Shown one piece after another: positions 1-64,000 of a stretch of 64,000 nucleotides of DNA. The notes below the pieces were generated by a model, which ran no database searches, was not told the DNA's origin, and was given only the letters and a program-made list of their open reading frames with translations. The DNA comes from an uncultured archaeon (GTDB taxonomy: Archaea > Aenigmatarchaeota > Aenigmatarchaeia > Aenigmatarchaeales > DAIDAN01), in NCBI GenBank assembly GCA_964545795.1, contig CAZJGC010000003.1:738-64737 (forward strand). The letters are read 5' to 3'. The position numbers and the translations under genes were made by a program. Every line of letters begins with the position of its first letter. The first letter of the stretch is position 1.

Positions 1-945
1 TCTTATTTCTTCTGTAGAATAAAATTTAACAAATCCTTTATCATCAACCAAAGCAACACCAACTTGTTCCGTATAAAATTTTACAAGAAAAAACGTTGGA
101 ATATCTAATTTAACAGGAGCTATCCATACAGGATTTCCTAATTCATCATGCGTGAATATTGTATCACCATAAGAAAAGAAGGGATATGTCAACCATAATT
201 TTATTTTGACATCTCTTATACCTCCGTTAATAATCTGATATATTATTGAGATTGGATCGCTCCGCTCTTCAGAAAACGGGATTGACTCAATAATCTTCTT
301 TCTGTCCGCAGGGTCTTCTGAATTAACAAGAATATAAGCAGGAGATGGATTTGCCGAATTAATAAGAGTTGATGGTTCATAAACAATTACCCAATAAAGA
401 GTATTGTTTATAGGATATATTCCATCCCAATCATATGACAAATGCCAGCCAGTTTCAGTAACCATTGTTTTCGGTATTTGCAAAGCATATTCCTGAGAAA
501 CAATCCTCGCGCCCTTTATATCATCTAACGTCAGAGTATTGTTTGTTGTCGTTTTATCAATCCTAACAATACTTACATTATTCATTTTATACCACTCAAC
601 TTCAAGCGGCGGCGCAAATACCGCTGATGCAATAGATGCAACAATAAGAATTCCTACGCCTGCAACCAATATTATCGGTTTGTTTTTTACTACAATGGCT
701 TCATTTCTTATTTGAAATATTCTCAAAAAACCTGTTGCAAAAATTCTTATAAAAACAGCTGCTACTATTGAACCTGTAGGGCTTGCTGAAATTAGAAATA
801 TTCCTAAAAACCATGAGAATAAAAGATTCCTTACTACCTTTTTCCTGTTTTTGAGTCCAAATATTGCCAGAGCCCCGACAATAATTGCCCATAAACTATA
901 AAACCCTGCAAAACCTAAACTCAGGAACATATCAGTCCAAAACAT
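1..945 (-). CDS. hypothetical membrane protein, partial (runs off the window start). Three N-terminal TM helices followed by a soluble domain.
   Basis: Manual translation of the minus strand from the ATG at 945-943 gives an uninterrupted 315-codon frame to position 1. It starts MFWTDMFLSLGFAGFYSLWAIIVGALAIFGL. It is missing from the ORF track because there is no stop in the window. The track's 701..892 ORF is in another frame. Confidence 0.4.
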   Translation of the reverse strand, partial: MFWTDMFLSLGFAGFYSLWAIIVGALAIFGLKNRKKVVRNLLFSWFLGIFLISASPTGSIVAAVFIRIFATGFLRIFQIRNEAIVVKNKPIILVAGVGILIVASIASAVFAPPLEVEWYKMNNVSIVRIDKTTTNNTLTLDDIKGARIVSQEYALQIPKTMVTETGWHLSYDWDGIYPINNTLYWVIVYEPSTLINSANPSPAYILVNSEDPADRKKIIESIPFSEERSDPISIIYQIINGGIRDVKIKLWLTYPFFSYGDTIFTHDELGNPVWIAPVKLDIPTFFLVKFYTEQVGVALVDDKGFVKFYSTEEIR

Positions 946-979
946 AATAAGTATTTGATTTAACTGCTTAAATAGAAAT

Positions 980-2170
980 TTATTTCTTTCTCACAACATA
1001 AACCAAATCGTTTTTTCTTGCTTTGCCTTTTGTTTTAATTCCTATAAGACTTCCTTTTGACGCATGTTTAACAGGCGCACCCTCCCTGTATATAGAATCA
1101 ATGTTTTGCCTCAAGTATGTTGTTTTGCCTTCTATTGTTATTTCATCGCCGACAGAAACAGGAGATACAATCTTTATTATTGCAACAGACTTTTTTGCAT
1201 AAAAATGCTTTACCATGCCAACATACTTTCTTGCAAATTTTGCCTGAGAATTAGAAGAGTTGTATTCAAATTCATTTCTGCCCGGGACAGAAAAATAAAA
1301 TCCTGTTGAAAAGCCCCGATTGTATACCTTCTTAAGCTCTTTTATCCATGTTAGCGTTTTCCTGTTAAAACTTCCGTCAAAAAAAGAGTCTATTGCTTCC
1401 CTGTAACACCTGCCAACAATTTCAACATATCTTGCATCCCTTAACCTTCCTTCCACCTTCAGCGAATCAACGCCAGATTTAATAATCTTTGGAATATGCT
1501 CTATCATGCACAAATCCTTAACATTCATAAGATACTTCCCTTTGCATAAAACCTGTTTCTTGTCTTCGTTTATTAAAACCCATTTCTGCCTGCATGGCTG
1601 GAAACACTCTCCGCAGTTAGCATTTTTTCCATAAAGATATGCTGAAAGAAAACATCTGCCTGAAATAGAAACACACATTGCACCATGAACAAAAACTTCA
1701 ATCTCCATGCCTGTTTCCTTCTTTATTTTTCTGATATCAGAAAGACTGCATTCTCGCGAAAGTATAACTCTTCTGGCTCCAAGTTTTTTATAAATTAATG
1801 CGGCTTTGCTGTTTGTTACATTTGCCTGCGTTGAAATATGAATAGGCAACCCCCTGTCTTTAGCAGCATCTATCACAGCCATATCCCAGCATATAATTGC
1901 ATCAACATCCGCAGTTTTTGCAACATCCATAAGTTTTTCAATCTTTTTAATATCCTTTGGATATATCACACTATTAACTGCAAGATATGCTCTTATGTTT
2001 CTATTATGGCATTCGCCAACAACTTTCTTAATTTCAGAACTCCGAAAATTTCCTCCGCGAACACGCATGTTAAATGATTTTGAACCAAAATAAACAGCAT
2101 CAGCATAAGGAAGAGATGCATTAAGATGCGTCCATGACTTTACAGGAAGCAAAAGTTCAGGTTTTCTCAT
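980..2170 (-). CDS. peptidase U32 family protein (collagenase-like)
   Basis: E-x-F-x-HGAMCVSISGRC signature typical of U32 peptidases; length about 396 aa. Confidence 0.75.
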   Translation of the reverse strand: MRKPELLLPVKSWTHLNASLPYADAVYFGSKSFNMRVRGGNFRSSEIKKVVGECHNRNIRAYLAVNSVIYPKDIKKIEKLMDVAKTADVDAIICWDMAVIDAAKDRGLPIHISTQANVTNSKAALIYKKLGARRVILSRECSLSDIRKIKKETGMEIEVFVHGAMCVSISGRCFLSAYLYGKNANCGECFQPCRQKWVLINEDKKQVLCKGKYLMNVKDLCMIEHIPKIIKSGVDSLKVEGRLRDARYVEIVGRCYREAIDSFFDGSFNRKTLTWIKELKKVYNRGFSTGFYFSVPGRNEFEYNSSNSQAKFARKYVGMVKHFYAKKSVAIIKIVSPVSVGDEITIEGKTTYLRQNIDSIYREGAPVKHASKGSLIGIKTKGKARKNDLVYVVRKK

Positions 2171-2224
2171 AAACCAACCTTATATTAAAAAAGATTTAAC
2201 TGTTTTTAAATTTATTTTTATTAA

Positions 2225-2959
2225 GTGATGCTAATGTCTACCCTGTTATGGATAATCTTAAGCACGTTTTTTGTTAGCATAATATCTTTTATTGGCATAA
2301 TCACGCTAAAAATAAAAGAAGATTTGCTATTGTTTTTTGTATCTTTGTCCGCAGGAGTCTTAATTGGAGCGGTTTTTCTGCACCTTATACCAGAAGCATT
2401 AGGAAGTTTTGCAAATAACAATATTTTTGTTTATGTTCTAACAGGCTTTGTCCTGTTCTTTTTAGTTGAAAAACTGCTTCACTGGAGGCATTGCCATAAC
2501 GGAAACTGCCATATACACACATTTGCCTACATGAATCTTATTGGAGATGCTGTGCATAATTTTATTGACGGTCTTATAATAGCCGCAGGATTTGCAAGCA
2601 ACTTCTCTCTTGGGATTGTAGCCACATTTGCTGTCGCCTTGCATGAAATACCGCAGGAAATAGGCGATTTTGGAGTTCTTATTTATGGAGGTTTTAAAAA
2701 ATCAGAAGCCCTTCTCTTTAATTTCATAACTGCGTTGACAGCGGTTTTTGGAGGCATTGCAGGCTATTATTTGTCTTCATACACCAAAGATTTTGCAATG
2801 TTCCTACTGCCTTTTGCTGCAGGCGGTTTTATTTATATAGCCGCAACTGACCTAATTCCTGAAATAAGAAAAGAAACAGACATAAAAAAATCTTTATTAA
2901 GCATACTTGTTTTCATGTTTGGCATATTAATTATGCACCTTGCAAAAATATTTATTTAA
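2225..2959 (+). CDS. zupT: ZIP-family divalent metal (zinc) transporter, ZupT-like
   Basis: Polytopic membrane protein with the HEIPQEIGDF motif and a His-rich loop (HWRHCHNGNCH). Confidence 0.75.
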   Translation: MMLMSTLLWIILSTFFVSIISFIGIITLKIKEDLLLFFVSLSAGVLIGAVFLHLIPEALGSFANNNIFVYVLTGFVLFFLVEKLLHWRHCHNGNCHIHTFAYMNLIGDAVHNFIDGLIIAAGFASNFSLGIVATFAVALHEIPQEIGDFGVLIYGGFKKSEALLFNFITALTAVFGGIAGYYLSSYTKDFAMFLLPFAAGGFIYIAATDLIPEIRKETDIKKSLLSILVFMFGILIMHLAKIFI

Positions 2960-3358
2960 TTAATCAACCTCCATTCTCTTTATATTTTTCTTTTCCAGAA
3001 CAAGCATGCTCGCGACTTTCTTGCCTGTATGCACATAATCCATAATAACATGCATTCGGTCAATAAACAAAAACCTTCCCCGCAAAATCCCTCCGTCTTT
3101 TGTATAAATTGTTGCCATTTTGCCTTTATGCATAAAATGTTCAATCTCATGCCTGCCTGATTTATCTGTATTTTGTTGCTTATTGCCTTCAAATCTCCTG
3201 TGAGAAACAAAACCAGCAAGAACAGCCGAGATAATAATAACATAAGAAAAGACAGTTATATGAAAAAATGTTATAGGTTGCAGTATTTTCATAAGAGATA
3301 TCACAATTCCAGAACCAACTGCTCCTATCGCAAAAGATATTTTTAATGTATTTTTCAT
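2960..3358 (-). CDS. hypothetical membrane protein with a small C-terminal soluble domain
   Basis: Two predicted TM helices; no recognisable motif. Confidence 0.35.
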   Translation of the reverse strand: MKNTLKISFAIGAVGSGIVISLMKILQPITFFHITVFSYVIIISAVLAGFVSHRRFEGNKQQNTDKSGRHEIEHFMHKGKMATIYTKDGGILRGRFLFIDRMHVIMDYVHTGKKVASMLVLEKKNIKRMEVD

Positions 3359-3360
3359 GC

Positions 3361-4065
3361 CTATGGAGTAGTTATTAATTTATTTATTTTTTTCAGCAGA
3401 CCACTGCCATATTGCGCTGCTTTTTTCGGTTTTTCCACAATCTCTTCAGGAATAACCATTCTTGCAACTTCCCTGAGAATATATTTTCTTATTCCATTGT
3501 TTATTTTCAGATTTAAAGGCAAAGAAAAGGCAAATTCAATTATTTCTTTATTAAGAAACGGCATAATTAACTTTTTTCTAAAATATTTTGCTATCTTAAC
3601 TTCAAAACTGTTTTTAACAAGCCTGTCATAATCTTTTTTCATCTCTTCTTCCTTATTTTCAATTCTCAAGTACTTTGCATAGCCGCCAAAAAGTTCATCT
3701 GCGCCAGCCCCCAAAACAATTGCTTCTTCCTCGCAACTCCCTGCCACAAAATATACCGGCAACAAATAAGAAAGCACAAAATTGTCATTAACCCCGACTA
3801 TGTTTGAAAGAGTATCTATGTGTTCTTTTATAGAACCCTCAACTTCTATCTCCCTAAGATTGAGCCTTAGTAATTTAGCAGAATGTTCTGCAGAAGCAAA
3901 ATCATGGCACCCCGGAACTCCTGCTGTATAAAGATTTACACTTGCTTTCTTTGATGCAAAAAATGCAACAACAGAGCTGTCAATGCCTCCTGAAAAAGCC
4001 ACAGCAACTTTATCAGGAAATTCCTGTTGTTTCAACAATTCAAGCAACCTTAGTTTATAGTCCAT
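3361..4065 (-). CDS. asparagine synthase-like PP-loop ATP pyrophosphatase (AsnB C-terminal domain family)
   Basis: PP-loop SGGIDSS motif and ELFGGY motif. Confidence 0.6.
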   Translation of the reverse strand: MDYKLRLLELLKQQEFPDKVAVAFSGGIDSSVVAFFASKKASVNLYTAGVPGCHDFASAEHSAKLLRLNLREIEVEGSIKEHIDTLSNIVGVNDNFVLSYLLPVYFVAGSCEEEAIVLGAGADELFGGYAKYLRIENKEEEMKKDYDRLVKNSFEVKIAKYFRKKLIMPFLNKEIIEFAFSLPLNLKINNGIRKYILREVARMVIPEEIVEKPKKAAQYGSGLLKKINKLITTP

Positions 4066-4113
4066 TATAACACCTTTATATTTTTATTCATATTTCACAA
4101 CATATTCACATGA

Positions 4114-4136
4114 ACCCCTTTGTTTCCTATGGAACT
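4114..4136 (-). promoter_or_regulatory. origin recognition box (ORB-A) with G-string
   Basis: Minus-strand read GTTCCATAGGAAACAAAGGGGT. It matches the archaeal ORB consensus (TTCCA-nn-GGAAAC-GAA-GGGGT) at nearly every position. Confidence 0.55.
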
Positions 4137-4174
4137 TCACGTATAAGTATTATTGATTATACGTTAATCACGTT

Positions 4175-4197
4175 ACCCCTTCATTTCCTATGGAAAA
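4175..4197 (-). promoter_or_regulatory. origin recognition box (ORB-B) with G-string, direct repeat of ORB-A
   Basis: Minus-strand read TTTTCCATAGGAAATGAAGGGGT. Overlaps the last codons of the PAP2 ORF. Confidence 0.55.
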
Positions 4198-4654
4198 TTG
4201 CACGTGAATATTTTGTGAACATTTTTATAACAACATCGCCTATAAAATAACCTAACACAGAACCTCCAACAACATCATACCATGTATGAAACCCTGTATA
4301 AACCCTGCCAAATGCCGTAATTAACCCTGCTATTAAACCAACAGCAAAAACAACCTTGTTCACGCGCATTATTCTTGTTTCACAGAATGCAAGTGAAGCA
4401 TGTGAACTTGGAAATGAAGGAGATTTTCCTAAACCATAAGGCCTTGGAATATTGAAAACCATTTTCAAAGCTTCCGAAACACCAAGAGCAACAAAAAATG
4501 CCAAAACAGATATCTTAGACTTCTGCTTGTCGCCTGTGAAATAAAAATATAACGGTATTATAAAAACCAACAGGAAGGGCAGGAAGGCGGATGCATAATA
4601 AACAGGTTCGCACAAAATCTGACCTGAGCATAAAAATTCATTCATAAAAACCAC
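4181..4654 (-). CDS. PAP2-family (type 2 phosphatidic acid phosphatase-like) membrane phosphatase
   Basis: KxxxxxxRP-like, PSSHA and YTGFHxxxDV motifs; multiple TM segments. Confidence 0.7.
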   Translation of the reverse strand: MVFMNEFLCSGQILCEPVYYASAFLPFLLVFIIPLYFYFTGDKQKSKISVLAFFVALGVSEALKMVFNIPRPYGLGKSPSFPSSHASLAFCETRIMRVNKVVFAVGLIAGLITAFGRVYTGFHTWYDVVGGSVLGYFIGDVVIKMFTKYSRAIFHRK

Positions 4655-4670
4655 ATTTTATAACACTGTT

Positions 4671-7304
4671 TTATATTTTAACAACTGTTCCAACATATCC
4701 GTCCTTCTCAAAATTCAGTTGCCCTCCGCATTCGGGGCACTTGCCAACAAGAGGAATTCTTCTGAAAGACCATTTGCATTTAATGCACGAAACAGCATCA
4801 AAACCCTCCAATATAGTCTCCTGAGCAGGTTTTGATGAAAAAACTTCAAAAAGACTCTTCTGTCTTGAACCTTCAAGAAGTTCAGCCTTATCCACGCCGC
4901 ATGCTTTAAAAATTCTCTCTATAGGAGGCAATATCTGGTTCTCTATATAATATTTTGAATCAATTTCAAGCCCCTTCTCTTTAACATATTCAGGGTCCTC
5001 TGCCCTTTTTGACAAGAGTTGGTTTCCCTTAATTATAACATAAGAAATTCTCTCTCCAACTGTTATGTTTCTTGTCGCATCTCTTGCATTTATCTTCTTT
5101 GCAAGCTCAACATGCGGTTGCACGCCGTCATAACTGTTCAGCGATTTGGTTATTCCTTTAACAATAGAAAGCTTTTCTAATGGTATTTTGCCTTCAGAAA
5201 GGCTTTTTATAACCTCTCTGACGTATTTAGACGCTTTTATTATATCTCCTTCCTTAAGAATTATATTTAATACGTTCATCATTGTTTCCCCTGTAAGTGA
5301 ACACCAATCCCTTCTAACAGTTTCTATTCCCTTCATTTCTATTTTATTTTCACCTTCTTCAAATTTCCAGCCCGCATATCGCTTCTTTGTAATAATAAGG
5401 AATGTTTTGTATGTTTTTTCAAATTTAAGGTTTAAAACTCCGGGCAATCTCTCTGAAACAAACTCAGAAATTTCTCTTCCTAACTTCTCTGCCTCCTCAA
5501 TATCAGATGTATTTGTTTCCACAAAAATAGAATCAGTATCGCCATAAACAACTCTTACAGGAAAATTCTCTTCAACCATTTTTTGCGTTTTCAGAATATT
5601 CTCCCTGCCATACGCCGTAACCGAGTTGGCAACATCCATAACATAAAGCCTTGCCCTTAAATAGCCTGTATAACCATATAAACTGTTAGCCATATCCTTT
5701 AAAGCCAACTGTTTTGCATTTAGCAATCTTTTTTCATCTCCTTCTGAAGATTTCATCCTTTTCTTAACAGCCGCGCGCGCTTCCATTAACTCCTTAAGAA
5801 CAGCTGGCAAAACCCCTTCCCTTACTTCAGGTTTCACAAATTTTACTCCCTGTGGGGTTGTGAAATGTTCAACATCATATTTATTATTAATAAGCAGAGT
5901 AGATGGGCATATATTGAATGTGCGTATTATGGACGGATATAGGCTTGTGAAATCAAGAACAACCACGCATTTATCTTTATACAACCCTGTAATGGGTTCA
6001 AGAACAATTGCGCCTTTAAGTCCTGCCTCCTCTCTTTCCTCTTTATATTTCATCAACTCGGCTGCTTCAGGTTTGCACGGCATTAGCATATTTCTCTTTC
6101 TAAATTCATGCAAAAGCCTGCACTCATGCCTCTGCGACTGTCCTCCTAAACTGTCCTGCAAAAGCAGACCTGATATTTTAGAAAGCTCAAAAAACTTGTC
6201 AATAAGGTTTTTTTCAATAACAAGAGCCAAAGCAAGCTCGGAGTCAACGCGGCAATACTCAACAAATTTGTTTAAATCCGCTGTATCCCCATTCCATAAT
6301 TTTTTCATTTCCTTTGGTCCTCCTACTTCAATTTTTTTCTTTCCAAGCATAGCCTCCGCTATTGTCCCCAAATCATATCTTTTAAATTTAACCCATGGAT
6401 CTCTTTTTATTATCTCATAAGGGTCAACAATAATGCGTCCTGATACAGAACACATATAACTGTTTTGCAGTTTTCTGCAGACAGAAGGCTTGCTTGACCT
6501 GCCAAAAGAACTGGAAACCCCAAGAACTTCCATTCTCTTTACAATATAAGGCAAATCAAAGTTGTTAATGTTATAACCTACTATAATATCAGGGTCAAAA
6601 GACTCTATTATATCGCTAAACTTTTCCAGCATCTGTTTTTCATCAGAACATATTATTGCATTGCCGTTCATACACTGCTTGCTAATAAGAACAGTTGTTT
6701 TTTTGCCGTTAAAATCAGGATAAAAAGCCATGCTTATCATGATTATCGGGTCTTTTTCAAAATCAGGCATTCTGTCATCGCTCTCAGATATGCATTCAAT
6801 ATCAAAACTAACATAACGCAGGGGCGCGTTCCCTTCTTTTTCTATTGTTCTTACTTTGTCTGCATCTATAGCCCTGCATTTTACGGTTTTCGTAAATGCT
6901 GGAGAACCTTCAATTTCAACCCATGACATTCCCCATAAATCATAATCAACCATAAACCTGTACTTAAAAAGAATGTCAGCCTCATAAACAGTTCCATAAG
7001 GTTTTAATCTCTCCTTTATTTCAGGTATTTTTCCCGGGTCTTTGCCCGTAATTTTCAAAACCTGTTTGGACTCATTATAACCAATTGGTATTATTTTTTT
7101 CTCAACATTTATAGAAACATTATAATCTTTTAACACTTCGCGTATTTTATCAGTGTCCTGAGAATCTATATAACAGTACGGAAGGAAATTCTTAAAGAAA
7201 GCGCATACTGTTTCTCCTTGTTCTGTTTTTCCAAAAAGCCTTACCAAAGGCTTTCCATTAAGCATAACATAATCACAATCAAGAATCTGCATTGCAACTC
7301 TCAT
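4671..7304 (-). CDS. polB: family-B DNA polymerase (PolB) with C-terminal zinc ribbon
   Basis: Exo motif FDIE, YGDTDS polymerase motif, K-x3-NS-x-YG motif, and C-terminal Cys4 ribbon (CIKCKW...CPECGG). At 877 aa there is no room for an intein. Confidence 0.95.
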   Translation of the reverse strand: MRVAMQILDCDYVMLNGKPLVRLFGKTEQGETVCAFFKNFLPYCYIDSQDTDKIREVLKDYNVSINVEKKIIPIGYNESKQVLKITGKDPGKIPEIKERLKPYGTVYEADILFKYRFMVDYDLWGMSWVEIEGSPAFTKTVKCRAIDADKVRTIEKEGNAPLRYVSFDIECISESDDRMPDFEKDPIIMISMAFYPDFNGKKTTVLISKQCMNGNAIICSDEKQMLEKFSDIIESFDPDIIVGYNINNFDLPYIVKRMEVLGVSSSFGRSSKPSVCRKLQNSYMCSVSGRIIVDPYEIIKRDPWVKFKRYDLGTIAEAMLGKKKIEVGGPKEMKKLWNGDTADLNKFVEYCRVDSELALALVIEKNLIDKFFELSKISGLLLQDSLGGQSQRHECRLLHEFRKRNMLMPCKPEAAELMKYKEEREEAGLKGAIVLEPITGLYKDKCVVVLDFTSLYPSIIRTFNICPSTLLINNKYDVEHFTTPQGVKFVKPEVREGVLPAVLKELMEARAAVKKRMKSSEGDEKRLLNAKQLALKDMANSLYGYTGYLRARLYVMDVANSVTAYGRENILKTQKMVEENFPVRVVYGDTDSIFVETNTSDIEEAEKLGREISEFVSERLPGVLNLKFEKTYKTFLIITKKRYAGWKFEEGENKIEMKGIETVRRDWCSLTGETMMNVLNIILKEGDIIKASKYVREVIKSLSEGKIPLEKLSIVKGITKSLNSYDGVQPHVELAKKINARDATRNITVGERISYVIIKGNQLLSKRAEDPEYVKEKGLEIDSKYYIENQILPPIERIFKACGVDKAELLEGSRQKSLFEVFSSKPAQETILEGFDAVSCIKCKWSFRRIPLVGKCPECGGQLNFEKDGYVGTVVKI

Positions 7305-7327
7305 GCTACATCCTTTGTTTTTGAAAC

Positions 7328-8203
7328 TTAAATTATTTTTTTATTTATTTCAACCCTGCCTGTATGCAACTCTATCTTTGCTGTTTGTTTCTCATTAATG
7401 CCAATAATTTTCACTCCATTATAATCTTTAATACCAACACCAGAGAAGCACAAAAAATAATCAGGAACTTCATCAAGTATGTTTTCTTCATAAATTCTTC
7501 CGGGATAGAAGCATCTTTTGCTAAGCACGGTTACAGGGTCTTTTGTATTAAAAACAAGAATCAATATATTATTAATTTTAACATAAACAGGATTTGAAGA
7601 GGCGAACAAAGAGTCTTTCTCTATTCTTGTCTCATTATCAAAAAATATTTTATAATCTCCGCAGTTTCCATTGAAACAAACAGTGCATTTCTTTCCTGAA
7701 ATTTTCGGAGTGTTTTTTATATTTGGATATTCTACAAACTCGGCATGCAGCACTTTATCTTTTACAATGCCGGAAACAAGAACAATTTCATCATTTATCA
7801 GTTTAATGCCATCTTTCAATCTTACCTTTATTTCGCCTGTTGGGTCTTCAATTTCAGCTTCATTGTTCTTAACATTTTTAACAATGCCTATAACAGATGC
7901 ATCACCAAAAACATTTGATATAGAAACAGTGTTTTTCTTTTTCACAAAATATTCGCTCATTTTCTGATAATATCTATTGTAAACTGCAACCAATTCATGA
8001 ACAGTATATTTCTTTTGCTCATGTTTCTTTTCAACCACTTCAAAAACATTTTCAAAAAAATCCTCTCCTATAACCAATGGTTTTTCTTTTTTTATTCGCT
8101 CAATAACTGCTTTAATCTCATGCTCGTTTAACCTGTTTATATGTTCGGCTGCTTTTGGTTCAACAAGAACTCCCATATCCATTATTTCTTTTATCACATT
8201 CAT
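7328..8203 (-). CDS. PolD small-subunit (DP1)/B-subunit-like protein: N-terminal DP1-type helical domain plus OB fold; phosphoesterase motifs not detectable
   Basis: N-terminus VIKEIMDMGVLVEPKAAEHI...PLVIGEDFF is like the DP1 N-terminal domain. OB-fold segment ASVIGIVKNVKNNEAEIEDPTGEIKVRLKD...IVLVSGIV matches the RPA/DP1 pattern xEDxTGxIxVxL. Synteny oriC-cdc6-DP1 as in PolD-bearing euryarchaea. No GDxHxG, GDxxDRG or GNHE motifs in the 130-aa C-terminus. Confidence 0.4.
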   Translation of the reverse strand: MNVIKEIMDMGVLVEPKAAEHINRLNEHEIKAVIERIKKEKPLVIGEDFFENVFEVVEKKHEQKKYTVHELVAVYNRYYQKMSEYFVKKKNTVSISNVFGDASVIGIVKNVKNNEAEIEDPTGEIKVRLKDGIKLINDEIVLVSGIVKDKVLHAEFVEYPNIKNTPKISGKKCTVCFNGNCGDYKIFFDNETRIEKDSLFASSNPVYVKINNILILVFNTKDPVTVLSKRCFYPGRIYEENILDEVPDYFLCFSGVGIKDYNGVKIIGINEKQTAKIELHTGRVEINKKII

Positions 8204-8213
8204 ACAAAACTCC

Positions 8214-9401
8214 TTAGTACAAAACCTCGCAAAGAACTTTCTTCATTTTCTCTTTGACAGTGTCGTCAACCATAAGATTTATTATTTTTGTGCGCCCATA
8301 TCTTCCTCTTGAAACATTTTTTGTGCTTATTATTCCAAACATATCAAGTTCAGATATAAGGTCTGAAACTCTTCTTTGAGTCAAAGGTTTTAACCCATAC
8401 TTCACGCAGTTTTTCTGATACTCTGAAAGAACATCTCCTGTAAGAACTTCTTTATTGTTTTCCAGCAAATCCAATATGGTCTGCATAACAATTTGGCTTT
8501 GTTTTGGCTGCGTCTTTACAATTTCAACAAATTTGTCAACATTTATTTTCTCTTCTGCTGAATCAACATGTTTTATTGTTACTTTCCTGCTTCCAGAACG
8601 CTCGGCAATCTCTCCTGCAACGCGGAGCAGATCCAAAGCCCGCCTTGCATCCCCATGCTCCTGTGCAGCAAGCGCAGCGCACTTCTCTATAACACCTTCT
8701 TCTATAACTCCTTCCGAAAAAGCAATTTCAGCCCTCTGCCTCAATATATCCTTTATCTGCGAAGCATTGTATGGAGGAAAAATAAGTTCTTCCTCAGAAA
8801 GAGATGATTTAATTCTTGTATCAAGAGTATTTACAAAACTAAGGTTGTTTGTTATTCCTATCAAACATATTTTTGCATTTTTCAATTCCTGATTTATTCT
8901 TGTCAGATTATAAATAATTTCATCTCCTGTCTTCTGCACAAGAGCATCTATTTCATCAATTATTAAAATCAAAATCTGTTTTTCAGAATCTATAACATCA
9001 AGAAATATTTTATATATCCTGTCAGTAGGAAGTCCTGTAAAAGGAACTTCTTTTCCAAGTTCTTTTAGTATTGTTGCCAATACCCTGTATTCTGTGTCTG
9101 CCACTTTTTTAAGTTTGCAGTTTATATAAACAGATTTTACTTTAAATTTCCTACTAGTTTCAATAAGTTTTTTTGTAACATAACATGAAATCAATGATTT
9201 CCCTGTTCCTGTTCTACCATAAATAAAAACATTGCTTGGTTTTGAACCAACAAGGGCAGGTGCCAAAATTTTGCCAAGTTCCTCTATCTGTTTTTCCCTA
9301 TGCAATATTTTACCAGGAACAAAACAAACAGAAAGAGCATCCCTGTCATTAAATAAACATTGAGATTGTATAAAATCATTAAATATTTTTTCCAAACTCA
9401 T
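8214..9401 (-). CDS. cdc6: Orc1/Cdc6 replication initiator
   Basis: AAA+ Walker A (GRTGTGKS) and Walker B (LILIIDEIDAL) with C-terminal winged helix; lies next to an AT-rich ORB-bearing region. Confidence 0.95.
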   Translation of the reverse strand: MSLEKIFNDFIQSQCLFNDRDALSVCFVPGKILHREKQIEELGKILAPALVGSKPSNVFIYGRTGTGKSLISCYVTKKLIETSRKFKVKSVYINCKLKKVADTEYRVLATILKELGKEVPFTGLPTDRIYKIFLDVIDSEKQILILIIDEIDALVQKTGDEIIYNLTRINQELKNAKICLIGITNNLSFVNTLDTRIKSSLSEEELIFPPYNASQIKDILRQRAEIAFSEGVIEEGVIEKCAALAAQEHGDARRALDLLRVAGEIAERSGSRKVTIKHVDSAEEKINVDKFVEIVKTQPKQSQIVMQTILDLLENNKEVLTGDVLSEYQKNCVKYGLKPLTQRRVSDLISELDMFGIISTKNVSRGRYGRTKIINLMVDDTVKEKMKKVLCEVLY

Positions 9402-9438
9402 TTTATTACAATGGAAATAAAGGTATTTATATTTTTAT

Positions 9439-9464
9439 AACCTTTTTTTCCTATGGAAATTCAC
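9439..9464 (-). promoter_or_regulatory. ORB element 1 of oriC (mini-ORB dyad, weak G-string)
   Basis: AACCTTTTTTTCCTATGGAAATTCAC; same dyad core as ORB-A and ORB-B. Confidence 0.5.
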
Positions 9465-9623
9465 TAAAATACAGTGACACACCCTTTCTTTTCCTTTAGA
9501 AACATTTTTAGAAATTAAATAAGTAATAAAAATTATTATATTAACTTTTCAGTAATAATTTTCATATAAATATAACATTGTTATATACTATATTTAATTT
9601 AAAAATAAATTATAAATAACAAA

Positions 9624-9649
9624 TTTCTATAAGAAATGATAGGGGGTCT
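9624..9649 (+). promoter_or_regulatory. ORB element 2 of oriC (degenerate dyad plus GGGGGT G-string), inverted relative to ORB-1
   Basis: TTTCTATAAGAAATGATAGGGGGTCT aligns 16/21 with the ORB-B reverse complement. Confidence 0.45.
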
Positions 9650-9667
9650 AAAATAATAATTATAAAT

Positions 9668-10384
9668 TTATGAGAATTTATTGTGCAAAATTTCTATAAT
9701 TTTTTCTTCAGGTGTCAATGTTATAGCTACAGGTATTCTTTCAACAAAAGCTATTCTTTTCGCGATTTCATCAACGGATTTTATATTTACAAATATTACA
9801 ATTCCTGGTTTAAGATTGGATACTTTTATGGCTATCATTGGGCTTCTTCCGCGTTTAAGATTAGTGAATATAAGAGCCCTTTCTGTTGTCAATCCATACA
9901 ATTTTACAAGGTCTGTTGGAGGCAAATTTATTATTGCTTTAAGGCTGTCTATTATTGTATATCCATAAATATTATTATTTGACAATTCTTCATGAACAAC
10001 AACATCAGCTCCAATAATTTTGCAGAAATTTTTTATTGAAACAGGTTTGTTAAATTCTTTTAAACTTATAACAGCATCAGATAAAATTGTTTCTGTTGGA
10101 AGAGAAGAGAAATATTTTATAATATTTCCGCCATTTCTTTCATCAATATTTATAAGGGCTTCAACTATGCGTTTTATAATTTTTATTCCCGGACTTTTTC
10201 TTCTGCCTGATTCATAATCACTTATAACAGACGGCATTATATGCATTTCATCTGCAAGAGTTTTTTGCGATAATTTAAAAATATTTCTCCATTTTTGTAT
10301 TGTTTTTCCATGGTCATTGCTTAATACAATTTCTCCTGCTATTCTTTTTAGTAAATTTTCTTTTGCTAATGAATTTTTATCCAT
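9668..10384 (-). CDS. XRE-type HTH transcription regulator with a conserved archaeal C-terminal domain (COG1395-like)
   Basis: HTH segment LSQKTLADEMHIMPSVISDYESGRR near the N-terminus. Confidence 0.55.
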   Translation of the reverse strand: MDKNSLAKENLLKRIAGEIVLSNDHGKTIQKWRNIFKLSQKTLADEMHIMPSVISDYESGRRKSPGIKIIKRIVEALINIDERNGGNIIKYFSSLPTETILSDAVISLKEFNKPVSIKNFCKIIGADVVVHEELSNNNIYGYTIIDSLKAIINLPPTDLVKLYGLTTERALIFTNLKRGRSPMIAIKVSNLKPGIVIFVNIKSVDEIAKRIAFVERIPVAITLTPEEKIIEILHNKFS

Positions 10385-10466
10385 ATAAGTATATTGACGA
10401 TAGTCATTTAAATAATTAACGAATGTTATATTAAAACTTTATATAATTAGCAAACAAAATAACTAT

Positions 10467-11018
10467 ATGAGCATAGCAACTGATAAAATATTGGTAAAGG
10501 ATGCAATGAGAAAAAAGGTTTTTACAACAACTGTTGATGAGAGTGTTTTAGATGTTGCCATAAAATTAAAAAATAACGGTGTAGGAAGTCTTGTTGTTAT
10601 GGATGGTGAAAAACCTATAGGAATAATAACAAGAGAAGATATTTCAGATAAGGTTGCTGCTCAGGATAAAAAGGCGTCGGAAGTTAAAGTAAAAGATGTT
10701 ATGAATCAGCCATTAATATCATGTTCTTCTAATGATGATATAAATAGCGTTTCAAAAATTATGGTAAAGTATGGTTATAGAAGAATACCTGTTATAGATA
10801 ATGGAAAACTTGTTGGTATCATATCAGCAAAGGAAATATTGAAAATTTCCCCTGTTCTTGTAGATGTTTTTAAAGAGTATCTTGAAAGAAAATATTCTCC
10901 TGATAAAGAAGAAAGCATGGAAGGCGGGACATGTGAGATGTGCGACAATTATTCTGAAAGTTTGACAAATGTTAATGATAAATGGATATGCGAAGCATGC
11001 AAGGAAGAGAGCGAGTGA
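10467..11018 (+). CDS. CBS-pair domain protein with C-terminal Cys4 zinc ribbon
   Basis: Two CBS repeats; C-terminal CEMCDN...CEACKEE. Confidence 0.7.
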   Translation: MSIATDKILVKDAMRKKVFTTTVDESVLDVAIKLKNNGVGSLVVMDGEKPIGIITREDISDKVAAQDKKASEVKVKDVMNQPLISCSSNDDINSVSKIMVKYGYRRIPVIDNGKLVGIISAKEILKISPVLVDVFKEYLERKYSPDKEESMEGGTCEMCDNYSESLTNVNDKWICEACKEESE

Positions 11019-11020
11019 TA

Positions 11021-11248
11021 ATGCTTGTAAATGCCAAAGTGAAGACAGGCGCAAAAAAATTTTCTGTGAAATTTGAAAATAATATATTATTTATATCATT
11101 AACAGAGCAGCCTGAAAATAATAAAGCAAATATAGAACTTATAAAACAACTGACAAAAGTTTTTGGACCATGTAGAATTGTGAAAGGGTTGCGCTCAAAA
11201 AACAAGGTTATTGAGTTTGAAGCAGATAAAATTAAATTTTCAGATTAG
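11021..11248 (+). CDS. YggU/DUF167-family small protein
   Basis: MLVNAKVKTGAKK... pattern of the UPF0235 family. The likely real start is the ATG at 11021 rather than the track start at 10982, which overlaps the CBS gene. Confidence 0.55.
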   Translation: MLVNAKVKTGAKKFSVKFENNILFISLTEQPENNKANIELIKQLTKVFGPCRIVKGLRSKNKVIEFEADKIKFSD

Positions 11249-11426
11249 TTTCTGTTTGCTCTGCATATGTTTAAATATTTTAAAATTCTATAACTATTAT
11301 TGAAACCGGAAAAGCTGGTAAAAATTAAATTAATCAATTAATATCATTTATAATCATTAGTAAATCAATAACAAACAGGAAATTAGACATAACAGCTCTT
11401 TCTCGGTTTAAAAAACGAAAAGGTGA

Positions 11427-12632
11427 TTGTTTATGGCTAAATTGGCTCAAACAACTTCAAAATATACTATTTACGCGAAATTTGAAGCTGACGGCACTGT
11501 TGAAAAACCTGATGTAATAGGCGCTGTTTTCGGGCAGACAGAAGGCTTGCTCGGACAGGAACTTGATTTAAGGGAACTTCAGAGAACAGGGAGAATAGGA
11601 AGAATAGATGTTGAATTGACTTCAAAGAACGGCAAAGTGTCAGGAAAAATAATTATTCCTTCTTCGCTTGATGGAAGTGAGACAGCGCTGATAGGCGCAT
11701 GCATGGAAACAATAGAACGTGTTGGGCCATGCAATGCAACTGTTGTGGTTGAAAAAATAGAAGATGTGAGGGCGGTAAAGAGAAGATATGTTATAGACAG
11801 GGCGAAAGAACTTCTTGAAAGCCTTTATGATATTGGAATGGAAGCAGAGGAAATATCGGAGCAAATAAAAGAGGCTGTGAGGTCAAGCGAAATAACAACA
11901 TATCAGGGCTTGCCTGCAGGACCTAAAATAACAAGTTCTGATAATATTATAGTTGTTGAAGGACGCGCAGATGTTGTTAATTTGTTAAGATGCGGCATTA
12001 AAAATGTCATAGCAATAGAAGGCACAAGCATACCTGAAGCCATAATAAATCTTTCAAAGGAAAAAACAATGACAGTTTTTTTGGACGGAGACAGGGGCGG
12101 AGATTTAATTTTAAAGGAAATGCTTGCTGTGTGCGAGGTTGATTTCATAGCTCGCGCAACAAGGGGCAAGGAAGTTGAAGACCTGACAAAGAAAGAAATA
12201 TATAAATGTTTGAGAGCTCAGATGCCTGTTGACCAATACAAAGAGGAATTTAATTTGGAGAAAGGAAAGAGAGGAAATTCAAAACAGGCAAATACAAGGC
12301 AGGCAGATGCAAAACAGATAAACAAAAATGCGAAGATTGGAAAGGAGAAAATGGCAAACATAAAGAAATTGCTGGAGGAATTGACGGGAACAAGAGCTGC
12401 CTGTTTCTTGGATGAAGACATGAACATTACAAAGAGAATGCCTGTTAAGGATATGTTCAATGCCATGAAAGAGGTGCACCCGTTTGCATTGGTTTTTGAC
12501 GGAGAGATAGACCAGAAACTTGTTACATTTTCATCTCAAAGAAATGTCAGATATATTGTCGGCATGAAGACAAGGGGAAGAATCGCAGTTCCAGATAATA
12601 TGCAGGTGTTCACTATTGACACCCTGCAATAA
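11427..12632 (+). CDS. dnaG: archaeal DnaG-like primase (TOPRIM; exosome-associated)
   Basis: N-terminus KYTIYAKFEADGTVEKPDVIGAVFGQTEGLLG is diagnostic of archaeal DnaG. TOPRIM IVVEGRADVVNL plus DGDRGG. Confidence 0.85.
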   Translation: MFMAKLAQTTSKYTIYAKFEADGTVEKPDVIGAVFGQTEGLLGQELDLRELQRTGRIGRIDVELTSKNGKVSGKIIIPSSLDGSETALIGACMETIERVGPCNATVVVEKIEDVRAVKRRYVIDRAKELLESLYDIGMEAEEISEQIKEAVRSSEITTYQGLPAGPKITSSDNIIVVEGRADVVNLLRCGIKNVIAIEGTSIPEAIINLSKEKTMTVFLDGDRGGDLILKEMLAVCEVDFIARATRGKEVEDLTKKEIYKCLRAQMPVDQYKEEFNLEKGKRGNSKQANTRQADAKQINKNAKIGKEKMANIKKLLEELTGTRAACFLDEDMNITKRMPVKDMFNAMKEVHPFALVFDGEIDQKLVTFSSQRNVRYIVGMKTRGRIAVPDNMQVFTIDTLQ

Positions 12633-12662
12633 TTTTTTATTTATATTTTTTAATTTTATAAC

Positions 12663-13673
12663 ATGAATGAAGTGGAAAATAGAATAAGAAATCTAAATAT
12701 ATTGAAGGGCAAGGTTGATATAGTACTTCTTGCTAACATGGATAACCCGTGCAAGGATGCAAATTTTATTTATTTTGCAGCAACCGATTCTGATTATTCT
12801 TTTTTTCTATATGATTTTTCAAGAGCCGAGATAGTTACAAACAGGCTGGAATTTCCAAAAATAAAGAAAGAGTCAAAAATAAGAGATGTTAAGGTTCCTG
12901 AAAAAATGCTTGAATATTTGAGTCATAAACTAAGCAATAAAAGAGTTGGTGTTGATTCAAACCTTTCATTCTTTCTTGCAAGGAAACTGAAAATAAAACC
13001 TGTTGACATAACAAAGGAACTTGAAGGCATAAGGTCTGTTAAGTCAGAATTAGAAGTAAAAAACATAAAAAAAGCATGCAAAATAACAAGCAATATAATG
13101 GAAGCTTTGAATGATTTTATAAAACCTGGATTGTCTGAGAACAAAATAAGAATGCATATAAGAAAAATGATAATTGAAGCAGGCGCATCAGAAGCAATGT
13201 TTGATGTAATTGTAAGTTCTGGGCATAACACATCAGTTCCGCATTCGCTTAATGCAGACAGAAAAATAAAGAGCAATGATATTGTTATGGTTGATTTTGG
13301 ATGCAGATATAAAAACTATCATTCGGACATGACAAGAATGTTTTTTCTTGGAAGCAATAAACACAGAATTCGTTATGAAATGCTGGAGTCATTGTTAGAT
13401 GAAGTAAAAGATTTTATTCATGTCGGAATGAGGGCAGGAGATGTTGATGAGTTTATAAGAAGCAGGCTTGGAGAGAGATTTATACATGCAGCAGGGCATG
13501 GTTTGGGTCTGCTGCCGCATGAAACGCCTGTTATTTCCGAGAAATCAGATGATATATTAAAAGAGAACATGGTGTTTGCAATTGAACCCGGCATTTATTT
13601 TAAGAACTATGGTTTGCGTATAGAGGACACAGTTTTATTAACAAGAAAAGGTATAAAAACTTTGACGAAATAA
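12663..13673 (+). CDS. M24-family metallopeptidase (Xaa-Pro aminopeptidase/prolidase-like)
   Basis: Pita-bread fold metal ligands: DFG...D...HGLGL...E...E(IEPG). Confidence 0.75.
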   Translation: MNEVENRIRNLNILKGKVDIVLLANMDNPCKDANFIYFAATDSDYSFFLYDFSRAEIVTNRLEFPKIKKESKIRDVKVPEKMLEYLSHKLSNKRVGVDSNLSFFLARKLKIKPVDITKELEGIRSVKSELEVKNIKKACKITSNIMEALNDFIKPGLSENKIRMHIRKMIIEAGASEAMFDVIVSSGHNTSVPHSLNADRKIKSNDIVMVDFGCRYKNYHSDMTRMFFLGSNKHRIRYEMLESLLDEVKDFIHVGMRAGDVDEFIRSRLGERFIHAAGHGLGLLPHETPVISEKSDDILKENMVFAIEPGIYFKNYGLRIEDTVLLTRKGIKTLTK

Positions 13674-13674
13674 T

Positions 13675-14724
13675 TTGATGGGTGTTGCTATGAAGAAAAT
13701 ATTAAAGGCTCTTGTTGAGGCGCAATCTGTAACAGGAAGAGAAAACAATGTAAGAAACATTATGAAAAAAGAGTTTGAGAAATCATGCGATTCGGTTGAA
13801 GTAAATAAAATGGGAAATATTATAGCAAAAAAAGGCAAAGGCAAAATAAAACTGATGTTTGTTTCTCATATGGATGAAGTTGGCCTGATGGTGAAATATG
13901 TAACAGAAAACGGGTTTCTTAGATTTGATCCTCTTGGCGGAATAGACCAGCGTTCTCTTCTTGCCCAAAAAGTTCGCGTGTATGCTGACAATGGCAAAGT
14001 GTTTGTTGGAGTTATAGGAAGCAAGCCAATTCATATTCAGGAAAGAGAAGAGCAGGAGAAGGTTATAAAAATGAAGAGGCTTTTTATTGATGTTGGCGCA
14101 GGAAGCAGAAAAGAAGTTGAGAAAATGGGAATTAAGCCCGGTGCATTTGTTGGTTTGTACAGGGAGTTTTCAGAACTTGCAGACAATAAAGTTACTGGAA
14201 ACGGATTGGATAACAGGGCAGGTTGCGCAGTGTTAATAGAATTAATGAAAAGAGTGAAGCCGAAAAACTGCACAATATATGCTGTTGGTTCTGTGCAGGA
14301 AGAAAAGGGATTGATAGGAGCAAGAGGCACAATATTTCAGATAAATCCTGATGTAGTAATTGGCGTTGATACAACTATAGCAGGAGATACTCCTGAGATT
14401 GAGGAGGCGGACGCGCCTGTTAAAATAGGAGAAGGGCCTGTTATAGTTTTAATGGACGGATATTCTGTTATACATCCTTCAGTAAAGAAATGGATTATGG
14501 AAACTGCAGAAAGAAATAAAATAAAGTATCAATTTGAATTGTCTCCAAATGCTGGAATGGATTCTTCTGTGGCGGCAATAATAAGGGAAGGCATTCCGGC
14601 AGCAGGAATAGCAGTGCCTACAAGGTATCTGCATACAGGAGTTGAAGTTTTAAGCATGAAAGATTTGGAAAGCGTTGCAGGTTTGCTGGAGCATATAGTT
14701 AAAACAGTTGACAAATATTTTTAG
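13675..14724 (+). CDS. M42-family (TET/FrvX-like) aminopeptidase
   Basis: SHMDEVG, DNRAGC and EEKGL(I)GA motifs. Confidence 0.8.
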   Translation: MMGVAMKKILKALVEAQSVTGRENNVRNIMKKEFEKSCDSVEVNKMGNIIAKKGKGKIKLMFVSHMDEVGLMVKYVTENGFLRFDPLGGIDQRSLLAQKVRVYADNGKVFVGVIGSKPIHIQEREEQEKVIKMKRLFIDVGAGSRKEVEKMGIKPGAFVGLYREFSELADNKVTGNGLDNRAGCAVLIELMKRVKPKNCTIYAVGSVQEEKGLIGARGTIFQINPDVVIGVDTTIAGDTPEIEEADAPVKIGEGPVIVLMDGYSVIHPSVKKWIMETAERNKIKYQFELSPNAGMDSSVAAIIREGIPAAGIAVPTRYLHTGVEVLSMKDLESVAGLLEHIVKTVDKYF

Positions 14725-15657
14725 TTGATTAAAATGAATCTGGAGCAGACACTCAAAAACATTTTTAATATTAAGAAAAATGAAAAGGTTGTAATTTTAA
14801 CAGATAAACTTGAAATTAAGAATGCAAAGTTGTTTTTCAATGCTGCAAAAAAACTTTCTGAGAATACGCGGATTTTGGTAAAACCTGTTGGAGACCACAG
14901 CGGTCAGGAGCCAAGTCCAGAGATAGCAAGAGAGATGAAAAATTCAGATGTTCTTATAATTGTTACTACGCATTCGCTAACGCATACAAAAGCGGTTGCA
15001 TCTGCAAGAAAAAAGGGAGTTAGAATATCTTCAATGCCGGGTTTTCAGAAAAAAATGATAAGGGCTTTGAATGCCAACCCTTTGGAAATGAAAAAAACAG
15101 GAATTAAAATCAGGAATGCTCTTGAAAAAGCGAAGATGTTGAATGTAGTTTCAGATTCGGGCACCGATATATCATTTAAAGTCAGGAAGAAAATTGAAAT
15201 AGATTATGGGTTGTTCAGAAAAAAAGGAGATATTGGAAATCTGCCTGCTGGAGAAGTTTATTTTGCCCCTATTGAAGGAAGTTCAAACGGAAAGATTGTT
15301 ATTGATTCAATGAAAAACTGCAAATGTTTTGCAAAGAAAGGAACTGTTGTTACAGTGAAAGATGGAAAGGTTGTTGACATTTCTGATAAAAAATCAACTC
15401 TTGCAAAATACCTGAGTAAAATAAAAAACGCGGACAATATTGCAGAGTTTGGCATAGGAATAAACAGAAAGGCAAAAGTAATAGGGTTTATATTGCAGGA
15501 TGAAAAAGCTTCCGGCACATGCCATATAGCATTCGGAAACAGCAAAGCCATAGGAGGTAAAGTTTATTCTGAAATACATGTTGATGCGATAATATTCAAA
15601 CCGACAATATATGCCGATGAAAAAATAATAATGAAAAAAGGGAGACTTGTTGTATAG
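14725..15657 (+). CDS. M29-like (aminopeptidase T/AmpS family) peptidase, short form
   Basis: GEVYFAPIEGS and CHIAFG motifs resemble the M29 C-terminal half. Confidence 0.45.
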   Translation: MIKMNLEQTLKNIFNIKKNEKVVILTDKLEIKNAKLFFNAAKKLSENTRILVKPVGDHSGQEPSPEIAREMKNSDVLIIVTTHSLTHTKAVASARKKGVRISSMPGFQKKMIRALNANPLEMKKTGIKIRNALEKAKMLNVVSDSGTDISFKVRKKIEIDYGLFRKKGDIGNLPAGEVYFAPIEGSSNGKIVIDSMKNCKCFAKKGTVVTVKDGKVVDISDKKSTLAKYLSKIKNADNIAEFGIGINRKAKVIGFILQDEKASGTCHIAFGNSKAIGGKVYSEIHVDAIIFKPTIYADEKIIMKKGRLVV

Positions 15658-15660
15658 TTT

Positions 15661-15975
15661 TTATTCCAGCAACTTCTCAATTTTTGCTTTCAATGCTTCT
15701 TTTCCACCGAAACCTATCATAGTGTCAACATGCTTTCCGTCTTTAAAGAACAGCACTGTTGGTATTGACATTATTCCAAATTTTGCTGTTGTTTGCGGAT
15801 TTTTGTCAACATCAAGTTTGCCAAACGAAACATTTTTTATTTCTTCTGACAACTCGTCTATTATAGGAGAAAGCATTTTGCAAGGACCGCACCAGTCTGC
15901 GTAACAGTCAAGAACCACATTGCCTTTTTTTATAAATTCCTCAAGATTAGAGTCATTCACAGTTTCAACAGCCAT
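15661..15975 (-). CDS. trxA: thioredoxin
   Basis: WCGPC active site; 104 aa. Confidence 0.9.
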   Translation of the reverse strand: MAVETVNDSNLEEFIKKGNVVLDCYADWCGPCKMLSPIIDELSEEIKNVSFGKLDVDKNPQTTAKFGIMSIPTVLFFKDGKHVDTMIGFGGKEALKAKIEKLLE

Positions 15976-15979
15976 TTAT

Positions 15980-17242
15980 TCACCCCTCTTTTTTATTATT
16001 ATCAATTGTTTTATATTTATTTATGCATTCATTCAAATCATCTATGGCAAACAACAACGGATTTTTCTGTCCCTTTATTTTTTCCCATGTATCTTTTTTC
16101 AGGCAGATTTTTAGCGGAATTTTCAGTTTTTTGCATGCCTTTTCCAGAGCAAAAAATGTTTCACTTGGCTTTAAAAAGCAAAAATATTTTTTGTATTTTT
16201 GGCTTCTCAAATAGTTTTCAACCCTTTTTGCAGTAATTTTAATATAAAGTTTTTTTATTTCTTCTGTCTCTTCCCATTCAGGCCAGTCATAATTTGCAAA
16301 CGGATATTTTCCTGAGAATTCATAAGGTATTACTCCAGGAGAACTTATTACAACAATATGAAAATTTTTAGGAACCAATTTCAGAATTTCTTTGTGCAAT
16401 CTTGATCTTGAATATGGTTTTGTGTATGTGCATGGAACAAATAAAACATAATTTTTTTCTTTCGGTCTTTCATAAAATCTGCAGAAATAATCCTGCCATA
16501 CTTCAAAGTGCGGGTGCAGCAATTCATTTTTTGTCGCTCCTCTTATCTGTTCCTGCTTGTTTTTTGGAATTCTTGGAACAAATGCAAAATTGTCAAAATC
16601 AGTTTCCACATTCTTGAAAGGTTTCACTGTTTTCTCAAACTGTTTTTTATCAAGAGGTTTCCACTTTCCTTTTATCCAGAGTTCATATATAGGGGCAAGA
16701 GAGTGCGGAAATGTGTTTATAAGAACAATTTCATCTGAATATTTTCTTGCAAAATCAACAGATTTTTTCAGGTTGTTTTTAAATGGTAAACCAACCATCA
16801 AATAAGTTCTTAACTTGCAGTTATTTCTCTTCAATACCTTTGCCGCCCTGATATAATCTTCTGTTGTAAAACCTTTGTTGTATTTTTTTAATACCTCGTT
16901 GTCCGCAGACTCCAGACCTATTGCTACAGTCAGTTTTGTTTGCGAAAAATCTTTCAGGTTTTCATCTGTTATAAATTCCGGTCTTGATTCAATTGTGAGT
17001 TCAATGCCTTTGCATTTTCCTGCAAGATATTTTCTTATTGTTCTCGGAAATTGATTGTCATCAAGAAACGAACCGGATGCAAACACCTTTAGTTTTTTAA
17101 ATTTGTTTTTTCTGAAGAAATTGTCTATTTCTTTTTTAAGTTCATGAATTGATTTCTTTCTTGCTTCCATTCTTCCCCATCCGCAGGCAAAACATTTTCC
17201 CCAAGAGCATTTTCCGCTGTTTAAAATCAAGATTTTTTCCAT
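15980..17242 (-). CDS. archaeosine-pathway protein: N-terminal radical-SAM-like domain (RaSEA-type) fused to an ArcS-type C-terminal domain with the PC-X3-KPY motif
   Basis: N-terminal Cys cluster CSWGKCFAC and a radical-SAM-like core (IGLESADNEVL). C-terminal VPCTYTKPY matches the ArcS PC-X3-KPY signature. arcTGT is 3 kb away. Confidence 0.45.
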   Translation of the reverse strand: MEKILILNSGKCSWGKCFACGWGRMEARKKSIHELKKEIDNFFRKNKFKKLKVFASGSFLDDNQFPRTIRKYLAGKCKGIELTIESRPEFITDENLKDFSQTKLTVAIGLESADNEVLKKYNKGFTTEDYIRAAKVLKRNNCKLRTYLMVGLPFKNNLKKSVDFARKYSDEIVLINTFPHSLAPIYELWIKGKWKPLDKKQFEKTVKPFKNVETDFDNFAFVPRIPKNKQEQIRGATKNELLHPHFEVWQDYFCRFYERPKEKNYVLFVPCTYTKPYSRSRLHKEILKLVPKNFHIVVISSPGVIPYEFSGKYPFANYDWPEWEETEEIKKLYIKITAKRVENYLRSQKYKKYFCFLKPSETFFALEKACKKLKIPLKICLKKDTWEKIKGQKNPLLFAIDDLNECINKYKTIDNNKKEG

Positions 17243-17942
17243 GTTGTTAATTGTATTTTATTGTTTTATAAGAGTTGCGGGCAATATTTTTAGTATGCAG
17301 ATAGGCAGAATATTAAATAAACTGAAAAGAGAGGTTCTTTCTTGCAACATTCCTGCAGTTGATTTGGTGTGCATGAAAACAGCAGACCCTTACAAAACGC
17401 TTGTAACAGCAATTCTTTCTGCGCGCACAAAAGATGAAACAACATTGTCTGCTGCCAGAAGACTGTTTTTAAAAGCCAAGAATTTATGCATGTTGGAAAA
17501 ACTAAAAGTTAGAGATATTGAAAAGTTAATTTATCCTGTTGGTTTCTATAAAAACAAAGCAAGGGCTTTGAAGCAAATGCCTAAAATCATTAATAAGAAT
17601 TTTAATGGAAAAATTCCTGATACATTTGAAAATCTGATAGAACTTCCCGGAGTTGGGAGAAAAACAGCCAATCTTGTTTTGGCAGTATCTTTTAATAAAC
17701 ATGCTATTTGTGTTGATACTCATGTTCACAGGATAATGAACAGAATAGGATATGTAAAAACAGAAACTCCGCATGAAACAGAGATTGAGTTAAGAAAAAA
17801 ATTGCCTAAAAAATACTGGAGAAGTATAAATTCAATTCTTGTCGCTTTTGGCCAGAACATATGCAGACCTGTTTCTCCGTTTTGCAGCAAATGCGTTATA
17901 AGAAAATATTGCAATAAAGTTGGGGTTAAGAGGCGCAGGTGA
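17241..17942 (+). CDS. nth: endonuclease III (HhH-GPD glycosylase with [4Fe-4S] cluster)
   Basis: LPGVGRKTANLVL HhH-GPD motif and C-x6-C-x2-C-x5-C cluster (CRPVSPFCSKCVIRKYC). The true start is probably the internal MQIGRIL at about 17298. Confidence 0.85.
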   Translation: MLLIVFYCFIRVAGNIFSMQIGRILNKLKREVLSCNIPAVDLVCMKTADPYKTLVTAILSARTKDETTLSAARRLFLKAKNLCMLEKLKVRDIEKLIYPVGFYKNKARALKQMPKIINKNFNGKIPDTFENLIELPGVGRKTANLVLAVSFNKHAICVDTHVHRIMNRIGYVKTETPHETEIELRKKLPKKYWRSINSILVAFGQNICRPVSPFCSKCVIRKYCNKVGVKRRR

Positions 17943-18555
17943 GCAAATGAACGCACTTGTTAAAAGAGTAGAAAGGCTGAAAAATAAAAATGTAAGAAAA
18001 TTAATAGATGAGAGAATAAATGAATTTAGAAAAATTGGCAGGAAAACATATAAAGAAATATTTGTTGAACTTTGTTTCTGCATTTTAACGGCGAATTTTA
18101 ATGCTGAAAAAACAATATTGATTCAGGAAAAAATAGGGGACGGTTTTTTAACGCTTTCTCAACGCCAACTTGCAAAAAAATTAAAAAATCTCGGTTACCG
18201 TTATCCCAATATCAGGGCAAGGTATATCGTTGAAGCAAGAAAACATGATTTAATGAAAATTCTAAAAACCAAAAACCCGAGAAAAACGCTTGTTGAAAAT
18301 GTGAAAGGCATTGGTTGCAAAGAGGCAAGTCATTTTTTAAGAAACATTGGGTATGAAAATTTTGCTATATTGGATTTTCATATACTTGATATTCTTGCAA
18401 GGCATGGTTTAATAAAACCTGTAAAAGTTTTGTCAAAGAAAAAATATATTAAGATAGAAGAAAAACTTAAGAAAATTGCATGTAAACTAAATCTGACTTT
18501 GGCTGAACTTGATTTGTATTTATGGTATCTTGAGACAGGCAGAGTGTTGAAATAA
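17920..18555 (+). CDS. ogg: Ogg2-type 8-oxoguanine DNA glycosylase/AP lyase
   Basis: HhH-GPD with VKGIGCKEASHFLRNIG and DFHIL (catalytic K/D). Overlaps the nth stop by 23 nt. Confidence 0.6.
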   Translation: MGLRGAGEQMNALVKRVERLKNKNVRKLIDERINEFRKIGRKTYKEIFVELCFCILTANFNAEKTILIQEKIGDGFLTLSQRQLAKKLKNLGYRYPNIRARYIVEARKHDLMKILKTKNPRKTLVENVKGIGCKEASHFLRNIGYENFAILDFHILDILARHGLIKPVKVLSKKKYIKIEEKLKKIACKLNLTLAELDLYLWYLETGRVLK

Positions 18556-18613
18556 AGTTAATTTTATAAATGGCTAAAAGAAGTATAATATATAATTTTT
18601 ATGGGGTGTAAGC

Positions 18614-19987
18614 ATGAAAAAAATACTTATTGCGTCTATTTTGGTTTTATTTATTCTTCCTGTTCTAGTTCATGCTCAAGTTGAACCAAAAATTAAAACC
18701 CTTGTTTTTGTTGGAAAAGGAATTGCAGTTTCTCCTAATGATCCATTAGACTTTAGAATGGTTAAGGCAGGCGTTGGCAGCGTAAAGGTTTCATTGGCGG
18801 GAGAAACAACTGAATTAAAAGTCGGAGTACTTATTCTTGACGGAGAGAAATATAAATTAAAAAACATTGTAGATGATTCAGATGGCGGAGTTTCCGGTGA
18901 TGTTTACAGAAACAATTCGCGGGTTGGCTCGTTTTCTGTTTCATCAGTTTTAAAAGATGATATAACTGTATGGGCTGGCAAATTAGAAGTAAATGGAGAG
19001 ACATTCAATCTCTATATATTAGAGGCATCAAGAAAAGCAAGACCTGATGAAATAAGAGAGAAAATATCTGATTATTGCAAAGCCAATAAAAATGACCCTA
19101 ATTGCAGGCAGAGAATGGCTGAATATTGCAAAAACAATTTAGATGATTCCAGATGCAAAGAGATTTTTAGAAGATATTGCAAAAACAATTTAGATGATTC
19201 CAGATGCAGAGAGTATATTAGGAGTTACTGTGATAAAAATCCTGAAATAGAAGATTGCAGGGTTTTTGTTGTAAAGAGGACGGCTAAATTCTGCAAGGAG
19301 CATCCAAATTCAGAACATTGTATAGAGATAGAAAAAAGATTGGTTGAATGGTGCTTGAAAAACCCTCAAACACAGAGATGCAAGAAGTTCTGTTCAGAAC
19401 ATCCAAAGAAATGTTTGAAGGTTGTTAAAAGTCTTGCAGACTTTTGTATGGAAAATCCGGAAAATAAACATTGTGTGAGATATTGCAAAGAACATCCTGT
19501 AGCATGCAAGAAGTTAGCAAAGAATTTGGTTGAATTGTGTGCAAAGAATCCTGATAGCACAAAATGTATTGACTATTGCAAGGAGCATCCTGTAGCATGC
19601 AAAAAAGTGACGGCTGAGTTAGCAAACTTTTGTATTGGAAGGGAAAACAATCCAAGATGCGTGAGTTTTTGCAAAGAACATGAAAACGCTTGTAAGAAAG
19701 TTTCCATAGAGTTGGAAGGTTATTGCGCTAAACACGCAGACACATTGGCATGCAAGCGATTTTGTGAAAAATTCCCGGAAAAATGCAAAGTTGCAAAGCC
19801 AGTTGAAGTTGAGATAGAAGGAAAGGATACAAGCGTATTGGCAGGCGAAACAAAACAGGTTGAGCAAAACACAGGTGAAACAGACGTAATAACCACGGCA
19901 ACAGGTAACAGCACAACGGTTGAGTCTGCAGGCGAAGCAGAAAAGACAACAGCAGAACATACAATAGAAACAAACGGTGGGGAGTAA
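18614..19987 (+). CDS. secreted cysteine-rich repeat protein: signal peptide, beta-rich domain, about 17 C-x8/10-C repeats, Thr/Glu-rich tail
   Basis: Signal peptide MKKILIASILVLFILPVLVHA. Repeats are YCKNNLDDSRCKEIFRR-like, with about 34 Cys. C-terminal TTATGNSTTVESAGEAEKTTAE tail. Confidence 0.6.
   Translation: MKKILIASILVLFILPVLVHAQVEPKIKTLVFVGKGIAVSPNDPLDFRMVKAGVGSVKVSLAGETTELKVGVLILDGEKYKLKNIVDDSDGGVSGDVYRNNSRVGSFSVSSVLKDDITVWAGKLEVNGETFNLYILEASRKARPDEIREKISDYCKANKNDPNCRQRMAEYCKNNLDDSRCKEIFRRYCKNNLDDSRCREYIRSYCDKNPEIEDCRVFVVKRTAKFCKEHPNSEHCIEIEKRLVEWCLKNPQTQRCKKFCSEHPKKCLKVVKSLADFCMENPENKHCVRYCKEHPVACKKLAKNLVELCAKNPDSTKCIDYCKEHPVACKKVTAELANFCIGRENNPRCVSFCKEHENACKKVSIELEGYCAKHADTLACKRFCEKFPEKCKVAKPVEVEIEGKDTSVLAGETKQVEQNTGETDVITTATGNSTTVESAGEAEKTTAEHTIETNGGE
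19124..19225 (+). repeat. 51-bp tandem duplication (2 units) inside the Cys-rich protein gene
   Basis: 19124-19174 and 19175-19225 are identical over the first 34 nt and then diverge. They encode the duplicated YCKNNLDDSRC(K/R)E unit. Confidence 0.8.
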
Positions 19988-20197
19988 ATGATGAAGAAAA
20001 TTTTTATTATTTTTTTAATTATGTCAGTAATTGCTGTAAGCGGTTGCATTCAAAATAATACGGCAAGCCAATCTCCTAATCAACAGGTGTCATCATCTGT
20101 AGAAGACCAGGCAGTCAGTAAGATAGAAAATGAGATGAATCAGGCAATAGAAAATATTACAATGAATGATATTGAAAATGCTCTGACAAGGCAATAG
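19988..20197 (+). CDS. small secreted/lipoprotein-like protein
   Basis: Signal peptide ending VSGC (lipobox-like), followed by a Gln/Ser-rich low-complexity segment. Confidence 0.35.
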   Translation: MMKKIFIIFLIMSVIAVSGCIQNNTASQSPNQQVSSSVEDQAVSKIENEMNQAIENITMNDIENALTRQ

Positions 20198-20240
20198 GCA
20201 AATTCTTTTTTATTTAAATAAATAAAGATAATAAATCTTT

Positions 20241-21944
20241 ATGTTATTTGAAGTTGTTGACAGGGATGCTGCAGGCAGGATTGGGAAATTAAAGATAGGA
20301 AAATATAAAATTAAAACCCCTAATATAGCGGTTGTAATAAATCCCAATAAGATGGTTGTGCCTATAAAAGAATTGAAAAAAATGGGAGTTGAAATAATAA
20401 TTACAAATTCTTATATAATAAACAATAATCCTGAAATCAGAGAGAAAGTGTTGGAAACAGGTTTGCACAAATTTTTTGGTTGGGACGGCCCAATTTACAC
20501 AGATTCTGGAACATATCAGATGTATTCGCGGAACATAAAAGACATTTCGCAAACGCAGATTCTGGAATTTCAAAGAACAATTGGTTCTGATATTATAACT
20601 CCTGTTGATGTTTTCACAACGCCGTTTGATTCAAAACCTGAAGCAAGAAAGAAATTAGAGGAGACAATAAAAAGAGTAAAAACAGCGAGAAAGACAGTGA
20701 AAACTGACCTTGTTGGGCCCATACAGGGAGGAAGTTTTATTGATTTAAGAAAAAAGGCTTGCAGAGAAATAGAAAAGGCGGGTGTTGATGTTTTTGCAGT
20801 AGGCGGCATTGTGCCATATATGGAATCTTATAAATTCACTGAATTATGCGAAACAATAATAACATGCAAGCAGTCGCTTCCTTCAAACAAGCCTGTTCAC
20901 GCTTTTGGAGCAGGGCATCCTATGGTTTTTTCGTTGCTTGTTGCATGCGGGTGCGACTTGTTTGATTCAGCTATGTATTCTTTGGCAGCAGGCAGAAATT
21001 CATATTTGACTGCAAGCGGCACAATGCATCTGGAAGATTTAGCGGAATTTCCATGTTCATGTCCTGCATGCATTAAAACAACACCATCTGAAGTAAAGAG
21101 AATGCAAAAGGAGGATAGACAGCAATTTCTTGCAAAACATAACCTATTTTCAACAATGCAAGAGTTAAAAACAGTTAGAAACGCGATTTCAAATAATAAT
21201 TTATGGGAACTTGTGCAGAGGCGTTCTTCTTCAAATCCAAGACTTTTTGAGGCATTTTTAACAATTTTAAAGAAGTATAAAGATTATTTTTTAGAGAAAG
21301 ACGTTTTCGGTAAGAAATCAGCTTTTGTATATAATAGTGAGGCATCAAAGTATAGGCCAGAGGTTTTTAAAGCAAAAGAAAGAATAAAAAATGTTAAATC
21401 AAAGAAATATTTCAAAAAAGAACCTTTTGGTAAAATACCTTACGAATTATACTTTGTCTATCCTTTTTATCAAAGCATTATACCTTTTTATAACGAGAAA
21501 AAACATGTGAAAATAGATGTTAAAGATATGATTAGAGCGGTTCTAGATTATCAATTTGGAAAAGGAACAAATGATAGAATAAAAGAATTTGAGGTAGAAA
21601 AATCAAGAAAAACAGGCATTATAAGGAGAATTTATCATAAAAACAAACTTATAGGCACTTTGAGGTCTTGGGATAATTTTCTTTTGCCAAGTATTTATGG
21701 CGCTGAATTATTAAAGATAAAAAAAGTTGTTGTAAAAGATAGGGATGCTGCCGAGTTTGTAAGCAAGGGCAGTGATTTGTTGGCAAAATTTGTTTATAAG
21801 GCAGATAAAATAATGCCTGGGGAGGAAGTTGCCGTGAAATATAAAAAGAAGATAATAGCTGTTGGCAGGGCATTGCTGAACTATAAGGAAATGAAGGAAT
21901 TTAATTATGGTGTTGCTGTAAAAGTGAGAAACCATATAAAATAA
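20241..21944 (+). CDS. tgtA: archaeosine tRNA-guanine transglycosylase (ArcTGT) with C-terminal PUA domain
   Basis: N-terminus MLFEVVDRDAAGRIGKLKIG is typical of ArcTGT; 567 aa matches TGT plus C1/C2/PUA. Confidence 0.85.
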   Translation: MLFEVVDRDAAGRIGKLKIGKYKIKTPNIAVVINPNKMVVPIKELKKMGVEIIITNSYIINNNPEIREKVLETGLHKFFGWDGPIYTDSGTYQMYSRNIKDISQTQILEFQRTIGSDIITPVDVFTTPFDSKPEARKKLEETIKRVKTARKTVKTDLVGPIQGGSFIDLRKKACREIEKAGVDVFAVGGIVPYMESYKFTELCETIITCKQSLPSNKPVHAFGAGHPMVFSLLVACGCDLFDSAMYSLAAGRNSYLTASGTMHLEDLAEFPCSCPACIKTTPSEVKRMQKEDRQQFLAKHNLFSTMQELKTVRNAISNNNLWELVQRRSSSNPRLFEAFLTILKKYKDYFLEKDVFGKKSAFVYNSEASKYRPEVFKAKERIKNVKSKKYFKKEPFGKIPYELYFVYPFYQSIIPFYNEKKHVKIDVKDMIRAVLDYQFGKGTNDRIKEFEVEKSRKTGIIRRIYHKNKLIGTLRSWDNFLLPSIYGAELLKIKKVVVKDRDAAEFVSKGSDLLAKFVYKADKIMPGEEVAVKYKKKIIAVGRALLNYKEMKEFNYGVAVKVRNHIK

Positions 21945-22068
21945 CACTGTTATATTTATTGTGAGACATAAAAATAATAGAAAAAACAAAAACATTAAAA
22001 TTTCTAAGTATTTTGGCGATTAGAGCCAAAATTTAATTTTTATAAAACTCTATTCCTAATATAGTAAT

Positions 22069-22365
22069 ATGCGCAGGAAAAAGAGAAAACATGACAGAAA
22101 AGTAGCTAAAGGCATAGATTATGAGAAATTGGCTAAGATATGGTATGTTATTGGGGATTGGATACATGTTGCGGAAATATCCAGGAGAACGAAGATAAAT
22201 GAATCAACAGTAAGATGGTATCTTGACAAATATTTGAACAATGCCATAGAACAGGAGAGAATTTCGCCAACAATAAAACTGCGTCTTGTCAGGTTAAAAC
22301 CGAATATGGACCTAAAATCTTATATAAAGGCATTGGAATTGATAAGGAAAGTCAAGACCGGTTAA
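22069..22365 (+). CDS. small basic hypothetical protein, possible wHTH
   Basis: 98 aa, basic N-terminus, helical. Confidence 0.3.
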   Translation: MRRKKRKHDRKVAKGIDYEKLAKIWYVIGDWIHVAEISRRTKINESTVRWYLDKYLNNAIEQERISPTIKLRLVRLKPNMDLKSYIKALELIRKVKTG

Positions 22366-22702
22366 TAGAATCAGCTATTATTTCAAGCCTGTTTTTATAG
22401 ATATTTACTTTTCCTTTTACTTTAATATAATCTCCTTTTTTAATGTTAAAATGATTTTTAAAGGCAACAACAAGTATTTCTGATGCATTGTCTGCTATAT
22501 TAATAAACATATTTCCTGATTTTTCATAGACAGAATTAACATAACCATACGTGATGATTTTGTCTCCTGACATGGATTTTTTTATGTCTGATATTTTTAC
22601 TGCTTTCACTTCCATTGTTTGTGTTATAAAAACTATTAATAATATTCCAATAACAGAGGCGAATATAGAGAGTTTAAGCAGTGTTTCATCTCTCATGTTC
22701 AC
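22352..22702 (-). CDS. membrane-anchored OB-fold (tRNA_anti-like) protein
   Basis: N-terminal TM, then OB-fold pattern (YVNSVYEKSGNMFINIADNASEILVVAF...GDYIKVKGKV). Confidence 0.5.
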   Translation of the reverse strand: MNMRDETLLKLSIFASVIGILLIVFITQTMEVKAVKISDIKKSMSGDKIITYGYVNSVYEKSGNMFINIADNASEILVVAFKNHFNIKKGDYIKVKGKVNIYKNRLEIIADSINRS

Positions 22703-22709
22703 ACCATGT

Positions 22710-23243
22710 TCACGTTAATTTCACGCTGTAAATTTTCTCATATACAGAACCATCTTTGGTAAGCGTTGATTTAAATAGTGAAATTTCTGACACAATTAAT
22801 ATTCCAAAATCCGTATTTTTGAATTTCTCCAGAATTTCTTTTATGTTGTGGTTTGCTGATTTAACTCTTGCTAGTGTTATGTGGGGTGCATGATTTTTCT
22901 CCTTTTCAAAACCTAATTCTTTAAGTTTGTTGTCAATTGCAACTGCTATATCATAAAATGTTTTGCTTTCAGCGCCTGCCCATACAACGCGTATGTAATT
23001 GTTGTTTGGAAAACAACCAATTCCTTTTATATTCATTTGAAATTTTTTGAATTTAGAGCATGTGTTTTTGATTATGTTTTTTATTTGTGTAATTTTGTTT
23101 TCATTGACATTGCCAAGGAATTTCAGTGTAATATGGAGGTTCTCCTGCGGCACAATCTTTATATCTCCTTCTAATTTGCGTTGTATATCTCTTAGTTTCA
23201 GTTTCAATGATTTATCCAAATCAATAGCAATAAAGCATCTCAT
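22710..23243 (-). CDS. thpR: RNA 2',3'-cyclic phosphodiesterase (2H family, ThpR/LigT)
   Basis: Two H-x-T-x motifs (HITLKF and HITLAR). Confidence 0.85.
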   Translation of the reverse strand: MRCFIAIDLDKSLKLKLRDIQRKLEGDIKIVPQENLHITLKFLGNVNENKITQIKNIIKNTCSKFKKFQMNIKGIGCFPNNNYIRVVWAGAESKTFYDIAVAIDNKLKELGFEKEKNHAPHITLARVKSANHNIKEILEKFKNTDFGILIVSEISLFKSTLTKDGSVYEKIYSVKLT

Positions 23244-23372
23244 TTTAAGAATATGTGTTTAACATATATTTAATATTATATAATTGCTTAAATATTATTA
23301 TTGTTATTGTTATAAATAAACATATTAAAATTTATTTTCAGACATTTTAAAAAACTTGCGAGTAGTGATTTT

Positions 23373-25691
23373 ATGAAAGCTGTAGTTAACGGTATTAATA
23401 AAAAAATAATAGAGGATTTTTCTATATCTGATAAAAGAAGCATAAATTTCTGGATATCAAGGTTGGAGAAATATTCAAAAAGCAAAGTTGTTTCTGCCTG
23501 TTTAAAGGTTGGTGTTGACAGGGAAATTGCTGAAGAAATAGCAGACAATGTTGACAGGTACTGCGATGAAAGTATGAAAATGTCTGAAGTAAGGCCTTTA
23601 ATATTTGCGTTTCTGAGCAAAAAAGATGCTGCTGCGGCAAGGAGATTCAGGGCAGGAGAAATATATGTAAGGACATCATCAGAAAACTATGAAAAATTTG
23701 ACAGAAGAAAAATTGTGAAATCTTTGTTAAGAGAAACAGCTATAAGCGAAAAAGACGCTGAATATATATCAGTTGAGACAGAAAAATTTATACGTGCGGC
23801 AAATCTGGATTACATATCTTCGTCTCTTCTAAGGGAGATAGTTAATATAAAACTTCTTGAGTATGGTTTTGAGGACATACATTCTGATTATACAAGAATA
23901 GGAAAGCCTGTTTATGATATAACACAATTAATAAACATAGGAGACAATGAAAATGCAAATTTGCAGTATAATCCAGAAACAATACATAAGCTTATAGCCG
24001 ATAATGTTTTGCGCGAATATGCGCTTACAAAAGCAGTGCCAAGGCATGCTGCAGATGCCCATCTGCGCGGCATAATACATATTCATGACATGGATTACTT
24101 TGTTCTTCGTCCCTTCTGTTTTTCGCATGATTTGCGTTTCTTTCTAAAAAATGGCTATAAGGCAGATGGTCAAGGAATACATACAGCAGCAGCAGGTCCT
24201 GCAAAACATGCTTCTGTTGCTATACTTCATGCAGCCAAAATATTGGCAAGCGCTCAGACAAACTGCGGAGGAGGTCAGGGATTCAACTGGTTTAATGTGC
24301 TGCTTGCTCCATATTTGAAAGGAATGAATTACAAACAAATGAAACAAATGGCTCAAATGTTTCTTTTTGAGATGTCGCAAATGTATGTGGCAAGAGGCGG
24401 ACAGACAGTTTTCTCTTCAATAAACATAGAGCCGGGAGTTCCTAAGGTTCTTGAAGATGTGCCTGCTGTTCTTCCCGGAGGCGTTACAGGGAAAGACACT
24501 TATGCAGATTATTATGATGAAATAAACCAGTTTTTCAGGGCTTTTATAGATGTTTACACTGAAGGAGACGCTTATGGAAAGTTGTTTAATTTTCCAAAAT
24601 GCGAGGTTAAAGTTTCAAAGAAGGACTTTTCCAAACATAGAGAAGAAATGGAGATGGTGTCAAAACTTGCTGCAAAGTTCGGAACTCCGTATTATTTCAT
24701 ACAACAGGATTATATGCCGGAATACAGTTGTTATCAGTGTTGCGCATATCTTATGCCCTTGAGCGAGCAGAATACTGATAATGATCTGTATAATGGAACA
24801 ACGCGCGGCGGAGCTTTGCAGGTAGTTACAATAAACCTGCCAAGAATAGGTTATGATGCAAAAGGGGATGATGATAAGTTATATGAATTGTTAAGAGAAA
24901 GAATGAATATAGCAAAGGATGTTTTGCTTGCAAAGAGGGAAATAATAAAAAAGAGAATGAAACAGGGATTGTTGCCGTTCTTGTCTCAAAGCATAGATGA
25001 TAAAGGAACCCCATATCTTGTTGTAGACAAACAGAGTTTGGAGATAGGCATGGTTGGTTTGAATGAAATGCTTCAGGCGCATACAGGTCATGAACTGCAT
25101 GAGGGTGTTTTGGAATTTGGTCTTAAATTTATTAAGAAAATGACTGATATAGCAAGGGAATTCTCTGAAGAAACAGGCCTTAAATTTGTTGTTTCAAGAA
25201 CTCCTGCAGAGTCAGCGGCTTATAGATTGGCTTCTCTTGACATGAAAGAGTATAATGGAAAGGCTATTGTTCAAGGTGACAAAGAAAAGAAGTCTGTATA
25301 TTATACAAATGGCAACCATGTTCGCCCGTCTGCTGACGTGCCTCTTATAGAGAGAGTTAAAATAGAAGCATCTTTCTCGCCTTTGCTTATGGGAGGGACA
25401 ATGTCCCATATATGGCTTGGCGAAGCAAACCCCAGCGCAGAGGCTCTTACAAAGTTTACTGAGAATATAACAAAGAAGACGCTTATGGGATACTTTGCAT
25501 ATACAAAGGATATGACTGTATGCAAAAACTGCATGTTTGTGGCTCCCAACATGCTTAAAACTTGTCCTAAGTGCAATAGCAGCAATGTAGACTGGTATTC
25601 AAGAATAACAGGGTATTATCAGAAAGTATCAGGCTGGAATGCAGGAAAATTGCAGGAACTCTATGACAGGCGCAGATATACTGTTTCATAA
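23373..25691 (+). CDS. nrdD: anaerobic ribonucleoside-triphosphate reductase (class III RNR)
   Basis: C-terminal glycyl-radical region SRITGYYQKV, preceded by a Cys4 zinc ribbon (CKNCMF...CPKCNS); 772 aa. Confidence 0.85.
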   Translation: MKAVVNGINKKIIEDFSISDKRSINFWISRLEKYSKSKVVSACLKVGVDREIAEEIADNVDRYCDESMKMSEVRPLIFAFLSKKDAAAARRFRAGEIYVRTSSENYEKFDRRKIVKSLLRETAISEKDAEYISVETEKFIRAANLDYISSSLLREIVNIKLLEYGFEDIHSDYTRIGKPVYDITQLINIGDNENANLQYNPETIHKLIADNVLREYALTKAVPRHAADAHLRGIIHIHDMDYFVLRPFCFSHDLRFFLKNGYKADGQGIHTAAAGPAKHASVAILHAAKILASAQTNCGGGQGFNWFNVLLAPYLKGMNYKQMKQMAQMFLFEMSQMYVARGGQTVFSSINIEPGVPKVLEDVPAVLPGGVTGKDTYADYYDEINQFFRAFIDVYTEGDAYGKLFNFPKCEVKVSKKDFSKHREEMEMVSKLAAKFGTPYYFIQQDYMPEYSCYQCCAYLMPLSEQNTDNDLYNGTTRGGALQVVTINLPRIGYDAKGDDDKLYELLRERMNIAKDVLLAKREIIKKRMKQGLLPFLSQSIDDKGTPYLVVDKQSLEIGMVGLNEMLQAHTGHELHEGVLEFGLKFIKKMTDIAREFSEETGLKFVVSRTPAESAAYRLASLDMKEYNGKAIVQGDKEKKSVYYTNGNHVRPSADVPLIERVKIEASFSPLLMGGTMSHIWLGEANPSAEALTKFTENITKKTLMGYFAYTKDMTVCKNCMFVAPNMLKTCPKCNSSNVDWYSRITGYYQKVSGWNAGKLQELYDRRRYTVS

Positions 25692-25697
25692 GGGCAT

Positions 25698-25745
25698 GTG
25701 AACATGTGAACAACACGTGAACATAACGTGAAATTTGACGTGAAG
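25698..25745 (+). repeat. iteron-like array: 5 direct GTGAA(C) repeats at 8-12-bp spacing
   Basis: catGTGAACatGTGAACaacacGTGAACataacGTGAAAtttgacGTGAAG, immediately after the nrdD stop codon. Confidence 0.85.
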
Positions 25746-25791
25746 TAAAACTTTAAAAGTTTGTATTTTCATAATTTAGAAAGGTGATAGA

Positions 25792-26061
25792 ATGGGTAAG
25801 ATAACAATATTTACTTCAAAGACATGCACAAAATGCCCCCAAGCCAAAGCAATTGTTGAGGATGTTGCTAAAGAGATCGGGTGCGAAGTTGAATATGTTG
25901 ATATTGAAAAAGAGCTTTTTAGGGCTCTTGAAAATCAGATAGCCACTGTACCTTCTGTTATGGTTAATGGAATTATTGTATCAAGAGGGGAAATACCTAA
26001 AAAAGAGGATATATTATCAGTTCTTAATGGAAGTGAATGTTCACGTGAACAAAAAGAATAA
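25792..26061 (+). CDS. glutaredoxin-like/NrdH-like redoxin
   Basis: Thioredoxin fold with a CTKC active-site motif. The C-terminal codons (SREQKE) are encoded by the first GTGAA repeats of the next array. Confidence 0.55.
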   Translation: MGKITIFTSKTCTKCPQAKAIVEDVAKEIGCEVEYVDIEKELFRALENQIATVPSVMVNGIIVSRGEIPKKEDILSVLNGSECSREQKE

Positions 26062-26144
26062 TTGTGAACAAAATGTGAACAACACGTGAACTTAATATAA
26101 ACTTCACGTGAACTTGTGAATATTCACGTGAAGGTGTCGTGAAA
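26033..26144 (+). repeat. iteron-like array: 9-10 direct GTGAA(C/T/G/A) repeats phased at 11 (or 22) bp, including the 12-bp palindrome GTTCACGTGAAC
   Basis: Repeat starts at 26033, 26045, 26064, 26075, 26086, 26108, 26117, 26128 and 26139. The array sits between the NrdH-like gene and nrdG. Confidence 0.85.
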
Positions 26145-26863
26145 TGGAACATAAAAAATTAAAGATTGGCGGAATACTAGATATTTCTACAATAGATTAT
26201 CCAGGCAAACTCACATCTGTTATTTTTCTTCATGGTTGTAATTTCAGATGTCCATTTTGTTTTAACCCTGAACTTGTGCTAGGAAAACCTTCACGTGAAC
26301 TTCACGTGAAAGAAATAATTGAGAAAATAAGTAATTTCAGGGATTTTATAGATGCGGTAGTTATTACTGGCGGAGAGCCTACGTTGCAACCTCTTGAATT
26401 TTTATGTAAAGAACTTAGAAAAATTGGATTATTTGTAAAGATAGATACGAATGGTTCAAATCCTGATGTTATAGAAAATTTAATAAGAAAGGGGTTGATA
26501 GATTTTGTCGCTCTTGATATAAAAGCGCCTTTTAGCAAATATTCACGCGTGATTGGCAATGTGCGTGAACAAGACGTGAACAATATTAAAAAAACATTTG
26601 AGATGCTTTTGAATTTTGATATAGATTATGAATGTAGAACTCCTGTTGTTCCAAACGTGAATATGCAGCACATGCAGGAACTTGCAGAAGATGTGAAGCC
26701 ATCAAAAGTTTTTGTTCTTGAACAATTTAAATGTGAAAAAGGCACTTTGTCAGGAATAAAAGGCAGCATATCTCGTGAAGAACTTGTGAAAATAGCAAAA
26801 ATGTTCTCAAACAAAACAGTAAAGATAAGAACAGCAGAATCAGGCGAGGAAGTGGTAGCGTGA
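26144..26863 (+). CDS. nrdG: anaerobic RNR activating protein (radical SAM)
   Basis: CNFRCPFC radical-SAM cluster near the N-terminus. It contains three in-frame 11-bp-phased GTGAA pairs (26295/26306, 26565/26576, 26775/26786). Confidence 0.75.
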   Translation: MEHKKLKIGGILDISTIDYPGKLTSVIFLHGCNFRCPFCFNPELVLGKPSRELHVKEIIEKISNFRDFIDAVVITGGEPTLQPLEFLCKELRKIGLFVKIDTNGSNPDVIENLIRKGLIDFVALDIKAPFSKYSRVIGNVREQDVNNIKKTFEMLLNFDIDYECRTPVVPNVNMQHMQELAEDVKPSKVFVLEQFKCEKGTLSGIKGSISREELVKIAKMFSNKTVKIRTAESGEEVVA

Positions 26864-26931
26864 ATATTCACGTGAACTTCATGTTTTGTTCATATAGAAA
26901 TATTTAAATATTATCATGTTCACGTGAACAT
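26860..26931 (+). repeat. GTGAA repeats plus the perfect 16-bp palindrome ATGTTCACGTGAACAT (26916-26931) in the promoter/start region of the ExeA-like ATPase gene
   Basis: GTGAAT at 26860, GTGAAC at 26872, and the palindrome at 26916-26931. The track's GTG start at 26924 lies inside the palindrome. Confidence 0.8.
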
Positions 26932-26932
26932 T

Positions 26933-28036
26933 ATGATAGAAGACAAATTTGATGACTATGAAGAAAGCGTGAAACAATGGTTTCTAAAATTAAACTGGAA
27001 TGAGAACCCATTTACATTTAAAATATCTCCTGATATGTTTACTGGTTATGAAGTTCAGATAAAAGCTATTTTAAAGCATATATCAGAACAGCATAAAATA
27101 GCCATTCTTACAGGACCTACTGGCGCAGGAAAGACAACTATGCTAAAATGGACAGAAGCAAAACTGAAAGATGATAAAATAAAAATGATGTATTTGTCAA
27201 AACCCCCTTCTGACCCAAGCGAATTTGTGCGGATATTCACTAACTTTTTTGGAAGAAGCATTATTGAGAGAATTTTTATGAAAGAGGTAACAATTTTTAA
27301 TTTAAGCGATTATATAAACAGAAAACTTGGCAGCAGACATCTTGTTCTTTTGGTTGATGAAGCGCATGAAACAAACAAAAATGTTCTTGAATGGTTGCGA
27401 ATTCTTGTTGACCAAATAGAGAATGTTTCAATGGTTCTTGCAGGGTTGCCTTTGCTTGAGGATAAAATAAAAAACAAACTTGAGACACTTGACCAGAGAA
27501 TTACCACAAGAATAAAACTCACATCTCTTAATATGGCAGAAACAAGAGAACTTATTAGGAGAAGAATAGAATCTGTTGGCGGCGAAGATATAAAACCGTT
27601 TACTGAAGAGTCTGTTTCGCAGATTTTCAGAAAGACAGGAGGGTTTCCAAGAGAGGTAATAAAGTTATGCGACAAACTTGTGAATGATGCAATAGAGAAG
27701 AATGTTTATGAAATAACTGCTGATAACATTTCTGAATATAAGGAAATAAGCGAAGAACCTGTTTCCAAGTCGGTTCAACCAAAATTCTCTTTGAAGGAAC
27801 TTCCATACAAACAGAGGAAAGTATTGGAAATATTGTCTGATAGCGATTGGCTTACTCCGTCAGAGGTTGCAGAAAGACTTGGCGGTTCTTATAAGTCTGA
27901 GTATCATGCAATCCGTTCCATGAACAATATTCTTAAGAGGCTTATGAAGTGCGGATTTGTAGAAAGAGAAACAAAAGGCAAAACATTTATCTATAAACTT
28001 ACACCAAAAATTAAAACACTTTTGGTGGAGGCGTGA
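26933..28036 (+). CDS. ExeA/GspA-like AAA+ ATPase (AAA_22-type) with C-terminal winged-helix domain
   Basis: NPFTFKISPDMF N-terminal ExeA-type motif, Walker A GPTGAGKTT, Walker B LLVDEAHE, and a C-terminal wH (LTPSEVAERLGG...GFVERETKGKTFIYKLT). The likely start is the ATG at 26933 rather than the track GTG at 26924. Confidence 0.55.
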   Translation: MIEDKFDDYEESVKQWFLKLNWNENPFTFKISPDMFTGYEVQIKAILKHISEQHKIAILTGPTGAGKTTMLKWTEAKLKDDKIKMMYLSKPPSDPSEFVRIFTNFFGRSIIERIFMKEVTIFNLSDYINRKLGSRHLVLLVDEAHETNKNVLEWLRILVDQIENVSMVLAGLPLLEDKIKNKLETLDQRITTRIKLTSLNMAETRELIRRRIESVGGEDIKPFTEESVSQIFRKTGGFPREVIKLCDKLVNDAIEKNVYEITADNISEYKEISEEPVSKSVQPKFSLKELPYKQRKVLEILSDSDWLTPSEVAERLGGSYKSEYHAIRSMNNILKRLMKCGFVERETKGKTFIYKLTPKIKTLLVEA

Positions 28037-28042
28037 TAAATT

Positions 28043-28600
28043 TTGTTGGTTATTTCTATTGTTGGAATGCCGGGTTCAGGAAAAACTACAGTGGCAAAAA
28101 TAATCAAACAAGAGTTTAATGCATATATGTACAGCAGCGGAGATGTTATAAGGGATGAAATAAAAAGGCGTGGATTAAGATATACAAAAGAAAATGACAA
28201 GAAAGTTTCGGAATGGTTTCATAACGGCAGAGAGAATCTTATTGTCAAAAGGGTTGTGAGTAAAATAAAGAAATCTAAAAAAGATATTGTTGTTGTAGAA
28301 GGTTTGATAACAGAATCAGAGGAAAAATATCTTGAAAAATTGTTTGATGTCGTGCTTATATCTGTTAAAGCCCCAGCGAGAATTAGGCATAAAAGAATAA
28401 TGGAAAGAAAAAGGTTTGGTTCTCAGACAAGCCGCGAATATATACTGAAAAGAGACAGGCGTGAAAAGAGTATGGGTATTGAAAAACTGATAAAACATGC
28501 AAAATATACAATTAACAACAACTCTTCTGAAAAAGAACTTAGAAAGAAGGTAGTTGAAGTTGTGAATAAAATATTAGAACAGAGAGCAAAGAAAGTTTAA
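28043..28600 (+). CDS. P-loop nucleotide kinase, UPF0200/dephospho-CoA-kinase-like
   Basis: IVGMPGSGKTT Walker A at the extreme N-terminus; 185 aa. Confidence 0.5.
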   Translation: MLVISIVGMPGSGKTTVAKIIKQEFNAYMYSSGDVIRDEIKRRGLRYTKENDKKVSEWFHNGRENLIVKRVVSKIKKSKKDIVVVEGLITESEEKYLEKLFDVVLISVKAPARIRHKRIMERKRFGSQTSREYILKRDRREKSMGIEKLIKHAKYTINNNSSEKELRKKVVEVVNKILEQRAKKV

Positions 28601-28644
28601 ATATTTAAATACTTATTAGAATAAATAAATTAAGAGGTGGTTTA

Positions 28645-28905
28645 ATGGAGCAGAGAGTTCGTGGAAGAGATTTAATAGGAAAAGTTGTTGTATCCGAGGA
28701 AACAGGCAGAAAGTTTGGAAATGTTGGTGATGTTAATTTTATAACAGAAAGCGGAGAACTCATGAATATAATAATTACAAATCAGACAAAGCACGCTGCT
28801 GATTTGCAATTAACAGAAGATGAGAAAGGAAGATTAATGATACCTTTTTCTGCAGTTCGTTCTGTTGGAGATTTTGTAATAATTGCTGAAAAAGACATTG
28901 TTTAA
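28645..28905 (+). CDS. PRC-barrel domain protein
   Basis: RDLIGKVVVSEETGRKFGNVGDV pattern. Confidence 0.55.
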   Translation: MEQRVRGRDLIGKVVVSEETGRKFGNVGDVNFITESGELMNIIITNQTKHAADLQLTEDEKGRLMIPFSAVRSVGDFVIIAEKDIV

Positions 28906-29066
28906 GTTCTTGATGTGAATTTTAATATTATTTATTATTATATTCCACCGCAAGGCAAATCTACGTTTGTGTTTGCCAAGAATATGGTTGAACTTGCAAT
29001 TATAATTTTGCTTTCTGCGCCTACTGCAGCAGTTTTTATTTTGTCAAAAAATAAATTCTGAAATTT

Positions 29067-30038
29067 CTAAGGGTCTCTTATTCCTTCCGGTTCAACTGCA
29101 AACACAGCTTCGCCTTCAGGCAGATAAGGCGAGTCTATAAGCCTTGCTATTCTTGTGCTTCCTTTGCTTTTTCTGAGGTAAACCCTGAATGTTGCCTGAT
29201 GCCCTACAATATGCCCCCCTATAGGAACTGTCGGGTCTCCGAAGAGCATGTCAGGTTTTGACATTACCTGGTTTGTAACATAAACTGCTATGTTGTAAAC
29301 ATCAGCAAGCCTTTGCAGTGTATGCAAATGCCTGTTTAGTTTTTGCTGTCTTGTTGCAAGTTCGCCTCTGCCTGAAAAATCAGACCTGAAATGAGACATC
29401 AAACTATCCACAACAATAATTTTTATGTTTTTTTCTTTTATTAAGTCGGAAGCTTTTTCTGCAAGCACAACTTGATGGTCGGAGTTGTAAGCCCTTGCAA
29501 CATAAATATTTTCCAGAACAGTGTCAGGGTCAAGATTTAAGCCTTCTGCTATTTGCCTTATTCTCTCAGGTCTGAATGTGTTTTCAGTGTCTATTATTAA
29601 TGCAGAACCTTCAAGCCCTCCCTGTTCTTTAGGGAGTTGCGCAGTTACAAGCAATTGAAAACCAACCTGCGACTTTCCTGAGCCGAATGCTCCATAGAAT
29701 TCTGTTATTGCCTGAGTTTCTATTCCTCCTCCAAGAAGTTCATCAAGATTTTTGCTGCCTGTTGTAATTTTTGTAATCTGTTTTCTTTTTTCAAAAACCT
29801 TTGCAGCGCTCTCATATCCCATATCAAGGGCGCTTCTTGATGCTTCAATAATCTTTTTTGCAGTAGCTTCTCCTATGTCTGCTGCATCTGCAAGTTCTGA
29901 TGGTGATGCTGCTGCTATTGCCATAAAGTCAATATAACCTGCTTCTTTAAGTTTCTCAGCTGTTTTTTCGCCGACTCCCGGCAGGTCAGATATTGTTTCC
30001 ATGCTTCTTCTTTTTTCAATTTCTTCATCAACGCTCAT
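29067..30038 (-). CDS. radA: RadA recombinase
   Basis: N-terminal HhH ([12 protein letters not shown]), Walker [10 protein letters not shown], Walker B KIIVVDS. Confidence 0.95.
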
Positions 30039-30041
30039 TAC

Positions 30042-30983
30042 TTACACCCCTTTTAGTTGTTCAATAATCTTTTTTGATTCATATACAGGATCTGCTTTTT
30101 TGAAGTCATTTATTATAATTTCGTTTCTTTCAAACATCTGATTTCTTCTTACGTTGCCTGTGAATATAAATTCTGTTCCTAATATGTCTGTTAATGAAGG
30201 CTTGGATGAAGTCAATTCTTCTGCTTTAAAGCCTATAAATTTTTCTGCAATGTCTCTAAAGAATACAGCCCGCATATTTCCATATCCGTCGTCTATGACA
30301 GAAGAAGCAACCACTGTTTTTTTAGGTTCAACTTCTCCATGTTCAGTGCATTTCTTTTCTTTTATTGATTTGTTGCATTGTGGGCATACATCATAAAAAA
30401 CAGGTTCAAACATCTGAAGCACTGCCGCGCGTATTGTGCATGAACTTCCGTGCTTTAATTCTGATATATTTGTTTCAATAATTTTTTCTTCAAATTTCAC
30501 AGGCTCTTCATCAACCTGTTTTATTTTTCCATCTTTGCCAAGCCTTATTTCCACTCCACTCATTTTGTCTTCTCTTGTATATGCTCCGCTTATTTCAATA
30601 ACACTATTTTCTTTTATGTCTTTTGCAAGTTCAATCTGCTCGTCCCATAAAGACATTCTTATTTCTCCTGTTTTGTCAGCAAGAAAGAGGTTTAATACTT
30701 TTCCTTCTTTTCCATCTCTTTCAAAAGTTCTTAATGGCGAAATTTTTGAGACAGTAGCAGTTAGCGTAAGCGCTCTTATTCCAGGTATTATGTTTTTTAT
30801 TTCTATTTTATGATCTGTTTTTTCTATTAGATTCAAACCCAGTTCTTTTGCAACAATATATGCTGCGCCTTCTTTTGATACAAGATTTGAAAGTTCTGTT
30901 TGTTTGTCAAGAATTTTTTTTGCAATTTCATCTTCGTTGTATCCAGCTTCAACAATTTTTTTCAAAACAGATTCATAGGACAT
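30042..30983 (-). CDS. rpa: replication protein A-like single-stranded DNA-binding protein (OB folds plus zinc ribbon)
   Basis: GKVLNLFLADKTGEIRMSLWDEQ is a canonical RPA OB motif. Zinc ribbon CPQCN...CTEHG. The start was moved to MSYESVL because the track extends 18 codons upstream. Confidence 0.75.
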   Translation of the reverse strand: MSYESVLKKIVEAGYNEDEIAKKILDKQTELSNLVSKEGAAYIVAKELGLNLIEKTDHKIEIKNIIPGIRALTLTATVSKISPLRTFERDGKEGKVLNLFLADKTGEIRMSLWDEQIELAKDIKENSVIEISGAYTREDKMSGVEIRLGKDGKIKQVDEEPVKFEEKIIETNISELKHGSSCTIRAAVLQMFEPVFYDVCPQCNKSIKEKKCTEHGEVEPKKTVVASSVIDDGYGNMRAVFFRDIAEKFIGFKAEELTSSKPSLTDILGTEFIFTGNVRRNQMFERNEIIINDFKKADPVYESKKIIEQLKGV

Positions 30984-31063
30984 TAAAACACCGATGCAGT
31001 TTATCTGCAAACACTTCCTCTTTAGTCTAATAATCAATGTTCAGTTATTTATAGTTTTGTATA

Positions 31064-31267
31064 TTACAATATTTTTTTCTTTGCTTCTTTGACGTCTGAC
31101 AGCAACACAGTTTTTCTGTTGTTCTTTTTTGCTATTGCTGCAGATTCTGCTGCAATGTCTGCTATTACTTCTTCAAGGAATTGCGTAAATTCTATTGCAG
31201 CCGAATTGCTTACTCTAAGCCCATGCTTCATCAGAAATTTTTTTATCGGCGCCAATGGTAAGTCCAT
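31064..31267 (-). CDS. archaeal histone (HMf family)
   Basis: 67 aa with the histone-fold pattern PLAPIKKFLMKHGLRVSNSAAIEFTQFLEEV...RKTVLLSDVKEA. Confidence 0.85.
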   Translation of the reverse strand: MDLPLAPIKKFLMKHGLRVSNSAAIEFTQFLEEVIADIAAESAAIAKKNNRKTVLLSDVKEAKKKIL

Positions 31268-31333
31268 GCATGAATATTAAATGGCTGATTTAAATGTTTT
31301 TGCATGCTCAAACAACAATAGTGCAACAGCAAT

Positions 31334-31935
31334 GTGAGAGTTAGCGCTTGAATGCTAACTTTCTTATATTCTCACAAAATGTATTTTTTAACTTTTGATA
31401 AAAACATTTAGACTAACGTAAAATTCAATACTTGCAAAATTATCTGTTCAATTAAACTCTAACAATGCATTAATCCTAACATTTCTTACAATATGTTGTT
31501 TCAGTGGATGTAAAGGCAAACTCTCACATTTCAATTTACTTTTTATGTTTCCGGATAATTTTTATGAAGGAATCACTCACAATAAGTATGTCTAACACTT
31601 AATAACATAGGTTAATCATTTGGGTGAAGTCTCACTTTTCTCTTGCAGCAGAATTATAACAATGTAATATAACATTGTTATTATATGTTGATAATGATTA
31701 ACTCTCACTTTGTTAATTCTATGGAAAAATAATCTGAAATATGTCAAATAACAATATCAATTATCTTTAATCTCACTTTATGCAGTGCAGATTTTAGTTT
31801 AAGGCCTTTCTTTGGTTATGTTAACCCTCTCTTAATGGAAAAATAACGAAATTATTTGCAGAAATCTTCAAAACTCTTGAAAAATGCGCGAATCCTGTTT
31901 TCTTTGCAAAATGCATTAACTCTCACTTTTAATTT
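31334..31935 (+). repeat. dispersed 14-nt motif TTAACTCTCACTTT, about 7 copies and 1 inverted, within an 860-bp gene-free region
   Basis: Exact copies at 31698 and 31916. Variants at 31368, 31518, 31627, 31768 and 31821. Inverted copy at 31334. Hairpins at 31340-31361 and 31655-31680. Confidence 0.7.
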
Positions 31936-32128
31936 TGCGTGGGTTGTTTTATAAAATATATATTATTATTTATATTTTAAGAAATATTTGTAATATAATA
32001 TTTATAATAAAATATATCTTGCAGGATATTTAATAAAAAACATATGACATAAAAAATATATTTTAAAACATAAATAAGAAAACACTAATTTTAAATAGGG
32101 GTAAAGATAATTATGAATAGGTGTTAGT

Positions 32129-32491
32129 GTGAAGAAAGATAATGAAAAGAAAAATATAATTGAAAAAATATTCTTGCATAGCAAACCTGTGCAGATGTTG
32201 ATAAGTCTTAAGAACGAAAGGTCAAAATATACAACGCAGGTTTCAAAAGAAGTTGACTGCACGTATTCTCACACAGTAAAAATTTTGAATATGTTTAAGA
32301 AATTAGGTCTTGTTTCTTTCAGCAAAAAAGGCAGAATAAAGAATGTAAAACTTACAGAGGAAGGGGAAGAGATAGCGCATGAGTTTGAAGGCATTTCAAA
32401 GAAGCTTGCCAGAATTGCTTCGCAACTAAAGGATGATGTTCTTCCCAAGAAGGAAAGCAAAGAAAAATCTAAAGGGTCAAATAAAAAGTAA
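32129..32491 (+). CDS. winged-helix DNA-binding protein (MarR/TrmB-like) with a basic C-terminal tail
   Basis: wH segment QVSKEVDCTYSHTVKILNMFKKLGLVSF. Confidence 0.45.
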   Translation: MKKDNEKKNIIEKIFLHSKPVQMLISLKNERSKYTTQVSKEVDCTYSHTVKILNMFKKLGLVSFSKKGRIKNVKLTEEGEEIAHEFEGISKKLARIASQLKDDVLPKKESKEKSKGSNKK

Positions 32492-32626
32492 CTACTGCTT
32501 TCTTGATATTCTTTTATCAAATCACCAAGGTTATTTGCTCAGAGTGGGTTTTATAAACACCACTTTTATATATGAGTTTTGCCTAAATAAATTTGTTGGG
32601 CTGTTTTAAAAGTAACTATATTTTAG

Positions 32627-32989
32627 GTGAAAAATATGGAAACATTAATGAAATACCTCTATGGCAACCATCCAAAAAGCAAAAAAATAAAGGAACTTGG
32701 CAGAAAAACCCTGGGTATTCTTGTTAAAAACGGGCAAATAGAGCATCTGGAACTGGCTAAGCAGATTGGCGTTAAATTTGAGAAATGGAAAGGTTATGAG
32801 AAGCCTGTCAAAACTTTTTATTCTGTTGTTAATCCGTTAAAAGAGATGCAATTAATAGAATCTATTAAGAGAAAAGAGGGAAAAAAGTTCAAAACAATAT
32901 ATGTTTATACGCCTGACAAATTTGCTGCGAACATGAAAAATTTTGTGAAAATGACAATTGAATTTCTAGAGACAATGAAAGCCAAATAA
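32627..32989 (+). CDS. hypothetical protein, possible wH regulator
   Basis: 120 aa; no strong motif. Confidence 0.35.
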   Translation: MKNMETLMKYLYGNHPKSKKIKELGRKTLGILVKNGQIEHLELAKQIGVKFEKWKGYEKPVKTFYSVVNPLKEMQLIESIKRKEGKKFKTIYVYTPDKFAANMKNFVKMTIEFLETMKAK

Positions 32990-33258
32990 ATTAAGGTTGT
33001 TTTTAACTAAATATAGATTCTATTAGATAAATTTTATAATATATTTCCTTTTATATATTATGTATTATATTTATTAATAAATATAATTTATAATATATCT
33101 AATATAATAGGTATATTAAATAATATATTTTATAAAATATAATAAAAATGGAAAAAGTCACACAAAAAAAGTGAGAGTTCATGGGATTTGTATAGGAAAA
33201 GATAGAAAAATTGGCGAAATACTCGCAAAAATGGCAAAATCTGACAAAATTGCTAAAA

Positions 33259-33411
33259 TTAGAAGAATATTTTTTTCTCTTTTCTTTTTGCTGATTTAAG
33301 AGAAGTGTGGCATTTCTTGCATTTAAGTATTCTTTCTTTTCCAATTTTTATGTAACCTATGTTTTTGTTGGTTAATTTTGCGTTGCAGATATCGCATCTA
33401 AGATTAACCAT
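33259..33411 (-). CDS. small Cys4 zinc-ribbon protein with a basic tail (50 aa); not in the ORF track
   Basis: Manual translation gives MVNLRCDICNAKLTNKNIGYIKIGKERILKCKKCHTSLKSAKRKEKKIFF. The Cys spacing is C-x2-C-x21-C-x2-C. Confidence 0.3.
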   Translation of the reverse strand: MVNLRCDICNAKLTNKNIGYIKIGKERILKCKKCHTSLKSAKRKEKKIFF

Positions 33412-33487
33412 AACACCACTAAACTTAATTGTATTTTCTATATTTAAGTATAACTATTTTATATGTTTTTCTTAATTAAATAAATGT

Positions 33488-34081
33488 ATGCATGATTTTA
33501 ATGGTATGGAAAAGATAAAAAATATTCTTGAAATTAAAAATCTAAATTTGCCAATGCCTGAAACAGTTTTTGTTTTTGATTTAAGGAAACAGGAAAAGGA
33601 AATAGAAGAGTTTATTAATGGCAAAGAATTTGTAATGATAAGGTCTGATAAGAAGGGAAACAGAAATAACTGTCCGCATAATTTAAAATGTCATGCAAAC
33701 AATGCAAAAAGTTTTATTGAAAAACTAAACAAAGAAGGGTTTGTGGCAATACTTCAGGAACATGTTCCCTTCAATGCATTTTTTTCTGGGAATGTTCTTT
33801 TGTTGAAAAATAAAATAATAATTGAAGTTATGGAGGGTAGTCCCCTGACACTTATGAACAGGTATGGCAAGGTAGATGAACATTTGCAGATAGAACGGTT
33901 CACAAGAAAGGAAATTAAGCATTACGGAAAAAGGGTTTTAACAAGAAATATATTTGAAAAAATCCTTAATCTTGTTGAGTATTTGCCTATTGAGAACAAA
34001 ATTCTTGAGTTTGCTGTTGGACCGGACTGGTTTTATTTCTGGGAGATAAGAGATGACAAAACAGGAAAGATGTTGAAATGA
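33488..34081 (+). CDS. hypothetical protein
   Basis: 197 aa with a non-repetitive composition; no motif recognised. Confidence 0.35.
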   Translation: MHDFNGMEKIKNILEIKNLNLPMPETVFVFDLRKQEKEIEEFINGKEFVMIRSDKKGNRNNCPHNLKCHANNAKSFIEKLNKEGFVAILQEHVPFNAFFSGNVLLLKNKIIIEVMEGSPLTLMNRYGKVDEHLQIERFTRKEIKHYGKRVLTRNIFEKILNLVEYLPIENKILEFAVGPDWFYFWEIRDDKTGKMLK

Positions 34082-34293
34082 TTTCTATTGCGATATATAA
34101 CTTTTAACATTCTTTAACAACTGATAAGCAGAATCAAGCGCATAATAGCCAGCTACAAATGCTCCGATATACAAACTAATTTTGGTTGCTGATTCTGCGG
34201 ATATAATATCTTGAGAATAAAGTCCAAGGTCTGCAAGCAACGACCCTGTTGCAATGTCCCATACAAATTTTCCTTATTCAAGGAAAACCCCTT

Positions 34294-34704
34294 TTATTCT
34301 TTATTTAATGATGCATATGGCATCGGAATAGGTGATGGCAGTTGCAGTTCTTCTGTTAACAATAATGACTTTATGAAGCACTTTCTCAGAATTGCATTAA
34401 GCACATTAATATTCACTTCGTCCGGAAGCCTGTTTTCTTTCTTCCATAACTCCAATAACTTTTCATAATCATTATCAATAACATAGACATTGCCTGATAT
34501 TGATATTTCTGCAATTTTTTTGTTCTCATTTTTGTATTCTGTGCTGAAATCAAAATCTATGTTCAGTCCCTTCCTTCCTAACGCAGAAATATCCTGTTCT
34601 TTCACTGAATTTATTTTTGTATTATTGTTTACTTTAAGGTTTTTTATTTCATCTTCGTATTTTTTTGCTACAATATTTTTTATGAACATGCCGACTATTT
34701 GCAT
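34294..34704 (-). CDS. hypothetical protein
   Basis: 136 aa; preferred over the overlapping 34211..34468 (+) ORF because of its length and composition. Confidence 0.35.
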   Translation of the reverse strand: MQIVGMFIKNIVAKKYEDEIKNLKVNNNTKINSVKEQDISALGRKGLNIDFDFSTEYKNENKKIAEISISGNVYVIDNDYEKLLELWKKENRLPDEVNINVLNAILRKCFIKSLLLTEELQLPSPIPMPYASLNKE

Positions 34705-34789
34705 TATATCACCAACATTAATTTTATATTAAAGTATTAATATATGTTATAAGCATTATAAATATAAAAACAGATTTATATGTGATTGT

Positions 34790-35323
34790 ATGACAAAAGT
34801 AATTGTTCTTATTTATGAAGGTTTTGAAGAAATAGAGGCAATGTCTGTAATTGATATTCTAAGAAGAGCCGGTCTTGATGTCACAACAGTTGGTGTTGGC
34901 GGAATTCTTATTACAAGCGGTCATGGTGTAAGAATAAACACTGACACAAGGCTTATAGATTTGAGTGCTGAAAATTATAATGTTCTTGTTATTCCGGGAG
35001 GACCGGGATACAGAAACATTTTAAATAATAATTCTGTTTTAGAACTTGTTGAAGAATTTGGGAAAAAAGGAAAACTTATTGGCGCTATTTGCGCTGCACC
35101 TTTAGTTCTTGCAAAGGCAGGTTTATTAAGAGAGAAGAGAGCAACAGTTTATCCGGGCTTTGAAAAAGAACTTGACATGCCAAGAGGAGACAGAGTTGTG
35201 GTTGATGGAAATATAATAACCTCTCAGGGCCCGGGAACTGCAATAGAATTTGCCTTAAAACTTGTTGAGCAGATATGCGGGCAACAGAAAGCAATGTCCA
35301 TAAGAAGGGAAATTGTTGCTTAA
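34790..35323 (+). CDS. DJ-1/PfpI-family protein
   Basis: GFEEIE N-terminus and nucleophile elbow AICAAP. Confidence 0.85.
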   Translation: MTKVIVLIYEGFEEIEAMSVIDILRRAGLDVTTVGVGGILITSGHGVRINTDTRLIDLSAENYNVLVIPGGPGYRNILNNNSVLELVEEFGKKGKLIGAICAAPLVLAKAGLLREKRATVYPGFEKELDMPRGDRVVVDGNIITSQGPGTAIEFALKLVEQICGQQKAMSIRREIVA

Positions 35324-35545
35324 TTGGGTGATAGAATGCTTACAGAAGCTGAGCAGAAATTGTTGTCTTTAATAGCCGAAAAACAACTTGTCAGAAAGAG
35401 CGATATTTTAAATGGAAATTCTTCAAATATCGCTATATTGCGAAATCTTATTGACAAAGGTTTGGTGCAGTCTATCACGCCTATGGGAGAGAATTGCTTT
35501 GCTTTAACAAAAAAGGGTTCGCGGTTATTAAATGATATTCTGTAG
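35324..35545 (+). CDS. small winged-helix DNA-binding protein
   Basis: 73 aa; helix-turn-helix pattern followed by a beta-hairpin. Confidence 0.4.
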   Translation: MGDRMLTEAEQKLLSLIAEKQLVRKSDILNGNSSNIAILRNLIDKGLVQSITPMGENCFALTKKGSRLLNDIL

Positions 35546-35585
35546 CAGAATGTTTTTATATTTTAAATCCAATTTCTTTTACTAT

Positions 35586-35688
35586 AGCCCCGTAGTCTAG
35601 TGGCCAAGGATTACTGGCTCTGGATATTTAAGAGTTACCAGTAGACCCAGGTTCGAATAATCTTTATAAATTCCTGGCGGGGCTACCA
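35586..35688 (+). tRNA. tRNA-Gln (anticodon CUG) with two introns: 13 nt at 37/38 and a 14-nt insertion in the T-loop (near 59/60). CCA is encoded.
   Basis: Manual cloverleaf: acceptor AGCCCCG/CGGGGCU, anticodon stem ACUGG/CCAGU, anticodon CUG at 35620-35622, T-stem CCAGG/CCUGG with T-loop UUCGAAU. Introns at 35624-35636 and 35659-35672. Confidence 0.65.
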
Positions 35689-36056
35689 TTTATTGGTTTT
35701 ATAATCGGTTCAATATATTTTTCATATTTTTTATAGTCAATAACTGGATTTTCAGAATATTGGTTTAAACTCACGCTAAGGTTAGTTTGTTTTATTTCAG
35801 AAAACAGGAAAGAATTTTTTACAGTTATAATTTTTTGTTTGTCCAATTCCCAATAGACGGGTCTTATAAGTTTTTTTCTTTTGTTTTCTTCAACAGTGTA
35901 ACCATAGTCTTTAATGGTTTTACAGGCGTGATATTCTAAATTTCCAAGGAAGTCGTCTAAATACATTGGATTATTTTCAAGAATTTTTATGGCTTTGTTT
36001 TCTATTTTTTTGAAAAAACTTTCATACTCAAAACCATTATTCAAACGAACCCTCAA
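35664..36056 (-). CDS. hypothetical protein; its 3' end overlaps tRNA-Gln antisense
   Basis: 130 aa with protein-like composition. The last 8 codons overlap the tRNA. Confidence 0.3.
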   Translation of the reverse strand: MRVRLNNGFEYESFFKKIENKAIKILENNPMYLDDFLGNLEYHACKTIKDYGYTVEENKRKKLIRPVYWELDKQKIITVKNSFLFSEIKQTNLSVSLNQYSENPVIDYKKYEKYIEPIIKPINGSPARNL

Positions 36057-36080
36057 TTATTTATTATTGAAGATTTAAAT

Positions 36081-36419
36081 ATGTTTATGAGAATTGACAG
36101 CACTTGTTTTGGTTCTATAATTGTTAGAGGCAGGAAATATGAGAGTGATGTTATAATATTCTGGGACGGAGAAATTATAGAGAGGGAGAAGTCTCATAAC
36201 TTTAGCAAAGGGGAACTTCAGGATATTTTGCTTAAGGAACCTGAAATTGTAGTTGTTGGCACGGGGCAGTCGGGGCTTATGAAAGTAGATGAATCTGCTG
36301 AAATTCTTGCAGGGCTTGAAGGCGTAAAGATTGTAGCAAAACCAACTCCGCAGGCAATTGAAGAATTCAATAAACTAAGCGGCAAAAAAGTGGCGGGAAT
36401 TTTTCATGTAACCTGTTAG
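36081..36419 (+). CDS. Mth938-like domain protein
   Basis: GTGQSG...FN.L...VAGIFHVTC pattern. Confidence 0.55.
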   Translation: MFMRIDSTCFGSIIVRGRKYESDVIIFWDGEIIEREKSHNFSKGELQDILLKEPEIVVVGTGQSGLMKVDESAEILAGLEGVKIVAKPTPQAIEEFNKLSGKKVAGIFHVTC

Positions 36420-36457
36420 AAGTATGCAAAACTATTTTTATATCAAGATACTAACTC

Positions 36458-37285
36458 ATGTTTATGTTTGTAATCAAAGCGTCAGGTAGGAGAGAAGAGT
36501 TTGACAAGGAAAAGATAAGAAGCACATGCAGAAGAGCAGGGGCTCCGGAATGGTTGGCTGATAAAATAGCGGACAGAATTGAAAAGAAGGTAAGGGACGG
36601 CATGAGAACAAAGGAAATATTAAAAATGACATTGCTTATGCTTGATAAGGAAATGCCGCATATTGCAGCAATGTATGACCTTAAAGGAGCTATAATGAGG
36701 CTTGGACCCGCAGGTTATGAATTTGAAAAGTTTGTATCGGAACTTCTGAAAAGATATGGATATAAAACAGTCACTAATGTTATTGTAAAAGGGAAGTGTG
36801 TATCTCATGAGGTTGATGTAATCAGTGAAAAAGGCAGTGAAAAAACCCTGATAGAGTGCAAATACCACAATTCTCTTGGAACATATACAGGCGTTCATGA
36901 AGTTCTTTACACAAAGGCAAGGTTTGATGATGTTATAAATAGTAAGGATAATAAAGATTTTACGAACTGCCAGATTGTATCAAATACAAGATTTTCTTCT
37001 GATGCAATAAAGTATGCCAAATGCATGAAAATAAAATTGTTAAGCTGGGATTATCCAAAAGAAAATATAAGAACCATGCTGGAAGACAAGAGGTTGTATC
37101 CCATAACAATTATAAAAAATTTAAGCAAATATGTGCAGGATAAACTTATTAGCAATGGCATAGTGTTTTGCATTGAATTGTTTGAAAACGATATATCAGA
37201 TTTGTCTTCTTACACGGGAATAAGCAAGAAGCGGCTTATTGAACTTAGGGAAGAAGCTGAAAAGATAATTTCAAAAAGTGATTGA
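36458..37285 (+). CDS. ATP-cone domain fused to an Mrr-type (PD-(D/E)XK) restriction-endonuclease-like domain
   Basis: N-terminal ATP-cone (VIKASGRREEFDKEKIRSTCRRAG). Central EFEKFVSELLKRYGY...HEVDVIS...ECKYH nuclease core. Confidence 0.55.
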   Translation: MFMFVIKASGRREEFDKEKIRSTCRRAGAPEWLADKIADRIEKKVRDGMRTKEILKMTLLMLDKEMPHIAAMYDLKGAIMRLGPAGYEFEKFVSELLKRYGYKTVTNVIVKGKCVSHEVDVISEKGSEKTLIECKYHNSLGTYTGVHEVLYTKARFDDVINSKDNKDFTNCQIVSNTRFSSDAIKYAKCMKIKLLSWDYPKENIRTMLEDKRLYPITIIKNLSKYVQDKLISNGIVFCIELFENDISDLSSYTGISKKRLIELREEAEKIISKSD

Positions 37286-38450
37286 ATGGATTATAAAACA
37301 AAAAGCCTGAACATGCATAAAGATAGAAAGGGAAAAATAGAAATAATTTCCAAGTTTCCTCTTGAAACAAAAGATGATTTGTCAGTTGCATATACTCCAG
37401 GTGTTTCAGAACCATGTAAGCTAATATCAGAGAATAATGCTGCTGTTTATGACTATACAATAAAAGGCAATTCTGTGGCTATTGTTACAGATGGTTCTGC
37501 TGTTCTTGGCCTTGGGAACATAGGCCCTGAAGCGGCGTTGCCTGTTATGGAAGGAAAAGCAGTGCTTTTCAAGAAGTTTGGAAATATAGATGCATATCCA
37601 ATATGCATTGCTACGCAGGAAACTGACAAAATAATAGAAGCAGTAAAACTTATATCTCCCGGCTTTGGAGGAATAAATCTTGAGGACATATCTGCTCCAA
37701 GATGTTTTGAAATTGAAAGACGATTAAAAAAAAGAACTGAACATACCTGTATTTCATGACGACCAGCATGGAACTGCGGTAGTTGTTCTTGCAGGCATGA
37801 TAAATGCATTGAAATTGTGCAATAAAGAAATAGAAGATGTAAAAGTTGTTGTTAATGGTGCTGGAGCGGCAGGTATTGCAATATCAAAAATTTTGGTATC
37901 AAAAGGCGTAAAAGATATAGTAGTATGCGATACAACAGGAGCCATATATGAAGGCAGAGAAAGTAACATGAACGAAGAAAAAATTAGAATTTCAAAAATT
38001 ACAAACAGGAATATGGTTCAGGGAAAACTGGAAGATTCTATAAAAGGAGCAGATGTTTTTATTGGTGTTTCTGCTCCAGGGGTTCTTACGCAGGAAATGA
38101 TTAGGTCAATGTCTGAGAAGCCAATTATTTTTGCAATGGCAAACCCTATACCAGAGATAATGCCTGATGAGGCAAAAAGCGCAGGAGCATTTATTGTTGC
38201 AACAGGCAGAAGCGATTTTCCAAACCAAATAAATAATGTTCTTGCTTTTCCGGGCATTTTTCGCGGTGCTCTTGATGCAAGAGCAAAGGATATAAATGAA
38301 GAAATGAAAATGGCTGCAGCAGAAGCGCTTGCAGGTTTTATAGAACCCACGCAGGAAAAAATAATACCCAATCCTTTTGACGGCGCTGAAAAGGCTGTTG
38401 CTGCCGCAGTTTCAAAAGCCGCGAGAGAAACAGGAGTATCTAATATATAA
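37286..38450 (+). pseudogene. NAD(P)-dependent malic enzyme split by a +1 frameshift at an A8 homopolymer (37726-37733)
   Basis: The 37286..37759 ORF encodes the N-terminal domain (YTPGV, GLGNIG, PVMEGKAVLFK). The 37797..38450 ORF encodes the NAD-binding domain. Removing one A restores ERRLKKELNIPVFHDDQHGTAVV, the canonical malic enzyme junction. Confidence 0.75.
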
Positions 38451-38470
38451 GTTAATTCAAATAAATAATA

Positions 38471-39388
38471 TTGATTTTTATGGCAGAGAAAGTGTATGAT
38501 TGTGTTGTTATTGGCGCAGGCCCTGCAGGTTTAAATGCAGGTTTGTATTTGAAAAGATATGGCGTTGATTGTATTATTTTAAGAGACCCTGAACAGGTTT
38601 CGCAGGTGTTGATTACAAATAGAGTTGATAATTATCTTGGAATTCAGGATGTTACAGGGCCTGAATTGATGGATATGTTTGAAAAACACCTTAAAAATTA
38701 TAATGTTGAAATAGTAAATGAGAAAACAGTTGATATAAGCAAAGAAGACGAGTTGATATCAGTAAAAACTAACAAGAACGTTTATACTGCAAAAGCTATT
38801 ATTATAGCAACAGGAGCAAGGCATAGAAAAGGCGGTATAAAGGGAGAGTCAGAATTTCTTGGAAAAGGAGTTTCATATTGCGCTACCTGCGATGGCTATT
38901 TTTTTAAGGGCAAAAAAGTTGCTGTCTTGGGTGGCGGAGATTCTGCATTGACATCTGCAATTTTTCTTAAAGACATAGGCTGCGATGTTACTTTAATTCA
39001 TAGAAGGAAGGAATTCAGGGGGGCTGACATTTATGTGAAGACAGCCAGCGAGAAAGGGGTTAAGTTTGTGCTTGAACATACAGTAAAGGAAATAAAAGGA
39101 AGTACAATGGTTGAAAAGATAATTCTTGATAATGGCGAGGAGATTGAGTGTTCAGGGGTTTTTATTGCTTTTGGCGAGGTTCCTGTTGTTGATATAGCAA
39201 GAAAAGCAGGAGTTAGAATAGATGAATCAGATTTTATTGTTGTTGACAAAGAGCAATCTACAAATGTAGAAGGAATATATGCTGCAGGGGATGTCTGCAA
39301 CAACCCGTTAAAGCAGATAGTAACAGCTGTTGCAGATGGAGCTGTTGCAGCCTTTTCCGTGAAAAAATATATAACCACAAAAAAATAA
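38471..39388 (+). CDS. trxB: thioredoxin-disulfide reductase
   Basis: GAGPAG FAD motif, redox CATCDG, and second dinucleotide motif GGGDSA. Confidence 0.9.
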   Translation: MIFMAEKVYDCVVIGAGPAGLNAGLYLKRYGVDCIILRDPEQVSQVLITNRVDNYLGIQDVTGPELMDMFEKHLKNYNVEIVNEKTVDISKEDELISVKTNKNVYTAKAIIIATGARHRKGGIKGESEFLGKGVSYCATCDGYFFKGKKVAVLGGGDSALTSAIFLKDIGCDVTLIHRRKEFRGADIYVKTASEKGVKFVLEHTVKEIKGSTMVEKIILDNGEEIECSGVFIAFGEVPVVDIARKAGVRIDESDFIVVDKEQSTNVEGIYAAGDVCNNPLKQIVTAVADGAVAAFSVKKYITTKK

Positions 39389-39389
39389 A

Positions 39390-39863
39390 GTGATTGCAAT
39401 GAGAAAGGATACAAAAAATAAAATATTTACCTTGTTTGTGCTTGCAATGTTTTTGGGAAGCACAGTTGCCTTTGCGTTAATGTTTGTGCTGCCTACTAAT
39501 AATGAACAGGAAGTTAAATTTGTTTATGATGCTCCCTTGCCTGAAGATAAAGAAGCGGTTTTTTTAAACAGCAATATTGTTATAATTGAGGAGTTCTTTT
39601 CTCCGACATGCCCGCATTGCAGGGCAATGAAACCTATTCTGGATGAAATAGTATCTGAATTTAATGGAAATGTTGTTCTTGAGAAAGTAGATGTAAATAA
39701 GTATCAGATAGAAACAAGGCGTTATAACGTAGATGGTGTGCCTACATTTATTTTAAAAGGCAAAACCATGGACAGGGTTGTTGGGGAGGTTCCAAAAGAA
39801 ACTCTTGTCAAAAGAATTTGCGCTTTGTTCACAACACCAATAGATAAGTGCAGTGCTTACTGA
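39390..39863 (+). CDS. membrane-anchored thioredoxin-fold protein (CPHC)
   Basis: N-terminal TM anchor; SPTCPHC active site. Confidence 0.65.
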   Translation: MIAMRKDTKNKIFTLFVLAMFLGSTVAFALMFVLPTNNEQEVKFVYDAPLPEDKEAVFLNSNIVIIEEFFSPTCPHCRAMKPILDEIVSEFNGNVVLEKVDVNKYQIETRRYNVDGVPTFILKGKTMDRVVGEVPKETLVKRICALFTTPIDKCSAY

Positions 39864-42625
39864 ATTTCTTTCAAAATATCTTTTTTTGCCTTTTCAATAG
39901 TTTCTTTTAGTTTGTCTTTGTTTGTTCCAAAACCCTGAGCAATTGACTGCGAACCTCCGCCTTTTCCTTCAAGCATTCTGCAGCATTCGGAAACAATTTT
40001 TCCAATATCTATTCCAGTATTTTTTCCAGCAGAGCCAAATATTTCTATTTTTTCATTTGCGGAAAAAAGCAAAATAACAGTGTCTTCAGAAGAAAGTATT
40101 CGCGATATTTTCTGCATTTGTTTCATATTTCCCTCAAGTTCAGAGACAAGAATTTTCCTGTTTTTTGCATTTTCAAACTTAAGATTTTCAATAATTTTTT
40201 CTGCGCTTTCCTTTGCCAGAAGCTCCTGTTTTTTTCTTTCACTCTTTATTTTCTCTGAAATTTTGCTTTCAATACCCGCGAACATATTTTCCAAATCAGC
40301 ATACTGTTCGTTTTCAATAAAATTAGCAATGTTTCTCTTAATTTCTTGCATATTAATTTTATATTTTTCAATTTTTGGTTTCAGTTCATTGAGTTTTGAT
40401 TCAGAAAATCTTTTGTAATATTCCTTTATTTTTTTGCCTGCTGCAATTTCAATTCTTATTATTCCATCCTGTATCTTCTCGGTTTTTAGAATTTTTATTT
40501 TCTCTATTTCTCCTGTATTGTCTGCATGCAAACCTCCGCATGCTTCGCTGTCTTCTGCAATAGACACAATGCGCAGAACTTTGCCAGGAACAGCACCTCC
40601 CTGATAAAGCCTGAAACCATACTTCTTTTCAGCTTCATTTCTCTCCAATATTTCCTTTTTGACAGTCAGTTTCTTGCTTATAATATCATTGCACATCCTT
40701 TCTATTTCTTTCATCTCTTCAGTTGTCAAGTTTTTATAGTGTGTTATATCCAGCCTTGCTTTCTTATCGTCTTTGTATGAACCTGCCTGCCATATATGGT
40801 TTCCAAGAATTCTTCTGCAAGACAGATTGAGAATGTGCACTGCTGTGTGATGGTTTCTTATTGCTTCTCTTCTTTCCTTGTTTATTTTTCCGTTTACAGT
40901 TTCCCCTTCCTTAAATTTGCCTTCTACGAAATGAATAATTATGTTTCCCGCTTTCTCAACATTATAAACCCGATGCCCGTTTATTGTTCCAAGGTCTGGT
41001 TCTGCTCCTCCGCCTCTTGGATAGAAGGCTGTTCTGTCAAGAATAATCTTCTCTCCTTCTGCTTTTAAAACTTTTGCTGAAAATTCATATAACTTCTCAT
41101 TTTCATAGTAAATTTTTTCTGTTTCAGGAACATTGTATTCTGGCATTTCTTCTTTCTCTTTTTTTGTCTTGATATTTTCATGCCTTTCAGAAACCTTTTT
41201 GTAGAAATCTTCAGGTATTTTTATTTTTAGTTTGTCTGCTATTATGTCAGGGCTAATGCCGTGCGAATCATAAAGTTCAATTAGTTTGCTTTCCGAAATA
41301 TCTGCAGAAAGCGTTGAGATAATTTTTCTTGTTTTTTTCTTGGTTTCATTGTATTTCTTTTCTTCAAATTCCAGTATTCTTGATATTTCATCAAGGTTTT
41401 CCATAAGTTCAGGGTATTGTTTTTTAAGGTATAATGCATGTTCTTTGCACAAGTCTGGCAGGGAAATATCCCAGTTATATTTGCTTATAAAGTCAAGAGA
41501 GCGTCTTAAAATAACGCGCAGGTTATATCCTCCGCCTACATTTGATGGCAGGCAGCCATCATTTATTGCAACCAGAAGCGAGCGCGCATGGTCTCCTATG
41601 GCATAAAGCGCTGATATTGGAATTATTTTTTCTTTCAATTCTTTCACGTCAATGCTAATTTCTTTTGCAATATTCTGCCATACCTTTTCAATGCTGTCAA
41701 CTTCGTCAAGGTTCAGCATTCCTGAATATGGAAGAAACTTGCTCCATACAAACCTGTCTGGTTTTATTCCTGTAATTGAGAAAAGTTTTTTTGCAACAGA
41801 AGGAAAGACAACGTCATAACTTGTATTCGTGCCATGAGAAAGCCATGCATATCTTTCCTGACCCATTCCCATATCAAGCGTTTTAATATTCAGTTCTTTT
41901 ATTCCGTTTCTTATGTCATATTGCATGTATACCTGATTTCCAAGTTCAAGTCCTCTTGAGAAAAATTCTATACTGGGTCCCATTTTGCCCGAGCCAGCCC
42001 ATGCATCTTCATGGAACTGAAGTTCAGAGCAAGGGATTTTTATTTCATCTATAAGCCATTCAAGAATATGCGTTAAATACTGTTCCGGCGAATAATCCTT
42101 TCCTGATGCAAAAGCATGCTGCCCAATCATTACAAATCCTGTATTGTGTCTGCCTGTTATGCCTACATTGTCAATGTCATTGAATCTTATACAGAATTGG
42201 GGAACCGTTAAGGGGTTGAACGGAGGTTCTGATTCTCCTGACAAAACATGAGGTATGAAATCATCTATAGAAGCTTCTACAAAGTAAATATCTTCTCTCC
42301 ATCTTGCAACAATAGGATATCTTCTTATTGGCGTATAATCATGTTTTTTGAAGAGTTTGGAGAACCTTTGCCATACTTCAAGATATTCTAAAGGCTTTAT
42401 AGGAGAATTGTTTATAAATTGATATTTGCCTGAACAGTTCGGGTCTCCGCATATTTCTCTATCAGCAAATGACCAGTAAAAACTTCCGCATTTTTTGCAT
42501 TTGTATCTTTTAAATCCTTTGTCTTTCAAAACCTTAACAGGATAATATTTTTCAGGATTTTTCTGCGCTTTTTCCTTGAAACCGTTTTTTATTCTTTTTT
42601 CTTTTAAAGTTGCCATGGTAATCAC
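39857..42625 (-). CDS. alaS: alanine--tRNA ligase
   Basis: 922 aa; editing-domain H-x3-H (HTAVHIL) and CGGLH motifs; archaeal-type N-terminus. Confidence 0.9.
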   Translation of the reverse strand: MITMATLKEKRIKNGFKEKAQKNPEKYYPVKVLKDKGFKRYKCKKCGSFYWSFADREICGDPNCSGKYQFINNSPIKPLEYLEVWQRFSKLFKKHDYTPIRRYPIVARWREDIYFVEASIDDFIPHVLSGESEPPFNPLTVPQFCIRFNDIDNVGITGRHNTGFVMIGQHAFASGKDYSPEQYLTHILEWLIDEIKIPCSELQFHEDAWAGSGKMGPSIEFFSRGLELGNQVYMQYDIRNGIKELNIKTLDMGMGQERYAWLSHGTNTSYDVVFPSVAKKLFSITGIKPDRFVWSKFLPYSGMLNLDEVDSIEKVWQNIAKEISIDVKELKEKIIPISALYAIGDHARSLLVAINDGCLPSNVGGGYNLRVILRRSLDFISKYNWDISLPDLCKEHALYLKKQYPELMENLDEISRILEFEEKKYNETKKKTRKIISTLSADISESKLIELYDSHGISPDIIADKLKIKIPEDFYKKVSERHENIKTKKEKEEMPEYNVPETEKIYYENEKLYEFSAKVLKAEGEKIILDRTAFYPRGGGAEPDLGTINGHRVYNVEKAGNIIIHFVEGKFKEGETVNGKINKERREAIRNHHTAVHILNLSCRRILGNHIWQAGSYKDDKKARLDITHYKNLTTEEMKEIERMCNDIISKKLTVKKEILERNEAEKKYGFRLYQGGAVPGKVLRIVSIAEDSEACGGLHADNTGEIEKIKILKTEKIQDGIIRIEIAAGKKIKEYYKRFSESKLNELKPKIEKYKINMQEIKRNIANFIENEQYADLENMFAGIESKISEKIKSERKKQELLAKESAEKIIENLKFENAKNRKILVSELEGNMKQMQKISRILSSEDTVILLFSANEKIEIFGSAGKNTGIDIGKIVSECCRMLEGKGGGSQSIAQGFGTNKDKLKETIEKAKKDILKEIQ

Positions 42626-42666
42626 ATAACTTAATTAAATCTATATTGATTTAAGTTTTAACAAGT

Positions 42667-43842
42667 TTATTTTCTTCTTAGAGAATTGTTTATGTTCAGA
42701 TTTGCAAGCAGGTTAGAAAACAGGATGGGAATTATAAATGTAAACACTATTGTTGAAGCCAATATAACTGAATATAAGCCAGAATGTATAATGCTGTTTT
42801 CAAACAATATTTTTATAATAATTATGCTTGTGCTAAATCTTACTGAAATTCCTATTCCAAGCATTATAGATTTTTTTGTTCCAAGTTCATTTCTGCCAAT
42901 AAGCCAGCTTCCAAGAATTTTTGCAATGCCTGATACAAGAATGACAAGCACAATAAACAGAGGGTAGGATGCAAGGTATTTTATGTTTATTGAACTTCCT
43001 GCCCAAAGAAAGAATATTGGAGCGAAAAACCCGTAGCACATTGTTCTTACTTCGCTTTCTATCAATTGCAGCCTTTTTTCAGGAAGAAATGTTTTAAGAG
43101 CAAGCCCTGAAAGCAGTGCTGCAACAGCAGTGCTGTATGCATATTCTCCTATGCCAAGAAACAGGAAGAATATGAAGATTATGAACAGAAACAAGTCTTC
43201 AATATCTATTGAACTGAACTTCCTTCCTTCTTCTCTGAATTTTGTCAAGCCAAAAGCCAATGCAAATAATACAAACAAAGAAATTAATATCAATGCAGTA
43301 TTTATATGAACTTCGGCTGCACTTGAACTTATTAAGAGTATTGCTGTAATCAGAGTTAAAACTTCTATTATGTCGTCCAAAGTTCCAATGCCTATTATTG
43401 CCTGCCCTAATTTTGAATTTACTATTTTAAACTCATCTAAAATAGGAATTAAAATAGCTTCGCCAACTGTGGCAAAAGAAAGTGCCACAACAAAGGAGAT
43501 AAACCATGCATAACCGAAAACAAAATGGACTAATAAGGTTCCAAACAAGGATTCAAATAAAATTATAAAGAAAGTTGCTTTAAAAATGAATTTGCCCTGT
43601 TTTTTTAGTTTATTTAAGTCTATTTCAAGTCCTATAATGAATAGCAGAAAATACATGCCTAAATATGCCAAAAAATTAAATTCACTGGAGTTTGTGATAT
43701 AGGCAAAGGGATTGTATATTGCAAGCAGAAACCCTAAAATAAGGGCGGCAAATATCCATGGAACATTTATTTTTTCTATAATTCTGCCGATTGCAAAGGT
43801 AAGCAGAAATGCTATGCTCAGGAACAGAAATAAATTTAGCAT
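42667..43842 (-). CDS. cation:proton antiporter (CPA/Na+-H+ exchanger family)
   Basis: About 12 TM helices, 391 aa. Confidence 0.55.
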   Translation of the reverse strand: MLNLFLFLSIAFLLTFAIGRIIEKINVPWIFAALILGFLLAIYNPFAYITNSSEFNFLAYLGMYFLLFIIGLEIDLNKLKKQGKFIFKATFFIILFESLFGTLLVHFVFGYAWFISFVVALSFATVGEAILIPILDEFKIVNSKLGQAIIGIGTLDDIIEVLTLITAILLISSSAAEVHINTALILISLFVLFALAFGLTKFREEGRKFSSIDIEDLFLFIIFIFFLFLGIGEYAYSTAVAALLSGLALKTFLPEKRLQLIESEVRTMCYGFFAPIFFLWAGSSINIKYLASYPLFIVLVILVSGIAKILGSWLIGRNELGTKKSIMLGIGISVRFSTSIIIIKILFENSIIHSGLYSVILASTIVFTFIIPILFSNLLANLNINNSLRRK

Positions 43843-43921
43843 ATTTTAAATATTGTATTTATGTGTTATTTATATTTATTTTAACGAACCATATATAAAG
43901 TGGTGAATATGAGAGGATGTT

Positions 43922-45364
43922 ATGATTGAGAAGATAGAATCTTTGGCAAAGAGACGCGGCATATTTTTTCCAAGCAGCGAAATTTATGGAGGCATTGCAG
44001 GCTTTTATGACTATGGAAGTGTAGGGACTTTAATAAAGAGAAAACTTGAAAATTTATGGAGAAAATATTTTCTTGGTCTTGACAGCAATTTTTTTGAAAT
44101 TGAACCTGCATGCATAATGCCTGAAAAGGTTTTTCTCGCAAGCGGGCATAAGGAAAATTTTGTTGACCCAACAGTAAAATGCAAAAAATGCGGAACTGTT
44201 CACAGGGCTGACCATATAATAGAAGAATATCTGAAGGAAAATTTTGAAGGTTTTAGCACGGATGAACTGACAAAGATTATAAAAAAACATAATATTGTTT
44301 GCATGAAATGCAGGGGAGAACTTGATAGAGTGTCTGTTCTTAATATGATGTTTCCTGTGCATATAGGAGCAGAATCAGAAATAACTGGTTATTTAAGGCC
44401 TGAGACAGCTCAGGGTGCTTATGTAAACTTTTCGCAGCAGTTTGAAGTTCAGAGAAAAAAACTGCCTCTTGGTTTGGCTGTTATTGGCAAATCTTTCAGA
44501 AACGAAATATCGCCAAGGCAGTTAACAACAAGAATGCGCGAGTTTTCTCAGGCAGAATTGCAGATTTTCTTTGACATGAACGAGATGGAAAACCATAAAA
44601 ACTGGGACGAGGTAAGAGATTATAAGATTATTCTATTTTCAAACAGGAAAACAAATGAAATGGCATGCGAAGAAGTTGCGAAGAAACTTCCAAAATTTTA
44701 CGTTTATTACATGGCAAAAATTCAGCAGTTCTTTTTGGAGGAGCTTAATATAGAAAGAGAAAAGTTCCGTTTCAGGGAATTGTCCGAAGAGGAGAGAGCC
44801 TTTTACAATAAAATACATTGGGATATTGAGCTTAATCTTAGTTCAATCGGCTGGAAAGAAGTTGGAGGCATACACTACAGAACTGACCATGATTTGAAGG
44901 GTCATGAGAAAGTGTCCGGGCAGAAACAGGAAATTTTTTTCAATGGAAGAAAATTCATTCCTCATGTTCTTGAGTTAAGTTTCGGAGTGGACAGAATAAT
45001 TTTCGCGTTGCTTGATTTATGCTATTTTGAAGGAAAAAGAACAATTTTGAAACTGCCGAAGAAAGTGGCGCCTTTCTCAGTTGCCGTCTTTCCCCTTGTT
45101 AATAAAGGCGGACTGGACAAAAAGGCTGAAGAGGTTTATAAATCTCTGAAGCAAGACTTTGGTGTTTTTTATGATGATTCCGGTTCTATAGGAAGGAGAT
45201 ATGCAAGAGCAGATGAAATAGGAATCCCTTTCTGCATAACAATTGATTTCCAGACATTGGAAGACGGAACTGTCACAATAAGAGACAGGGATACAACAAA
45301 TCAGGAGAGGGTTAAGATTGAGGAACTTAATGCAAAAATACAGGAAGATATAAGAACGGTTTGA
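43922..45364 (+). CDS. glyS: glycine--tRNA ligase (archaeal/eukaryotic type)
   Basis: N-terminus LAKRRGIFFPSSEIYGGIAGFYDYGSVG is diagnostic; class II motifs present. Confidence 0.85.
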   Translation: MIEKIESLAKRRGIFFPSSEIYGGIAGFYDYGSVGTLIKRKLENLWRKYFLGLDSNFFEIEPACIMPEKVFLASGHKENFVDPTVKCKKCGTVHRADHIIEEYLKENFEGFSTDELTKIIKKHNIVCMKCRGELDRVSVLNMMFPVHIGAESEITGYLRPETAQGAYVNFSQQFEVQRKKLPLGLAVIGKSFRNEISPRQLTTRMREFSQAELQIFFDMNEMENHKNWDEVRDYKIILFSNRKTNEMACEEVAKKLPKFYVYYMAKIQQFFLEELNIEREKFRFRELSEEERAFYNKIHWDIELNLSSIGWKEVGGIHYRTDHDLKGHEKVSGQKQEIFFNGRKFIPHVLELSFGVDRIIFALLDLCYFEGKRTILKLPKKVAPFSVAVFPLVNKGGLDKKAEEVYKSLKQDFGVFYDDSGSIGRRYARADEIGIPFCITIDFQTLEDGTVTIRDRDTTNQERVKIEELNAKIQEDIRTV

Positions 45365-45399
45365 TAAAACTTTTATTTTTTGAAAAATAATTTTCTGTT

Positions 45400-46581
45400 A
45401 TGATTTTTTCACATTCAAGGTTGAGCTGTTTTGAACAATGTCCGTTAAAGTTCAAATTCAAATATATTGACAGGCTGGAAACAGAGGCAGAAGAATCAAT
45501 AGAGGCATTTCTTGGAAAGCGCGTGCACGAAACGCTGGAAAAACTTTACAGGGATTTGAAATTCCAAAAACAGAACACTTTGGAGGAACTTTTGGAATTT
45601 TTTAATTCTCAGTGGGACAAGAATTGGAATGACAATATAATAATAGTAAGAAGCGACTACTCTCCGGAAAACCACAGAAAAATGGGAATAAAATTTATAA
45701 CTGACTATTATAACAGATACAAGCCTTTTAATGATTCAATAGTTCTGGACTTGGAAAAACATATTGTTATAGATTTGAATGGAGATGGAAAATATAAATT
45801 GCAGGGATATATAGACAGGCTGTCAATGAAAGACGATATAATAGAAATACATGACTATAAGACAAATGCGCATTTGCCAATAAAGGATTATATTGAGCAG
45901 GACAGGCAACTGGCTCTTTATAATCTGGCTGTCAAAAACATGTATCCCTTTGCAAAGGAGGTTCATTTAATATGGCATTTTCTTGCTTTTGATAAAGAGA
46001 TTAGAATAGTTAAGACAGATAAAGAGCTTGAACATCTTAAGAAAGAAACAATAAAACTTATAGATAAAATTAAAAACGAAAAGGAATTTGCTGCGAGAGA
46101 ATCATCTCTTTGTTCATGGTGCGAGTTTGCGCAGTATTGTCCGAAAAAGAAGCATATGTTAAAAGTTAACAGCCTAAGTTCAAATGAGTTTCTGAATGAA
46201 GATGGAGTTAAACTTGTAAATATGTATGCTGAAACAAAAGAAAAGATAGATAAATTGGAAAAACAGCTTGAAGCTCTTAAAGAGGCTATAATAGAGTATG
46301 GAAAGAAAAACAATGTAGATAATATAACAGGCTCTGAAGTAATAGCAAGAATAGCAGTTTATAAAAACATAAAATTTCCCGGGAAAAACGATTCTAATAG
46401 AGGGGTTCTGGACAAAATAATAAAAGAGAACAATTTATGGGACAGGTTTTCAACTCTTGACGTGTTTTCCCTTTCAAGGGCAATTCAGAACGGAGAGGTT
46501 GGCGAGAATTTTATAAAACAAATAAAGGATTTAGTAAGCGCGGAAGAAAGAAGAGTGATTTATTTGAAAAGGAAAGATTGA
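45400..46581 (+). CDS. PD-(D/E)XK nuclease, RecB-domain/Cas4-like, with C-terminal Fe-S cysteines
   Basis: N-terminus HSRLSCFEQCP, motif IEIHDYKTN (the D-Y-K of RecB/Cas4 nucleases), and C-terminal CSWCEFAQYCP. Confidence 0.6.
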   Translation: MIFSHSRLSCFEQCPLKFKFKYIDRLETEAEESIEAFLGKRVHETLEKLYRDLKFQKQNTLEELLEFFNSQWDKNWNDNIIIVRSDYSPENHRKMGIKFITDYYNRYKPFNDSIVLDLEKHIVIDLNGDGKYKLQGYIDRLSMKDDIIEIHDYKTNAHLPIKDYIEQDRQLALYNLAVKNMYPFAKEVHLIWHFLAFDKEIRIVKTDKELEHLKKETIKLIDKIKNEKEFAARESSLCSWCEFAQYCPKKKHMLKVNSLSSNEFLNEDGVKLVNMYAETKEKIDKLEKQLEALKEAIIEYGKKNNVDNITGSEVIARIAVYKNIKFPGKNDSNRGVLDKIIKENNLWDRFSTLDVFSLSRAIQNGEVGENFIKQIKDLVSAEERRVIYLKRKD

Positions 46582-46587
46582 AGTATC

Positions 46588-47211
46588 TTGAAGCGCCAAG
46601 TAATTATTATGAAGCATTATTCATTTTATCTTATTGGAATTTGCATAGCAGTTTTTATTCTTCAAAACATATTTCCATGGGTTACTAACAACTTTGCGCT
46701 TATTCAATCCCGCGCTTTAACCGAGCCATGGATGTTTTTGACAAATATTTTTCTGCATGGCAGCGTTCTTCACTTAATGTATAATATGTTTGCTCTTGGT
46801 TTGTTTGGCTTTATTCTTGAAAGAATAGTTGGCAGTAAATTATTTTTAGCAATATTTTTTATAACAGGATTGGTTGCCTCAATAGGAAGTTTTATGTTTT
46901 ATAATGCTTCTCTTGGAGCAAGCGGGGCAATTTTTGGCATTCTCGGAGTTCTTGCTGTTTTAAGACCAAGAATGATGATATGGGTTTATGTTCCAATGCC
47001 AATGATTCTGGCTATTTTTGTCTGGGCTGTTGCAGATTTTATAGGATTGTTCTATCCTTCTGGAGTAGCAAATGTTGCGCATCTTGCAGGCATGGCTTCG
47101 GGAATAATTTTCGGGCTGATTATAAGAGAAAAATTTGCTGAGAAGAAGGAAGTAAGGTATGATATTGATGAAACAAAATTCAGGCAGTGGGAAGACAAAT
47201 GGATGAATTAA
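46588..47211 (+). CDS. rhomboid-family intramembrane serine protease
   Basis: GASGAIFG (GxSG) and AHLAG catalytic dyad; 6 TM helices. Confidence 0.8.
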   Translation: MKRQVIIMKHYSFYLIGICIAVFILQNIFPWVTNNFALIQSRALTEPWMFLTNIFLHGSVLHLMYNMFALGLFGFILERIVGSKLFLAIFFITGLVASIGSFMFYNASLGASGAIFGILGVLAVLRPRMMIWVYVPMPMILAIFVWAVADFIGLFYPSGVANVAHLAGMASGIIFGLIIREKFAEKKEVRYDIDETKFRQWEDKWMN

Positions 47212-47963
47212 TAATTATAGCTTAACACGAGTTTGCTATTCTCGTCTCTAATAAACAGAATATCTTCATCATTATTCCATGCAGGTTTTTTCCTGCACAT
47301 GTAGACTTTTTCTTTTGTATTGTTTCCGCAACCTGTATATACTGTTAGCGTTGAATTTGCAACAAAATTTGAAAATGTATATATAATTCTGTTTCTGTCT
47401 TTTATTGTCCATGAATTTATGTTAATTGGTTTGCATTTGTTTTTAAGAGTAAAGTATTCGCCATTAAGGTTTTTGTTATCATCCCCATATGCATCCCAGA
47501 CAAACTCAGAAACATAAAAGCATTTTGAGTAGTTTCCCTTTTTCCATATTCCAATATTGTTCTGTTTTGCTGTTTGTTCTGCAACCAACAGTTCGTGTTT
47601 TATTCCTTTATGCGTGTATATATGCGCATAACCTCTTTTTACAAGTTCAAGATTTACAAAAATATTCTTAAAATAAATATATCTTAGAAGTCTTCCATAC
47701 CTGTCAGTTTCTTTGCCTTCTATGGTTATGTTCTTTCTTTCTATCATCTGCTTCAGAAAATCTTTTGCTTCCTGATAATATGCTTCTCCTATTTCAGGCG
47801 CATTTATTCCAAGTAATCTTATTGTTCCTATATTGGTTTTTATTGTGTCGCCGTCTATAACTTTTTCTACATATGCTGTTTTGTTCTGGTGAGACATATA
47901 GGAATCAATGAAATAAAAGAATAAAGTAATAAGGATTGCAATCGCAAATGCTGTTTTTCTCAT
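47208..47963 (-). CDS. secreted thermonuclease (SNase-like) fused to a lamin-tail domain
   Basis: Signal/anchor; SNase motifs DGDT, LLGINAPE and DRYGRLL; C-terminal LTD pattern (GEYFTLKN...WTIKD...YTF). Confidence 0.7.
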   Translation of the reverse strand: MRKTAFAIAILITLFFYFIDSYMSHQNKTAYVEKVIDGDTIKTNIGTIRLLGINAPEIGEAYYQEAKDFLKQMIERKNITIEGKETDRYGRLLRYIYFKNIFVNLELVKRGYAHIYTHKGIKHELLVAEQTAKQNNIGIWKKGNYSKCFYVSEFVWDAYGDDNKNLNGEYFTLKNKCKPININSWTIKDRNRIIYTFSNFVANSTLTVYTGCGNNTKEKVYMCRKKPAWNNDEDILFIRDENSKLVLSYNY

Positions 47964-49087
47964 TTTCCAATCCTCAGCAGTCTTCTGATTTTGTCTCTCT
48001 TTCTTTCCTTTTTCCTTAAAAGAAATCTTTCAATATTGTTAAGAGCATTGCCTACAGCAACGCTCAAAATCCATGAAGTAGATTTTGATACAAACATGCC
48101 TTCATCAGTCATTAATCTGCATCTTATAGAGTATTTTATTCTTCCTGTTTTTCTATATTTCTTGATATGAATATACATGTATTGGATTTCATGGAATTGT
48201 GATACTTTTCTGACAAATTCTGATATCTGCTTGTCAATATCAGGGTCGCTTTTATCAAGACCTGTTATTTGCACATATAATCCTTCTTCTTTTTTATGCA
48301 GGGACAAATAAAGTTCTAAAATATCTCTGGTTGTTATTATGCCTATGGGGCTGTTTTCTTCAGTTATAACAACTCCCGGGTTTTTTGCTTCAATCATTTT
48401 GTCTATTATTGATTTTATAGATTCTGTCTTTTCTCCAGAAAGCACATTTTTGTTCATTATTGTTGAAACAGGTATGTTTGTTGTTGTTAATTTTTCTGCA
48501 GCTATTGAATACCAAGGTATTCTTTCTCTTGGTTTTATTGCTTTAAGCAGGTCAAGAACTGAGACAATCCCCACAAGTTCGCCGTAATCATTAACTACAG
48601 GAAGTTTTGATATGTTTTTCTCCCTCATTATAAACCTTGCCTTTCCTATATCGTCAGATTCTTTTATTACTTCGGCTGTGCTCATTATTTCCTCTGCCAA
48701 TGTTCGCCTTATCTGCTCGTTATTTATGGCTTTTAGCAAATCAAAAACAGAGAATATTCCTATAACCTTGTTCTTTTCAACTACGGGCAAAGCCCTGAAA
48801 CCTACTTTAAACAAAAATTCGGAAGCGTCTTCAATTTTCATGTTTTTTGAAAAAGTTGGTGTTTTGATTATGAATTTTTTTATTTTTGTTTTTGTAGGGT
48901 CGGATGCAACGCCTTTTGAGAACAGTTCTTTATAATTTATTATGCCAACATATCTCCCGTTTTCTATTACCGGAGCTTCACGTATATTATACTTTTCCAT
49001 AATGCTTATGAATTTTGTTATGCTGTCATTGGAATTTATGGAAATTACATCTTTGCTCATAAAATCTTTCACAAACATAAATACCAC
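47960..49087 (-). CDS. four-CBS-domain protein with an uncharacterised C-terminal domain
   Basis: Four CBS repeats followed by a roughly 110-aa basic C-terminal domain. Confidence 0.65.
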   Translation of the reverse strand: MVFMFVKDFMSKDVISINSNDSITKFISIMEKYNIREAPVIENGRYVGIINYKELFSKGVASDPTKTKIKKFIIKTPTFSKNMKIEDASEFLFKVGFRALPVVEKNKVIGIFSVFDLLKAINNEQIRRTLAEEIMSTAEVIKESDDIGKARFIMREKNISKLPVVNDYGELVGIVSVLDLLKAIKPRERIPWYSIAAEKLTTTNIPVSTIMNKNVLSGEKTESIKSIIDKMIEAKNPGVVITEENSPIGIITTRDILELYLSLHKKEEGLYVQITGLDKSDPDIDKQISEFVRKVSQFHEIQYMYIHIKKYRKTGRIKYSIRCRLMTDEGMFVSKSTSWILSVAVGNALNNIERFLLRKKERKRDKIRRLLRIGK

Positions 49088-49120
49088 GCAATAAATTATT
49101 AGTATTATGTTTTTATAAAC

Positions 49121-49666
49121 TTAGGGTGTAATTCTGACTATTTCAAAGTATACGACTTTATCATCTTTATCTACCAAAGCCCAGAGCATATGCGCTCTTA
49201 TGTTATGCGCAAGCCTGACTGCTCTGGAAAGTTCCTGAAAACCGCAGGAATAATTTTTTGGAACAGCAAAAACAATCCATTTTGTATGTTCTGCCGCGCT
49301 TTTTGGACCTCTTTTCAAAGGTTTTACTCCTTTATTATAGACGCGGAAGTCGCAGCCAAACTTGAATCCTGTTCTTGTTGGATATGATTTGTTTCTAAGG
49401 TCAGTGTAAACAATAAATCTTTCCCTGAATCTGTTGTCTATAGAGCAGCAATAATCAAAAAATTCATTAAATCCCATTTTTTTATTGTTGTTGTAAATTG
49501 TTATTTTCTTTTTTTTATATAGAAATGCTGCTTCCACAAGAGATAATTCAAGCCTGTCTTCTCTAAGCCTTCCATAATAATCATTTTCAAATATGTTTTT
49601 TGCTGCATTTCTGTCCCATATAAAAACCTTGTCCTGAGCAATCTGCGCTTTTATCATAATCATCAC
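49121..49666 (-). CDS. endA: tRNA-splicing endonuclease subunit (EndA family; retains the Tyr and His of the catalytic triad)
   Basis: YTDLRNKSYPTRTGFKFGCDFRVY...AEHTKWIVFAV...RLAHNIRAHMLWALVD matches the EndA catalytic-domain pattern. Confidence 0.8.
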   Translation of the reverse strand: MMIMIKAQIAQDKVFIWDRNAAKNIFENDYYGRLREDRLELSLVEAAFLYKKKKITIYNNNKKMGFNEFFDYCCSIDNRFRERFIVYTDLRNKSYPTRTGFKFGCDFRVYNKGVKPLKRGPKSAAEHTKWIVFAVPKNYSCGFQELSRAVRLAHNIRAHMLWALVDKDDKVVYFEIVRITP

Positions 49667-49669
49667 ATT

Positions 49670-50188
49670 TTATATCTTCAGTTCATTTACAGCATAATAA
49701 GTTATGTCTGTGTCGTTGTCTACAACTGCCCATAGCGCAGTTGTTTTAATGTTTTGTGAGAGTTTTGTTGCTCTCTCAAGCATGCTAAAATCCGAAGGAT
49801 AATCTTCAGATGCAACAAAAACTATCCATTTTACTTTTTCTGCTTTATTTGGTTTTGCACCCCTGTCATAAACCCGAAGGTCCATGCCTTTAAATCCGAC
49901 TCTGACGGGGAGCCCCCTTTCTCTCATGTCTTTATAAACATAATAAAGATTAGTGAAATTATTGATTTTTGAGCAGCAGTAGTGATAAAAGTCAGAGAAT
50001 GATAATTTCTTGTTTTTAATAAATACTTCAAGCCTTCCTCTTTCCTGCAAAAGAAGAGCTTCCACAAGAGATAATTCAAGATTTCCTGATTTTATGTTTC
50101 CATACCATCCGTTGTCAAAGTATTCTTTGCCTTCTTTATCTTCTACTATTACTTTTATGTCTTCAATTCTTCCTTGCATAGAATTCAC
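49670..50188 (-). CDS. tRNA-splicing endonuclease paralogous subunit (EndA family; the His position is substituted, so it is likely the structural partner)
   Basis: YKDMRERGLPVRVGFKGMDLRVY...KVKWIVFVAS...ALWAVVD. It is a paralogue of the adjacent gene, with a KAEKVKW segment in place of AEHTKW. Confidence 0.7.
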   Translation of the reverse strand: MNSMQGRIEDIKVIVEDKEGKEYFDNGWYGNIKSGNLELSLVEALLLQERGRLEVFIKNKKLSFSDFYHYCCSKINNFTNLYYVYKDMRERGLPVRVGFKGMDLRVYDRGAKPNKAEKVKWIVFVASEDYPSDFSMLERATKLSQNIKTTALWAVVDNDTDITYYAVNELKI

Positions 50189-50213
50189 CGGAATTTAATT
50201 AATTATTTCAGAT

Positions 50214-50768
50214 TTATAAATCAATATTTATTCCCTTCATAGCCATATTTATTTTGCAGTTTCTGCAGAACTCTCTTCTCTTGATGTCTATATCCTTTGC
50301 GCTTGGTGACGGCGACATTATGCAGAAAATGTGCTTGCAGTGGTTTAGTCCTATATGATGCCCGATTTCATGCATTGCTTCTTTCACAATCCTGTCTATA
50401 AGAATCATATTATTTGGCTTCTGGTCATAAAATTCGGGTTTTAGTCTGGCTATGGATATAACAGAGCATGCATTTTCAGGTTCTTCTATGCTGAAAACAA
50501 AGTTTAAACCTTTATAATATATATCTTCTTCTGTTATTCCGATTGTGGGAATTGATTTGTCTATAAACTTTCCTTCGTTTGTGCTTGCAATAATGTCTAT
50601 TATCTTTGATGCGTCATATTGCCTTCTTAATGCATTGAATGCGGAATCAATGTATTTTATTTGCGGCAGTATCTTGCATCTTACATTTATGCTTGCTTCC
50701 AGTTCTTTGCAAAATTTTTGCAAGAGGTTTAGTGATATGTATTTTATTGGCAGAATGCGTATTAACAT
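50214..50768 (-). CDS. amzA: archaemetzincin (peptidase M54)
   Basis: HEIGHHIGLNHC...C and a following CRNC: the HEXXHXXGX3C...CXXC zinc motifs of archaemetzincins. Confidence 0.85.
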   Translation of the reverse strand: MLIRILPIKYISLNLLQKFCKELEASINVRCKILPQIKYIDSAFNALRRQYDASKIIDIIASTNEGKFIDKSIPTIGITEEDIYYKGLNFVFSIEEPENACSVISIARLKPEFYDQKPNNMILIDRIVKEAMHEIGHHIGLNHCKHIFCIMSPSPSAKDIDIKRREFCRNCKINMAMKGINIDL

Positions 50769-50799
50769 AATAATAATTGTTTGCTAAGTTAAAAAAGGT

Positions 50800-51894
50800 T
50801 TATTTTACGTAATATCCCACGGCTTCTGATATGTTTCTAAACCCGTCATGTTCTAAAAACTGAGATAATTCATAATTTATTTTATTGCAGACAAAAGGGC
50901 CTTCATATGGTATTGCCGTAAATATTTTTTCTAAATTAGAGCCGAGCAAAATCTTTTCATAAGCGTCTTTGCCTGAAAATATCCCGCCAACGCCTATTAT
51001 GCTTTGGTCTTCTTCCTTTATTTTATAAACCTGCTCAATCAGTTTGTTTGACTTCAATTTAAGAGGCTTTCCGCTTAATCCTCCCCTTAATTTCTTTGTG
51101 TTTTTTTCATTTGTTTTCAAGCATTCTCTTGATTCTGTTGTGTTGCATATCACAAATCCGTTAATGTCATAATCTTTGCAGATTTCAATGTCTCTTTCAA
51201 GAACATTATTTTTGATGTCAGGCGAGATTTTCAGAAATACAGGCTTCCAGTCGTATGAGCAGCGTTCATCATCTATTTTTGAGAGGAGATTTTCTAAATT
51301 ATCTGGTTCTTCAAATTTTCTGCTTTCAGATGTATTTGGACAGGATATATTAAGTATTGTGCCGCATCCAAACTGGTGTAATTTTCTGAAAGAAGAAAGA
51401 ATGTCGTCAAATCCGGAATAGTCAGATGCGCATGCGTTATGAGTTTTTGCTATGCTTACAAAGTAAGGTATTTTTGGTTTTGATTTTTTTATTAATATGG
51501 ATATTTTAGTTGCGCCATAATTTTCCAACCCAATTCTGTTTATAATGGCTTCATCTTCAGGAAGCCTGAATATTCTGGGTTTATTGTTGCCTTTGCTTTC
51601 TTTTGCTGTAACAGAACCAACTACGTGAAAGCCAAATCCGGCATAGTGCGCAATATTCAATAGTTTTCCATTCTTGTCAAACCCTGCCGCCATGCCAAGA
51701 GGGTTTTCAAATTTTATTCCAAATAACTCTGTTTCAAGGTTTTTATTCTTGTATATTAGTTTTTTCCCCAATTCGTCAAAAACAGGATTGTTTATTTTTC
51801 CAATAAGATAGCCTGCTGAAATTGCTGCATTATGCGCTGTTTCAGGGTATAAATGAAACAGCGCAGGCCTTATAATTTTTTTGTAAATGTTCAT
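50800..51894 (-). CDS. pyrD: dihydroorotate dehydrogenase, class 2 (quinone-dependent)
   Basis: FGIKFENPLGMAAGFDKNG, GFGFHVVGSVT and PRIFRLPEDEAIINRIG motifs. The start was reset to MNIYKK because the track's upstream extension overlaps tRNA-Phe. Confidence 0.8.
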   Translation of the reverse strand: MNIYKKIIRPALFHLYPETAHNAAISAGYLIGKINNPVFDELGKKLIYKNKNLETELFGIKFENPLGMAAGFDKNGKLLNIAHYAGFGFHVVGSVTAKESKGNNKPRIFRLPEDEAIINRIGLENYGATKISILIKKSKPKIPYFVSIAKTHNACASDYSGFDDILSSFRKLHQFGCGTILNISCPNTSESRKFEEPDNLENLLSKIDDERCSYDWKPVFLKISPDIKNNVLERDIEICKDYDINGFVICNTTESRECLKTNEKNTKKLRGGLSGKPLKLKSNKLIEQVYKIKEEDQSIIGVGGIFSGKDAYEKILLGSNLEKIFTAIPYEGPFVCNKINYELSQFLEHDGFRNISEAVGYYVK

Positions 51895-51925
51895 GGTATA
51901 TAGAATGAAATTAAAACTTTTTAAG

Positions 51926-52053
51926 TGGTGAGGCGGGCGTGATTTGAATTCGCGGAGCCTTTTTCGGCAGATGCTCACACGCGACAACACGGTGTCCAGT
52001 TACTTCAGCCGTGCGCTCTCCCGAGCTGAGCTTACGGTAAAAAATACCGCCTC
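51926..52053 (-). tRNA. tRNA-Phe (anticodon GAA) apparently carrying three introns; CCA is encoded
   Basis: Minus-strand cloverleaf: acceptor GAGGCGG/CCGCCUC, U8A9, D-arm GCUC-AGCUCGGGA-GAGC, anticodon stem CACGG/CCGUG with loop CUGAAG..A, T-stem GCGUG/CACGC with T-loop UUCAAAU, discriminator A. Insertions of 13 nt (52032-52044), 9 nt (51994-52002) and 29 nt (51949-51977) bring 128 nt down to 77 nt. Confidence 0.55.
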
Positions 52054-52068
52054 GCGCACACGCCTCAC

Positions 52069-52335
52069 TTAGTTAAAGTCTTGAATGTCAATGCTTATTA
52101 TTTTTTTGTTTTTTATTGATATTGAGTTTAGTTCTCTTATCAATTTTCTTAATGAATTTGAGTGGTCTTCGCATAAATAAATTTTTGCTATTTCCTTTTC
52201 TGACAGTTTTGTCAGGTGTTTTTCCTTAAATAAAATCACTTTTGATATTTCTTCATTGCAGCCGATTGCGTTGCAGGCGGAATCAAACTTTTTGATGTCA
52301 AATTTCTTTATAAGCAAGTTTGATATCTCTTCCAT
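52069..52335 (-). CDS. hypothetical small protein
   Basis: The track ORF was trimmed to the internal Met (MEEISNLL) because the upstream extension overlaps tRNA-Asn. Confidence 0.3.
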   Translation of the reverse strand: MEEISNLLIKKFDIKKFDSACNAIGCNEEISKVILFKEKHLTKLSEKEIAKIYLCEDHSNSLRKLIRELNSISIKNKKIISIDIQDFN

Positions 52336-52352
52336 TAAATCACGCCGTTGAA

Positions 52353-52440
52353 TGGCGCCTGGGACAGGACTCGAACCTGCGACCACCTGGTTTCTGTATA
52401 AATTAACAGCCAGGTGCTCTACCTGCTGAGCTACCCAGGC
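52353..52440 (-). tRNA. tRNA-Asn (anticodon GUU) with a 12-nt canonical intron at 37/38; CCA is encoded
   Basis: Acceptor GCCUGGG/CCCAGGC, D-arm GCUC-AGCAGGUA-GAGC, anticodon stem CCUGG/CCAGG, anticodon GUU at 52405-52407, intron at 52392-52403, T-loop UUCGAGU. Confidence 0.85.
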
Positions 52441-52479
52441 TCTGTAAGAATAAAATATAATTAGAAAACTTATAAAGGT

Positions 52480-53262
52480 TTAGTTACCTGTTGATGTGTA
52501 ATTTTTTAGTCCCAATTTCCAGATGCTGTATGCAATTGCGAATGCTATAAGTGTTACAATAGGTGTCAGGAAAGCCGCCCATACGGCAATGCCCTTTCCA
52601 AGGAAAGCCTGGGCAGGGTAATATATTGTAAACGCGAATGGAAATATGAATGAAACAAGGAAAATTATTGGAAAACTGTATATTTCTAATGGGTATGTTG
52701 TAAAGTTTCTGAAGTGCAGAATGATGTTTGAAAGAGTCTGCGATCTGGTTGTCCAAAATGCAACAGATGTTGGTATAAGCATGATTGAAAACAATAATAA
52801 CACAGAACTGAATAAAAACAGCAGAAATAGAAGTATGTTTGCAATACTCCATGCTATCCCTATTTTTAATGAACTTATATATAGCAAAACAGCACCAATA
52901 AAAATATCTCCAAAATGTTCGGTGTCAATCTTTGATGTTATTAGCTGAAAAAGCGGATTTATTGGTTTTGTTAAAAATTTGTCAAATTCACCTTCTGATA
53001 TCAATCTGTCCATGTCCCATAATGGGAACAATGATGAAAACAATCCTGCTGTCAAAGTTGAGAATCCTGATAAGAACAACATTTCATAAAGAGACCATCC
53101 GTTTATGCTTGTTATATGCGAAAAAATTATCCATATAAATGAAACAGAAACAATGCCCCAAAGCGCCTGTGTTGTAAAACCAATAAGAAAATCGGTTTTG
53201 TATTCCAATAATGAATGTATATGTAATTTTATAAATCTTAAATATAAATTTAGGTAATTCAT
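52480..53262 (-). CDS. ABC-2 family transporter permease
   Basis: 6 TM helices; downstream of the ABC ATPase. Confidence 0.55.
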   Translation of the reverse strand: MNYLNLYLRFIKLHIHSLLEYKTDFLIGFTTQALWGIVSVSFIWIIFSHITSINGWSLYEMLFLSGFSTLTAGLFSSLFPLWDMDRLISEGEFDKFLTKPINPLFQLITSKIDTEHFGDIFIGAVLLYISSLKIGIAWSIANILLFLLFLFSSVLLLFSIMLIPTSVAFWTTRSQTLSNIILHFRNFTTYPLEIYSFPIIFLVSFIFPFAFTIYYPAQAFLGKGIAVWAAFLTPIVTLIAFAIAYSIWKLGLKNYTSTGN

Positions 53263-54057
53263 TCAACCACCATGCGCGCTATATTTTTTTCTTGCTTTCT
53301 TAAAAAGAAACTTGCCTATGTAAAAAAATACAACAATCCAGAATATCTGTTGTGTTATGGCATAGATGATATCAATTCCATGTATTTTTCCTATGTAAAT
53401 TGACAATGGTATGTGAGATATTGATTTAAACGGTAGCAGCAAGGCAATGTTTTTCAACCAGTCTGGAAACAAATACAGCGGCAAAAAACTTCCTGCAAAA
53501 AAATCTATTATTATTTCTTTAAATCTTCTTATTCCTCTTGTTTGTTCAGTCCAAAATGCAGTCAGCCAAACAAGAAACGCTAATGAAAATGAGGTTAATA
53601 TGCTCAATATTGTGCTTATGAAAAACAATAACAGTGTTTGTAGTGGAGGCACAAAGATATTGAAAATCAAAACAGCGAAAATTAGTGTTGGTAATATACT
53701 AAAAATGACAGAAAGGAAATTGTCTGCTATATCCCTTGAAAAAATATAATTTTGAATATCCAAAGGTTTTGTTAATATATTAGTTATAGCATTTTTGTTT
53801 ATATCCCAATACGCTTTTCTGTCTGTATTTGAATAACCAGCAAACATAATAATTACGCTCATAGCCATATATGTTATCATTTCCTTTAGACTAAGACCCC
53901 CTATGGTTTGTAAATTATTATATGTGTATATGGATGTCCATAGAAAATAAAAAACCGAAATAAAAATTATGCCAGATATGCTGAAAATTAAGAAATCAAA
54001 CTTATATACCATCTCCTTTTTTATGGCTGTTTTTAACACTTCAATATATTTTTTCAT
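53263..54057 (-). CDS. ABC-2 family transporter permease
   Basis: 6 TM helices; paralogue of the adjacent permease. Confidence 0.55.
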   Translation of the reverse strand: MKKYIEVLKTAIKKEMVYKFDFLIFSISGIIFISVFYFLWTSIYTYNNLQTIGGLSLKEMITYMAMSVIIMFAGYSNTDRKAYWDINKNAITNILTKPLDIQNYIFSRDIADNFLSVIFSILPTLIFAVLIFNIFVPPLQTLLLFFISTILSILTSFSLAFLVWLTAFWTEQTRGIRRFKEIIIDFFAGSFLPLYLFPDWLKNIALLLPFKSISHIPLSIYIGKIHGIDIIYAITQQIFWIVVFFYIGKFLFKKARKKYSAHGG

Positions 54058-55046
54058 CTGCCACGCCTGTAAACTTCTTTTATTATATTCTCTATTTTCG
54101 GTTCTTCTATTGTAATGTCGTGGATTGAAAACTTTGACATAATCTGGTTTACAATTGAAGATAATTCTGCATGCTTGTCTATTCTTAACCAGAACCTTCT
54201 GCCTGCTGTTTTGAGTATTGTCATATTTTTGATTTTAATTTCTGACTTTCTTACATTCTCATGAAAATCCACTATAATTATTTTGCCATTTGAAAACCTT
54301 TTTCTTACATCTGCCAGCATGCCATCGTAAATGATTTTTCCCTTGTCTATAATTATTGCCCTTTTGCATAGTTTCTCTATGTCTGACATATCGTGAGTCG
54401 TGAGTAGAATTGTTGTTTTTTCTTTCTTGTTGACTTCTTTTATGAAGTTTCTGATGCTGTGTTTTGCTATAATGTCAAGCCCTATTGTAGGCTCGTCAAG
54501 GAACACGACTTTTGGATTATGAATCAAAGAAGCTGCCAAGTCGCATCTCATTCTTTGCCCAAGAGAAAGTTTTCTTACAGGAATGTCCAATAGTTGGTTT
54601 AAGCCCAATATTTTTGAAAATTTTTTCATGTTTCTCTTAAATTTGGCTTCTGATATGTCGTATATATGTTTTAGTAAATTGAAAGATTCTTTCACAGGCA
54701 AATCCCACCAAAGTTGCGTGCGCTGCCCAAAAACAACTCCTATATGTTTTGCATATTCTTCTCTTTGCTCAAATGGCTTGAACCCAGTCACGTTTATGGT
54801 TCCGGATGTTGGATAAAGCACGCCTGTAAGCATTTTGATTGTTGTTGATTTTCCCGCGCCGTTAGTGCCTATGAAACCAACAATTTCACCCTTTTTTATT
54901 CTAAAACTTATTCCGTTTACGGGCCTGATAATTTTGTATTCCCTTTTTATTATTGTTTTTAGAGAATTCCACAACCCTTCATTTTTCTTATATAGTTTAA
55001 ATTCTTTTACAAGGTTTTCAACTTCAATAATATCCATTTTATGCAC
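54054..55046 (-). CDS. ABC transporter ATP-binding protein
   Basis: Walker A GTNGAGKST, signature LSLGQRMR, Walker B VVFLDEPT. Confidence 0.9.
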   Translation of the reverse strand: MHKMDIIEVENLVKEFKLYKKNEGLWNSLKTIIKREYKIIRPVNGISFRIKKGEIVGFIGTNGAGKSTTIKMLTGVLYPTSGTINVTGFKPFEQREEYAKHIGVVFGQRTQLWWDLPVKESFNLLKHIYDISEAKFKRNMKKFSKILGLNQLLDIPVRKLSLGQRMRCDLAASLIHNPKVVFLDEPTIGLDIIAKHSIRNFIKEVNKKEKTTILLTTHDMSDIEKLCKRAIIIDKGKIIYDGMLADVRKRFSNGKIIIVDFHENVRKSEIKIKNMTILKTAGRRFWLRIDKHAELSSIVNQIMSKFSIHDITIEEPKIENIIKEVYRRGR

Positions 55047-55081
55047 CTATTTTTTATTTAAAAAAGAACATAAAAATAATA

Positions 55082-55210
55082 ATGGTAAGATGCAAATTCT
55101 GTTCCAGCGACAACACGCAGTCAGTAGATGTTTCTTTGTTTGTGTGCAATAATTGCGGAAGAGAATTTGCGTCAGATATTAGGGAGCATAACAGATTTTT
55201 AAGAATCTAA
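55082..55210 (+). CDS. small Cys4 zinc-ribbon protein (42 aa); not in the ORF track
   Basis: Manual translation gives MVRCKFCSSDNTQSVDVSLFVCNNCGREFASDIREHNRFLRI. Cys spacing is C-x2-C-x14-C-x2-C, an RpoP/Spt4-like size class. Confidence 0.3.
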   Translation: MVRCKFCSSDNTQSVDVSLFVCNNCGREFASDIREHNRFLRI

Positions 55211-55264
55211 TTTCTCATTGCTTAACACCATAGAAATATTGCAAATTTTGGTATAAAAAGATTT

Positions 55265-56383
55265 TCATTCAATCCAATCTTTATTCTTGATTTTTTCAGG
55301 AAGATATACGTCAGAAATAAATGTGATTCCGCGGCTTGAGAGTGCCTGAATTTCCACTTTTCCGTCTATTTCTTTCATCATTTTAAACTGCCTTTGCCAT
55401 TCTTTGTTGTTTTTGAACCATTCATATTTTGATAGTTCTGAAAGCCTTTTTTTGTCCTGTTCTGTTGCTTTTATTATATGTTTTTTTAAATTATATTTTT
55501 CAATATCATCTCCTGTTATTCCAAGGAATTTTGCCCCTGGTAGCGCAAACCTCTCTGATTGATGTGCCAGGTTTATTGAGCCATGTTTTATTACAGAATA
55601 AATATACAGACCCCAACTGTCAAAGTCCGTAAGAACGAAGACAGGAAGTTTATGTTCTATATGCAGGCGCTGCAATAATCTTCTTATTCCTCTTGTTGTC
55701 TGGCCTTGCGATGACAAAATTATGCAGTCCAATTTATCCCATACTTTATCTTCGTGAAGTCTTTCCCATATTGCTGCCTTTTCCATGTAAATTATGAATT
55801 TTGCATCAACTTTCTTGAATTTTATATTTTCAACATTGCTTGGTATAGACCAGCCGCCGCTTCCAAGTTTTGCCCAGTTTATTTCATCACCTTTATCTTC
55901 TATTATAACTTTCCCGGCTACTGAACCGTTTTTGTTTGCGTTTATATGGAGTTGTTCCCTTAACGAGTTTGTAACAAGTTCAAGGTCTTCTACGCATTTG
56001 TCAGTTTCCGTCTGTTCATCTACAATATTTATTTTTGTTCCTGGTATTGTGCGTTTAAGTTGATAGTATACATCTCGCAAACTTGCGGTTTTGTCCATTT
56101 CAATTAATTCCTTGGATACAGCAGCCACTTCTACGGTTTGTACAAATTTTCTTACATGCGCTACGTTAAAGAAATATCTTTTTGAGGAGTGAGTGCCTAA
56201 TGTGAGATAGTTTTTGTTTTTGTCAAAAATTACATTTGAAAGAGCTCTGATAGGAATATCAATGTTTGGGTTTTCACCTTCCTCTATTTCCTTAACAAGT
56301 TTTTTCCCAAGTTCTTCAAGTTTTCTTTTGGTATCATTGCTTTCTTTCTTTTGCATATTCATCCTCTCTATCATTTTCTTCAA
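55265..56383 (-). CDS. top6A: DNA topoisomerase VI subunit A (Spo11-like)
   Basis: Winged-helix segment with the catalytic Tyr region (LRDVYY); Toprim VLTDFDSWGLYIY. Confidence 0.9.
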   Translation of the reverse strand: MKKMIERMNMQKKESNDTKRKLEELGKKLVKEIEEGENPNIDIPIRALSNVIFDKNKNYLTLGTHSSKRYFFNVAHVRKFVQTVEVAAVSKELIEMDKTASLRDVYYQLKRTIPGTKINIVDEQTETDKCVEDLELVTNSLREQLHINANKNGSVAGKVIIEDKGDEINWAKLGSGGWSIPSNVENIKFKKVDAKFIIYMEKAAIWERLHEDKVWDKLDCIILSSQGQTTRGIRRLLQRLHIEHKLPVFVLTDFDSWGLYIYSVIKHGSINLAHQSERFALPGAKFLGITGDDIEKYNLKKHIIKATEQDKKRLSELSKYEWFKNNKEWQRQFKMMKEIDGKVEIQALSSRGITFISDVYLPEKIKNKDWIE

Positions 56384-57956
56384 TATTTGTTTTTTCTTTC
56401 TTTAACATTTTTTCAAGCCCTGTCATTATTTTCTCTTTTTCAATACCTGATAATTTTGCTAATGATTCGGAAACTTCTGGTATGTATTTTTCAAATAAAC
56501 TCTGCCTCTGTTTCAATTCCATTGCTCTTCTTCTGCCTGAAAGATATCTTGCTAATTTTCTTGCGCATTCCTGGACAGCGAGTTTGATTTCCTTCATGAT
56601 TACAGGGTAGCTTGCTATTGCTTCTTTGCCTTCTGATGTGTATGGAACCCATACAGAGCATATATGCACAAGTATTACTATAGGTCCAAAAGGAAGAGAA
56701 CCTTGTTGTTCTATTTTGTAATTTTTCCATGCAATTTTTTGAAGCGCTTTTGTTATTGCGCATGATGATGCCTGATACATTAACGGAACGCGGTTTGCGA
56801 ATCTCAGTATTTTTGCTTGTTGCTGCGTGTTTAAGTTTCCTCCATACCCTATGCATGCTTCTATCTGGAAAGGATTTCCTCTGTATACTGTAGCAGGTCT
56901 TGTAATGCTGGCGACAAAATCAAGATTATACTCTTTTTTAATGCTTTCTTCAAGCAATGATGCTGATATAGGTGATAAACAATCTAGAGGCGGTTTCATT
57001 AGTTTTGCTTCCTGTATTGCCCTGTAGAGTTTTTCTATTTCTTCATGACCAAGTTCGGCGGGTTTCGTGTTTTTGTCTATTCCTGCATTGTTGCAAATTT
57101 CAACAGCGGATGTTGCACCTATTTTGCAGAATTCTTTTGTAAGAAATCCTGCAATGTTTTTTGCTTTTGTGAATTTAAGCATTCTTTCCAGAACTCCAAC
57201 TTCAACTCCATGAGCATGAGGCTTGATTGCTTTTGGTGGTTTTGGCATCTCTTTTGTTGTTCTTTCATATTTTACTTTAACGCCGTCAGGACCCGTGTAA
57301 ATTATTGTTGCAAAAGGATTTACAATTGCTGTTTGTTTTATGTATTCTTCCACAGACTGCTGTCTTTTTATGTATTTTCCTTCAATTTCCATTTGTATTA
57401 GTATGCCATGCTCTTTTATCTTGTCGTTGACTGTTTCATCTTTTATTATTTGCGGCTCGTTTTTTATTGTGTCTATTCTCAATTCAAACATGTGAACAGG
57501 TTTCTCAGGAGATGTTCGCGAGTATATTTTTGTAGGTTTTCCGCTTGTCAACTGAGCGTAAAGAACAGCAGAACTTATGCCAATGCCCTGTTGCCCCCTG
57601 CTTTGTTTTCCTGCTCCAAACTTGCTTCCGTAAAGAAGTTTTCCAAATATTCTCGGTATTTGCTCCTTTACTATGCCCGGGCCATTGTCCTTTACTGATA
57701 CAGAGAACCTGTCTTCTTTTAACTGCTTAATAACAACTTCTATTTCAGGAAGTATTCTTGCTTCTTCGCATGCATCAAGAGAATTGTCAACAGCTTCGCG
57801 AACAACAGTTAGCAGGGCTTTGGCAGGATTGTCAAAACCAAGCAGATGCCTGTTCTTTTCAAAAAATTCTGCAACGCTGATTTCACGATGCGTTGTTGCA
57901 AGCTCTTCGGCAGTTTTTCTTTCCAGCACAAATACCACTATTGTTGATGTTTTCAA
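56334..57956 (-). CDS. top6B: DNA topoisomerase VI subunit B (GHKL ATPase)
   Basis: Bergerat-fold motifs VREAVDNSLDA and GQQGIGISSAVLY. Confidence 0.9.
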   Translation of the reverse strand: MKTSTIVVFVLERKTAEELATTHREISVAEFFEKNRHLLGFDNPAKALLTVVREAVDNSLDACEEARILPEIEVVIKQLKEDRFSVSVKDNGPGIVKEQIPRIFGKLLYGSKFGAGKQSRGQQGIGISSAVLYAQLTSGKPTKIYSRTSPEKPVHMFELRIDTIKNEPQIIKDETVNDKIKEHGILIQMEIEGKYIKRQQSVEEYIKQTAIVNPFATIIYTGPDGVKVKYERTTKEMPKPPKAIKPHAHGVEVGVLERMLKFTKAKNIAGFLTKEFCKIGATSAVEICNNAGIDKNTKPAELGHEEIEKLYRAIQEAKLMKPPLDCLSPISASLLEESIKKEYNLDFVASITRPATVYRGNPFQIEACIGYGGNLNTQQQAKILRFANRVPLMYQASSCAITKALQKIAWKNYKIEQQGSLPFGPIVILVHICSVWVPYTSEGKEAIASYPVIMKEIKLAVQECARKLARYLSGRRRAMELKQRQSLFEKYIPEVSESLAKLSGIEKEKIMTGLEKMLKKEKTNIEENDREDEYAKERKQ

Positions 57957-58038
57957 ACTCTTTTTAAAGAGAAATATATATTAAATTTTTGCAACTATAA
58001 GAGAATAGTGATTTATGTTTATAAATGTTTTTGAGTGT

Positions 58039-58899
58039 TTAAAACCTGAAAATCTGCATCAGGTCTTCTAAGCGGGTAAGATCAGGGTTATTTTTTATAT
58101 TCTTTATATTCATTTGATATCTTGTTTTCTCTGTAGCAGGCTCTGCTGCTATGCTCAATTCCTCCAGCCCCTGCTCTATAGATACTTTAACTCTTTGAAG
58201 ATTTTCATCAATACCTGTAATAAGAGGGTTGGTTAAGGGAATCTCTTCGCATGACTCTGGTTTGAATTTTGAGTTAAGATTTGTTTTAATGCTTCCAAAT
58301 CCAGTATCTAATATGTCTGTGTATGCTCCATAGTTAATTTCAACTTTTATGAGTCCGGGCTTTAAATCATATTCAAATGGATTGGATCCAAGAAAAGCAG
58401 AGAGTTCCATTTGTTTTTTGCTGTAAATTTCAAAGTCAGGGAATAGTTTGTCGATTACTTTATTATGAGTCTTGTTTTTGCACAATAGAGAATTCAACTT
58501 TTTCTTTTCGGTTTCTTTATTGTATTTTCTTAAATATTCTTCTCTTAGTTCAGAACACTCGTTTTTTATGTGCATGAATTCCTGCAGTAAATTTATCTCA
58601 TTAAGATGTTCATGTATGCCCAATTTATCATCCTGCTTATTCAGGGGATAATGCCATTCAAATGTTTTGGAATATGCTTTTATATTTGCTTCAAATCCTG
58701 CGTTCTTTGTATTTTCCAATATAATTTTTAGTGTTGGACATGGAAGATAAGTTGAACCTTCAATAATAAGGTAAAAGTCTGTCTTTCCTGTTTTTCTATT
58801 GTATACTTGGAGAGATTGAGATGTGGAAGTTACATATTCTAATTCAAATTTTTCCTTGAATGTCTTGAATGCATCCTGTATGCCGCCATACGAATTCAT
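58039..58899 (-). CDS. hypothetical protein
   Basis: 286 aa; no recognisable motif. Confidence 0.35.
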   Translation of the reverse strand: MNSYGGIQDAFKTFKEKFELEYVTSTSQSLQVYNRKTGKTDFYLIIEGSTYLPCPTLKIILENTKNAGFEANIKAYSKTFEWHYPLNKQDDKLGIHEHLNEINLLQEFMHIKNECSELREEYLRKYNKETEKKKLNSLLCKNKTHNKVIDKLFPDFEIYSKKQMELSAFLGSNPFEYDLKPGLIKVEINYGAYTDILDTGFGSIKTNLNSKFKPESCEEIPLTNPLITGIDENLQRVKVSIEQGLEELSIAAEPATEKTRYQMNIKNIKNNPDLTRLEDLMQIFRF

Positions 58900-59027
58900 A
58901 CAATAATTTGTTTAGGATATTTTAAATAAATGCTGCCAATACTCTTGAAAATAGTTGCAATGCAAAGCTTTATAAATATAAGTGTTAATTATTGTTTGTA
59001 GAAATCTAAATTCTAAAGGTTTTTAGT

Positions 59028-59639
59028 ATGGAACTTTTAAAAACAGGAACAACAACTCTTGGATTGATATATAAAGATGGCGTTATTTTGGTAGCAGACA
59101 AAAAAGCAACTCTTGGATATCTTGTGGAGAGCAAAAACTCCCAGAAAATATATAAACTTGATGAACACATTGCTCTTACCATAGCAGGGGGTGCTGGGGA
59201 TGCCCAGTCTCTTGTAAGGTTGTTAAGAGCCCAGTTTAACCTTTACAAACTTGACAGAGGACCTATAACTGTCAAGGCTGCTGCAACTCTTTTGTCAAAC
59301 ATATTGCAGGGAAGCAAATACTTTCCTTACATGGTTCAGTTGCTTATGGCAGGATATGACTCAAAACCAGGATTATATTCAATAGATGCTGTAGGTGCTT
59401 ATGATTCAAAAGATAACTTCTACTCAACAGGTTCAGGCTCTCCAATGGCATACGGTGTTCTTGAAGCTGAATACAAAAAAGGTATGGTATTGGATGATGC
59501 ATTGAAACTGGCATTGAAAGCCGCAAAAGCTGCCGTGCAAAGAGATATTGCATCAGGAGGGAACGGGTTTGCAGTTTTTGTAATAACAAAAGATGGTTGC
59601 AAAGAGTTGAGCGAACAGGAAATAAAAAAGTTTGTTTAA
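59028..59639 (+). CDS. psmB: proteasome subunit beta
   Basis: Propeptide followed by TTTLGL (Thr1 nucleophile); 203 aa. Confidence 0.9.
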   Translation: MELLKTGTTTLGLIYKDGVILVADKKATLGYLVESKNSQKIYKLDEHIALTIAGGAGDAQSLVRLLRAQFNLYKLDRGPITVKAAATLLSNILQGSKYFPYMVQLLMAGYDSKPGLYSIDAVGAYDSKDNFYSTGSGSPMAYGVLEAEYKKGMVLDDALKLALKAAKAAVQRDIASGGNGFAVFVITKDGCKELSEQEIKKFV

Positions 59640-59684
59640 AGATTTTTTGCTGGTTATTCTAATTAATGAAGTAAAATTCTAAAG

Positions 59685-61571
59685 GTGAATATTTTGGAAG
59701 AGAAAACAAGCGACTTTTTTAACAGAATAAAGTCTATGGTGCCTTCAGACATAGAAATATCAGACATAAGGTTTGAGGGCTGTGAAATTGTTTTGTATAC
59801 AAAAAACAAAAAGGCGTTTTCAGAGAACGGAGAATTTATAAGGGAAATTGTATCAAAAATTAAGAAAAGAGTAATATTAAGAGCAGATCCTTCGCTGTGC
59901 ATGAATCCTGAAAATGCAAAGGAAATTATAAAAGAACTGACGCCGAAGGATGCAGGGCTTAAGGAAATAAATTTTGAACCTGCTTTCGGAACTGTTATTC
60001 TTGAAGCCGAGAAGCCTGGACTTGTTATAGGAAAGAATGGCGAAACTCTTAAAGAAATAAAAAAACAGACGCTTTGGGACCCTATAGTTAAGAGAGTTCC
60101 CGTAATATCAAGCGATGTTGTAAAAACGCTGAGGGAAATCTTATATAAAGAAAGCGTGTTTAGAAAGGATTTTCTTGACAAGATTGGAAGAAAGATACAT
60201 AGCGGATGGAAAGGAACAGACTGGATAAGGCTTACTGCTTTGGGAGGTTTTCGGGAAGTGGGACGTTCTGCGCTGTTATTGCAGACTCCGGAAAGCAAGG
60301 TGCTCCTTGATTGCGGAATAAAACCAGGAAATAATGAATTTCCGTATTTAACTGTTCCTGAATTTGATATACAAACTCTTAATGCGGTAGTAATATCTCA
60401 TGCCCATCTTGATCATGTAGGAATGATACCTTATTTATATGAATATGGATATGAAGGCCCTCTTTACTGTACTGCTCCTACAAGAGACTTAATGGTTTTG
60501 CTTTGCATGGATTTTATTAATATTTCTCAAAGAGAATTAGGGCAATCTATCTATACAACAAAAGGAATTAAAGAGGCTGTCAAACGTTCCATATGCCTTG
60601 AATACGGAGAGGTTTCTGATATAACTCCTGATATGAGGCTTACTCTTGCAAATGCAGGCCATGTTCTTGGCAGTTCAATAACGCATATACATATAGGCAA
60701 TGGAATGCATAATGTAATTTATACAGGAGATTTCAAATATGACAGAACAGCTTTATTTGAGCCTGCATCTACCGCTTTCACTCGGGCGGAAACAATAATA
60801 ATTGAGAGCACATACGGCGGTGAAAAGGACATACAGCCCACGCGCGCTACATCCGAAGCCAATTTATTGAATACTGTAAAGAAAGTTATGGACAGAAGAG
60901 GGAAGGTTATAATACCTGCTTTTGCTGTTGAACGTGCGCAGGATGTTATGGCTATATTGGCTGAGAACGAGTTTGAATATCCTGTTTATCTTGATGGCAT
61001 GCTATGGGATGCAACGGCAATTTACACTGCCTATCCTGAATATATGAGCAGGGAGATTCAGAACCTAATATTCCATAAGGGTTTCAATCCTTTCACTGCT
61101 GAAATTTTCAAGAGGGTTGGTTCTGCCGATGAAAGAAAATCTGTTATAGAAGACAAGGAACCATGCGTGATTATTTCTACATCTGGAATGCTTACAGGAG
61201 GACCTGTTATGGAGTATTTGAAGAGGCTTTGCGAAGATGAGAAAAACATGCTCATGTTTGTGGGTTATCAGGGAGAGGGAACTTTTGGAAGAAGAATACA
61301 AAGGGGTTGGAAGGAAATGCCAATACATGAAAATGGAAAAAATATAACTCTTCCTATAAGGTGTGAAATTTCAACTGTTGAGGGTCTTTCAGGTCATAGT
61401 GATAACAAGCAACTTATAAATTATGTTTCAAGATTGCGCGCAAAACCCGAGAGAATAATATGCAATCATGGCGACAATCTGAAATGCGGAGAGCTTGCAA
61501 GAACAATGCACAGAATTTTCAGATGCGAGACAATGGCGCCGAAACTGCTTGAAACAGTTAGATTGAAATAA
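59685..61571 (+). CDS. aCPSF1/FttA beta-CASP ribonuclease (transcription termination factor) with N-terminal KH domains
   Basis: Two KH domains, metallo-beta-lactamase HAHLDHVG, and beta-CASP motifs; 628 aa. Confidence 0.9.
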   Translation: MNILEEKTSDFFNRIKSMVPSDIEISDIRFEGCEIVLYTKNKKAFSENGEFIREIVSKIKKRVILRADPSLCMNPENAKEIIKELTPKDAGLKEINFEPAFGTVILEAEKPGLVIGKNGETLKEIKKQTLWDPIVKRVPVISSDVVKTLREILYKESVFRKDFLDKIGRKIHSGWKGTDWIRLTALGGFREVGRSALLLQTPESKVLLDCGIKPGNNEFPYLTVPEFDIQTLNAVVISHAHLDHVGMIPYLYEYGYEGPLYCTAPTRDLMVLLCMDFINISQRELGQSIYTTKGIKEAVKRSICLEYGEVSDITPDMRLTLANAGHVLGSSITHIHIGNGMHNVIYTGDFKYDRTALFEPASTAFTRAETIIIESTYGGEKDIQPTRATSEANLLNTVKKVMDRRGKVIIPAFAVERAQDVMAILAENEFEYPVYLDGMLWDATAIYTAYPEYMSREIQNLIFHKGFNPFTAEIFKRVGSADERKSVIEDKEPCVIISTSGMLTGGPVMEYLKRLCEDEKNMLMFVGYQGEGTFGRRIQRGWKEMPIHENGKNITLPIRCEISTVEGLSGHSDNKQLINYVSRLRAKPERIICNHGDNLKCGELARTMHRIFRCETMAPKLLETVRLK

Positions 61572-61599
61572 GTGATTTTCAACCGACAAGCATAAAAGT

Positions 61600-63015
61600 A
61601 TGTTCTTCATAAGAACTATTATGTCAGTAATGATTGGGCTGGAAACCCATGTGCAGTTGAGCACTAATACAAAACTTTTCTGCGGCTGTTCTCTTAAGAG
61701 AATTAGCGAGGCTAAACCCAATACCAGATGTTGTCCGACATGTTTGGGCATGCCAGGTTCAAAGCCAAGATTAAATAAATCTGCAATAGAGGCAGCAGTA
61801 AAAATAGCGCTTGCTTTAGAATGCAAAATTAACAGGAATTTTTTCTTTTCAAGAAAAAGTTATTTTTATCCTGATATGAGCAAAAATTTCCAGATAACGC
61901 AGTATGAAGTGCCTATAGCAGAGTCTGGCGTAATGAAAATGGAGAAAAAAGAAATAAGGATAAGAAGAATAAATATAGAAGAAGACCCTGCAAAGCTTGT
62001 TCATGTTGGCGGTTCAATAACAACAGCCAAAAATGTTCTTGTTGACTACAATCGCTCAGGCATTCCTTTGTGCGAAATTGTGACAGAACCGGATTTTGCA
62101 TCGCCTAAAGAAGCAAGAATTTTTCTGCAAAAACTTGCTATGGTTCTGAAATATCTTAAGGTTTTTGAGGCTGATGAATTTTCATTAAAAACAGATGCGA
62201 ACATATCAATAGAGGGCGGGGAGCGCGTGGAAGTCAAAAATATAACAGGCTTCAGGGAAATAGAAAAAGCGCTGAATTATGAAATAGTCAGACAGAGAAA
62301 CATTATCAGAACAGGCAGGAAAATAAGCAGAGAGACGCGTGCATGGGATGCAGTTTCAAATGTTACAAAACCTCTGCGAACAAAGGAAGGAGAAGATGAT
62401 TATGGATATATTTTTGAGCCTGATTTAACTGAAATAGAACTGACGGAAAATCAGATAGTTGGTATAAAAGAAAAGCTGCCTGAACTGGCTCATCAGAAAT
62501 TTGAGAGATACCAGAAAGAATTTTCTATAAGCAAGGAACTTAGCTACTCAATAGCTTCTGATATAGAAATGGCGCAGTTTTTTGAGGATATTGCAAAGAA
62601 CATTGAACCAAAGTTTGCTGCATCATGGATTCTTGTGCTTAAGAAAATATTGAATTATAATGACATTATGGTTAGTGAAATGAAAATGGGAAAAAATGAT
62701 TTTGAAAAACTGCTGAATGTTATAAAATCCGGAAAACTTTCAGACAGGGCAGGAGAACTTGTTTTAAGGGAAATTGTTAATAGTCCGGAAAAATTAGATG
62801 AAACAATAGAAAGGTATATAAAGACAAATTCCGAAGAACTTGAAAAAGTTGTTGATAATGTGCTTGAAAAAAACATGAAGGCTGTTAATGATTACAAGTC
62901 AGGAAACAAGGCTTCTATAGAGTTTCTTATTGGTCAGTCAATGCGCGAAACAGGAGGCAAGGCAGATGCAAGGGAAATAAGAAAAATAATTGAAAAGAAA
63001 TTAAATAACATTTAA
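61600..63015 (+). CDS. gatB: Asp/Glu-tRNA(Asn/Gln) amidotransferase subunit B
   Basis: IGLETHVQLSTNTKLFCGCS N-terminal signature; 471 aa with a YqeY-like C-terminal domain. Confidence 0.85.
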   Translation: MFFIRTIMSVMIGLETHVQLSTNTKLFCGCSLKRISEAKPNTRCCPTCLGMPGSKPRLNKSAIEAAVKIALALECKINRNFFFSRKSYFYPDMSKNFQITQYEVPIAESGVMKMEKKEIRIRRINIEEDPAKLVHVGGSITTAKNVLVDYNRSGIPLCEIVTEPDFASPKEARIFLQKLAMVLKYLKVFEADEFSLKTDANISIEGGERVEVKNITGFREIEKALNYEIVRQRNIIRTGRKISRETRAWDAVSNVTKPLRTKEGEDDYGYIFEPDLTEIELTENQIVGIKEKLPELAHQKFERYQKEFSISKELSYSIASDIEMAQFFEDIAKNIEPKFAASWILVLKKILNYNDIMVSEMKMGKNDFEKLLNVIKSGKLSDRAGELVLREIVNSPEKLDETIERYIKTNSEELEKVVDNVLEKNMKAVNDYKSGNKASIEFLIGQSMRETGGKADAREIRKIIEKKLNNI

Positions 63016-63030
63016 ATACTCTTTTCACAA

Positions 63031-64000
63031 ATGATGTTTATGTTTGATGTTATGCTTGCTCAGCTTTTTGGACAAGGCGACTGGTTGGGCACTATTATAT
63101 CATTCGCTTTTATTTTCCTTCTGGTAATTTTCGGTCCAAGACTTATGATAACTCAGACAGTCATGAAGCTTGAAAAAGATGTTCTGGAACTTGAAAATAT
63201 GGCTTCAAAGGCAAGAAAATTTACAGTAAAAAGATTTATTGAGAATCCGTCCAGAGAAGCAAATGAAAAGGTAAAGAGTTTTATGGATTTTTTTGTTGCT
63301 GTTCCTGTAAGCACAGACCCATTTGGCATTATAAAGAAAATTGATGCTGTGATGCGGCATGGAAACAAAAAACACAAACTTTTCGTAGAGTCGCTTGCAC
63401 CAGGCATAAGCAAGACAGAAAAAATGAATTTTAGCGCTGCGCTTGCGCATAGTTCAGGAATTCAACAAATAGCCAAAATAATGAGGCATTATCTTGAAAC
63501 TATAAAAAAATACAAAATTTTCCAACTTGCAATGATTTTGCAGATGCAGTTTCCGTTAATAAAGAGAATGGCAGTGGCGCTTTATGATTCTGTTGATGCC
63601 TTTACAAAAGGGTTGCCTATCGGAGACGGAATTGGCCCAATGGTTGTTGCAAATATGATACCTTCTGAAAGGAATGTTAAAAAAATAGAGTCTGAGGAAT
63701 TTGTTTATTATAAAACCAAAATAAATGGAAGGGATGTCATACTTTCAAAGGCTGACGGTCCCGGCGCATCCATAGGGCATCCTGGCAAGTTTGTTGAGTA
63801 TATTGCAAAGAAGGAAAAAATAACAAGAATAATATCAGTAGATGCCGCCATGGGATTGGAGGGAGAAAAGCCGGGAAGCATAGCAGAAGGTGTTGGCTTT
63901 GGAATGCGCGGTTCAAACCCTGTTGATTCTTTTGAAATAGAGGAAATTGCAACAAAAAAAGGAATATTGCTTGATTCAATAGCAATTAAACAAATAGGAG
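63031..64000 (+). CDS. DUF1512-like archaeal membrane protein, partial (runs off the window end)
   Basis: Manual translation from the ATG at 63031 gives MMFMFDVMLAQLFGQGDWLGTIISFAFIFLLVIFGPRLMITQ... with no stop through 64000. It is not in the ORF track. The opposite-strand track ORFs 63153..63413, 63205..63450 and 63737..63985 are antisense artefacts. Confidence 0.4.
   Translation, partial: MMFMFDVMLAQLFGQGDWLGTIISFAFIFLLVIFGPRLMITQTVMKLEKDVLELENMASKARKFTVKRFIENPSREANEKVKSFMDFFVAVPVSTDPFGIIKKIDAVMRHGNKKHKLFVESLAPGISKTEKMNFSAALAHSSGIQQIAKIMRHYLETIKKYKIFQLAMILQMQFPLIKRMAVALYDSVDAFTKGLPIGDGIGPMVVANMIPSERNVKKIESEEFVYYKTKINGRDVILSKADGPGASIGHPGKFVEYIAKKEKITRIISVDAAMGLEGEKPGSIAEGVGFGMRGSNPVDSFEIEEIATKKGILLDSIAIKQIG

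Follow-up and report, generated by a model that had tools for sequence, protein, structure and literature searches.

Hetero-oligomeric enzymes built by duplication and subfunctionalisation have a standard example in the tRNA-splicing endonuclease EndA, which also illustrates how the four-subunit eukaryotic TSEN may have originated. The alpha4 form is regarded as the prototype from which the other types arose by duplication and subfunctionalisation, the (alpha-beta)2 enzymes of Crenarchaeota and other TACK archaea being the textbook case (PMC6379350). In (alpha-beta)2 enzymes, the acidic loop L10 determines the formation of the heterotetramer and is conserved on the structural subunit, not on the catalytic one (PMC2761253). 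According to the literature, all four archaeal EndA types and the eukaryotic Sen2 and Sen34 share a conserved Tyr-His-Lys triad, whose Lys contacts the scissile phosphate in every EndA characterised. For DPANN archaea, Kaneta et al. 2018 listed only the alpha4, (alpha-beta)2 and epsilon2 types, noting that alpha'2 was missing, and described a loop, L3; L3-bearing enzymes accompany more disrupted tRNA genes, the effect of L3 on specificity being correlative only (PMC5829648). The broad specificity of TACK and Asgard enzymes comes from an N-terminal Crenarchaea-specific loop (L1), which is absent in DPANN (PMC5829648).

Here we describe two adjacent EndA genes, UP and DN, in a 64,000-nucleotide stretch of DNA from an uncultured member of the Aenigmatarchaeota (DPANN), hereafter the window. 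From their sequences, we consider it likely that they encode the structural (beta-like) and the catalytic (alpha) subunits of an obligate (alpha-beta)2-type endonuclease, derived by tandem duplication from a single-gene alpha4-like EndA. The (alpha-beta)2 enzyme of Nanoarchaeum equitans, NEQ205 + NEQ261 (PDB 3IEY), is likewise a DPANN enzyme made of a catalytic and a structural subunit, with an acidic L10 on the structural subunit only. The same heterotetramer logic, with a catalytic/structural split, is found in crenarchaeal/TACK species (A. pernix, P. aerophilum, S. solfataricus/tokodaii) and in M. kandleri. The two-subunit design is already known; here it appears to have arisen independently.

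Two adjacent EndA genes in an Aenigmatarchaeota genome

The first-pass annotation of the window had placed two EndA-family genes head to tail, and two intact open reading frames were found exactly there. It had called DN the first gene and UP the second, which holds by coordinate; by transcription, the His-less UP comes first.

49670-50188, minus strand: UP, gene of the putative structural (beta-like) EndA subunit, 172 aa from GTG 50188
49121-49666, minus strand: DN, gene of the putative catalytic (alpha) EndA subunit, 181 aa from GTG 49666
49667-49672, minus strand: UP/DN junction, consisting of the UP stop TAA (49672-49670) and one AAT codon ahead of the DN start, which is in frame with UP (3-nt spacer)

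Public gene calls start UP at ATG 50179, which gives 169 aa, and public collections contain an exact match to it (P0121). For DN, ATG 49663 is an alternative start (180 aa).

Both proteins matched tRNA_int_endo_N (PF02778) and tRNA_int_endo (PF01974) with E-values of 1e-15 to 1e-23, the scores being 70.7 and 80.5 bits for DN and 54.4 and 59.0 bits for UP (cut-offs 21 and 27). Both also lay above the cut-off of TIGR00324 endA (96.2 and 85.2 against 59.6), which confirmed their assignment to the EndA family. The best solved structures for DN were the catalytic subunit of N. equitans (3iey_A, E = 2.6e-29) and then the M. jannaschii enzyme (1a79, E = 3.5e-28), while the best PDB match of UP was M. 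jannaschii 1A79 (E = 8e-25, 90.6 bits). UP and DN share their domain layout with M. jannaschii alpha4 and with the single-gene EndAs of Aenigmatarchaeota, and are of similar length (about 170-215 aa); most of the single-gene relatives carry an extra Lys-rich N-terminal tail of 20-40 aa. The label that both subunits bear in current annotation is merely 'tRNA-intron lyase'.

The order and orientation of UP and DN were kept in 15 tandem-pair loci from metagenome-assembled genomes of Aenigmatarchaeota (14 of them distinct, the window counted). The arrangement is mostly operonic: in 13 of the 15, the distance between the UP stop and the DN start is within -4 to +31 nt, whereas the two N. equitans genes are non-adjacent by their locus numbers. 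Both genes are under strong purifying selection, with dN/dS values of 0.04-0.07 among UP orthologues and of about 0.05 for DN.

Catalytic residues and the assembly loop are divided between UP and DN

Residue equivalences were derived from pairwise alignments to solved structures, with residue numbers taken from PMC2761253.

49337-49339, minus strand: DN Tyr110, predicted catalytic Tyr (= MJ Y115 = NEQ205 Y86)
49286-49288, minus strand: DN His127, predicted catalytic His (= MJ H125 = NEQ205 H102)
49292-49324, minus strand: DN insert KPLKRGPKSAA between Tyr and His, equated with the 'L3' DPANN loop (PMC5829648)
49214-49216, minus strand: DN Arg151 (= AFU R280 = ARMAN-2 R275)
49868-49870, minus strand: UP Tyr107, the Tyr kept in UP, by alignment to solved structures
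49835-49837, minus strand: UP Lys118, at the position of the catalytic His, by alignment to solved structures

The protein in which the first-pass annotation had recognised both Tyr and His (FRVY...AEHTKW) is DN, with Y110 and H127, and the one that it described as having replaced the His and kept the Tyr (KAEKVKW) is UP, with K118 and Y107; the alignments agreed with both descriptions. The Tyr was invariant in the aligned single-unit members of the family (114/114 in one alignment and 218/218 in another). The position of the His was variable in the UP family, being occupied by N, K, E, S, A, V, G or T in 64 UP-like sequences.

All 15 DN proteins had the Tyr, the His, the insert and the Arg, and all 15 UP proteins lacked the His and the 6-residue insert; at the position equivalent to AFU R280, UP had Lys or another non-Arg residue in 14 of the 15 pairs. 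In A. fulgidus and ARMAN-2, this Arg makes a cation-pi interaction with the bulge base and contacts the phosphate, acting on the opposite active site (PMC12397907). The insert adds 6-7 residues to DN and aligns with the inserts of NEQ205, which is of similar length and basic character, and of ARMAN-2; its Gly120 and Lys122 occupy positions that at least 90% of the DN proteins, and likewise of the single-gene proteins, have kept. The DPANN enzyme of ARMAN-2 (epsilon2, PDB 4FZ2/9W2K) matched DN with E = 9.5e-22 and differs from UP/DN in that it joins three units in one chain and has an extra ASL loop. Unlike the TACK enzymes, DN has the Tyr-His insert in place of L1.

A reverse distribution was found for the L10 loop.

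49694-49723, minus strand: UP acidic L10 loop VDNDTDITYY, predicted tetramerisation loop, with D157, D161, T163 and Y165 invariant across the family
49145-49174, minus strand: DN degenerate L10 region VDKDDKVVYF, in which the acidic D-x-D-x-T-Y-Y motif is lost

These positions belong to an alignment of the UP family that had 30 invariant columns. The motif D-x-D-x-D-x-T-[YF]-Y was present in UP in 14 of the 15 pairs, the exception (locus L021) having Ser at the third Asp, and its T-Y-Y end in all 15; the net charge of the UP loop is about -3. None of the 15 DN proteins had the motif, and many showed basic residues or deletions instead (e.g. VGK--KIKYV). The DN of the window still has three acidic residues in this region, with a net charge of -1, so that this particular orthologue may have some residual self-assembly.

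The losses are complementary: the catalytic set (His, insert, Arg) is gone from UP, and L10 is gone from DN. In M. jannaschii and in single-gene Aenigmatarchaeota enzymes, the catalytic residues and L10 come from one gene, whereas here they are split over two. We found 12 related loci with a single EndA gene, 'single-gene' status being judged from about 4 kb on either side, so that a second subunit elsewhere in the genome is possible; in all 12, one protein carried the catalytic set (Tyr, His, insert, Arg) together with L10, i.e. all the features that are divided between UP and DN.

Proposed assembly of UP and DN into a heterotetramer

An obligate (alpha-beta)2-type heterotetramer is well supported as a prediction from sequence, because the pattern recurs in all 15 pairs, because the 12 single-gene relatives have everything in one protein and because dN/dS is about 0.05. 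The first-pass annotation had already proposed an (alpha-beta)2-type enzyme in which one subunit is catalytic and the other structural; this proposal gains from the conservation of the pair, from the asymmetry in L10 and catalytic residues, from the selection on both genes and from the multi-insert tRNA genes of the window.

By analogy with solved EndA structures, such an enzyme might work as follows. UP and DN would be co-transcribed; the spacer between them is 3 nt in the window, and relatives show 4-nt overlaps. One UP and one DN would pair via their C-terminal beta strands, and two such heterodimers would be joined by the acidic L10 of each UP docking into a basic pocket on the other dimer's DN. 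The two DN active sites (Tyr110, His127) would thereby be spaced as the two splice sites are, and Arg151 of each DN may extend to the opposite site and grip the flipped-out base of the bulge there. The insert that separates Tyr from His is rich in Lys and may make the enzyme less dependent on a strict bulge-helix-bulge, which would allow the removal of the very short non-canonical inserts present in tRNA-Phe, tRNA-Gln and tRNA-Asn of the window.

We considered the possibility that DN alone forms a homotetramer, UP being redundant or having taken a new role outside the endonuclease, for instance in RNA binding or regulation. UP retains its Tyr, the phosphate-binding Lys of 'GFK' and the whole fold, so RNA binding is still possible, and the L10 region of the window DN is partly acidic. 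Yet the L10 motif has disappeared from DN in 15/15 pairs while being kept in UP as strictly as in single-gene enzymes, and UP is always found beside DN, under the same purifying selection. Furthermore, the isolated catalytic subunits of N. equitans and S. solfataricus are inactive homodimers (PMC2761253). We regard this alternative as unlikely, and keep the heterotetramer of UP and DN as the favoured reading.

Origin of the pair

The pair appears to stem from a lineage-specific tandem duplication; we propose that a single-gene alpha4-like EndA of Aenigmatarchaeota was duplicated in tandem and that the two copies then underwent subfunctionalisation. UP and DN were 40% identical over 175 residues (E = 3e-47, 139 bits), and UP resembled DN and M. 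jannaschii alpha (90.6 bits) far more than it did N. equitans beta (34 bits) or the NCBIfam models of beta subunits. With the latter (NF007084/5/6), it scored 29.6, 25.5 and 15.3 bits, below the cut-offs of 157, 101 and 162. On these scores (29.6 bits against 157; 34 bits), we rejected UP as an orthologue of the crenarchaeal/nanoarchaeal beta subunit. The scores point to an origin of UP independent of the known beta subunits, UP being beta-like in its predicted role and not a member of the beta family; NEQ261 is also shorter (153 aa). In contrast to the situation in N. equitans, UP and the alpha subunit beside it are clearly paralogues that separated recently.

Trees were built by neighbour-joining with 100 bootstraps, and their support was weak save for the monophyly of groups. 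The UP clade (71-79% bootstrap) fell beside or among the single-gene proteins of Aenigmatarchaeota, and the UP and DN subtrees partly mirrored each other.

Alternatively, the pair might be an unfused relative of the euryarchaeal alpha' enzyme, ancestral to it or derived from it by splitting, so that UP would correspond to its N unit and DN to its C unit, with no recent duplication in Aenigmatarchaeota. The alpha'2 enzymes (A. fulgidus; Methanosarcinales-type, NF006795), like a fused 360-aa family of Aenigmatarchaeota (P0182, P0348, P0351), show the same order in DNA, i.e. an L10-bearing unit that is His-less or degenerate followed by a catalytic one, but are single polypeptides, whereas UP and DN are separate genes, each with a stop and a start of its own. 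UP and DN match NF006795 half by half, in co-linear order; among Methanosarcinales-type proteins, UP scored better against N units and DN against C units, and one neighbour-joining tree made UP the sister of the alpha' N units. The alpha' N units moreover share losses with UP, which affect the His and, through a deletion, the K-[FY]-G site, and they too have kept L10, though shared losses are also expected from convergent subfunctionalisation. Several observations speak against this scenario. The grouping of UP with alpha' N units had a bootstrap of 36%, which fell to 11% with more sequences, and that of DN with single-gene proteins and alpha' C units had 8%. The UP-DN score of 139 bits exceeds that of either protein against alpha' units (72-119 bits). 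Finally, the derived motif 'NIR[AST]' is common to UP, DN and single-gene proteins, whereas alpha' units have the canonical 'VRK'. UP and DN were accordingly rejected as orthologues of alpha' units or of the fused Aenigmatarchaeota units, for which the trees (100 bootstraps) gave no support, and a common origin of the pair with alpha' is quite improbable compared with a duplication within Aenigmatarchaeota.

There is hardly any case for a third scenario, in which UP and DN would be one alpha'-type two-unit gene broken by an in-frame stop (a pseudogene, a sequencing error, or readthrough or recoding of the TAA), the true product being a fused 355-aa homodimer. It would fit with the UP stop being in frame with DN and separated from it by a single codon, with the matches of UP to residues 1-163 and of DN to residues 179-348 of the 350-aa model NF006795, in the order of the alpha' units, and with the occurrence of fused two-unit enzymes in other Aenigmatarchaeota. 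However, an identical junction was found in an independent assembly (L003); UP and DN share a frame in 5 of the 15 loci and are in different frames in the other 10; several relatives have a 4-nt overlap ('GTGATG'), and in two loci the genes are 0.5-1 kb apart. TGA, TAA and TAG are all used as UP stops across the loci, and the two genes possess separate start codons. The fused family of Aenigmatarchaeota also stood apart from the pair, its N units grouping with UP at 1% and its C units with DN at 5% bootstrap. On comparing the junctions of the 15 loci, we rejected both readthrough of the in-frame TAA and a pseudogene. The scores against NF006795 (130 and 150 bits, about 280 in sum) were below its cut-off of 501, with the stop codon lying between the units.

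An ancestral-like single gene, a split pair and a fused form are available for comparison in one phylum, and the residues lost can be read column by column. Aenigmatarchaeota therefore offer a clean natural experiment for the model of duplication and subfunctionalisation.

The canonical Lys is missing from both proteins

The position of the triad Lys was occupied by other residues in both UP and DN.

49193-49195, minus strand: DN Ala158 ('NIRAH'), canonical triad Lys position (= MJ K156 / NEQ K133 / AFU K287)
49742-49744, minus strand: UP Thr149 ('NIKTT'), canonical triad Lys position (= MJ K156 / NEQ K133 / AFU K287)

Five independent pairwise alignments (to 1a79, 3iey_A, 5x89, 4fz2 and 2cv8) had no gap near this position. 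It was Ala in 111 of 114 close homologues, and Ala, Ser or Thr throughout the family formed by UP, DN and the single-gene proteins. Known enzymes differ in this respect: in NEQ205 the counterpart of DN Ala158 is the canonical Lys133, the crenarchaeal/TACK and M. kandleri enzymes keep the triad Lys, and ARMAN-2 epsilon2 keeps Lys282 on the scissile phosphate. Neither the window nor the related loci showed a canonical EndA.

This finding modifies the idea, put forward in the first-pass annotation, of a complementary loss of triad positions. The losses are indeed complementary, as catalytic residues on one side and assembly loop on the other, but they are not so within the triad, the His being absent from UP and the Lys from both proteins. 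Taken literally, both proteins lack the full triad, an outcome that the annotation had counted against its own reading; the absence of Lys is a trait of the whole family, and the asymmetry between a catalytic and a structural subunit stands.

With the Lys missing here, Tyr-His-Lys can no longer be called conserved in all EndAs. Since this residue contacts the phosphate in every characterised enzyme, the activity of DN is not to be assumed. That neither protein is an active nuclease and that introns are removed by something else, as the Ala and Thr at a position held conserved in all four archaeal types and in Sen2/Sen34 could suggest, is nevertheless very improbable, given that 145 of the 154 His-bearing single-unit homologues are without the canonical Lys and have an invariant Tyr and His, that selection is strongly purifying and that intron-bearing tRNA genes in the same window require an endonuclease.

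With DN taken as the catalytic subunit, the missing Lys raises a testable question, namely which residue stabilises the transition state. Our preferred guess is Lys122 of the insert, in the conserved 'G-P-K'. We tentatively extend this to a wider proposal, which may well prove wrong: Aenigmatarchaeota EndAs, together with similar enzymes that carry the labels Nanohaloarchaea and Diapherotrites, might have a rewired active site, in which the helix-borne Lys was replaced by Ala, Ser or Thr and its role in the transition state moved to the insert Lys ('G-P-K', DN Lys122) or, in insert-less 'VKT' variants, to a Lys shifted by one position; the phylum would have re-enacted the single-gene, tandem two-gene and fused two-unit forms of EndA independently of other archaea.

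tRNA genes with short inserts in the window

Three tRNA genes of the window are likely substrates of the enzyme.

51926-52053, minus strand: tRNA-Phe(GAA) with three inserts, CCA encoded
35586-35688, plus strand: tRNA-Gln(CUG) with two inserts, CCA encoded
52353-52440, minus strand: tRNA-Asn(GUU) with one 12-nt insert at 37/38 (52392-52403), Rfam 62.9 bits

The inserts of tRNA-Phe are 13 nt after position 8 (52033-52045), 9 nt at 37/38 (51994-52002) and 29 nt after position 53 (51949-51977), and those of tRNA-Gln are 13 nt at 37/38 (35624-35636) and 14 nt after the T-loop (35659-35672). The presence of multi-intron tRNAs, to which the first-pass annotation had linked the endonuclease, was thereby corroborated, as removal of the inserts in silico turned both tRNA-Phe and tRNA-Gln into perfect cloverleaves. 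The 9-nt insert of tRNA-Phe is too short for a standard bulge-helix-bulge motif, and minimum-free-energy folds of the pre-tRNAs showed no clear bulge-helix-bulge, save a relaxed one in tRNA-Asn.

tRNA-Phe was found by a scan for GC islands combined with a scan for acceptor-stem pairing, and tRNA-Gln by reading a gap free of open reading frames. Matches to a T-arm pattern at 26453, 61756 and 63910 lie inside coding sequence and were rejected as tRNAs. ARAGORN (default and intron modes) and Rfam (gathering and E-value thresholds) reported tRNA-Asn only, missing tRNA-Phe and tRNA-Gln. Since standard finders miss tRNA genes with several short inserts, the annotation of such genomes under-counts their tRNAs.

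Two adjacent genes for EndA-like proteins

Two complete open reading frames of the tRNA-splicing endonuclease (EndA) family follow each other at 49121-50188, and the motif strings quoted in the first-pass annotation are found in them. We call the gene transcribed first UP and the second DN.

49670-50188, minus strand: UP, complete ORF, 172 aa
49672-49670, minus strand: stop codon of UP, TAA
49121-49666, minus strand: DN, complete ORF downstream of UP, 181 aa

Each protein scores well over the threshold for both Pfam EndA domains and passes NCBIfam model TIGR00324. The two share 40% identity (E = 3e-47), and the GC content is about 34%. The TAA of UP is followed by a single codon, AAT, and then by the start of DN (GTG at 49666 or ATG at 49663) in the same frame as UP. 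An identical gene pair with an identical junction is present in an independent assembly. The close relatives are all from metagenome-assembled genomes (MAGs), nearly all labelled Candidatus Aenigmatarchaeota.

The in-frame stop suggested a broken or read-through two-unit gene, and UP and DN match, respectively, the first and second halves of the alpha'-type model NF006795 (350 aa). We rejected this possibility after comparing the junctions of 15 UP-DN loci, the window counted. UP and DN share a frame in only 5 of them, UP ends in TGA, TAA or TAG, and DN starts -4 to +31 nt from the UP stop at 13 loci, some junctions overlapping as 'GTGATG'; at two loci the genes are parted by a further 0.5-1 kb. 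Since frames, stops and spacing all vary, UP and DN are, on this comparative evidence, two co-transcribed genes that would be translated separately.

The pair lies in a same-strand block (47208-50768, minus strand) with the order archaemetzincin (Peptidase_M54), UP, DN, CBS-domain protein and SNase-domain protein. This block is conserved at L001, a locus of a relative (4826-9437), where DN and the CBS gene are separated by an extra gene of 191 aa. A Lys-rich N-terminal tail of 20-40 aa ('MGKKNKQKKEKKE...') is present in most catalytic-type homologues but not in the window's DN. Its N-terminus (49640-49666) was compared with L001 (6001-6108) and two further loci, L004 and L005; 'NVMIM' at the junction matches the start of the protein P0008, the next ~33 residues being absent in the window.

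UP and DN have complementary losses

We compared 27 loci (one genome per species, plus contigs from exact protein look-up). UP followed by DN was found at 15 loci, the window counted (14 distinct; L001 and L002 are the same locus in two assemblies), and a single DN-like gene (S) at 12.

Residues and motifs in single-gene proteins (S), UP and DN
Catalytic Tyr: S kept; UP kept; DN kept
Catalytic His: S kept; UP lost, position variable; DN kept
Thr/Ser after the His: S kept; UP lost; DN kept
Insert between Tyr and His: S kept; UP deleted (spacing 10 instead of 16); DN kept
Phe of the 'K-F-G' phosphate-binding motif: S kept; UP deleted; DN kept
Arg equivalent to A. fulgidus R280 / ARMAN-2 R275: S kept; UP replaced, mostly by Lys; DN kept
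Acidic loop L10, 'VDN[DE]x[DN]xTYY': S kept; UP T-Y-Y end in 15/15, full acidic motif in 14/15; DN lost in 15/15 (basic residues or deletions)

The comparison showed that the losses in UP and DN are complementary, with a clean predicted split of functions; the Thr/Ser after the His touches the phosphate through its backbone in known structures. The structural subunit of an (alpha-beta)2 enzyme inserts its L10 into a basic pocket on the catalytic subunit opposite, whose own L10 is not conserved, and swapping L10 alone alters assembly behaviour (PMC2761253). The L10 criterion that defines these enzymes in that study is the pattern seen here, kept in UP and lost in DN. UP is not a decaying gene: its close orthologues give a dN/dS of 0.04-0.07, as do those of DN, and an alignment of 24 UP sequences has 30 invariant columns.

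The canonical lysine is missing throughout the family

Residues were assigned by alignment to solved structures, with the N. equitans, M. jannaschii and A. fulgidus numbering of PMC2761253.

Active-site positions
Catalytic Tyr: M. jannaschii Y115; N. equitans Y86; DN Tyr110; UP Tyr107
Catalytic His: M. jannaschii H125; N. equitans H102; DN His127; UP Lys118
Canonical Lys: M. jannaschii K156; N. equitans K133; DN Ala158; UP Thr149

The first-pass annotation had described complementary losses within the catalytic triad, with Tyr and His in one protein and Tyr without His in the other. Its reading of these two residues was right, as the structure alignments indicate, but the full triad occurs in neither protein. 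The position of the canonical Lys is secure: in each of five different structures the surrounding helix ('RAVRLAHNIRAHMLWA' vs 'FVRVAHSVRKKLLIA') aligned gap-free. According to reviews and structural papers, the triad is a conserved feature of all four archaeal types of EndA and of eukaryotic Sen2/Sen34, and its Lys forms a hydrogen bond to the scissile phosphate.

Judging from the alignments, loss of this Lys is a family trait, not a peculiarity of the window: the position is Ala in 111 of 114 aligned single-unit sequences, and Ala, Ser or Thr in 145 of 154 His-bearing single-unit homologues. An exhaustive search, with representatives clustered at 50% identity, gave Tyr-His-Lys in 127 aligned units and Tyr-His-[Ala/Ser/Thr] in about a dozen clusters, labelled Aenigmarchaeota, Nanohaloarchaea or Diapherotrites where members are named. 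Every Lys-less, insert-bearing enzyme has 'G-[PQE]-K' within its insert, whereas insert-bearing enzymes with the canonical Lys, including that of N. equitans, have Arg at the corresponding site. Outside the window, four insert-less EndA clusters (P0214, P0273, P0283 and P0309; one labelled Diapherotrites) have Tyr, His and Thr for the canonical Lys, with a Lys one residue earlier in two of them ('VKT', not 'VRK'). The window's UP has the same kind of motif, 'IKT'.

Insert-bearing tRNAs in the window

ARAGORN called no tRNA in the window and Rfam only tRNA-Asn(GUU); the unspliced tRNA-Phe and tRNA-Gln were missed by both.

52353-52440: tRNA-Asn(GUU), 12-nt insert at 37/38; Rfam
51926-52053, minus strand: tRNA-Phe(GAA), three inserts: 13 nt after position 8, 9 nt after position 37 and 29 nt after position 53; GC-island and acceptor-stem scans
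35586-35688, plus strand: tRNA-Gln(CUG), a 13-nt insert at 37/38 and a 14-nt insert after the T-loop; reading of ORF-free gaps

Removing the inserts in silico, their borders being ambiguous by 1-2 bases, gave perfect cloverleaves with encoded CCA, which ARAGORN then called as Phe, Gln and Asn. The multi-intron tRNAs announced for this window are thus real, with three inserts in tRNA-Phe and two in tRNA-Gln. On folding, only tRNA-Asn of the three displayed an evident relaxed bulge-helix-bulge motif; the 9-nt insert of tRNA-Phe at 37/38 is below the length for a standard one. The multi-insert tRNAs are consistent with the reported association of insert-bearing DPANN EndAs with disrupted tRNA genes (Kaneta et al. 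2018, PMC5829648).

Origin of the pair and other architectures

UP is 40-48% identical to DN and S proteins and far more distant from N. equitans beta (34 bits), from the NCBIfam beta models (29.6 bits at most; cut-offs 101-162) and from both units of alpha' enzymes. In neighbour-joining trees with bootstrap, UP orthologues are monophyletic (71-79%), DN orthologues fall among S, and the two subtrees are partial mirror images, the pattern expected from one duplication followed by co-inheritance. One tree placed UP orthologues as sister to the N-terminal units of alpha' enzymes, with 36% support that dropped to 11% when taxa were added.

Other Aenigmatarchaeota MAGs encode a fused two-unit EndA of 360 aa (~21 clusters: P0182, P0348, P0351 and ~18 more; none in the window). 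Tyr and His occur in both of its units, each with Ser in place of the canonical Lys; the acidic L10 is kept in the N unit and lost from the C unit, which retains the insert. The units did not group with UP or DN orthologues by neighbour-joining. Single, split and fused EndAs thus all occur among MAGs labelled Aenigmatarchaeota. The fused form is an alpha'-like architecture within DPANN; this phylum was not sampled by Kaneta et al. 2018, who noted alpha'2 as absent from DPANN (PMC5829648).

A probable two-subunit endonuclease

The complementary losses, the conserved pair and the selection on both genes support the earlier proposal of a two-subunit enzyme, and we consider it well supported and probable that UP and DN form such a splicing endonuclease. 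By analogy with solved homologues, UP-DN heterodimers would form via C-terminal strands and join into a tetramer via L10 of UP; the two DN active sites would be served by Arg151 acting cross-subunit, and the Tyr-His insert would broaden specificity. The design itself is already known. What would be new is its independent rise by tandem duplication, in a phylum without earlier description of such an enzyme (a literature search found no paper describing an EndA of Aenigmatarchaeota), and its construction on a family-wide active-site variant without the canonical Lys.

Other features of the window

50800-51990, minus strand: gene whose longest ORF has a GTG start overlapping the tRNA-Phe gene
31038-32128: AT-rich 1.1-kb stretch (GC 0.27), all ORFs shorter than 100 aa

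The true start of the gene is probably the downstream Met of 'MNIYKKII'. In the AT-rich stretch a motif like 'AACTCTCAC(T/A)TT' occurs at least five times in direct orientation and once inverted ('GTGAGAGTT', near 31335). The stretch may be a repeat array, replication-origin-like or regulatory.

Follow-up and report, generated by a model that had tools for sequence, protein, structure and literature searches.

A tRNA-Phe(GAA) gene interrupted by three short introns is located on the minus strand of the window, by which we mean the whole stretch of 64,000 nucleotides of archaeal DNA analysed here, and its sequence makes it very probable that this is a functional gene of a DPANN-type archaeon. 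An earlier note on this DNA had proposed a tRNA of this identity with three insertions at the same place, leaving the strand unstated, and the gene is indeed there. When the three inserts are removed, 77 nt remain (GAGGCGGTAGCTCAGCTCGGGAGAGCGCACGGCTGAAGACCGTGTTGTCGCGTGTTCAAATCACGCCCGCCTCACCA), which ARAGORN accepts as tRNA-Phe(GAA) with the acceptor, D, anticodon and T stems all paired. The anticodon loop CUGAAGA, the T loop UUCAAAU, the discriminator A, the encoded CCA and a D arm of the form GCUC-AGCUCGGGA-GAGC, all of which had been read from the letters beforehand, are present, and we take G20, G37 and A73 to be compatible with a Phe tRNA. There is no split or permuted arrangement: all four exons follow one another in the normal order inside a single stretch of 128 nt (Table 1). 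The locus forms an island of 60% GC in a window of 34% GC. Two further GC-rich islands, at 8574..8708 and 63727..63922, were considered as RNA genes and set aside as coding, the first of them lying within Orc1/Cdc6.

Table 1. Positions of the tRNA-Phe gene, its parts and the neighbouring genes in the window (a slash within a bulge marks the predicted cut).
Feature	Position	Strand	Details
tRNA-Phe(GAA) locus	52053..51926	minus	G1 = 52053, A76 = 51926
Leader element GUGAGGCG	52061..52068	minus	near-copy of acceptor 5' strand; complementary to C67..C74
Leader spacer UGUGCGC	52054..52060	minus	separates leader element from G1
Exon 1	52045..52053	minus	acceptor 5' strand GAGGCGG, then U8 A9; same start as L115 ortholog
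Intron 1, UUUUUUACCGUAA	52032..52044	minus	13 nt, position 9/10; BHB scan
Exon 2	52003..52031	minus	D arm, G26, anticodon stem 5' strand, loop CUGAAG to G37
Intron 2, UAACUGGAC	51994..52002	minus	9 nt, canonical position 37/38; BHB scan
Exon 3	51978..51993	minus	A38, anticodon stem 3' strand, variable loop UUGUC, T-stem 5' strand GCGUG
Intron 3, UGAGCAUCUGCCGAAAAAGGCUCCGCGAA	51949..51977	minus	29 nt, position 53/54; BHB scan
Exon 4	51926..51948	minus	T loop UUCAAAU, T-stem 3' strand, acceptor CCGCCUC, A73, encoded CCA
tRNA-Asn(GUU)	52353..52440	minus	encoded CCA; Rfam RF00005, 62.9 bits
tRNA-Asn intron	52403..52392	minus	canonical, 12 nt; central helix CUGU:ACAG, 3' bulge AA/A
pyrD, quinone-dependent dihydroorotate dehydrogenase	50800..51894	minus	PF01180
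Beta-like splicing endonuclease paralog	49670..50188	minus	PF01974 + PF02778
Alpha-like (catalytic-type) splicing endonuclease subunit	49121..49666	minus	PF01974 + PF02778

Standard searches pass over this gene. ARAGORN applied to the unspliced window missed the tRNA-Phe locus and called no tRNA, the neighbouring tRNA-Asn included, and Rfam returned no match to the unspliced tRNA-Phe locus even at E<=10, detecting the neighbouring tRNA alone. A further claim of the earlier note, that automated callers had extended pyrD across the tRNA, did not survive comparison with the database product (P0001), which is 364 aa long and begins at ATG 51894, 32 nt past the 3' end of the tRNA and outside it; the sole ORF that overlaps the tRNA is a mechanical, GTG-started one at 50800..51990. 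Self-splicing introns of group I or II are typically hundreds of nucleotides long and possess a conserved ribozyme core. We rejected this class for the inserts because these are 9–29 nt long and because Rfam found no intron match in 51500..52800 at E<=10.

The bulge-helix-bulge (BHB) geometry against which the junctions were assessed comprises a 4-bp helix between two 3-nt bulges (PMC4090602); that the cut falls behind the second nucleotide of the bulge is our own derivation, which fits the intron of the neighbouring tRNA-Asn. In a blind scan of 51900..52090 for this geometry, 14 of 8124 candidate intron boundaries passed the strict rule, and two of these 14 coincide exactly with positions 9/10 and 53/54 as defined by the cloverleaf. 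Intron 1 forms a bulge-helix-loop motif, with an outer helix G1A2G3:C11U12C13, a central helix G4C5G6G7:CCGU in which all four pairs form, a 3' bulge AA/G and a 5' site UA/U situated in the loop. Intron 3 has a central helix CGCG:CGCG (4/4 Watson-Crick), an inner helix GAGC:GCUC and bulges UG/U and AA/U; the bulges, central helix and inner helix are canonical, but the scan gave a score of 0 for a contiguous outer helix. All three motifs and the leader helix described below can be accommodated in a single fold of -52.1 kcal/mol, which is 3.1 kcal/mol higher than the minimum free energy (MFE) structure at -55.2. The earlier reading of the inserts as introns is thereby borne out, in that BHB or relaxed-BHB geometry is found at the predicted junctions and relatives are either intron-free or interrupted differently; its suggestion that BHB motifs be sought at every junction was answered exactly at 9/10 and 53/54, and at 37/38 with a relaxed motif only. 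The collinear, fully conserved exons, the canonical intron and encoded CCA of the tRNA-Asn next door, and the two EndA paralogs in this gene cluster fit the intron reading as well.

Several other placements of the boundaries were considered. Moving intron 1 to 8/9 leaves the product unchanged but abandons the BHB register, and 9/10 is preferred. A fourth intron within the acceptor stem, for which the leader copy would be the true exon 1, would yield the same product owing to the repeat; it has no BHB, GAGG and GAGG being non-complementary, and the mature 5' end (GAGGCGGUA) is set by the L115 ortholog. For intron 2, deleting a different 9 nt gives an anticodon loop of CUGGACA or CUGAACA, in which position 37 is a pyrimidine, and G37 followed by A38 is obtained from the 37/38 boundary only.

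A rival reading attaches to intron 2: that introns 1 and 3 are spliced while the insert at 37/38 is a non-standard substrate, which is either removed by another route or at another boundary, or else inactivates the tRNA. The insert is very short, at 9 nt, and its central helix has three of four pairs (C-G, U.G and G.U, hence two G.U pairs) together with an A x C mismatch; the 37/38 introns of L085 and L115, analysed by hand, have just two of four. Its outer helix, however, is the 6-bp anticodon stem, and the 3' bulge AC/A on that stem corresponds to an HBh' relaxed site (PMC4090602), so that the motif fits the relaxed HBh' type rather than the strict type. With a central helix this weak, recognition would rest on the relaxed motif. 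Also against the rival are the 37/38 intron of L100, which shows the same YUGG:CUGA pairing as the window with all four pairs formed, the fact that the 37/38 boundary alone restores G37 and A38, and the retention of 37/38 introns with intact exons in five lineages. We consider it improbable that intron 2 departs from the standard route in this way.

The gene was set in context by a metagenome scan with the exact exon-2 pattern, which yielded 31 tRNA-Phe loci. The spliced tRNA of the window is 78–96% identical to other metagenomic tRNA-Phe genes, and these vary widely in their interruptions. L085/L099/L112 (96% identity to the window) carry 14 nt at 9/10 and 13 nt at 37/38 and are uninterrupted at 53/54; L083/L104 (90.5%) carry 23 nt with an inner helix at 9/10, nothing at 37/38, and are likewise uninterrupted at 53/54. 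L098 and L103 (85% and 84%) have no introns at any of the three positions and score 69.7 and 65 bits against the Rfam tRNA model, and L100 and L101 (80% and 78%) have introns of 14 and 38 nt at 37/38 and none at 9/10 or 53/54. Each of the three positions is therefore without interruption in at least one relative; the intron at 9/10 is missing from L115, L098 and L103, L098 shows the window's anticodon arm unbroken, and L085, L083 and L103 do so for its T arm. Where the 9/10 intron is present in L085/L112 and L083, its central helix is GCGG:CCGC, and in L083 the full motif appears in the MFE structure with an inner helix UCCU:AGGA.

A second route, searching with the splicing endonuclease, reached L114 and L115, the EndA of which is 83% identical to that of the window. 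L115/L114 are syntenic with the window across tRNA-Asn (with an intron), a small ORF, tRNA-Phe, AmzA and two EndA genes, and the intron of their tRNA-Asn ortholog differs from that in the window. The spliced tRNA-Phe of L115 is identical to that of the window at 77 of 77 positions, although its intron set is a different one: position 9/10 is uninterrupted, and introns of 105, 13 and 60 nt occupy 20/21, 37/38 and 53/54, respectively. The 60-nt intron at 53/54 aligns as a homolog of intron 3 in the window. The flanking small ORF has diverged to 76% amino acid identity and EndA to 83%. That the exons should be identical while introns and neighbouring proteins have diverged implies purifying selection on the exons only, and sequence comparison thus indicates that the exons are strictly constrained while the introns turn over. 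L120/L121 have an EndA 66% identical and partial synteny, with no tRNA-Phe in the corresponding gaps; L082 has a PyrD 55% identical and no upstream tRNA; a contig search with PyrD for relatives gave only bacterial matches of ~40% identity; the small-ORF search returned just itself and L115; and a scan of viral contigs for the intron-1 signature produced random coding matches only.

The introns of L115 also carry a mark of their own history. Those at 20/21 and 53/54 have their first 13 nt in common, and the 3' end of the 20/21 intron (GGCUCCGAGAA) matches that of the 53/54 intron in the window (GGCUCCGCGAA). Between them the central-helix strand differs by a single change, CGAG against CGCG, and each version matches the exon strand with which it would pair, CUCG in the D loop for the former and CGCG ahead of the T stem for the latter. 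Such a pattern bears the signature of an intron copied between sites within the gene, apparently out of the T arm into the D loop, with the splice motif retained.

These comparisons also bear on whether the gene works at all. If the locus were a decaying pseudogene that had accumulated insertions, a working tRNA-Phe would have to lie elsewhere in the genome, of which our inspection spans 64 kb, and the poor splice motif of intron 2 might be taken as a symptom of decay. Yet all stems pair, the conserved nucleotides are intact and the inserts have BHB geometry at their exact boundaries; there are, moreover, no differences in the 77 exon positions from L115, even though introns, flanking ORF and EndA have diverged. 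We therefore regard decay as highly improbable. The probability that misassembly or a chimera produced this arrangement, or that it resembles a tRNA by chance, is practically negligible: the source is a metagenome assembly, but L122, an independent contig of 1078 nt from another sample, has the same sequence throughout the locus and so rules out an artefact of assembly, and the syntenic ortholog has identical exons, while chance is opposed by the enrichment in the BHB scan. A functional three-intron gene thus remains the explanation that we favour by far.

Upstream of G1, the transcript would carry a near-copy of the acceptor 5' strand. The earlier note had observed that this leader, GUGAGGCG, can pair with the 3' acceptor strand and had taken it to extend the precursor helix; the complementarity, to CGCCUCAC, is real and is conserved, but the helix competes with the acceptor stem instead of extending it. 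A complement of 6–9 bp between leader and 3' strand occurs in all three lineages that have a 9/10 intron (leader-shuffle fraction <= 0.01 in each), and none comparable is seen in 15 loci that lack this intron. In L115, with exons identical to the window and the 9/10 intron missing, the leader is AAAAAA and has no complement. The copies differ by lineage, being GUGAGGCG, GUGGGGC and AUGGGGUGG (U.G pair), so that pairing has been kept despite divergence, and at the end of the helix one lineage has the pair G-C74 where another has A-U74. The spacer between the leader and G1 differs among lineages both in sequence and in length (3–7 nt).

Folding predictions point in the same direction. In the MFE structures of all four precursors the leader is paired with the 3' strand and G4-G7 with the intron, and the intron-1 central helix has a predicted probability of at least 0.98 with the native leader against 0.02–0.13 with no leader or with any of six foreign tRNA-Phe leaders; shuffled leaders of preserved composition give a mean of 0.5–0.7. 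The 9/10 motif needs nucleotides 1–7, which would otherwise be engaged in the acceptor stem, and hence our proposal that the transcript carries a leader copy in their place. We hold it tentatively, from these models, that the leader may serve as a decoy, or surrogate, acceptor strand and so allow the 9/10 intron to display its motif. It is possible, too, that the leader represents a built-in folding switch, needed for the splicing of introns next to the acceptor stem and gained and lost along with the intron, although we would put this forward with more reserve. No description of such an element was found in PMC4090602, PMC4033280, PMC3293823 or PMC5829648, which represent a limited coverage of the literature. 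A different use of the leader, in which the endonuclease would cut at -1/+1 through a BHB formed by leader and trailer, was rejected, since the four leader bases ahead of the cut do not pair with C72-C75 in either the window or L085.

The leader could also be functionless, a remnant of a neutral duplication of the gene's 5' end inherited along with intron 1; this alternative bears on the decoy only, and we consider it a serious possibility. A single ancestral event may underlie all three carrier lineages, and the spacer has not been conserved. Statistical support for covariation is weak, as among four distinct sequences two pairs have changed on both sides and 58 of 500 shuffles equal that, and the A/G covariation could reflect copying of the 5' strand. 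Furthermore, the model gives no account of how the decoy is displaced and the acceptor stem handed over after splicing: once intron 1 is removed, the secondary-structure model favours the decoy helix, with an acceptor probability of at most 0.06. On the other hand, pairing with the 3' strand has been kept in three lineages although the copy diverged, the element is missing from the identical-exon ortholog that has no 9/10 intron, and the folding model shows the intron-1 helix switching from <= 0.13 to >= 0.98 with the leader.

Genes for the enzyme that would process such a transcript are present nearby. Two tandem EndA paralogs lie 1.7 kb downstream of the tRNA-Phe gene, and this tandem arrangement is also kept in L081, L114-L118, L120 and L121. 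The best solved-structure match of the alpha-like paralog is NEQ205 of Nanoarchaeum equitans (3IEY_A, E = 2.6e-29); the Tyr and His of the catalytic triad are kept, with an insert of 7 residues between them that is also found in NEQ205 and, from its position, is probably the 'L3' loop. In the alignment, Ala stands at the position of the catalytic Lys156 of M. jannaschii, and among the 120 nearest alpha-like homologs this position is Ala or Ser in every one, the preceding Arg being invariant. Lys-to-Ala mutants of a related endonuclease are inactive (PMC5829648). In a family of alpha-like proteins that lacks this lysine, its function may be supplied differently, or the alignment-based mapping may miss a compensating residue; the activity of the alpha-like subunit is assumed here. 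Its beta-like paralog aligns a Glu with the catalytic His of M. jannaschii EndA and presumably has a structural role. RtcB was not among the 26 ORFs of the window scanned with Pfam. The window also encodes archaeal PolB, Orc1/Cdc6, topoisomerase VI A and B, and AlaRS, and the nearest named homologs of PyrD and EndA belong to MAGs of Nanoarchaeota, Woesearchaeota, Aenigmarchaeota and Micrarchaeota; this archaeal gene content and these homologs identify the host as a DPANN-type archaeon.

From this anatomy we infer the following course of maturation. Transcription of the minus strand would produce a precursor of ~145 nt with three protein-spliced introns, in which the leader GUGAGGCG would pair with the 3' acceptor strand and so leave the real 5' strand free for the 9/10 motif. 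The introns would pair with adjacent exons in bulge-helix-bulge or relaxed motifs (bulge-helix-loop, HBh'), and the endonuclease encoded downstream, acting as a heteromer, would cleave each 3-nt bulge after its second nucleotide. The exons would be sealed into the 77-nt tRNA, encoded CCA included, by a ligase of the RtcB type, which was not seen in the window. After splicing, in whichever order the cuts may be made, the real acceptor stem would displace the decoy helix and the leader would be removed, presumably by RNase P.

Multi-intron tRNAs have been described from Thermoproteales (PMC4033280, PMC4090602) and from DPANN archaea (PMC5829648). The tRNA-Pro(UGG) gene of Pyrobaculum islandicum, for example, has introns at 25/26, 37/38 and 56/57 (PMC4090602, PMC4033280), and both 20/21 and 53/54 are catalogued intron positions (PMC4090602). 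Like the Thermoproteales genes, the gene described here combines three short introns, one canonical and two non-canonical, with BHB or putative relaxed HBh'/hBH motifs that a splicing endonuclease would cut; unlike them, it belongs to an AT-rich, DPANN-type host and not to a crenarchaeon, and its 9/10 intron is accompanied by a leader copy of the acceptor strand. Transposition of tRNA introns in Thermoproteales was described by Fujishima et al. (2010), as cited in PMC4090602 and PMC4033280. As far as that work is relayed by those articles, the shared ends of the 20/21 and 53/54 introns of L115 resemble it in showing a pattern of copying, and differ from it in that the copy arose within one tRNA gene, with one retargeting change, in a DPANN host.

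Splicing endonucleases of DPANN archaea include the (alpha-beta)2 enzyme of N. equitans, the epsilon2 enzyme of ARMAN-2 and types with an L3 loop (PMC5829648, PMC3239211). Kaneta et al. tied the L3 loop to increased disruption of tRNA genes in DPANN and remarked on disrupted tRNAs that escape detection (PMC5829648). The EndA pair of the window recalls NEQ205 in its alpha-like subunit, where extra residues separate the catalytic Tyr from the His, and departs from the N. equitans system in consisting of tandem full-length paralogs, with Ala or Ser at the catalytic Lys, unlike NEQ205. Split tRNA halves of N. equitans have complementary leader and trailer sequences (PMC4090602). There too, flanking sequence that is not part of the tRNA pairs so that the splice motif reaches the endonuclease, as is proposed here; in N. 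equitans, however, the two flanks are base-paired to one another and themselves make up the BHB, whereas here the leader would pair with an exon, the 3' acceptor strand, and its proposed role in a cis intron motif would be indirect.

This class of gene is already well known; in the present case a close relative has an identical tRNA and a different set of introns. Points of note are this exchange of intron sets between orthologs, the candidate intragenic intron copy, the proposed leader decoy and the lysine-less endonuclease family. As ARAGORN and Rfam both miss the gene, genomes of this lineage would seem to lack tRNA-Phe, a gap in annotation that Kaneta et al. anticipated for DPANN and Asgard genomes (PMC5829648). 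The window and L115 together offer a compact natural case of rapid gain, loss and transposition of tRNA introns outside Thermoproteales, and the missing canonical lysine across the EndA family bears on the catalysis of cleavage. The decoy, if true, would explain how an intron is tolerated even though its motif competes with the acceptor stem, and would add a leader-dependent step to archaeal pre-tRNA processing.

In the tRNA-Phe gene orthologous to that of the window on the syntenic contig L115, the 105-nt intron at 20/21 looks, from its sequence, like a copy of the intron at 53/54. The first 13 nt are common to the two L115 introns, and the 3' end of the 20/21 intron matches the 53/54 intron of the window; a single base change within the 20/21 intron, CGCG to CGAG, fits its new exon partner CUCG. 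In the second syntenic locus, L114, the D-loop change breaks one pair of the 20/21-intron helix. The neighbouring tRNA-Asn of the window was found by Rfam (62.9 bits) and was not called by ARAGORN; its ortholog in L114/L115 carries a different intron, of 13 nt, with the bulge-helix-bulge splice motif unchanged.

Features of the window and of related metagenomic contigs
Feature	Locus	Coordinates	Strand	Remark
GC-rich island	window	8574..8708		64%; within Orc1/Cdc6 gene 8214..9401 (-)
EndA, catalytic-type	window	49121..49666	-	Ala at canonical catalytic Lys position
EndA, upstream paralog	window	49670..50188	-	full-length, as is its partner
pyrD	window	50800..51894	-	inserted between tRNA-Phe and AmzA relative to L114/L115
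88-aa ORF	window	52069..52335	-	between tRNA-Asn and tRNA-Phe
tRNA-Asn(GUU)	window	52353..52440	-	canonical 12-nt intron, encoded CCA
ABC-2 transporter operon	window	52480..55046	-	inserted between topoisomerase VI-A and tRNA-Asn relative to L114/L115
tRNA-Phe ortholog	L115	1656..1985	+	105-nt intron at 20/21
tRNA-Phe ortholog	L114	2019..2275	+	C-to-A change in D loop
tRNA-Lys(UUU)	L103	675..770	-	~30-nt insert in D loop
Interrupted tRNA	L085	271..441	-	length within 108-171 nt
Interrupted tRNA	L083	8100..8207	-	length within 108-171 nt
Interrupted tRNA	L101	613..733	+	length within 108-171 nt

The 88-aa ORF, which had no match in Pfam, is conserved in L114/L115 only (76% identity); in the window its stop codon directly abuts the tRNA-Phe leader element, a near-copy of the acceptor 5' strand, and in L114 its called counterpart extends into the 5' exon of tRNA-Phe. 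The nearest relatives of PyrD in reference genomes are bacterial, at ~40% identity; closer relatives (45-55%) are mostly metagenomic proteins, those with names being from DPANN MAGs. The most pronounced GC-rich island of the window was ruled out as an RNA gene, being coding.

The two paralogs of the splicing endonuclease EndA, present also in L081, L114-L118, L120 and L121, always lie side by side, 3' of the archaemetzincin (Peptidase_M54) gene. Both are full-length and the upstream one lacks the catalytic His; such a tandem pair suggests that EndA of this DPANN lineage is heteromeric, of (alpha-beta)-type. The Lys retained in NEQ205 and in M. jannaschii EndA (K156) is replaced by Ala in the catalytic-type subunit of the window; among its 120 nearest homologs this position is Ala in 114 and Ser in six, the Arg directly before it shows no variation, and the equivalents of Tyr115 and His125 are invariant.

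Further interrupted tRNAs occur on the same contigs as related tRNA-Phe genes (L103, L085, L083 and L101), and non-canonical introns therefore appear to be common in these lineages.
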